38,841 nucleotides of DNA from a virus (lineage: Duplodnaviria > Heunggongvirae > Uroviricota > Caudoviricetes), in the IMG/VR virus record IMGVR_UViG_2541047816_000002, one strand, 5' to 3'. Numbering within the stretch: the stretch's first letter is position 1; each line of letters opens with the position of its first letter. Below, piece by piece: positions 1-38,841 of this stretch. The translations under genes and the position numbers were made by a program. The notes under the pieces were generated by a model. It was not told the origin of the DNA, ran no database searches, and worked only from the letters and a program-made list of their open reading frames with translations.

Positions 1-1131
1 TCAAATGACCAGTTTTTTCCATTCCTTACCGCGTGCGTCGTTGTAAATATCGGTCATTTTTTGATTCGAATGGCCTAGCAAAATTTTGGTATCAACCCCC
101 TGCTCTCTGAACAATCGCTCTGATAAAGATCTCTGCTCATGGAAAGAGGGTGGGGTGCCATTAGCACGCCAGTTGTAATCCACAGAATCCCGGGCTTTTT
201 TAAATGCAACGGTTAATGTTGCTGGCTTAACCATCCCGCCGCGCTTAGCTGTCCCTTTCGCGTGATGGTGGTGCAATAGCCACGGACTAAGAACGCAATC
301 GCGGCAGGATGACACCACATCATCCAGGGTGAGATTTAATTTATCGCAACGCAGAGCCAGAGGGATGGCAATCCGGGTTCCTGTTTTTTGCTGTTCGACA
401 TGAAGATAACCATCCCGGATATCCGAAAATTGCATTTTGCAAATATCTGAAAGGCGCTGGCCTGTCATCAGTGCCAGCAGCATACCGCGCTGTAAAAAGT
501 AACCATCCTTTTCCGCTGCGTTATAAATCATCATCCACTCATCAAAAGTCAGTCGCTGTCTTGATATCCGCACCTGCGGTTTTTTTGCCGATTCTGCAGG
601 GTTAAAGCCTGGCGGGACATCGCCCGTTTGCTGAGCTTCCCGGAAAACATCGATCAGTACTTTCCTGAAAATTTGTCCCATTCTGTTATGTCCTCTGGCC
701 TTGTACTCTTCCAGTACTGATACCACATCTTTTACGGTTATGGCATCTAACGGTCTGGTGCCAAAACGTTCATCAAATACCCTGAGAGGGGCCGCTTTCT
801 GTTTCAGCGTGTTGAGTTTGATCTCGCCGTTTTCATATCTTTCCTGTTGAATTTTTCTGTAATTATTCAGAAAAATGGTAACGGTTGATGAACCGCCGGT
901 ATCACTAATAATTTTCTCCTGCAGACTGAGCATTTGTTCCATTTGCTGCCGGGCAAGACGGCTGTTCGCTTCTGCTGCAATAGTTTCTGCCAGTTTCTGG
1001 TCAATACTGCCGAGACCGTGATTTTTGCCTGTTATGGGATGCCTGTAACGCCAGTAAACTTTGTTATTTCTTTTGTCAAAATACGGAGATAATCCCGGAA
1101 CATCGGTTTTATATTTTCGCGGGCGCGCCAT
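1..1131 (-). CDS. int: Phage tyrosine integrase (site-specific recombinase)
   Basis: 376-aa ORF; C-terminal ...LLGHSNQKMTDIYNDARG... typical of lambda-family tyrosine recombinases; overlaps a downstream excisionase-like gene; stop codon is at nt 1-3 so attL lies outside the window. Confidence 0.88.
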   Translation of the reverse strand: MARPRKYKTDVPGLSPYFDKRNNKVYWRYRHPITGKNHGLGSIDQKLAETIAAEANSRLARQQMEQMLSLQEKIISDTGGSSTVTIFLNNYRKIQQERYENGEIKLNTLKQKAAPLRVFDERFGTRPLDAITVKDVVSVLEEYKARGHNRMGQIFRKVLIDVFREAQQTGDVPPGFNPAESAKKPQVRISRQRLTFDEWMMIYNAAEKDGYFLQRGMLLALMTGQRLSDICKMQFSDIRDGYLHVEQQKTGTRIAIPLALRCDKLNLTLDDVVSSCRDCVLSPWLLHHHHAKGTAKRGGMVKPATLTVAFKKARDSVDYNWRANGTPPSFHEQRSLSERLFREQGVDTKILLGHSNQKMTDIYNDARGKEWKKLVI

Positions 1132-1357
1132 CTTCCAGTATCCTCTTCAAAGCAGGGTGATCTGTGGCGATCACCTCCGGCTTGTTTACCATTCCGACAA
1201 AGCGAGCTTGCGGATCCACTCGCCAGCGTCTTCCAACTTTTTTGGGGAGAGGAAATATCATTCCGGCTTTAGCGTATTTACTTAACGTACTCGGAGTAGG
1301 GACCGGTTCACTGAATTCCTCTTTTGCCCACTCAGTGAGCAGAATAAGTCTTGCCAT
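1109..1357 (-). CDS. xis: Excisionase-like small DNA-binding protein
   Basis: 82-aa ORF immediately upstream of int, overlapping its start by 23 nt; basic small protein in the canonical xis position. Confidence 0.7.
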   Translation of the reverse strand: MARLILLTEWAKEEFSEPVPTPSTLSKYAKAGMIFPLPKKVGRRWRVDPQARFVGMVNKPEVIATDHPALKRILEDGAPAKI

Positions 1358-1421
1358 GAGCGTCGTTCGCTAATCATGGTCGCCGCCACTATAGCTGGTG
1401 GGCAACGACCGGGGTTGAACA

Positions 1422-3893
1422 TTAAAAATCAGCCTGATTCGGGATCAGTTTTTGCCAGATAACTGAAACGTATTTTGCCTGGTAACGGGCGTCATCAAGT
1501 GCATTATGGCGCTCACCTTCGAATGGAATAGCCGTTCTGGCATCGAAGTCTATGGCTTTCCCCAGCTCAACGATTGTGCGTACATCGCGATCGTTGTAGT
1601 AACGCCATGGGCAGGGGATCCCCTGCCGTTCGTATGAACGGCGCAAAATCGTGTTGTCGAAGTTGGCTCCATTTCCCCAGACCTGAACAAAAAATTCGCC
1701 GGAGTTTTCGTCGATAAATTCCCGCAATTGCAGCAGTGCATCATCTAACGGGATTTCATCGGTCAGAATGGCAGATTGCGCCTCCCGTGATTGCTTAAGC
1801 CACCATTTAATGGTGCCACGATCAATGACTCCGCCAGCAGTATCCATATCGATGGTCTTACTAAATTCCGGCCCCATATCTCCGGTTTGCGGATCGAAAA
1901 ATATTGCACCTATTGAGATAAGCGGGGCATCGGGATTTTTTCCCATGGTTTCAAGGTTGATCATCATGTGGTGCCACATTCTGCTGGTGGATGTGATAAC
2001 GTGATGACCGTTCATCGCAATTAAGGGATCTGCCGTCTCGCCAGTTTCACTATCGCTGGCGTGATCCTGAGCGCTACCAGCATTCTCCTTGTGTGGATGT
2101 TCAGCGCCTTCCATTTCCTTCGGATCATTTTCCTGAACTTCAACCTGATTCTCTTCATCGAATGTTTCCTGGTATGTTGCGTCGCCCATTACCGCGCCAC
2201 AATCAGGGCAGTTGCCACCACCGCTTTGACCGCAGGCGGTGCAGACTTTTTCCGGTTCCTGTTGCGCTACTGGCTCAGGTTGTTTCGTTTCTGGCTCGTT
2301 TTGTAACGCATTTGGGCTGTTTTGTTCCGCTTTCTGGCCGTTCTGTTCCGTTTCTTGTTGGTTCTGATTCACTGAATCGCGGGTTTCAATCCCCTTCACC
2401 CATTTCGGATCATTCGGGTCGCTAATCCCTGCAACAAATTCACCACGTGATACAGCAAGCAACTTATTGGCGTCAGGCTGGCTGATATTGGCTGCCTGCA
2501 TAATTTTGTTTACTTCGTCAGCGGTAACTTTTACCGGCTCTGGTTGTGCGATCGTGTCAGATGCACCAGTATTTTGTTGTGAACCTGAGTATGTACTGTT
2601 TTTGCGGGCGAAATATTCTTCTTTCGTGATTTCAGTAGCCCCAGCAGACAGCGCCTTATCCAGACCAGAAAGTTTGTTTGCGCGACCGTATTTTTCGCCA
2701 TCCTTGTCGGTGAAGAGGAAGTAGAACGGCCCCTCACGTTCTACAGATGGTTCGACTTCCACTTTGCATTCGGTTTTTTCGTTGTCCGGAATTGCCGTTT
2801 CCACTGCATCAGTTTCTGGTACTGGCGACGAGAGAGTATCAGTTGCGCTCTGATTTGTTCCTTCATCTTCAAACACGCCCTTTGTAGTCAGGTATTCAGT
2901 AATGTATTTGTTCAGTGCCACAGGGTCTTTGTGAATGTCGATCGGACGTTCACGGACAAGGCCAAAAATAGTCTGGCGGTCGTAGCGAAGGGCATCAGGC
3001 TGTTTGCGCATTGATGCCGAGATACGCTTCCAGTCTTCGCGGTCGTTGTCGATAACTTCATTTTTTGCCCAGCGATGGATGCTGCCGTCAATGTTTCCGG
3101 CATCCACATCACCAGGCCAGAGAGCGTAGGCCAGTTCGTCATCCAGTGTTTTCCATGTCTGCTTGTATTCGCGATGAATGGCAGCAATGACCGGGTTGAT
3201 TTTTCCTGTTGAATTTTCAGTGTGCTGTTGATTGGCTCTGGCGCGGGCGAGATCAACAACAGACGTGTATTTTCCGGCTTCCTTGCGTTCACCTTCGCGA
3301 CGTTTTTTCCAGATGCGCATCTCTGCCTGAATTTCGGGCCATTTGGCACCAGGCTTACATTTATGCTTAACCCACCCGATGGCATGCAGCTTAAGCTCCG
3401 GATACATGGCGTTAACTTCTGGCATTTTCATCAACGCTTCAACGATATGTCCGTCGAATGTTGCCATGTCTTCCTGCAACAATTCCTGTGCGCTAATAAC
3501 CATATCAACGGTGATGTTTTCACATGTGTCGAACTTAACCATGACAGCGTTCTGTACTTCAGGGGCCAGCTTGTCAAAAGTGACGTTCATCGGATCGGAT
3601 TCAGTCTCAACCGGGACAAAGGAAGCAGACTCCTCATCCCAGCGGTTTTCCTGCATATATTCAGCATCCCAGGAATCGAGGGCAGGGCGGGGTATACCGG
3701 GTTTATCCTCGCAGACAAGAAATTTATAAGCGCAGTCCTGAGCAGCCGGATAATGCTCCAGGAATTGCCAGTGAAATTTTGCGCGGGCGCGACGTTCATC
3801 ACCGGCTTCAATGGCAGTGGCTACAGCGACGGCACCTTCTTCCTTTATTGCCTGTTCGTCCGGAATGGCGGCGCAAATAAAGACTTTACTCAT
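1422..3893 (-). CDS. Large early-operon protein with C-terminal DnaQ-like (DEDDh) 3'-5' exonuclease-like domain
   Basis: 823-aa ORF; RBS GAGGT 9 nt upstream of ATG at 3893; C-terminal ...ERHNALDDARYQAKY... resembles the DnaQ Exo III motif (H-x-A-L-x-D-A); internal CxxC...CxxC (CTACGQSGGGNCPDCG); acidic/Gln-rich linker. Confidence 0.6.
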   Translation of the reverse strand: MSKVFICAAIPDEQAIKEEGAVAVATAIEAGDERRARAKFHWQFLEHYPAAQDCAYKFLVCEDKPGIPRPALDSWDAEYMQENRWDEESASFVPVETESDPMNVTFDKLAPEVQNAVMVKFDTCENITVDMVISAQELLQEDMATFDGHIVEALMKMPEVNAMYPELKLHAIGWVKHKCKPGAKWPEIQAEMRIWKKRREGERKEAGKYTSVVDLARARANQQHTENSTGKINPVIAAIHREYKQTWKTLDDELAYALWPGDVDAGNIDGSIHRWAKNEVIDNDREDWKRISASMRKQPDALRYDRQTIFGLVRERPIDIHKDPVALNKYITEYLTTKGVFEDEGTNQSATDTLSSPVPETDAVETAIPDNEKTECKVEVEPSVEREGPFYFLFTDKDGEKYGRANKLSGLDKALSAGATEITKEEYFARKNSTYSGSQQNTGASDTIAQPEPVKVTADEVNKIMQAANISQPDANKLLAVSRGEFVAGISDPNDPKWVKGIETRDSVNQNQQETEQNGQKAEQNSPNALQNEPETKQPEPVAQQEPEKVCTACGQSGGGNCPDCGAVMGDATYQETFDEENQVEVQENDPKEMEGAEHPHKENAGSAQDHASDSETGETADPLIAMNGHHVITSTSRMWHHMMINLETMGKNPDAPLISIGAIFFDPQTGDMGPEFSKTIDMDTAGGVIDRGTIKWWLKQSREAQSAILTDEIPLDDALLQLREFIDENSGEFFVQVWGNGANFDNTILRRSYERQGIPCPWRYYNDRDVRTIVELGKAIDFDARTAIPFEGERHNALDDARYQAKYVSVIWQKLIPNQADF

Positions 3894-3985
3894 TTTGTTT
3901 TACCTCATTACAGATTTAAGGGTGAACAAATCCCTGCCATTGCTGGCATATAAGAATGAAACCGGATATTTATTACGGAACTGTT

Positions 3986-4177
3986 TTAAAGACCTGCCGG
4001 GATTTCGTTATTGTCCATGTGAATAACTTTATCGACCGGATAACAGTTGCCGGGAATTTTCTGTTCCGCTGCGGCAGCCATGCATTCTTTCATTGAGTTG
4101 TACATGCCGGTGATTGCATCAAGCGACTCACCAGTATTGAGATGTACAGTCAGAATGAGTACGAATAATGTGTTCAT
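3986..4177 (-). CDS. Small protein with N-terminal hydrophobic (signal/TM-like) segment
   Basis: ATG at 4177 preceded by GGAGAG; MNTLFVLILTVHL... hydrophobic N-terminus; start overlaps stop of upstream ORF (ATGA). Confidence 0.5.
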   Translation of the reverse strand: MNTLFVLILTVHLNTGESLDAITGMYNSMKECMAAAAEQKIPGNCYPVDKVIHMDNNEIPAGL

Positions 4178-4362
4178 CGCCACTCTCCGAAAATACCGAG
4201 TTTAAGAAGGGCAATTCTGGAGAGTATGGAATTGTCATTCAGCAGGTAGGGTTCATATTTTCTCATTTTGATTGCATCCTCGGTGAAATCCCTGTTACTG
4301 AGCAGAACACCAATATTAAAGCACCCGTCAGACGTATTAACGTTTGGTAGTGACGTTTCCAT
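4174..4362 (-). CDS. Hypothetical small protein
   Basis: 62-aa ORF; GAGGA RBS 8 nt upstream of ATG at 4362; lies 10 nt downstream of the Rha-like gene stop. Confidence 0.5.
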   Translation of the reverse strand: METSLPNVNTSDGCFNIGVLLSNRDFTEDAIKMRKYEPYLLNDNSILSRIALLKLGIFGEWR

Positions 4363-4372
4363 TATCGCGTCC

Positions 4373-4930
4373 TCAACTATGAATTTTTAGCAATTGCTCC
4401 ACAGTCATATTTTTAATTGCGCTCCGGTTTACAAGAGTCCATCCTTGTTTCTCCAGATAAAACCGGAAGGTATCCAGGGTGCAGACCATTGCGCCGTCAG
4501 GAACGGTTTCAGTGAATTTGATATTGCCGTGTTCGTCGAGACGGATAACCAGGGTGCGTCCGTCCCCGTGAATCATTTTGTCGGGAGACGGGGCGTTATT
4601 CTGGCGCAGTTCAGCTTCCATGCGGTCGAACTCAGCAATGTATGCCTCTTTAAATGCAGCGGCTTTTTTGCCAGTGAAGCCCATCACCAGGAAAACGAAG
4701 CCGTTTTTGGTGATTTGGTACATTGGGAGTTTGCGCCCGGTTGAGTCGGTGTATTCGCTCGACACAAAATTGTGCTCAGTGAATTTTGCTGAACAGTCCA
4801 GATTGCGAATTTTATCCAACACTCGTTCGTGGCGTTTGCCAAAGAACTCGGCGATCGCAACAGACGTAGTGACAGCGCGACCATTTTCGATGGTTACGTC
4901 AGGGTGAGAAAGGGTAAGGATAGTAGCCAT
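4373..4930 (-). CDS. Phage regulatory protein, Rha family
   Basis: Start chosen at internal ATG (4930) with GGAGG 8 nt upstream; the longer track ORF (to 5227) would run through an intrinsic terminator; contains ...KLPMYQITKNGFVFLVMGFTGKKAAAFKEAYIAEF... Rha-like core. Confidence 0.72.
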   Translation of the reverse strand: MATILTLSHPDVTIENGRAVTTSVAIAEFFGKRHERVLDKIRNLDCSAKFTEHNFVSSEYTDSTGRKLPMYQITKNGFVFLVMGFTGKKAAAFKEAYIAEFDRMEAELRQNNAPSPDKMIHGDGRTLVIRLDEHGNIKFTETVPDGAMVCTLDTFRFYLEKQGWTLVNRSAIKNMTVEQLLKIHS

Positions 4931-5099
4931 GATGGCAGCCTCCGCGATGAATTTGATTAACTCACCACCGAGGTTTTCCACGACCATAAGGGTGGTGAGA
5001 CGTACAGGGGTGGAAATACCGGTCATCACGGAACCCGGCCAGCCTTGCGGCTGCCCTGCACGCCCCACCATAATGCGAATGTGGCTGTGCTTAACGCAT

Positions 5100-5122
5100 A
5101 AAAAAACCGCCTGAGCGCGGTT
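5100..5122 (-). terminator. Rho-independent terminator for leftward transcription
   Basis: Minus-strand hairpin AACCGC-loop-GCGGTT followed by a T7 run (an A run on the plus strand). Confidence 0.6.
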
Positions 5123-5799
5123 ATGCGCCGTGAATGATTTCGGGTTTCCACGCCCGGCACCCGTTTTATGAGGTGCAGGTGCACTATAATTCCACCCGTT
5201 CTGGTTTTCAATAGCTACATTCAACATTTTCTCTCACCTTTTCAGCGGAGTGAACTTTGTGATGCAGTGCCTGGTGCCTCCAGGTGACGTTAACCAGTTA
5301 ACAATTAACGCCGGATACAGAGAATCCACCCATAACACTGTTTTTGGTTTTAACTGTTCCGCGTGCGCTGAGCCGCATTCACCGCATCACAAAATTCACT
5401 TTAAAAAGGGCGGCAGAGCAGTCACGGAGTAAAACTGATACCGCCAAACGTCACCAGAAAATTGATAACAGAGGGCGTTGCAGCGGGGTTGTCACTTAAG
5501 CGTATGGTCAACCTGACAACCCGGTGTCCTCAACGGGGGAAGGAATAACCCCGCCATACTTACCGCCGCGCCATTTCGCGGATTGCCACAACCGGAAGCG
5601 CACGGTCGACGAAAATTTAACGACAGGCTATCTATGAACCAGCTACCTCGCCGTGCGCTTTCGCGTTATGGTCTGACTTTTCAGGGAAATATCCTTTCAG
5701 TAAACTGTCAGTGCCGGATTCTTATCCGTGTCCGGCGCACGACCACACGCTGTCACGAGAGGTCTCCATTCTCAACCAGTAACCTCAATGGAGGATAAA

Positions 5800-5994
5800 A
5801 TGTCAGAGCAGGAGTTAAAACTTGGTGCATGTTATTGTGTTCTCAAGGAGCTGGTACACATGCTTCCATCTACTCAGTATCAACAGTTAGTTGGCAATTT
5901 AAATCAGCGAATCGAAGCTATGTTAAAATCTGATGGTTTTAATAACGTAGAAACGCTGATGCTAAAAAGATATCTTGATGGATTAATCAGATAA
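5800..5994 (+). CDS. Hypothetical small protein (64 aa), rightward-oriented inside the leftward early region
   Basis: ATG at 5800 with GGAGG RBS (aatGGAGGataaaATG); 3' end overlaps the convergent minus-strand gene by 12 nt. Confidence 0.5.
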   Translation: MSEQELKLGACYCVLKELVHMLPSTQYQQLVGNLNQRIEAMLKSDGFNNVETLMLKRYLDGLIR

Positions 5995-6333
5995 CATTTT
6001 TTTACGGCGTTCATATTCGTTAATATTTATGAAGCCTGTTGCCAGAAGCAGTTCGTTAATTTCATGGTTGTTTGGCTGTTTCTGGCTCTTTGAACTGGGA
6101 TCTTCCACTTCTTTTTCTGCAAATTGTTTTGCTGTATCCTCTGTGCCATGGATATTTAAAGCTGTATCTGAAAACAGCCCAGTAAACGCATCGCGCACAT
6201 TACGAGCCATATTATCAGTGTCTTTTTTTGTTACCGATTCCAATTCAAGTTCGTTCAGACGATGACGAAGTGTGTGTGCTGCAATCTCCTGGATTGAAGG
6301 AGGTAAATCTTTAAATTCCATCGTCAACCTCAT
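5983..6333 (-). CDS. Hypothetical protein (116 aa; alternative start MEFKDL... at 6321)
   Basis: ATG overlaps stop of upstream gene (TGATG coupling); second ATG 4 codons in has GAGG RBS. Confidence 0.55.
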   Translation of the reverse strand: MRLTMEFKDLPPSIQEIAAHTLRHRLNELELESVTKKDTDNMARNVRDAFTGLFSDTALNIHGTEDTAKQFAEKEVEDPSSKSQKQPNNHEINELLLATGFININEYERRKKMLSD

Positions 6334-6485
6334 CAGTCAGTGTTTCTGGCTAACCAGCGACGCGCGCCAGCTGCGGTTTTAAACGTTTTGCTTTTGGTAT
6401 ACGTCATCGCGGTGAACGTACCGTCCTGGTTTGGGAACACACCACATACCAGAGATTCGCTGTTGCCAAGATCGATAGTATCCAT
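6333..6485 (-). CDS. Hypothetical small protein (50 aa), first gene downstream of the left operator region
   Basis: ATG at 6485 with GAGGT RBS; not Arg-rich, so not an N-like antiterminator. Confidence 0.45.
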   Translation of the reverse strand: MDTIDLGNSESLVCGVFPNQDGTFTAMTYTKSKTFKTAAGARRWLARNTD

Positions 6486-6671
6486 GCTGACCTCATTTCC
6501 CCTTAACGCCGGGGTAGCGGAACAAAAACCTGCTGCATAGTTATTAAAGTTGAACCCTGCCGTCATGTTCTTACGCCTCGGGCTGGCTACTTAACCCCTG
6601 ACCACTGCCTGGTAACTCGAAGTATTGCCCTGCATTCTGTGGGGCGGGGTGGGTTGGTATGAAAAGAAGGA

Positions 6672-6708
6672 TACCCATAGGTATTTAAAAAGTAAATACC
6701 CATGGGTA
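6672..6708. promoter_or_regulatory. Left operator-like region: two palindromic TACC-N4-GGTA sites (6672-6683, 6697-6708)
   Basis: tacccataggta and tacccatgggta (perfect palindrome) between repressor stop and the first leftward gene. Confidence 0.55.
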
Positions 6709-6750
6709 AATTTTTGCGGTGTCTTAACTGGTGACTAGTTGTTTGGTGAG

Positions 6751-7170
6751 CTATGATGCGTTTTGTGCTTTCTTTTTACGGATTTCTTCGTAGATCATAT
6801 TGTAATACTGTTTTTTCTCTTCAAGAGTTTTTAATAATTTATCCGCTTCACTTTCTGGCAGTTCGTCTAAGAGATCTAAAAAAATACGTTGTCGTGGCGT
6901 TAGAACCCTTGTTTCATAACTGGAGGCTGTGTTCGTTGATGATGAAACGATACCATCCATCCATCCCCGGGGTAACCCAAAGGACTCTTCGATAATCTCC
7001 ACCATATCATCAGCGATCCGTTTTTTTCCCTTTTTCCCCTCTGGGTACAACATTCTTGATACATAAGAAGGCTCGCGCCCGATCTTTCTGGCCACGTTAA
7101 CCGCTTTACCATCGCATTTCTCATCACGAATTTTGATGAGTTGCTGTCGTCTAAATTCATATTTGTCCAT
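6751..7170 (-). CDS. Prophage repressor, HTH protein without a LexA-like peptidase domain
   Basis: 139 aa; divergent from a Cro-like gene; CII/Cro-like HTH segment ...GKAVNVARKIGREPSYVSRML...; no Ser/Lys autocleavage module evident. Confidence 0.65.
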   Translation of the reverse strand: MDKYEFRRQQLIKIRDEKCDGKAVNVARKIGREPSYVSRMLYPEGKKGKKRIADDMVEIIEESFGLPRGWMDGIVSSSTNTASSYETRVLTPRQRIFLDLLDELPESEADKLLKTLEEKKQYYNMIYEEIRKKKAQNAS

Positions 7171-7190
7171 AGGTAAATAATAGATGCGAT

Positions 7191-7246
7191 TACCGCAAGG
7201 TAAACAACCTGTGGGTATTGACTTTTGTTTACCTGTGGGTATTCTT
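7191..7246. promoter_or_regulatory. Right operator/promoter region: three TACC-N4-GGTA-like sites (7191-7202, 7206-7217, 7230-7241) overlapping a rightward promoter (-35 TTGACT 7218-7223, -10 TATTCT 7240-7245)
   Basis: Repeated operator motif between divergent repressor and Cro-like genes; RBS AGGAG at 7261. Confidence 0.55.
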
Positions 7247-7270
7247 TGCTGTGTTTACTAAGGAGTAGCT

Positions 7271-7552
7271 ATGGAAGAATTAAGAATATTTCTCAATTCT
7301 CTTTCGTCAGATGAACAGCGTATGTTTGCATGCGAGTGTGGTACCAGCATCGGTTATCTAAGAAAGGCATTGAGTAAAGGTCAAGTGTTAGGGGCATCGT
7401 TATGTGTCCTTATTGAGCGAGCCAGTAATGGTGAAGTTACACGTCAGCAACTAAGGCCTTTTGATTGGATGAATATTTGGCCCGAGCTGGAAGATACCAA
7501 AACGTTAACACAACCACTTTCTAGGAGCTTGATTCATGAAAATCAAGCATGA
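7271..7552 (+). CDS. Cro-like / YdaS-like HTH regulator
   Basis: 93 aa; first rightward gene after the operators; AGGAG RBS. Confidence 0.6.
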   Translation: MEELRIFLNSLSSDEQRMFACECGTSIGYLRKALSKGQVLGASLCVLIERASNGEVTRQQLRPFDWMNIWPELEDTKTLTQPLSRSLIHENQA

Positions 7553-7961
7553 ACACATCCGCATGGCGATGAATGCCTGGGCGCGTCCTGATGGCGAAAA
7601 AGTTCCAGCAGCTGGAATAACCCAGGCTTATTTTGAGTTGGGTATGACGTTCCCAGAACTGTATGACGACAGCCATCCGGAAGCCCTGGCTCGCAATACC
7701 CAGAAAATTTTCCGCTGGGTAGAGAAAGACACCCCTGATGCTGTTGAAAAAATGCAGGCTCTGTTACCGGCGATCGAAAAGGCGATGCCGCCTTTGCTGG
7801 TGGCCCGTATGCGCAGCCACAGTTCTGAATATTACCGTGAGATCGTCGAACGGAGGGATCGGCTGGTGAAGGATGTCGATGATTTTGTTGCGTCAGCGGT
7901 TGTTTTGTATGACCAGATGAATCGCGGCGGCCCGGCAGGGAATGCTGTGGTGATGCACTAA
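7536..7961 (+). CDS. YdaT-like protein (CII-position regulator)
   Basis: 141 aa; overlaps Cro-like gene end; position and size match ydaT-type genes of Rac-like prophages (recalled). Confidence 0.5.
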   Translation: MKIKHEHIRMAMNAWARPDGEKVPAAGITQAYFELGMTFPELYDDSHPEALARNTQKIFRWVEKDTPDAVEKMQALLPAIEKAMPPLLVARMRSHSSEYYREIVERRDRLVKDVDDFVASAVVLYDQMNRGGPAGNAVVMH

Positions 7962-7983
7962 AAGCACGGTGTTCGGGGGTTTT

Positions 7984-8946
7984 ATGAGCAGCAAGCTTCA
8001 TGGTCTTGTCTGGGAAGGGTGCGCCTTCACCGGCATGATCTTATCCAGGGTGGCGGTTATGGCCCGTCTTGCAGACTACAGCAATGACGAGGGCGTGTCA
8101 TGGCCTGCCATTGAAACTATCCGGCGTCAGATCGGTGCAAGAAGTGAATCCACAGTGAAATCGGCTATTGCAGAACTGGCGAAAGAGGGCTGGCTGACGA
8201 AGGAAGAGCGTAAGGTCGGTGGGCGTAATGTAAGCAATATCTATCGGCTTAATGTGGAAAAACTCGAAGCAGCTGCGGCGGCGGCGCGTGAGTCATATAA
8301 ACCGAAAAGAAAAATTAGCCCGGCAAAAAATGACCCGTTAACAGTTGACCCGTCAAATATTGACCCCTCAACGGTTGACCCGTCAAATTTTGATGGATCA
8401 ACTGTTGATAAAAAACTGCCGATTAGGGGGGCGATGATTGACCCCGATCCGTCAGTATTAAAACCTGATCCGTCAGATAAAAGATCTTCTTGTCCGGACG
8501 CTTCGCAACCGGACCCGCAGACGGCTGAACAGGATTTTTTAACCCGACACCCTGACGCGGTTGTGTTCAGTGCGAAAAAACGCCAGTGGGGAAGTCAGGA
8601 AGATTTGGTGTGCGCACAGTGGATCTGGGGACGAATCGTGAGTCTTTACGAGCAGGCGGCCAGCTATGATGGCGAGATCACTAGACCGAAAGAACCCAAC
8701 TGGACAGCATGGGCCAATGACGTTCGCACAATGCGGATGCTGGATGGCAGAACTCACAGACAAATTTGTGAAATGTTTGGGCGTCTCCAGCGGGATTCGT
8801 TCTGGGTAAAAAACATCATGAGTCCGGCAAAACTCCGGGAAAAATGGGATGAACTGGTTATCCGCCTGGGGCGTTCGCCTGCGCAGCGTTGCGTGAATCA
8901 CATTTCTGAACCGGACACTGAAATACCGCCGGGATTCAGGGGGTGA
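7984..8946 (+). CDS. Replication initiator (lambda O-like function; HTH N-terminal domain), alternative GTG start at 7969
   Basis: N-terminal ...AIETIRRQIGARSESTVKSAIAELAKEGWL... replication-protein HTH; iterons inside the gene; followed by DnaC-like loader. Confidence 0.65.
   Translation: MSSKLHGLVWEGCAFTGMILSRVAVMARLADYSNDEGVSWPAIETIRRQIGARSESTVKSAIAELAKEGWLTKEERKVGGRNVSNIYRLNVEKLEAAAAAARESYKPKRKISPAKNDPLTVDPSNIDPSTVDPSNFDGSTVDKKLPIRGAMIDPDPSVLKPDPSDKRSSCPDASQPDPQTAEQDFLTRHPDAVVFSAKKRQWGSQEDLVCAQWIWGRIVSLYEQAASYDGEITRPKEPNWTAWANDVRTMRMLDGRTHRQICEMFGRLQRDSFWVKNIMSPAKLREKWDELVIRLGRSPAQRCVNHISEPDTEIPPGFRG
8330..8404. repeat. Putative replication origin iterons: five ~15-bp direct repeats (TTGACCCGTCAA-like) inside the initiator gene
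   Basis: atgacccgttaacag / ttgacccgtcaaata / ttgacccctcaacgg / ttgacccgtcaaatt / ttgatggatcaactg at 15-bp period; related GATCCGTCAG copies at 8443-8476. Confidence 0.6.
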
Positions 8947-8952
8947 CGTGTC

Positions 8953-9699
8953 ATGAAAAACATTGCGGCAGTTGGGGTTCTTGAACGTATTCGCAGACTT
9001 GCACCACAGGGGTCGGTTCCACCGTACCGGACGGTGGAGGAGTGGCGGGAATGGCAACTTGCTGAAGGACGAAAACGCAGCGAGGAGATTAACCGCCAGA
9101 ATCGCCAGTTGCGGGTGGAAAAAATCCTGAATCGTTCGGGCATCCAGCCTCTGCACAGCAAATGCTCGTTTGCAAATTATCAGGTGCAGAACGACGGGCA
9201 AAAATACGCGCTGAGCCAGGCCAAATCCATAGCTGACGAACTGATGACCGGGTGCACGAATTTTGTGTTCAGCGGTAAAACCGGCACCGGGAAAAATCAC
9301 CTTGCAGCGGCGATGGGCAACCGGCTGATGGTGAAGGGGCGCAGCGTGATTATCGTCACCGTGTCTGACGTCATGAGCGTGTTGCATGACAGCTACGACA
9401 ACGGCAAATCCGGGGAAAAATTTTTACAGGAGCTTTGCGGGGTTGATTTGCTGGTCCTGGATGAAATAGGCGTTCAGCGGGAGACGAAAAACGAGCAGGT
9501 GGTATTGCACCAGATAATTGATCGCCGGACAGCATCACTGTGCAGTGTCGGGATGTTAACAAACCTGAATCATGCCGCAATGAGTACGCTTCTTGGTGAG
9601 AGGATTATGGACCGCATGACCATGAACGGTGGTCGATGGGTGACGTTTAACTGGGATAGCTGGCGTCCAAATGTCAGCAATATGAGGGTTGTGAAGTAA
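8953..9699 (+). CDS. DnaC-like helicase loader (IstB-like AAA+ ATPase)
   Basis: Walker A GKTGTGKNHLA, Walker B LLVLDEIG; directly downstream of initiator. Confidence 0.85.
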   Translation: MKNIAAVGVLERIRRLAPQGSVPPYRTVEEWREWQLAEGRKRSEEINRQNRQLRVEKILNRSGIQPLHSKCSFANYQVQNDGQKYALSQAKSIADELMTGCTNFVFSGKTGTGKNHLAAAMGNRLMVKGRSVIIVTVSDVMSVLHDSYDNGKSGEKFLQELCGVDLLVLDEIGVQRETKNEQVVLHQIIDRRTASLCSVGMLTNLNHAAMSTLLGERIMDRMTMNGGRWVTFNWDSWRPNVSNMRVVK

Positions 9700-9720
9700 T
9701 TTTGTCCGGAGGAAATTTTA

Positions 9721-10491
9721 ATGGAAACCGTATCTGACGCACTGAAAGCACTGAAAAAAGCCTCTTCACATGTGGTGGCAGCTCGCCTTGGAATCAGTCG
9801 TGAAGAGGCTGTCAACGAGCTGTGGGAACTCAAAAGAAAAGGCGTCGTTGATAAAACTGGTCACACCTGGTTTCTGGCTGGCGAAGGTGAATCCCGGGTA
9901 ACCGAAGAGCGGCCAGTAAAATCTGAAGCACAGGATATGCTGACCGGGGAGGTCGAACAAAAAGTTACCGCAGACATGATGATTGAGTTTATCGGTCAGG
10001 ATGGGGCTAAAACGTGTGAGGAACTGGCGGGTAAGTTCGGTGTCAGTACTCGCAAGGTTGCTTCCACGCTGGCGGTGGTAACCGCAACGGGGCGGCTGGC
10101 ACGCGTTAATCAGAACGGTAAATTTCGTTACTGCATGCCGGGCGATAATTTACCAGCAGAGCCGAAAGCCGCGCTGGTAACGGAAAGTGATGGTAAGGCC
10201 TTTCCTCAGCCAGCAGGTGCTGCGTTACCAGTCCGGGAAGCCGCAACACAGGAAGAAATTAAAACAGAAACTGTGGCGGACATTGTGCAGCCGTTGCCAT
10301 CGTTTACCGAAACGCAAGCAGATGAGCTGATTTTTCCGTCCCTTCGCAGGGCAAACCTGGCGCTGCGCAGGGCGAAAAGTGATGTTCAGAAGTGGGAGCG
10401 AGTCTGCGCCGCGCTGCGGGAGCTGAACAAGCACCGGGATATTGTTCGACAGATTACTGATTCTTCCCGCCGTGTTGTATCGGAAAAGTGA
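9721..10491 (+). CDS. Hypothetical protein with two winged-helix-like segments
   Basis: 256 aa; GGAGG RBS; two HTH-like stretches (ARLGISREEAVNELWELKRKG; AGKFGVSTRKVASTLAVV). Confidence 0.55.
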   Translation: METVSDALKALKKASSHVVAARLGISREEAVNELWELKRKGVVDKTGHTWFLAGEGESRVTEERPVKSEAQDMLTGEVEQKVTADMMIEFIGQDGAKTCEELAGKFGVSTRKVASTLAVVTATGRLARVNQNGKFRYCMPGDNLPAEPKAALVTESDGKAFPQPAGAALPVREAATQEEIKTETVADIVQPLPSFTETQADELIFPSLRRANLALRRAKSDVQKWERVCAALRELNKHRDIVRQITDSSRRVVSEK

Positions 10492-10506
10492 TTGCCGGAG
10501 GCGCTT

Positions 10507-10932
10507 ATGGCAAAAGTATTTACACAAGAAGAGCGGGAAAAAATTAAAGGGCAGGTTGTTGAACTTGTACGTCTGAGCGGTCGCGAGACGTTGCGGCAAC
10601 TGGAAGCCAAGACAGGTGCGACAAGATATCTGATGAGTGTTCTCGCCAGAGAGCTGGTTGCCAGTGGCGATGTATACAACTCTGGTTACGGGTTATTCCC
10701 GTCTGAACAGGCGCGTAAGGACTGGCAAAATGCTCGCAAAAAACTCTCAAGGGCAAAGGTGAAGAAACCTGCAGTGGTTGATCCGGACCTTATCTGGTCG
10801 TTACCAGACGGCGAAATACGCCGCTACGACAGGCGCCTGAATATAATCTGTCGCGAGTGCCGGAAGAGCGAAGCTATGCAGCGTGTACTGGCATTTTATC
10901 AAGGAAATGTTAGGTATTTTAGACGTTACTAG
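10507..10932 (+). CDS. Hypothetical protein (141 aa)
   Basis: ATG at 10507 with GGAG RBS; track start at 10492 is TTG. Confidence 0.5.
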   Translation: MAKVFTQEEREKIKGQVVELVRLSGRETLRQLEAKTGATRYLMSVLARELVASGDVYNSGYGLFPSEQARKDWQNARKKLSRAKVKKPAVVDPDLIWSLPDGEIRRYDRRLNIICRECRKSEAMQRVLAFYQGNVRYFRRY

Positions 10933-11085
10933 ATTAAAGAGCATTAGTTCAGATGTGAATTGACATTTTCATGGCGCAGGGTAGAGCCAGCGTGGTTGTC
11001 CGCTTTGCGTCAAAACCAGATATTACCAGATTTAGACATATATTCCCGATAGCCCTGCTCTGATGCTACACTCTGTGCTATTTTC

Positions 11086-11772
11086 ATGACCCCAATAAAA
11101 ATATTTATGACTATTGCTGATTTCAAACGGCCTAAATTGGAGCTCCCAAACGGGGCAAACAAACTACTACTGCACTCTTGCTGTGCTCCATGTTCCGGTG
11201 AAGTGATGGAGGCGCTTCAGGCCTCGGGAATCGACTACACCATCTTTTTCTACAACCCGAACATTCATCCTCAGAAAGAGTATTTAATTCGTAAGGATGA
11301 AAATATTCGCTTTGCTGAACAACACGGCGTGCCGTTTATCGATGCTGATTACGACACCGACAACTGGTTTGAACGTGCCAAAGGAATGGAATGGGAGCCT
11401 GAGAGGGGGATCCGTTGTACCATGTGTTTTGACATGCGTTTTGAGCGGACAGCGTTGTACGCTGCTGAAAATGGTTTCAGTGTGATCAGCAGTTCACTGG
11501 GCATTTCACGCTGGAAAAATATGCAGCAGGTTAACGAGTGTGGGCGGCGAGCTGTTGCGCATTATCCGGGTATGGTGTACTGGGATTATAACTGGCGCAA
11601 GCAGGGCGGCTCGTCCCGTATGATTGAAATCAGCAAGCGCGAAAAATTCTATCAGCAGGAATATTGTGGCTGTGTGTATTCTCTGCGCGATACCAATCTA
11701 CACCGCAAATCTCAGGGACGCCCTCTTATCAAAATTGGCCAACTCCACTACGGAAAAGAAGAGAAGGAGTGA
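11086..11772 (+). CDS. DUF208 / QueH-like protein (epoxyqueuosine reductase family)
   Basis: 228 aa with ...[11 protein letters not shown]... Cys cluster characteristic of QueH/DUF208, plus further conserved Cys (CTMCF, CGC). Confidence 0.6.
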
Positions 11773-12009
11773 TTTTATGGATCACCTTTCTGATTGATTT
11801 CATATTGGCGAGGTGACGTGAGTTAAGTAGAATGGCTGCGGGTGCTTGAGGCTATCTGTCTCAGGCATGAACACTGAAAGGCAGATAGAGAAAAGCCCCA
11901 GTTAACATTTCGCGTCCTGCAAGACGCTTAACATTAATCTGAGGCCCAATCTATGTCTCACAAATGTAGGTTAGCCTCTTACGTGCCGAAAGGCAAGGGG
12001 AAGCAGGCT

Positions 12010-12165
12010 ATGAAGCAGCAAAAGGCGATGTTAATCGCCCTGATCGTCATCTGTTTAACCGTCATAGTGACGGCACTGGTAACGAGGAAAGACCTCTGCG
12101 AGGTACGAATCCGAACCGGCCAGACGGAGGTCGCTGTCTTCACAGCTTACGAACCTGAGGAGTAA
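12010..12165 (+). CDS. hok: Hok/Gef-family type I toxin (small membrane peptide)
   Basis: MKQQKAMLIALIVICLTVIVTALVTRKDLCEVRIRTGQTEVAVFTAYEPEE matches recalled HokD/RelF; intrinsic terminator follows. Confidence 0.85.
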   Translation: MKQQKAMLIALIVICLTVIVTALVTRKDLCEVRIRTGQTEVAVFTAYEPEE

Positions 12166-12235
12166 GAGACCCGGCGAGGGAGAAATCCCTCGCCACCTCT
12201 GATGTGGCAGGTATCCTCAACGCACCCGCACTTAA

Positions 12236-12260
12236 CCCGCTTCGGCGGGTTTTTGTTTTT
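12236..12260 (+). terminator. Rho-independent terminator after hok
   Basis: cccgc-ttcg-gcggg hairpin followed by TTTTTGTTTTT. Confidence 0.7.
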
Positions 12261-12381
12261 ATTTTCAACGCATTTGAAGTTCTGGACGGTGCCGGAATAG
12301 AATCAAAAATACTTAAGTAGCGCGCAGGGATAAGAGGGATGGTCCCTTAAAGGGGAGAGCTAATTATCCGGAAGGATTCTG

Positions 12382-12633
12382 ATGATGAACATCGAAGAAC
12401 TGCGTAAAATTTTTTGTGAAGATGGCCTCTATGCTGTGTGCGTTGAAAATGGAAATATTGTTAGTCATTACCGCATTGTGTGTTTGCAAAAAAATGGGGC
12501 TGCGTTAATTAATTTTGTGGATGCCCGAGTGACGGACGGATTTATCTTGCGCGACGGTGAGTTTGTCACTTCATTACAGGTATTGAAAGAGATCGGAATA
12601 AAAGCTGGCTTTTCTGCTTTTTCAGAAGAATAA
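12382..12633 (+). CDS. Rem-like small prophage protein
   Basis: 83 aa MMNIEELRKIFCEDGLYAV...; resembles recalled Qin-prophage Rem; GGAAGG RBS. Confidence 0.55.
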   Translation: MMNIEELRKIFCEDGLYAVCVENGNIVSHYRIVCLQKNGAALINFVDARVTDGFILRDGEFVTSLQVLKEIGIKAGFSAFSEE

Positions 12634-12699
12634 ACTCATCTACAATCTTGCGCGGGGCTGAACTCCCGCTGAGTAACACCGTGCCACCGGAGAAAACCG

Positions 12700-12978
12700 A
12701 TGGCACGCAACGCAAAATATTACAAACATGATAATTCGACCGTTCTTGCCCACACGCACGAGCGGTATTCTCACGCATTTAAGTCAGACTGGTACCAGCA
12801 TCCCCCATGCACTGAAGAACAGGCCGAATGGCTAATTCATAACTACCGCAGACGCGGATACGAGATTAAGAAAGCCCTCAGCCTCGATTATCGTCACTGG
12901 ATAATCTCCGTCAGGCTTCCTTACTCCGAACGCCCACCGCGTCTGTCCCGCACATTCCAGCAACGCATCTGGAGGTAA
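12700..12978 (+). CDS. Hypothetical protein (92 aa)
   Basis: GGAG RBS; ORF ends 2 nt before next gene. Confidence 0.5.
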   Translation: MARNAKYYKHDNSTVLAHTHERYSHAFKSDWYQHPPCTEEQAEWLIHNYRRRGYEIKKALSLDYRHWIISVRLPYSERPPRLSRTFQQRIWR

Positions 12979-12979
12979 C

Positions 12980-14035
12980 GTGCGGGTATTACTTCGACCT
13001 GTTCTGGTACCGGAACTCGGGCTGGTGATCGTTAAGCCGGGCAGTGAATCCATGCCGGTATTCCACAATACCCGGGTACTGGTGGAGCCGGAACCGAAAA
13101 CCATGCGTAATCTGCCGTCCGGGGTCGTTCCTGCCGTTCGCCAGCCGCTGGCGGAGGATAAATCATTACTGCCATTTTTCAGCGACGAACGAGTGATTCG
13201 TGCTGCTGGTGGCGCTGGCGCATTGTCTGACTGGTTACTGCGCCATGTTAAATCCTGCCAGTGGCCACACGGCGATTATCACCACAGTGAAACCGTCATT
13301 CACCGTTATGGTACCGGCGCAATGGTGTTGTGCTGGCACTGCGACAACCAGCTGCGCGACCAGACCTCCGAATCACTCGGGCAACTTGCTCACCAAAACC
13401 TGTTTGCATGGATGATTGACGTCATACGCCATGCAATGAATGGCTCGCAGGAACGGGAATTATCGCTGGCTGAATTATCCTGGTGGGCGGTCCGCAATCA
13501 GGTGGCGGACGCGCTACCGGAAGCGGTATTACGTCGTTCGCTGGGGTTGCGTGCGGAAAAAATCCGCTCAATGTACCGTGAAAGCGACATCGTACCGGGA
13601 GAGCAGACCGCCACCAGCATACTGAAGCAGCGCACAAAAAATCTTGCGCCGCTGCCTCACGCCCACCAGCAAAACCCGCCACAGGAAAAGACGGTGGTCA
13701 GCATTGCCGTTGATCCGGAGTCACCGGCTCAGTATCTCCAGCGCCAGAAATCACAACGGGAAGAGATGCCTGTATACACGCGTTGGGTAAAAACGCAGAA
13801 ATGCATGACGTGTGGCAATCAGGCAGATGATCCGCATCACATCATTGGTCATGGACTGGGAGGGATGGGAACAAAGGCTGATGATTTGTTTGTTATTCCG
13901 CTGTGCCGTAAATGCCATAGCGAACTACACGCCGGGGTAGAAGATTTTGAAGAAAAACACGGCAGCCAGCTGTTGTTGCTGATTCGTTTTTTAATGCACG
14001 CGAGAAATTCGGGTGTTTTGAAGTGGAAAGCATAA
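12980..14035 (+). CDS. DUF968-like prophage protein with C-terminal Cys/His (HNH-like) motif
   Basis: GTG start with GGAGG RBS; C-terminal ...CMTCGNQADDPHHIIGHG...IPLCRKCHSELH... Confidence 0.6.
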   Translation: MRVLLRPVLVPELGLVIVKPGSESMPVFHNTRVLVEPEPKTMRNLPSGVVPAVRQPLAEDKSLLPFFSDERVIRAAGGAGALSDWLLRHVKSCQWPHGDYHHSETVIHRYGTGAMVLCWHCDNQLRDQTSESLGQLAHQNLFAWMIDVIRHAMNGSQERELSLAELSWWAVRNQVADALPEAVLRRSLGLRAEKIRSMYRESDIVPGEQTATSILKQRTKNLAPLPHAHQQNPPQEKTVVSIAVDPESPAQYLQRQKSQREEMPVYTRWVKTQKCMTCGNQADDPHHIIGHGLGGMGTKADDLFVIPLCRKCHSELHAGVEDFEEKHGSQLLLLIRFLMHARNSGVLKWKA

Positions 14036-14416
14036 ATGACTGAACGCATAGAATTTGTTTTGCCTTACCCGCCAACGGTGAACACTTACTGGCGACGCCG
14101 TGGCAGCACATATTTTGTATCAAAAGCCGGGGAGCGTTATCGCCGGGCAGTGGCGCTTATTGTTCGCCAGCAGCGGCTGAAATTAAGCCTGTCCGGAAGG
14201 TTGGCAATAAAAATTATTGCAGAACCACCGGATAAGCGCCGCCGTGACCCGGACAATATTCTGAAAGCGCCGCTGGATGCGCTGACGCATGCGGGGTTGC
14301 TAATGGACGATGAGCAGTTTGATGAAATCAATATCGTTCGTGGTCAGCCAGTATCTGGTGGACGTCTGGGGGTGAAGATTTACCCCATAATGCTTGAAGG
14401 GCAGGTCAAAAAATGA
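14036..14416 (+). CDS. rusA: Holliday junction resolvase RusA
   Basis: 126 aa; ...DPDNILKAPLDALTHAGLLMDDEQ... matches RusA catalytic region (recalled E. coli RusA). Confidence 0.88.
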   Translation: MTERIEFVLPYPPTVNTYWRRRGSTYFVSKAGERYRRAVALIVRQQRLKLSLSGRLAIKIIAEPPDKRRRDPDNILKAPLDALTHAGLLMDDEQFDEINIVRGQPVSGGRLGVKIYPIMLEGQVKK

Positions 14417-15234
14417 AACTGGAAGATTTACCGAAATACTACTCCCCAAAATCCCCCGGCCTGACCGATGCGTCCGCCTCGACATCAAAAGATGCGCTGA
14501 GTATCACTGATGTGATGGCCGCGCAGGGCATGACACAAAATCGGGCTGAGATGGGTTTTTCTGCGTTCCTTGGGAAAATGGGCATTAGTATGAATGACAG
14601 AGAGCGGGCAACAGAATTGCTGACAGAATATGCACTCAGTCGGTGTGATCGCGTGGCGGCGTTAAGAAAACTCCCGGCAGAAATAAAACCGGTAGTGATG
14701 CGCATTATGGCTTCGTACGCTTTTGAGGATTATGCCCGCAGCGCAGCGAGTAAAAAGCAGTGCCCTTGTTGCTATGGGGAAAAATTTATTGAAAGCGTAG
14801 TTTTTACAAACAAGGTCCAGTATCCGGATGGTAAGCCGCCGGTATGGGCAAAGTGTACGAAAGGTGTGTATCCGTCTTACTGGGAAGAATGGAAAAAAGT
14901 CAGGGAGGTGGTAAAAGTTGCCTGTCCGGAGTGTGGCGGAAAGGGTGAGGTTTCCACCGCCTGTAAGGATTGCCGTGGGCGTGGTGTCGCCATTCATCGT
15001 GAAGAGTCGGTAAAACGTGGTATGCCTGTTATCAGAGACTGCCAGCGTTGTGGTGGTCGTGGCTGTGAAAGACTACCATCAACGGAGGCATTTAATGCCA
15101 TACGCAAAGTGACGAGTGCTATCACGCTTGATACGTGGAAAAAATCAGTGAAACGCTTTTACGATACGTTGGTGGTTCGGTTTGACATTGAAGAGGCATG
15201 GGCGGAGCGGCAGTTAAAGAGGGTAACGCGATAG
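14413..15234 (+). CDS. Late antiterminator Q (zinc-finger type)
   Basis: 273 aa; three CxxCxGxG repeats (CPECGGKG, CKDCRGRG, CQRCGGRG); lies immediately upstream of a lambda-like pR'/qut. Confidence 0.7.
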   Translation: MKLEDLPKYYSPKSPGLTDASASTSKDALSITDVMAAQGMTQNRAEMGFSAFLGKMGISMNDRERATELLTEYALSRCDRVAALRKLPAEIKPVVMRIMASYAFEDYARSAASKKQCPCCYGEKFIESVVFTNKVQYPDGKPPVWAKCTKGVYPSYWEEWKKVREVVKVACPECGGKGEVSTACKDCRGRGVAIHREESVKRGMPVIRDCQRCGGRGCERLPSTEAFNAIRKVTSAITLDTWKKSVKRFYDTLVVRFDIEEAWAERQLKRVTR

Positions 15235-15239
15235 TGTTG

Positions 15240-15300
15240 TTGATTTTTCCCGAATCTGTGGTAAATTTGCTCTAACGATGGGCGTTTTATGCCTGACGTT
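15240..15300 (+). promoter_or_regulatory. Late promoter pR' with qut-like element (-35 TTGATT 15240-15245, -10 TAAATT 15262-15267, pause-inducing AACGAT downstream)
   Basis: TAAATTTGCTCTAACGATGGG closely matches recalled lambda pR' TAAATTTGACTCAACGATGGG. Confidence 0.65.
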
Positions 15301-15316
15301 AGAAGATTTTTTACAC

Positions 15317-15338
15317 CCCGCCGCCTGGCGGGTTTTTT
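15317..15338 (+). terminator. tR'-like intrinsic terminator ~45-60 nt downstream of the pR' start
   Basis: cccgcc-gcct-ggcggg hairpin followed by T6. Confidence 0.65.
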
Positions 15339-15460
15339 ATGACTGAAATCGCGTCAGTACAGTAAACGCGCTGGTGGCGGTGAATACCTGTCTTTCAGCT
15401 TGCTGGCTTTTTCGACAAGAGTTATTGGTGTGTCACGTTAACCGGAAAAGGGAAAAAGAC

Positions 15461-15658
15461 ATGCTAAAACAGCAGGATATGACAGAAACCGCCAGAGTAG
15501 TGTTTAATGAATTAAGAGTTACCGAACCGGCGACAGTCGGGGAGATAGCGCAGAATACTTACCTTTCACGCGAACGCTGCCAGTTAATACTGACCCAGCT
15601 GGTTATGGCGGGTCTGGCAGACTATCAGTTCGGTTGTTACAGACGCCTTCCGCAGTGA
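15461..15658 (+). CDS. Hypothetical small protein (65 aa, possibly winged-helix)
   Basis: ATG at 15461 after A/G-rich RBS; stop codon lies inside a terminator hairpin. Confidence 0.45.
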   Translation: MLKQQDMTETARVVFNELRVTEPATVGEIAQNTYLSRERCQLILTQLVMAGLADYQFGCYRRLPQ

Positions 15659-15668
15659 AGGCTTTTTT
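15645..15668 (+). terminator. Rho-independent terminator
   Basis: gccttc-cgcagt-gaaggc hairpin followed by T6. Confidence 0.55.
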
Positions 15669-15808
15669 ATTTGTGGTAAATGGGCGGCTGGTGGGTGTTA
15701 GGGGCACCCACCAGCCATCTGCTCATGCGTTGGGTTCACAAGCAAACCTCAGGCCCACTGCTTTGCGCAAAAGCAGAATGAGCCTATCAGAGACAGGCTT
15801 AATGATCC

Positions 15809-16856
15809 ATGCTTAATACTGTAAAAATATCCAGTTGTGAGTTAATCAACGCCGACTGCCTGGAATTTATCCGGTCGTTACCCGAAAATTCTGTTGACCT
15901 GATAGTCACGGACCCGCCGTACTTTAAAGTGAAGCCTGAGGGCTGGGATAACCAGTGGAAGGGCGACGATGATTACCTGAAGTGGCTGGACCAGTGTCTG
16001 GCGCAGTTCTGGCGGGTGCTGAAACCTGCCGGAAGTCTTTACCTGTTCTGTGGTCATCGCCTGGCATCTGATATCGAAATCATGATGCGTGAACGCTTCA
16101 GTGTGCTGAACCATATTATCTGGGCGAAGCCGTCCGGACGCTGGAACGGATGCAACAAGGAAAGCCTGCGGGCGTATTTCCCCGCCACAGAGCGCATTCT
16201 GTTCGCGGAACATTATCAGGGGCCGTATCGTCCGAAAGATGCCGGGTATGCGGTGAAGGGCAGTGCACTGAAACAGCATGTGATGGCCCCGCTGATTTCT
16301 TACTTTCGTGATGCGCGCGGCCCTGGGGATAACGGCAAAACAGATTGCAGATGCCACAGGAAAGAAAAACATGGTGTCGCACTGGTTCAGTGCCAGTCAG
16401 TGGCAGCTACCGAACGAAAGCGATTATCTGAAATTACAGTCGCTGTTTGCCCGGGTGGCAGAAGAGAAACATCAGCGCGGTGAACTGGAAAAGCCCCACC
16501 ACCAGCTGGTGGATACGTATACGTCACTGAACCGGCAGTATGTGGAGCTGCAGAGTGAATATAAGCATCTGCGGCGGTATTTTGGTGTGACGGCGCAGGT
16601 GCCGTACACGGATGTGTGGACACATAAACCGGTGCAGTTCTATCCCGGGAAACATCCGTGCGAAAAACCGGCAGAAATGCTGCAGCAGATAATCAGCGCA
16701 AGTAGCCGTCCTGGTGATCTGGTTGCGGATTTTTTCATGGGGTCGGGTTCAACGGTAAAAGCGGCGATGGCACTGGGGCGTCGTGCGATTGGTGTTGAGC
16801 TGGAGACCGGACGTTTTGAGCAGACAGTCAGGGAAGTTCAGGATTTAATCGTTTGA
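15809..16856 (+). pseudogene. DNA methyltransferase (beta-class N6A/N4C, DPPY motif), frameshifted
   Basis: Two overlapping ORFs in different frames: 15809-16483 carries motif IV DLIVTDPPYF, 16308-16856 carries motif I FFMGSGST; frame switch near 16300-16330. Confidence 0.6.
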
Positions 16857-16905
16857 AACGGATGAGATTGCAGAATTAATTACGCACCATTATTATTCTG
16901 CTCCC

Positions 16906-25755: not shown

Positions 25756-27255
25756 GTGACGCTCAATACTTCTCAGGTCAGTTACTATATGACTCAGCGT
25801 AAGAAAGGTATAACTCAGCATATCTCGGCCATGAAGGCTGGTATCTCAGTCCGTTCTGGTCGTCGGATCGAAAAAGGAGAGTGGGCAAAAAACAGTGTTC
25901 GGCACTGGCGCACACGCAAAGATCCTCTGGAAGCTGTGTGGGACAGCATGCTTGTTCCTCTGTTGAAAGAGAGGCCGGCTCTGACACCAACAACTCTGCT
26001 GGAGATGCTACAGGATAAATATCCCGGCCAGTACCCCAACAGCCTTCGAAGAACAATGCAACGGCGGGTCTGCGAATGGAAGCTACAGTATGGTGCAGAG
26101 CAGGAGGTCATGTTCCGCCAGCGACATCAGCCCGGTCTGCGAGGTCTGTCGGACTTTACTGAACTGAAAGGTGTAGTTGTCACCATCGCCGGTAAGTTGT
26201 TGGCGCATAAGTTGTATCACTTCCGTCTGGAATGGAGCCACTGGAGCTGGATGCGGGTTGTGCTGGGTGGTGAGAGCTTCTCTGCTCTGGCTGAAGGTCT
26301 GCAGGAAGCCCTCGGACAACTGGGCGGAGTGCCGGTAGAACATAAAACGGACAGCCTGAGGGCAGCATGGAAACAACAGGGCGAAGATGGACGCCGCGAG
26401 CTGACTGAGCGTTATGCTGCTCTCTGTCAGCACTACGGAATGCAGGGCGTACACAATAATGCCGGTCGGGGCCACGAAAATGGCTCGGTTGAAAGTGCCC
26501 ACGGACATCTGAAAAGGCGTATCTGTCAGGCGCTGATACTGCGGGGCAGTAACGACTTCAGCACCATAGAAGAATATCAGGCCTTCATCACTCAGCAGGT
26601 TATGCGGCACAACCGTAACAATCAGGATCTGGTCAAGGAAGAACGTCTTCATCTGAAACCGCTGCCGCTTCGTCGCAGTGCTGACTATGATGAGCTGACT
26701 GTGAGGGTTAGCCGCAGCAGTACCATCAATGTGAAGCACGTCGTCTACAGCGTACCTTCCCGGCTTGTAGGTCAACTGTTACGGGTCCGGTTATGGGACG
26801 ATCGTCTGAGCTGTTACGTTGGCAGCAGCGAGGTCATGAGCTGCCCACGTGTCAGACCAGAAAAAGGGAAGACGCGGGCCCGTCGTATCGACTTCCGACA
26901 TGTGATCGACAGTCTGGCAAAAAAGCCCGGTGCGTTCTGCCATGCAACGCTGAGAAATGACATCCTGCCAGACGATGAATGGCGGAGGCTGTGGCGTCGC
27001 TTATGTAATCATCTGGAACCCGACATGGCAGGCAGGCTGATGGTACATGCTCTGAAACTGGCTGCAGGATACGACGATATCTCAGTCGTGGCAAAAGGTA
27101 TGGAGCAGATGCTGAATACCCCGGGAAACGTGGATCTGCACCGGCTGATGCGCTTCCTGGGTATAAAGGAAAAGGCGTTGCCGGTAGTCAATGTGAAACA
27201 GCATAACCTGAGCAGTTATGAGCAACTACTGCGTGGCAAGGGAGGTTCGCAGTGA
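25756..27255 (+). CDS. istA: IS21-family transposase IstA
   Basis: 499 aa; GTG start with AGGA RBS; overlaps istB by 4 nt. Confidence 0.85.
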   Translation: MTLNTSQVSYYMTQRKKGITQHISAMKAGISVRSGRRIEKGEWAKNSVRHWRTRKDPLEAVWDSMLVPLLKERPALTPTTLLEMLQDKYPGQYPNSLRRTMQRRVCEWKLQYGAEQEVMFRQRHQPGLRGLSDFTELKGVVVTIAGKLLAHKLYHFRLEWSHWSWMRVVLGGESFSALAEGLQEALGQLGGVPVEHKTDSLRAAWKQQGEDGRRELTERYAALCQHYGMQGVHNNAGRGHENGSVESAHGHLKRRICQALILRGSNDFSTIEEYQAFITQQVMRHNRNNQDLVKEERLHLKPLPLRRSADYDELTVRVSRSSTINVKHVVYSVPSRLVGQLLRVRLWDDRLSCYVGSSEVMSCPRVRPEKGKTRARRIDFRHVIDSLAKKPGAFCHATLRNDILPDDEWRRLWRRLCNHLEPDMAGRLMVHALKLAAGYDDISVVAKGMEQMLNTPGNVDLHRLMRFLGIKEKALPVVNVKQHNLSSYEQLLRGKGGSQ

Positions 27256-28007
27256 GCAATATCCATCACCTTGAACGCAGCCTGCGTAAACTACGCCTGA
27301 CACGAGTTGGAGCTGAATGGCACGCTCTGGAAAAACGAGCACTGGCAGAAGGCTGGACACCATCGCGCTATCTTCTGACGCTATGCAATGAAGAACTCCT
27401 GTGGCGCGAGAGTGAAAAACTGCGTCGTTATAAAAAGGAGGCCCGGTTGCCAGTTGCCAAAACGCTAAGCGAATACGACTTCAGTCAGGTGCCGGAACTG
27501 AATGGAGCTCAGTTCCGGCAACTCTGTGAAACGACAGACTGGGTTGATGCAGGAGAAAACGTTCTGCTGTTCGGAGCCAGCGGGTTGGGGAAAAGCCATC
27601 TGGCGGCAGCGATCGTGGATGGCGTAGTAGGCCAGGGCTACCGGGCCCGGTTCTACAGCGCAGGAGAGTTGTTGCAGGAACTACGTAAAGCCAGAGCGCA
27701 GTTGAAACTGAATGAGCTGCTACTGAAACTGGATCGCTACCGGGTGATAGTGGTGGATGATCTTGGCTATGTCAAACGCGACAGCGCCGAAACGGGAGTA
27801 CTGTTCGAGTTAATAGCGCATCGCTATGAACGTGGGAGCCTGGTGATAACCAGTAACCATCCGTTCAGCATGTGGGGCAGCATCTTCGTGGATGAGACTA
27901 TGGCGGTGGCGGCGGCAGACCGGCTGATCCATCACGGATATATGTTCGAACTGAAAGGTGAAAGCTACAGGAAAAAGACAGCGAAGGCAGTAACAAGCGC
28001 GACTTGA
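27252..28007 (+). CDS. istB: IS21-family helper ATPase IstB
   Basis: 251 aa; Walker A GASGLGKSHLAAA, Walker B VIVVDDLGY. Confidence 0.9.
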   Translation: MSNIHHLERSLRKLRLTRVGAEWHALEKRALAEGWTPSRYLLTLCNEELLWRESEKLRRYKKEARLPVAKTLSEYDFSQVPELNGAQFRQLCETTDWVDAGENVLLFGASGLGKSHLAAAIVDGVVGQGYRARFYSAGELLQELRKARAQLKLNELLLKLDRYRVIVVDDLGYVKRDSAETGVLFELIAHRYERGSLVITSNHPFSMWGSIFVDETMAVAAADRLIHHGYMFELKGESYRKKTAKAVTSAT

Positions 28008-28072
28008 TGTCGCACTGAAGGGTGCGGCCAGTATAGTTGGCGCGAGTCGGCAAAACTAGTTGACGTCTAATA

Positions 28073-28410
28073 CCGATCCCACGCCTGTGGATGAAGCCAC
28101 GTCGTATGCCATCCGTTTTCCTGATGATCCGGAGATTTTTTCGCAGACAGAGGCGCAGCAACTGGTCGCGGAAGAGCTTGTGGAGAAGTGGGAAAAAGGA
28201 AAGATGCGTCTGCTGTGGGATAACAAAAAGCGGCGTAACGAAGCGCTGGACTGCCTGGTGTATGCCTACGCGGCATTACGTGTGTCCGTGCAACGCTGGC
28301 AGCTTGATCTGGCTGTACTGGCAAAATCCCGGGAAGAAGAGACGACCCGGCCAACCCTTAAAGAACTGGCAGCGAAGCTGTCCGGAGGAGTGAATGGTTA
28401 CAGTCGCTGA
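28073..28410 (+). pseudogene. A: Terminase large subunit gene A, C-terminal fragment
   Basis: ...FPDDPEIFSQTEAQQLVAEELVEKWEKGKMRLLWDNKKRRNEALDCLVYAYAALRVSVQRWQLDL... matches recalled lambda gpA C-terminus. Confidence 0.82.
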
Positions 28411-28597
28411 ACTGCAGGTGCTGCGTCAGGCGCGCCTTGATTTATTAACCGGTAAACGGGTGGTGTCTGTCCAGAAAGATGGTCGCAGAATTGAATATAC
28501 GGCAGCTTCTCTGGATGAGCTTAACCGGGCGATCAATGATGCGGAGTCGGTACTGGGGACCCGCCGTCGCCGTCGTCCGCTGGGAGTGAGGTTATGA
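28394..28597 (+). CDS. W: Head-tail joining protein W
   Basis: 67 aa; ...LLTGKRVVSVQKDGRRIEYTAASLDEL... parallels lambda gpW; GGAGGAG RBS. Confidence 0.82.
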   Translation: MVTVAELQVLRQARLDLLTGKRVVSVQKDGRRIEYTAASLDELNRAINDAESVLGTRRRRRPLGVRL

Positions 28598-30186
28598 AAC
28601 GAACGCCTGTCCTGATTGATGTGAACGGCGTTCCGCTTCGGGAGAGCCTCAGCTACAACGGTGGCGGTGCAGGATTTGGCGGGCAAATGGCAGAGTGGTT
28701 GCCACCCTCGCAGAGTGCCGATGCGGCCCTGCTGCCCGCGTTGCGTCTGGGGAATGCCCGTGCAGATGATCTGGTGCGCAATAACGGAATAGCGGCCAAT
28801 GCGGTGGCCCTGCATAAGGATCACATTGTCGGGCATATGTTTCTGATTAGCTACCGTCCGAACTGGCGCTGGCTGGGGATGCGGGAGACCGCAGCAAAAA
28901 GCTTTGTCGATGAGGTGGAGGCGGCCTGGTCGGAATACGCCGAAGGGATGTTTGGCGAGATCGACGTGGAAGGAAAACGCACGTTCACGGAATTTATCCG
29001 TGAAGGTGTGGGCGTTCATGCGTTTAACGGCGAAATCTTTGTGCAGCCGGTCTGGGATACGGAAACCACGCAGTTATTCCGTACGCGTTTTAAAGCCGTG
29101 AGTCCGAAACGGGTGGACACGCCTGGACACGGTATGGGGAACCGTTTTCTGCGGGCCGGTGTGGAGGTCGATCGATATGGCCGTGCCGTCGCGTACCATA
29201 TTTGTGAGGATGATTTTCCGTTCTCTGGTAGTGGACGATGGGAACGGATCCCGCGTGAACTTCCCACCGGACGTCCGGCCATGCTGCATATTTTCGAGCC
29301 GGTGGAGGACGGGCAGACCCGTGGGGCTAATCAGTTTTACAGCGTCATGGAACGGCTGAAGATGCTCGATTCCCTGCAGGCAACACAGCTTCAGTCGGCC
29401 ATAGTGAAGGCGATGTATGCAGCGACGATTGAAAGTGAACTTGATACCGAAAAGGCCTTTGAATATATCGCCGGTGCGCCGCAGGGGCAGAAGGATAATC
29501 CGCTTATTAATATTCTGGATAAGTTCTCCACCTGGTATGACACGAATAGCGTGACGCTGGGCGGTGTCAAAATTCCGCACCTTTTCCCCGGTGATGATCT
29601 GAAACTTCAGACCGCGCAGGATTCAGACAATGGATTTTCGGCGCTTGAACAGGCGCTGCTGCGGTATATCGCCGCCGGTCTTGGCGTTTCCTACGAACAG
29701 TTGTCCCGTGATTACTCGAAGGTCAGTTATTCAAGTGCCCGCGCATCCGCAAATGAGTCGTGGCGCTATTTTATGGGGCGGCGAAAATTTATTGCGTCCC
29801 GGCTGGCCACGCAGATGTTTTCCTGCTGGCTGGAAGAGGCACTTCTTCGGGGGATTATTCGTCCGCCACGGGCACGTTTTGATTTTTATCAGGCGCGATC
29901 AGCCTGGTCACGGGCTGAGTGGATTGGAGCCGGAAGAATGGCCATTGACGGGCTCAAGGAGGTTCAGGAATCAGTGATGCGCATTGAGGCCGGACTGAGC
30001 ACGTATGAGAAAGAGCTGGCGCTGATGGGCGAGGATTATCAGGACATTTTCCGCCAGCAGGTCAGGGAATCTGCAGAGCGGGAAAAAGCCGGACTCTCAC
30101 GTCCGGTGTGGATAGCGCAGGCGTATCAGCAGCAGATAGCGGAGAGTCGCAGGCCGGAAGAGGAGACAACACCACGTGAGACGTAA
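28594..30186 (+). CDS. B: Portal protein B
   Basis: 530 aa near-identical to recalled lambda gpB (MKRTPVLIDVNGVPLRESLSYNGGGAGFGGQMAEWLPP...). Confidence 0.92.
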   Translation: MKRTPVLIDVNGVPLRESLSYNGGGAGFGGQMAEWLPPSQSADAALLPALRLGNARADDLVRNNGIAANAVALHKDHIVGHMFLISYRPNWRWLGMRETAAKSFVDEVEAAWSEYAEGMFGEIDVEGKRTFTEFIREGVGVHAFNGEIFVQPVWDTETTQLFRTRFKAVSPKRVDTPGHGMGNRFLRAGVEVDRYGRAVAYHICEDDFPFSGSGRWERIPRELPTGRPAMLHIFEPVEDGQTRGANQFYSVMERLKMLDSLQATQLQSAIVKAMYAATIESELDTEKAFEYIAGAPQGQKDNPLINILDKFSTWYDTNSVTLGGVKIPHLFPGDDLKLQTAQDSDNGFSALEQALLRYIAAGLGVSYEQLSRDYSKVSYSSARASANESWRYFMGRRKFIASRLATQMFSCWLEEALLRGIIRPPRARFDFYQARSAWSRAEWIGAGRMAIDGLKEVQESVMRIEAGLSTYEKELALMGEDYQDIFRQQVRESAEREKAGLSRPVWIAQAYQQQIAESRRPEEETTPRET

Positions 30187-31681
30187 TCTTTCACACATTA
30201 TTGCAGCAGCATTCAATGAACCGCTGCTTCTGGAGCCCGCCTATGCGCGGGTTTTCTTTTGCGCGCTGGGGCGCGAGATGGGGGCAGCAAGTCTTTCGGT
30301 ACCGCAACAGCAGGTACAGCTTGATGCTCCCGGGATGCTGGCTGAAACGGACGAGTACATGGCCGGAGGTAAACGACCGGCCCGTGTTTACCGGGTGGTG
30401 AACGGTATTGCTGTACTGCCGGTGACCGGCACGCTGGTGCACCGGCTGGGTGGTATGCGGCCATTTTCCGGAATGACAGGCTATGACGGTATTGTCGCCT
30501 GTCTTCAGCAGGCAATGGCGGATAGCCAGGTGCGGGGCGTACTGCTGGACATTGACAGTCCGGGCGGGCAGGCCGCCGGCGCGTTTGACTGCGCTGACAT
30601 GATTTACCGCCTCCGTCAGCAGAAGCCGGTCTGGGCACTGTGCAATGACACTGCCTGTTCTGCAGCCATGCTGCTGGCGTCGGCCTGCTCCCGACGGCTG
30701 GTTACCCAGACATCCCGTATCGGCTCCATTGGCGTGATGATGAGCCATGTCAGCTATGCCGGTCATCTGGCGCAGGCCGGTGTGGATATCACGCTGATTT
30801 ATGCCGGGGCGCACAAGGTGGATGGCAATCAGTTTGAAGCGTTGCCGGCAGAGGTTCGCCAGGATATGCAGCAGCGGATTGATGCGGCGCACCGGATGTT
30901 TGCCGAAAAAGTGGCGATGTATACCGGGTTGTCTGTGGATGCGGTCACGGGAACAGAGGCCGCTGTTTTTGAAGGTCAGTCCGGCATTGAGGCCGGGCTG
31001 GCGGATGAATTAATCAATGCGTCGGATGCCATCAGTGTGATGGCCACGGCGCTGAACAGTAATGTCAGAGGAGGCACTATGCCGCAATTAACTGCAACGG
31101 AAGCCGCCGTGCAGGAGAACCAGCGAGTGATGGGGATCCTGACATGCCAGGAAGCGAAAGGACGTGAACAGCTTGCCACGATGCTGGCAGGGCAACAGGG
31201 CATGAGCGTTGAACAGGCCCGGGCGATTCTGGCCGCGGCGGCACCGCAGCAGCCGGTGGCATCCGCGCAGAGTGAAGCCGATCGCATTATGGCGTGTGAA
31301 GAAGCGAACGGTCGTGAACAACTGGCGGCAACGCTGGCGGCGATGCCGGAGATGACGGTGGAAAAAGCCCGCCCGATCCTGGCGGCTGCACCACTGGCGG
31401 ATGCCGGGCCCTCACTTCGTGATCAGATCATGGCCCTGGATGAGGCAAAAGGGGCAGAAGCGCAGGCTGAAAAACTGGCGGCCTGCCCGGGAATGACCGT
31501 GGAGAACGCCCGGGCTGTGCTGGCTGCGGGATCAGGTAAGGCCGAACCGGTCTCTGCATCCACAACCGCCCTGTTTGAACATTTCATGGCGAATCATTCA
31601 CCGGCAGCGGTGCGGGGTGGCGTGTCACAGACGTCAGCAGACGGTGATGCGGACGTGAAAATGCTCATGGCCATGCCATGA
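30176..31681 (+). CDS. C: Head maturation protease / minor capsid protein C (ClpP/S49-like)
   Basis: 501 aa; N-terminal ...AFNEPLLLEPAYARVFFCAL... matches lambda gpC; C-terminal region has three tandem repeats. Confidence 0.85.
   Translation: MRRNLSHIIAAAFNEPLLLEPAYARVFFCALGREMGAASLSVPQQQVQLDAPGMLAETDEYMAGGKRPARVYRVVNGIAVLPVTGTLVHRLGGMRPFSGMTGYDGIVACLQQAMADSQVRGVLLDIDSPGGQAAGAFDCADMIYRLRQQKPVWALCNDTACSAAMLLASACSRRLVTQTSRIGSIGVMMSHVSYAGHLAQAGVDITLIYAGAHKVDGNQFEALPAEVRQDMQQRIDAAHRMFAEKVAMYTGLSVDAVTGTEAAVFEGQSGIEAGLADELINASDAISVMATALNSNVRGGTMPQLTATEAAVQENQRVMGILTCQEAKGREQLATMLAGQQGMSVEQARAILAAAAPQQPVASAQSEADRIMACEEANGREQLAATLAAMPEMTVEKARPILAAAPLADAGPSLRDQIMALDEAKGAEAQAEKLAACPGMTVENARAVLAAGSGKAEPVSASTTALFEHFMANHSPAAVRGGVSQTSADGDADVKMLMAMP
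31079..31681 (+). CDS. Nu3-like scaffold protein (in-frame internal start within C)
   Basis: Internal ATG with strong AGGAGG RBS, in frame with C. Confidence 0.5.
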   Translation: MPQLTATEAAVQENQRVMGILTCQEAKGREQLATMLAGQQGMSVEQARAILAAAAPQQPVASAQSEADRIMACEEANGREQLAATLAAMPEMTVEKARPILAAAPLADAGPSLRDQIMALDEAKGAEAQAEKLAACPGMTVENARAVLAAGSGKAEPVSASTTALFEHFMANHSPAAVRGGVSQTSADGDADVKMLMAMP

Positions 31682-31717
31682 AGTCAGTGCTGACCATCAA
31701 TATGAGGTTTTAACAAA

Positions 31718-32065
31718 ATGGTGACGAAAACCATCACTGAACAGCGTGCGGAAGTACGTATTTTTGCTGGTAATGATCCGGCTCATACCGCCACAGGCAG
31801 CAGCTGGATTTCTTCTGCAACACCGGCTCTGACGCCCCTGATGCTGGATGAAGCCACCGGGAAACTGGTGGTCTGGGATGGACAGAAAGCCGGTAGTGCG
31901 GTTGGCATACTGGTACTGCCGCTTGAAGGCACAGAGACGGTGCTGACCTATTACAAGTCGGGGACCTTTGCGACGGAGGCAATCCGCTGGCCTGACAGTG
32001 TGGATGAACACAAAAAGGCAAATGCCTTTGCCGGCACAGCCCTGAGTCACGCGGCTCTGCCATAA
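31718..32065 (+). CDS. D: Head decoration protein D
   Basis: 115 aa; ...DPAHTATG...TPLMLDEATGKLVVWDG...YYKSGTFA... parallels lambda gpD. Confidence 0.85.
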   Translation: MVTKTITEQRAEVRIFAGNDPAHTATGSSWISSATPALTPLMLDEATGKLVVWDGQKAGSAVGILVLPLEGTETVLTYYKSGTFATEAIRWPDSVDEHKKANAFAGTALSHAALP

Positions 32066-32122
32066 CACGTTATCAGGCCACCATGGTGGCCTGACTGATT
32101 TCTGAATGAAAGGAACTGATTT

Positions 32123-33151
32123 ATGGGATTGTTTACGACCCGCCAGTTACTCGGTTATACCGAACAAAAAGTGAAATTCCGTGCGCTATTTCTGGAGCTG
32201 TTTTTCCGCCGGACGGTGAATTTCCATACCGAAGAAGTGATGCTGGACAAAATTACCGGAAAAACGCCGGTGGCGGCCTATGTCTCCCCGATCGTTGAAG
32301 GAAAAGTGCTGCGCCATCGTGGTGGTGAAACCCGCGTGTTGCGTCCGGGCTACGTCAAGCCGAAACACGAATTTAATTACCAGCAGGCGGTTGAGCGCCT
32401 TCCCGGTGAAGATCCGGCTCAGCTGAACGACCCGGCCTACCGTCGTCTGCGTATCATCACTGATAACCTCAAACAGGAAGAGCACGCTATTGTGCAGGTG
32501 GAAGAAATGCAGGCGGTGAATGCCGTGCTGTATGGCAAATATACGATGGAAGGAGACCAGTTCGAGAAAATTGAAGTCGATTTTGGCCGATCGACGAAGA
32601 ATAACATCATACAAGGTAGCGGTAAGGAGTGGTCAAAACAGGATCGTGACACGTTCGACCCGACATATGATATCGACCTTTTCTGTGATCAGGCCAGTGG
32701 TCTTGTGAATATTGCCATTATGGACGGTACCGTCTGGCGTCTGCTGAATGGCTTTAAGCTTTTCCGCGAAAAACTGGATACCCGTCGCGGTTCAAATTCA
32801 CAACTCGAAACGGCAGTGAAAGATCTGGGCGCAGTGGTATCCTTCAAGGGGTATTACGGCGATCTGGCCATTGTGGTAGCGAAAACGTCTTATGTGGCAG
32901 AGGACGGTACCGAAAAACGTTATCTGCCGGAGGGCACGCTGGTGCTGGGGAATACGGCAGCAGAGGGGATTCGTTGCTATGGAGCCATTAAGGATGCACA
33001 GGCGTTGTCTGAAGGAGTGGTGGCTTCTTCCCGTTACCCGAAACACTGGCTGACCGTGGGCGATCCGTCCTGTGAATTCACCATGACGCAGTCCGCGCCG
33101 CTGATGGTGCTGCCGGATCCGGATGAGTTTGTGGTGGTACAGGTGAAATAA
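32123..33151 (+). CDS. E: Major capsid protein E
   Basis: 342 aa; ...VSPIVEGKVLRHRGG...PGYVKPKHE...DPAYRRLRII...QSAPLMVLPDPDEFVVVQ matches lambda gpE. Confidence 0.92.
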   Translation: MGLFTTRQLLGYTEQKVKFRALFLELFFRRTVNFHTEEVMLDKITGKTPVAAYVSPIVEGKVLRHRGGETRVLRPGYVKPKHEFNYQQAVERLPGEDPAQLNDPAYRRLRIITDNLKQEEHAIVQVEEMQAVNAVLYGKYTMEGDQFEKIEVDFGRSTKNNIIQGSGKEWSKQDRDTFDPTYDIDLFCDQASGLVNIAIMDGTVWRLLNGFKLFREKLDTRRGSNSQLETAVKDLGAVVSFKGYYGDLAIVVAKTSYVAEDGTEKRYLPEGTLVLGNTAAEGIRCYGAIKDAQALSEGVVASSRYPKHWLTVGDPSCEFTMTQSAPLMVLPDPDEFVVVQVK

Positions 33152-33202
33152 TCCGTGAGCGGGGGCGAAATGCCCCCGTGTTTTTTTCACAGGGAGCTGG
33201 AT

Positions 33203-33571
33203 ATGGCAACAAAAGAAGAAAATCAGAAACGTCTTCGTGAACTGGCTGGTCTGCTGGGGCGCGAGGCGGATATGTCGGGGAGTGCTGCGGATATCGCACA
33301 GCGTGTGGCAGAGTGGGAAGAGGAGGTTTGCGCCTCGGAAAATGAAATCGCAGATGTTGATGATACCGTTCATGAGCAGGCATGCAGGCACACCGGTGAG
33401 GATGACGTTGGTATTCTGGAACGTATCAGGCTTCTGAAGTGTTTTTACCTGTGCGGTGTTGACGATGAAACAGGTGGGCCTGTTGAGCATGTTGATGCTG
33501 GCAGAGTAATTCTGATGCCCCCCTCAGTGGCAAAAGACATGGTCAGGAGCGGAGTGGCCGTTTATGCGTGA
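33203..33571 (+). CDS. DNA packaging protein FI-like
   Basis: 122 aa from ATG 33203 (GGGAG RBS); acidic; positional equivalent of lambda FI. Confidence 0.55.
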   Translation: MATKEENQKRLRELAGLLGREADMSGSAADIAQRVAEWEEEVCASENEIADVDDTVHEQACRHTGEDDVGILERIRLLKCFYLCGVDDETGGPVEHVDAGRVILMPPSVAKDMVRSGVAVYA

Positions 33572-33917
33572 TTTTGAGAATTCCTTTGATGCTGCCCTTG
33601 CCGGGGTGGACAGAACGATTGTTGAAGTGATGGGGCTCTGTGCGCAGTTCACCTCGGGGGCACAGTGTGGCAGCGAAGTTCAGGGGGTTTTTGACGATCC
33701 GGAGTCGCTGGGTTTTGCCGGTGGCGGGGTCCGTATTGAAGGAAGCAGCCCGTCATTATTTGTGCGGACGGATACGGTGCGTGCCGTGCGGCGTGGTGAC
33801 ACGCTGACCATTAACGGCGAGATGTTCTGGGTGGATCGTGTTTCTCCGGATGACGGGGGAAGCTGTTATCTCTGGCTCAACCGTGGGCAACCACCCGCTG
33901 TTAACCGGCGACGATAA
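33564..33917 (+). CDS. FII: Head-tail connector FII
   Basis: 117 aa; ...GVFDDPESLGFAGGGVRIEGSSPSLFVRTD...FWVDRVSPDDGGSCYLWL...PPAVNRRR matches lambda gpFII. Confidence 0.88.
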   Translation: MRDFENSFDAALAGVDRTIVEVMGLCAQFTSGAQCGSEVQGVFDDPESLGFAGGGVRIEGSSPSLFVRTDTVRAVRRGDTLTINGEMFWVDRVSPDDGGSCYLWLNRGQPPAVNRRR

Positions 33918-33932
33918 ACGCAGGGTGAAATT

Positions 33933-34508
33933 ATGGCGATAAAAGGGCTTGATCAGGCGATTGATAATCTGAGCCGGGTTCGTAAAAACGCCATTCCGGC
34001 GGCTTCAGCAATGACGATTAACCGCGTGGCCACAACGGCGATTAATCAGTCTTCATCACAGGTTGCCCGGGAGACAAAGGTACGCCGGAAACTGGTTAAG
34101 GAACGGTCCAGACTGAAACGGGCCACGGTCAGAAATCCGAATGCAAAAATTATCGTTAACCGCGGTGATCTCCCTGTGATTAAGCTGGGGATCAGAATGC
34201 TGGGGCGTCGTCCGGACAGCATACTCAAAGCCGGTCAGCATCGTTATCAGCGGGCATTTATCCAGCGATTAAATAATGGGCGCTGGCATGTTATGCAACG
34301 TCTTCCTCAGGCCAGATATGAGGAGGGCAATGACGACAAGGGAAGGAAAAAGCGTAATCGCCTTCCCATTCAGGTGGTGAAAATCCCGATGGCGGCCCCA
34401 CTGAAACAGGCATTTGATGAGAATGTTGACCGTATCCGGCGTGAACGCCTGCCTAAAGAACTGGCATACGCGCTGAAACAACAACTGAGGATTGCGATAA
34501 AACGATGA
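33933..34508 (+). CDS. Z: Tail completion protein Z
   Basis: 191 aa, position and size as lambda gpZ. Confidence 0.78.
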   Translation: MAIKGLDQAIDNLSRVRKNAIPAASAMTINRVATTAINQSSSQVARETKVRRKLVKERSRLKRATVRNPNAKIIVNRGDLPVIKLGIRMLGRRPDSILKAGQHRYQRAFIQRLNNGRWHVMQRLPQARYEEGNDDKGRKKRNRLPIQVVKIPMAAPLKQAFDENVDRIRRERLPKELAYALKQQLRIAIKR

Positions 34509-34900
34509 AACACACTGACATTCGTGCCGCAGTGCTGGATGCACTCGAGCAGCATGAACACGGGGCGACGCTGTTTGATGGTCGCCCCGTTGTTTTTGAC
34601 GAAGAGGATTTTCCTGCGATCGCGGTTTATCTGACGGATGCAGAGTATACCGGTGAAGAGCTGGATGCAGATACCTGGCGGGCCACGCTGCATATTGAGG
34701 TGTTTTTACCGGCACAGGTACCGGATTCAGAGCTCGATCAGTGGATGGAAAGCCGGATTTACCCGGCGATGACCGCGATCCCGGCACTGGCAGGACTGAT
34801 TACCACGATGGTTACGCAGGGCTATGAGTATCGTCGTGATGACGATATGGCGTTATGGAGTTCTGCAGATCTGACTTATTCCATTACATACGAGATGTGA
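34505..34900 (+). CDS. U: Tail tube terminator U
   Basis: 131 aa; [38 protein letters not shown]... matches lambda gpU. Confidence 0.88.
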
Positions 34901-34907
34901 GGACGAT

Positions 34908-35660
34908 ATGGCAACACCAAATCCCCTTGAGCCGGTAAAAGGTGCCGGTACCACTCTGTGGGTTTACAACGGCAAGGGTGATGCTTATGCAAACCCGTTG
35001 TCAGACGATGACTGGCAGCGACTGGCTAAGGTGAAGGATCTGACGCCGGGCGAGATGACGGCAGAATCCTACGATGATAACTACCTGGATGATGAAGACG
35101 CGGACTGTACCGCGACCGGGCAGGGGCAGAAATCTGCAGGTGATACCAGTTTTACGCTGGCCTGGAAACCGGGAGAGGAAGGCCAGAAAGGGCTTATAGG
35201 CTGGTTTGAAAGCGGCGATGTCCGGGCCTATAAAATCCGTTTTCCGAATGGCACGGTGGATGTGTTTCGTGGCTGGGTCAGCAGTATCGGTAAGGCCGTG
35301 ACGGCGAAAGAAGTGATCACCCGCACGGTGAAAGTCACTAACGTGGGTAAACCTTCTGTAGCGGAAGAACGCAGCAAAATTACGCCGGTCAGTGCGATTA
35401 AGGTGACGCCGACATCCGGTACGGTGGCAAAAGGGAAAACAACCACCCTGACGGTTTCTTTTGAGCCGAAAAGTGCAACCGACAAGACGTTCAGAGCGGT
35501 TTCCGCCGATCCGTCGAAAGCCACCATTAGTGTGAAAGATATGACAATTACGGTAAACGGCGTGGCGACAGGTAAGGTGCAGATCCCTGTGGTGAGCGGA
35601 AATGGTCAGTTCGCCGCAGTGGCTGAAGTCACCGTTACTGAAGCGGGCGCTGCAGGGTAA
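34908..35660 (+). CDS. V: Major tail tube protein V (with C-terminal Ig-like domain)
   Basis: 250 aa; ...[12 protein letters not shown]...[39 protein letters not shown]... matches lambda gpV. Confidence 0.92.
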
Positions 35661-35673
35661 ACGGAGGTAATAC

Positions 35674-36105
35674 ATGTTTCTGAAAACAGAACAATTTGAA
35701 TATAACGGTGTGTCTGTCACGCTTTCCGAATTGTCTGCGCTGCAGCGTATCGAGCATCTTGCCCTCCTGAAACGGCGTGCAGAACAGGCAGAATCCTGCG
35801 GCAACCTGCAGGTAAGCGTGGAAGATCTCGTCAGAACCGGCGCGTTTCTGGTGGCGATGTCCCTGTGGCATAACCATCCACAGAAAACGCAGTCACCGTC
35901 AATGAATGAGGCCGTGATGAAGATAGAGCAGGAAGTGCTCACCACCTGGCCTGCCGATGCCATTGCCCGGGCGGAAGACGTGGTGTTGTGCCTGTCCGGG
36001 ATGATCGAAGCTGTTCGTCCGGATACTGATATTACTGAAGTGGCGAAAAATAACACGCTGACTGATGATGATTTTTCTGCGGGAAAGTCTTCGACGGCGA
36101 GCTGA
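35674..36105 (+). CDS. G: Tail assembly chaperone G
   Basis: 143 aa; slippery GGGAAAG near 3' end; GGAGG RBS. Confidence 0.82.
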   Translation: MFLKTEQFEYNGVSVTLSELSALQRIEHLALLKRRAEQAESCGNLQVSVEDLVRTGAFLVAMSLWHNHPQKTQSPSMNEAVMKIEQEVLTTWPADAIARAEDVVLCLSGMIEAVRPDTDITEVAKNNTLTDDDFSAGKSSTAS

Positions 36106-36545
36106 ACTTTGCCCTCAGACTGGCGCGTGAGATGGGGAGACCCGACTGGCGCGCCATGCTTGCCGGGATGACATCCACCGAATATGCCGACTGGCACCGT
36201 TTTTACCGCACGCATTATTTTCAGGATACCCAGCTGGATATGCATTTTTCCGGGCTGACGTACGCTGTACTCAGCCTGTTTTTTTGCGATCCGGATATGC
36301 ATCCCTCTGATTTCAGTCTGCTTGTCCCCCGGCATGAGGAAGAGCAGGTGGAGAGGCCGGATGAGGACAAAATGCTGATGCAGAAAGCGGCAGGACTTGC
36401 CGGAGGCGTCCGGTTCGGTGGGGACGGAGGGCGCGATATTTTATCGTCTGCGGATGTGGCGGATGTCATGGTGGATGATGCCGCATTAATGATGGCTTCA
36501 GCGGGGATTCCGGGAGGTGTGAGATATGTCCCAGCCGGTTGGTGA
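35674..36545 (+). CDS. Tail assembly chaperone G-T fusion via programmed -1 frameshift
   Basis: -1 frame ORF 36132-36545 is continuous with G after a -1 slip at G GGA AAG (36081-36087). Confidence 0.7.
36081..36087 (+). other. Slippery heptamer G_GGA_AAG for -1 programmed ribosomal frameshift
   Basis: X_XXY_YYZ heptamer positioned in the G zero frame exactly as in lambda G/GT. Confidence 0.7.
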
Positions 36546-38841
36546 TCTTGTTATTGACCTTAGTCTGGATGCTGTCCGTTTCGATGAGCAGATGAGCCGG
36601 GTAAGGCGTCATTTTTCAGGTCTGGATACCGACGCCAGAAAAACCGCCAGTGCTGTTGAACAGGGCCTGAGCCGCCAGGCGCTGGCTGCACAAAAAGCCG
36701 GGATTTCCGTCGGGCAGTATAAAGCGGCCATGCGAACCCTGCCCGCACAGTTTACGGATATCGCCACGCAGCTTGCCGGTGGTCAGAATCCCTGGTTGAT
36801 CCTGCTGCAACAGGGCGGTCAGGTGAAGGACTCCTTCGGCGGGATGATCCCCATGTTCAGGGGGCTTGCCGGTGCGATCACCCTGCCGATGGTCGGGGTC
36901 ACCTCGCTGGTGGTGGCGACAGGTGCGCTGGCGTACGCCTGGTACCAGGGCGACGCCACGCTTTCAGAATTTAATAAAACGCTGGTCCTTTCCGGCAATC
37001 AGGCCGGACTGACTGCCGATCGTATGCTGACGCTCTCAAGAGCCGGGCAGGCAGCAGGGCTGACGTTTAACCAGGCGAGAGAGTCACTGGCAGCCCTGGT
37101 GAATGCCGGTGTGCGTGGTGGTGAACAGTTTGATGCCATTAACCAGAGTGTCGCGCGTTTTGCGTCTGCATCCGGTGTGGAGGTGGATAAAGTCGCTGAA
37201 GCCTTCGGGAAGCTGACCACTGATCCGACGTCGGGACTGATGGCGATGGCGCGCCAGTTCCGTAACGTGACGGCAGAGCAGATTGCGTATGTTGCACAAC
37301 TGCAGCGTTCCGGAGACGAGGCCGGGGCCTTACAGGCGGCGAACGATATCGCCACGAAAGGCTTTGATGAGCAGACCCGTCGCCTGAAAGAAAACATGGG
37401 AACACTGGAGACCTGGGCGGATAAAACAGGGAAGGCATTCAAATCGATGTGGGATGCCATTCTGGATATCGGTCGTCCGGAATCCTCAGCGGATATGCTC
37501 GCCAGTGCACAGAAGGCATTTGATGAGGCGGACAAAAAATGGCAGTGGTACCAGAGTCGGAGCCAGCGCCGCGGTAAAACCTCCTCTTTCCGGGCCAACC
37601 TTCAGGGCGCATGGGATGACCGGGAAAATGCCCGTCTGGGTCTGGCAGCGGCAACGCTGCAGTCGGATATGGAAAAAGCCGGTGAACTGGCGGCAAGGGA
37701 CAGGGCTGAGCGTGAGTCGTCACAGCTGAAGTATACCGGAGAGGCGCAGAAGGCGTATGAGCGCCTGCTGACGCCACTGGAGAAATATACCGCCCGGCAG
37801 GAAGAGCTGAATAAGGCCCTGAAAGACGGGAAAATCCTGCAGGCGGATTACAACACGCTGATGGCGTCGGCAAAAAAGGATTATGAGTCGACGCAGAAAA
37901 AGCCGTCCGGTGTGAAGGTGTCTGCCGGTGAGCGCCAGGAAGACCAGGCGCATGCAGCCCTGCTGGCGCTTGAAACTGAGCTCAGGACGCTGGAGAAGCA
38001 CAGCGGTGCGAATGAAAAAATCAGCCAGCAGCGCCGTGATTTATGGAAAGCGGAAAATCAGTATGTGGTCCTGAAAGAGGCCGCCACGAAACGGCAGTTA
38101 TCTGAGCAGGAAAAATCCCTGCTGGCTCATGAGAAAGAGACGCTGGAGTACAAACGCCAGCTGGCTGAGCTGGGAGACAAGATTGAACACCAGAAGCGGC
38201 TGAATGAGCTGGCACAGCAGGCGGCGCGGTTTGAACAGCAGCAAAGCGCGAAGCAGGCGGCAATCAGCGCAAAAGCCCGCGGCCTCACCGACCGTCAGGC
38301 GCAGCGGGAGTCGGAAGAGCAGCGCCTTCGTGAGGTGTACGGTGATAATCCGGCTGCGCTGGCGAAGGCCACATCTGCACTGAAGAACACCTGGTCTGCG
38401 GAGGAGCAGCTTCGTGGAAGCTGGATGGCCGGGATGAAGTCCGGCTGGGGAGAGTGGGCGGAAAGTGCGACGGACAGTTTTTCGCAGGTTAAAAGTGTGG
38501 CCACGCAGACCTTTGATGGTATTGCACAGAATATGGCGGCGATGCTGACCGGCAGCGAACAGAACTGGCGCAGCTTCACCCGTTCCGTGCTGTCCATGAT
38601 GACAGAAATTCTGCTTAAGCAGGCAATGGTGGGGATTGTCGGGAGTATCGGCAGCGCCATTGGCGGGGCTGTTGGTGGCGGCGCATCCGCGTCAGGCGGT
38701 ACAGCCATTCAGGCCGCTGCGGCGAAATTCCATTTTGCAACCGGAGGATTTACGGGAACCGGCGGCAAATATGAGCCAGCGGGGATTGTTCACCGTGGTG
38801 AATTTGTCTTCACGAAGGAGGCAACCAGCCGGATTGGCGTG
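36526..38841 (+). CDS. H: Tail tape measure protein H (3'-truncated by window end)
   Basis: MSQPVGDLVIDLSLDAVRFDEQMSRVRRHFSG... collinear with recalled lambda gpH for >770 codons; no stop before nt 38841. Confidence 0.9.
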   Translation, partial: MSQPVGDLVIDLSLDAVRFDEQMSRVRRHFSGLDTDARKTASAVEQGLSRQALAAQKAGISVGQYKAAMRTLPAQFTDIATQLAGGQNPWLILLQQGGQVKDSFGGMIPMFRGLAGAITLPMVGVTSLVVATGALAYAWYQGDATLSEFNKTLVLSGNQAGLTADRMLTLSRAGQAAGLTFNQARESLAALVNAGVRGGEQFDAINQSVARFASASGVEVDKVAEAFGKLTTDPTSGLMAMARQFRNVTAEQIAYVAQLQRSGDEAGALQAANDIATKGFDEQTRRLKENMGTLETWADKTGKAFKSMWDAILDIGRPESSADMLASAQKAFDEADKKWQWYQSRSQRRGKTSSFRANLQGAWDDRENARLGLAAATLQSDMEKAGELAARDRAERESSQLKYTGEAQKAYERLLTPLEKYTARQEELNKALKDGKILQADYNTLMASAKKDYESTQKKPSGVKVSAGERQEDQAHAALLALETELRTLEKHSGANEKISQQRRDLWKAENQYVVLKEAATKRQLSEQEKSLLAHEKETLEYKRQLAELGDKIEHQKRLNELAQQAARFEQQQSAKQAAISAKARGLTDRQAQRESEEQRLREVYGDNPAALAKATSALKNTWSAEEQLRGSWMAGMKSGWGEWAESATDSFSQVKSVATQTFDGIAQNMAAMLTGSEQNWRSFTRSVLSMMTEILLKQAMVGIVGSIGSAIGGAVGGGASASGGTAIQAAAAKFHFATGGFTGTGGKYEPAGIVHRGEFVFTKEATSRIGV

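Follow-up and report, generated by a model that had tools for sequence, protein, structure and literature searches.

The adenine methyltransferase M.EcoGII is sold commercially as EcoGII methyltransferase. Together with M.EcoGI it was described from prophages of Escherichia coli O104:H4 C227-11; both enzymes have 349 aa, are identical to each other at 333 of the 349 positions, and methylate adenine in any sequence context, and both are unexpressed in the lysogen and harmful when expressed constitutively (Murray et al. 2018, PMC5778455). Phage 1720a-02 carries a close homolog of M.EcoGII (PMC5778455), and a study of STEC methylomes lists M.EcoGI/GII homologs, to which none of the motifs methylated in the lysogen could be ascribed (PMC6602927). 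According to a published domain map of M.EcoGII based on AlphaFold2 (PMC11551740), residues 1-134 and 260-349 make up the Rossmann domain, residues 160-237 form a TRD of four helices, and a charged linker is also present. In our search of the PDB, no structure of the M.EcoGI/GII family was found, the matches being distant beta-class enzymes (best E = 9e-26) over the catalytic and AdoMet-binding regions only. Frameshifts in simple repeats inside methyltransferase genes are a feature of phasevarions (Mod of Neisseria, Haemophilus, and Helicobacter), where the repeat tracts are long and can either gain or lose units, from strain to strain as well as within a strain.

Here, we analyze a member of this methyltransferase family that is split between two reading frames, in a 38,841-nt stretch of viral DNA (IMG/VR record IMGVR_UViG_2541047816_000002; hereafter, the window), which begins with an integrase gene. 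The evidence presented below makes it very probable that the gene carries a genuine inactivating -2 frameshift and is a recently formed late-region orphan methyltransferase pseudogene of the M.EcoGI/M.EcoGII type, residing in a lambdoid prophage next to ompW.

Two halves of one methyltransferase gene

The first-pass annotation of the window had assigned motif IV and motif I of a DNA methyltransferase to two overlapping ORFs in different frames, located between the Q gene and a tRNA cluster. Both the motif assignment and the location are borne out (Table 1): the frame of ORF2 is shifted by +1 with respect to that of ORF1, and both frames are open over positions 16296-16480, an overlap of approximately 185 nt. 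Compared with the Pfam profile PF01555 (N6_N4_Mtase, beta-class N6/N4 amino DNA methyltransferases; length 221, gathering score 26.7), ORF1 matches profile positions 1-105 (E = 3.2e-17, 63.7 bits) and ORF2 positions 110-219 (E = 1.4e-25, 91 bits), so that jointly they span positions 1-219. The DPPY motif precedes FMGSGST, in the order DPPY, TRD, FxGxG that is characteristic of beta-class enzymes and is shared with M.EcoGI and M.EcoGII. ORF1 and ORF2 are thus the two halves of a single beta-class methyltransferase gene of the PF01555 family. E. coli AR_0017 and CFSAN067215 contain the identical sequence, in which PGAP annotates a pseudogene, 'DNA-methyltransferase, frameshifted', the ends of which coincide with those given for the whole gene in Table 1.

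Table 1. Coordinates of the methyltransferase locus and of other prophage features in the window
Feature	Position	Strand	Remarks
C4 antisense RNA	4988-5075	-	early-region regulatory RNA cluster, 4988-5459
isrK	5100-5176	-	same cluster
DicF	5408-5459	-	same cluster
Q-type antitermination protein	14413..15234	+	PF03589, E = 8.5e-51; upstream of methyltransferase
Terminator-like hairpin	15317-15332	+	just after Q, tR'-like position; between Q and methyltransferase
Terminator-like hairpin	15645-15662	+	after small 65-aa ORF; between Q and methyltransferase
Putative methyltransferase pseudogene	15809..16856	+	1048 nt; 1050 nt / 349 codons with 2-bp deletion repaired
ORF1	15809..16483	+	224 aa; coding part 15809-16480
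Motif IV, DPPY (within TDPPYF)	15911-15922	+	in ORF1
ORF2	16308..16856	+	182 aa
Lesion site, run GCGCGCG	16313-16319	+	one GC unit lost relative to GCGCGCGCG in homologs with an uninterrupted run (D-A-R-A-A)
Motif I, FMGSGST	16734-16754	+	in ORF2
tRNA cluster, three genes	16906..17155	+	CAT anticodon, Arg-TCG, Arg-TCT; directly downstream of methyltransferase
STnc100 sRNA family (RF02076), two copies	17232-17422, 17700-17909	+	136 and 161 bits
617-aa NanS-p-like protein	18132-19985		DUF1737 + SASA sialate O-acetylesterase domain + DUF6645; after tRNA/sRNA spacer
terL, lambda-type large terminase gene	24009..25667		interrupted by IS21-family element
IS21-family element	25663-28072		2410 bp; istA 25756..27255, istB 27252..28007; IstB PF01695, E = 1e-61

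The first 169 residues of ORF1 are authentic and comprise the N-terminal half of the Rossmann domain with DPPY, the linker, and the start of the TRD, of which nine residues are retained; the remaining 55 residues are out of frame. ORF2 encodes what is left of the TRD, together with the C-terminal, AdoMet-binding half of the Rossmann domain. Direct reading of the sequence reveals no Shine-Dalgarno element before either of the ORF2 starts, GTG 16308 or ATG 16311 (…GATTTCTTACTTTC); the sole SD-like element in ORF2 is a weak AGGA located 9 nt 5' of an internal in-frame ATG at 16371.

Relationship to M.EcoGI and M.EcoGII

With the missing 2 bp restored (see below), the gene encodes a protein of 349 aa, the length of M.EcoGI and M.EcoGII, which is identical at 346 of the 349 positions to WP_000935536.1, a methyltransferase that a prophage of E. 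coli O104:H4 FDAARGOS_349 encodes amid the same neighboring genes; the three substitutions relative to the O104:H4 copy are A74V, V149A, and M321L. This identity places the gene, as far as sequence can tell, in the M.EcoGI/M.EcoGII family of beta-class N6-adenine methyltransferases, and at 99% identity the intact form would be expected to methylate adenine non-specifically. The neighborhood is also that of the family, with a Q-type antiterminator, a small ORF, the methyltransferase, and tRNA-Ile/Arg/Arg in the late region of a lambdoid prophage, with the lysis and head genes further downstream. Given that Q lies upstream, the methyltransferase gene is assigned to the late transcription unit. 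Thus, the initial proposal that an intact enzyme would be an orphan methyltransferase of the late region is upheld and can be sharpened to a non-specific adenine methyltransferase of the M.EcoGI/M.EcoGII type (PMC5778455). The window copy differs from M.EcoGI and M.EcoGII in that a 2-bp deletion interrupts its reading frame after codon 169, and we therefore file it as a family pseudogene rather than as a functional member.

Among phages, the best match is the 'DNA methylase' gene of phage 1720a-02 (94.6% nucleotide identity); the corresponding genes of many Stx2-converting phages are similarly close (94-95%), and that of phiP27 is 85% identical. Altogether, the genes of the Stx2-converting phages, 1720a-02, and phiP27 share 83-95% nucleotide identity with the window gene over its whole length and, flanked by Q on one side and by the tRNA genes on the other, take the same position, upstream of stx, but are intact single ORFs (1059 nt). 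The tRNA order matches that of Stx2_EH2201, and the position of the cluster is as in Stx phages. Unlike the latter, the window prophage lacks stx and instead carries two STnc100-family sRNA copies in the spacer.

The lesion

The frame switch had been predicted near positions 16300-16330, and a comparison with homologs had been proposed as the means of locating the indel. Alignment of the region 16200-16420 with Stx2a phage Stx2_EH2201, phage 1720a-02, and E. coli MB06102 bears out the predicted position: the three homologs and the window differ in length at a single place, an alternating GC run at 16313-16319. The homologs read GAT GCG CG(C/T) GC(G/T) GCC, coding for D-A-R-A-A (in MB06102, GATGCGCGCGCGGCC), whereas the window reads GATGCGCGCGGCC, so that GAT-GCGCGCGCG-GCC has become GAT-GCGCGCG-GCC by a 2-bp deletion. 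Re-insertion of GC yields an ORF of 1050 nt (349 aa) free of other stop codons. Therefore, the 2-bp deletion is the only inactivating lesion of the gene, and it is evolutionarily recent.

MB06102, which is in frame across the GC run, was rejected as an 'intact' comparator because it has a nonsense codon of its own at position 11 (GAG to TAG; L004:4110-4145), on account of which PGAP calls a later start; the proper intact references are the O104:H4 copy (L007) and the Stx phages.

Recurrence in independently sequenced genomes

When complete E. coli genomes were searched with a 1201-nt query over the gene, seven matches at 100% identity and one at 99.8% were of the same length, and the next-best matches were 2 nt longer. 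The eight carriers, AR_0017, CFSAN067215 (O18:H1), CU37RT-2 (O16:H6), GN02050, GN06667, GN05476, B2.3, and SCU-125, come from unrelated projects, and the PGAP label is 'frameshifted' wherever checked. The window, which matches seven of the carrier genomes at 99.7-99.9%, represents a ninth and separate copy, since its terL contains an additional IS21-family element of 2410 bp and its sequence near hok/sok has been replaced by a segment of 495 bp. In addition, the exact 224-aa product of ORF1 is encoded on at least 17 contigs in NCBI, ENA, and Logan, alongside several more near-identical 224-aa variants. In CFSAN067215, the allele is embedded in a different downstream mosaic, with identity to the window stopping at position 18289, so the allele has persisted through mosaic recombination.

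These data bear directly on the possibility, raised in the first-pass annotation, that the frameshift is a sequencing or assembly error and that the true genome has (GC)4 and one continuous ORF. Indels are the commonest assembly error, and the copy in O157:H7 genome H219, which is 1 nt shorter than its near-identical neighbors, could be such a case. Nevertheless, the lesion in the window is a clean loss of a dinucleotide in a GC run rather than a homopolymer miscount, and the identical 2-bp-shorter allele recurs in the eight complete genomes, in the window, and on the at least 17 contigs. Assembly error is therefore effectively excluded and retains a vanishingly small probability, and of the alternatives initially considered it is the genuine inactivating frameshift that agrees with the allele's presence in eight independently sequenced genomes and with its annotation by PGAP.

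Under WP_050575812.1 / MDU3191857.1, the exact ORF1 product is listed as 'site-specific DNA-methyltransferase [Veillonella parvula]', most likely owing to E. coli contamination of a Veillonella assembly.

State of the gene across the family

An evenly spaced sample of 60 records was drawn from the 1,980 matching E. coli records, a survey that detects changes in length only and misses nonsense mutations; by this measure, 55 of the 60 have the intact-type length. The five exceptions are the window's allele, the aforementioned O157:H7 genome H219 (3-5-1), a 5'-truncated plasmid copy, and two remnants. In IMG/VR, each of the 80 best loci matches along practically the full length of the protein, although the loci were ranked by full-length protein match and the sample is thus biased towards intact genes; for this reason, we dropped them as a measure of the frequency of pseudogenization and used the evenly spaced E. 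coli sample instead. Between intact copies and the repaired gene, the median dN/dS is 0.09. Collectively, the lengths of the E. coli copies, the full-length IMG/VR matches, and the low dN/dS argue that a single ORF under purifying selection is the normal state of the family. Apart from the nonsense codon of MB06102, we found a GAA to TAA change at codon 219 in IMGVR_UViG_2703718871_000006 (L087:1501-2157). The pattern is one in which selection keeps the gene in active phages, with sporadic decay by assorted lesions in resident prophages.

Probable slippage without phase variation

Three exact probes of 77, 79, and 81 nt, which differ only in repeat number and contain (GC)3, (GC)4, and (GC)5, respectively, were compared with 5,426 complete E. 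coli genomes. The (GC)3 probe gave 8 exact full-length matches, the (GC)4 probe matched 770 records at ≥99% identity, and the (GC)5 probe had no exact full-length match in these genomes. The rows following the 8 exact matches of the (GC)3 probe are (GC)4 copies at 97.5%, so there is no (GC)3 copy with one nearby SNP. All (GC)3 copies share one gene haplotype (≥99.8% identity), which indicates that they stem from a single event. Across all fetched loci, the 12-nt stretch containing the run reads GCGCGCGCGGCC (33 loci), GCGCGCGCTGCC (19), GCGCGTGCTGCC (19), GCGCGAGCTGCC (4), or, in a few cases, something else. As the stretch varies by synonymous changes, with GCGCGCGCT, GCGCGTGCT, GCGCGAGCT, and GCATGCGCG all common, the repeat structure of the run is not preserved among them.

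The first-pass annotation had also considered a slippage-prone site. This idea survives insofar as precisely one unit of a (GC)4 run has been lost, and alternating GC runs of the NarI type are known from the work of the Fuchs laboratory as hot spots of -2 frameshifts in E. coli; the notion of a hypermutable switch does not survive. Were the run a contingency locus that reversibly silences a toxic non-specific methyltransferase, an OFF state could be advantageous, given that constitutive expression of M.EcoGII harms the cell (PMC5778455), and unit number would be expected to vary both ways and to be maintained by selection. However, the run has only four units, the probes reveal one rare allele shorter by a unit and none longer by a unit, the short allele is confined to one haplotype, the run drifts by synonymous substitution, and the other dead copies were inactivated in unrelated ways, by truncation or by nonsense mutation of codon 11 or codon 219. 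Unlike the tracts of phasevarions, the run is thus short, variable in one direction, and unconserved. The three-probe counts and the run variants in the fetched loci lead us to reject phase variation, which we consider very unlikely, and the deletion is best read as one slippage event at a short dinucleotide run.

Consequences for the enzyme

Residue 169, the last before the change of frame, falls in the first TRD helix on the published domain map of M.EcoGII, and the break separates the catalytic DPPY half of the Rossmann fold from the AdoMet-binding FxGxG half. With the break inside the TRD and the two motifs separated, the enzyme is almost certainly dead, and on anatomical grounds neither fragment alone can be a methyltransferase. 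The AGGA before ATG 16371 could allow some synthesis of a C-terminal fragment, and a low residual activity, arising from the two fragments or through occasional slippage during translation or transcription, retains a slight probability.

An active enzyme might still be produced from the two frames, either if ribosomes shift by +1 within 16296-16480 or if N- and C-terminal fragments, translated separately, join up as the partners of natural two-subunit methyltransferases do. The overlap of the frames and the weak SD-like AGGA before the in-frame ATG would be compatible with such a scheme, and fragment complementation is known for some C5-methyltransferases, namely M.AquI and M.EcoHK31I. Yet nearly all homologs are single ORFs and the arrangement is unconserved, we recognize no slippery or stimulatory motif, and with a shift at the ORF1 stop, approximately 55 residues within the TRD would be wrong; the break runs through the Rossmann fold as well as through the four-helix TRD, and the start of ORF2 lacks an SD sequence. 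The conserved two-frame arrangement and slippery site that characterize programmed frameshifting across homologs are not found for this gene. The single-ORF state of the homologs and the position of the break in the domain map led us to discard a programmed frameshift or a naturally split enzyme, and we regard activity from the two frames as highly improbable. Equally little credence is due to the idea that the GC run acts as a low-frequency, reversible prophage switch for a toxic methyltransferase or that the fragments reassemble into a weakly active enzyme.

Origin and significance of the frameshifted allele

The genuine inactivating frameshift can be accommodated in a simple scenario. One GC unit of the (GC)4 run would have been lost, most likely by replication slippage, shifting the frame after codon 169, within the first TRD helix; the DPPY and FxGxG halves would thereby have come to lie on separate reading frames, the second without a good translation start, and, judging from the anatomy, no active enzyme is expected. 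The deletion arose once, on one haplotype, and a few E. coli lineages have since acquired it by inheritance and recombination. Intact copies are probably silent in lysogens and become active only once the prophage is induced, when the enzyme presumably provides progeny DNA with blanket adenine methylation against restriction, as suggested previously (PMC5778455). Thus, the host would pay no price for losing the gene, and the prophage only a small one. As even intact copies are silent in normal growth (PMC5778455; PMC6602927), the methylome of a lysogen is uninformative about this gene.

The enzyme family has already been characterized, and the frameshift is annotated in RefSeq for identical sequences, so that with the lesion already flagged the finding itself matters little. 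What is gained is the exact position of the indel, a single GC unit at 16313-16319, and a marker for one prophage lineage, whose integration site is next to ompW; in AR_0017, the prophage is seen to adjoin this gene. The allele also indicates that the non-specific methyltransferase is dispensable for maintenance of the prophage in the lysogen, and in predictions of the methylome or of restriction evasion for this strain, the gene should be scored as inactive.

Other features of the prophage

Terminator-like hairpins are over-represented in the region 15150-18200, where 14 were found against 3.7 +/- 2.1 expected. The first tRNA of the cluster (16906-16981) is called Met (CAT) by ARAGORN and tRNA-Ile by PGAP on the identical AR_0017 gene; the latter call corresponds to an ileZ-type tRNA with a CAT anticodon presumed to be lysidine-modified. 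The two STnc100 copies lie where Stx phages carry stx, with the tRNA cluster before them and the nanS-like esterase gene after them, and belong to a duplication of approximately 470-485 nt, each copy being closed by a terminator-like hairpin; in MB06102, the spacer at this position is only approximately 490 bp. CFSAN067215 encodes a longer, divergent version of the 617-aa NanS-p-like protein, with a recombination breakpoint near 18289.

The IS21-family element in terL is absent from the seven closest genomes, and its flanks overlap by 6 bp relative to AR_0017, corresponding to a target duplication. With terL interrupted by this element, the prophage copy in the window has probably lost the ability to package DNA. 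Finally, just downstream of a hok/sok module (sok RF01794, 11840-12015), a segment of 495 bp at 12261-12755 stands in place of 123 bp in the AR_0017 prophage, which is otherwise 99.8-99.9% identical.
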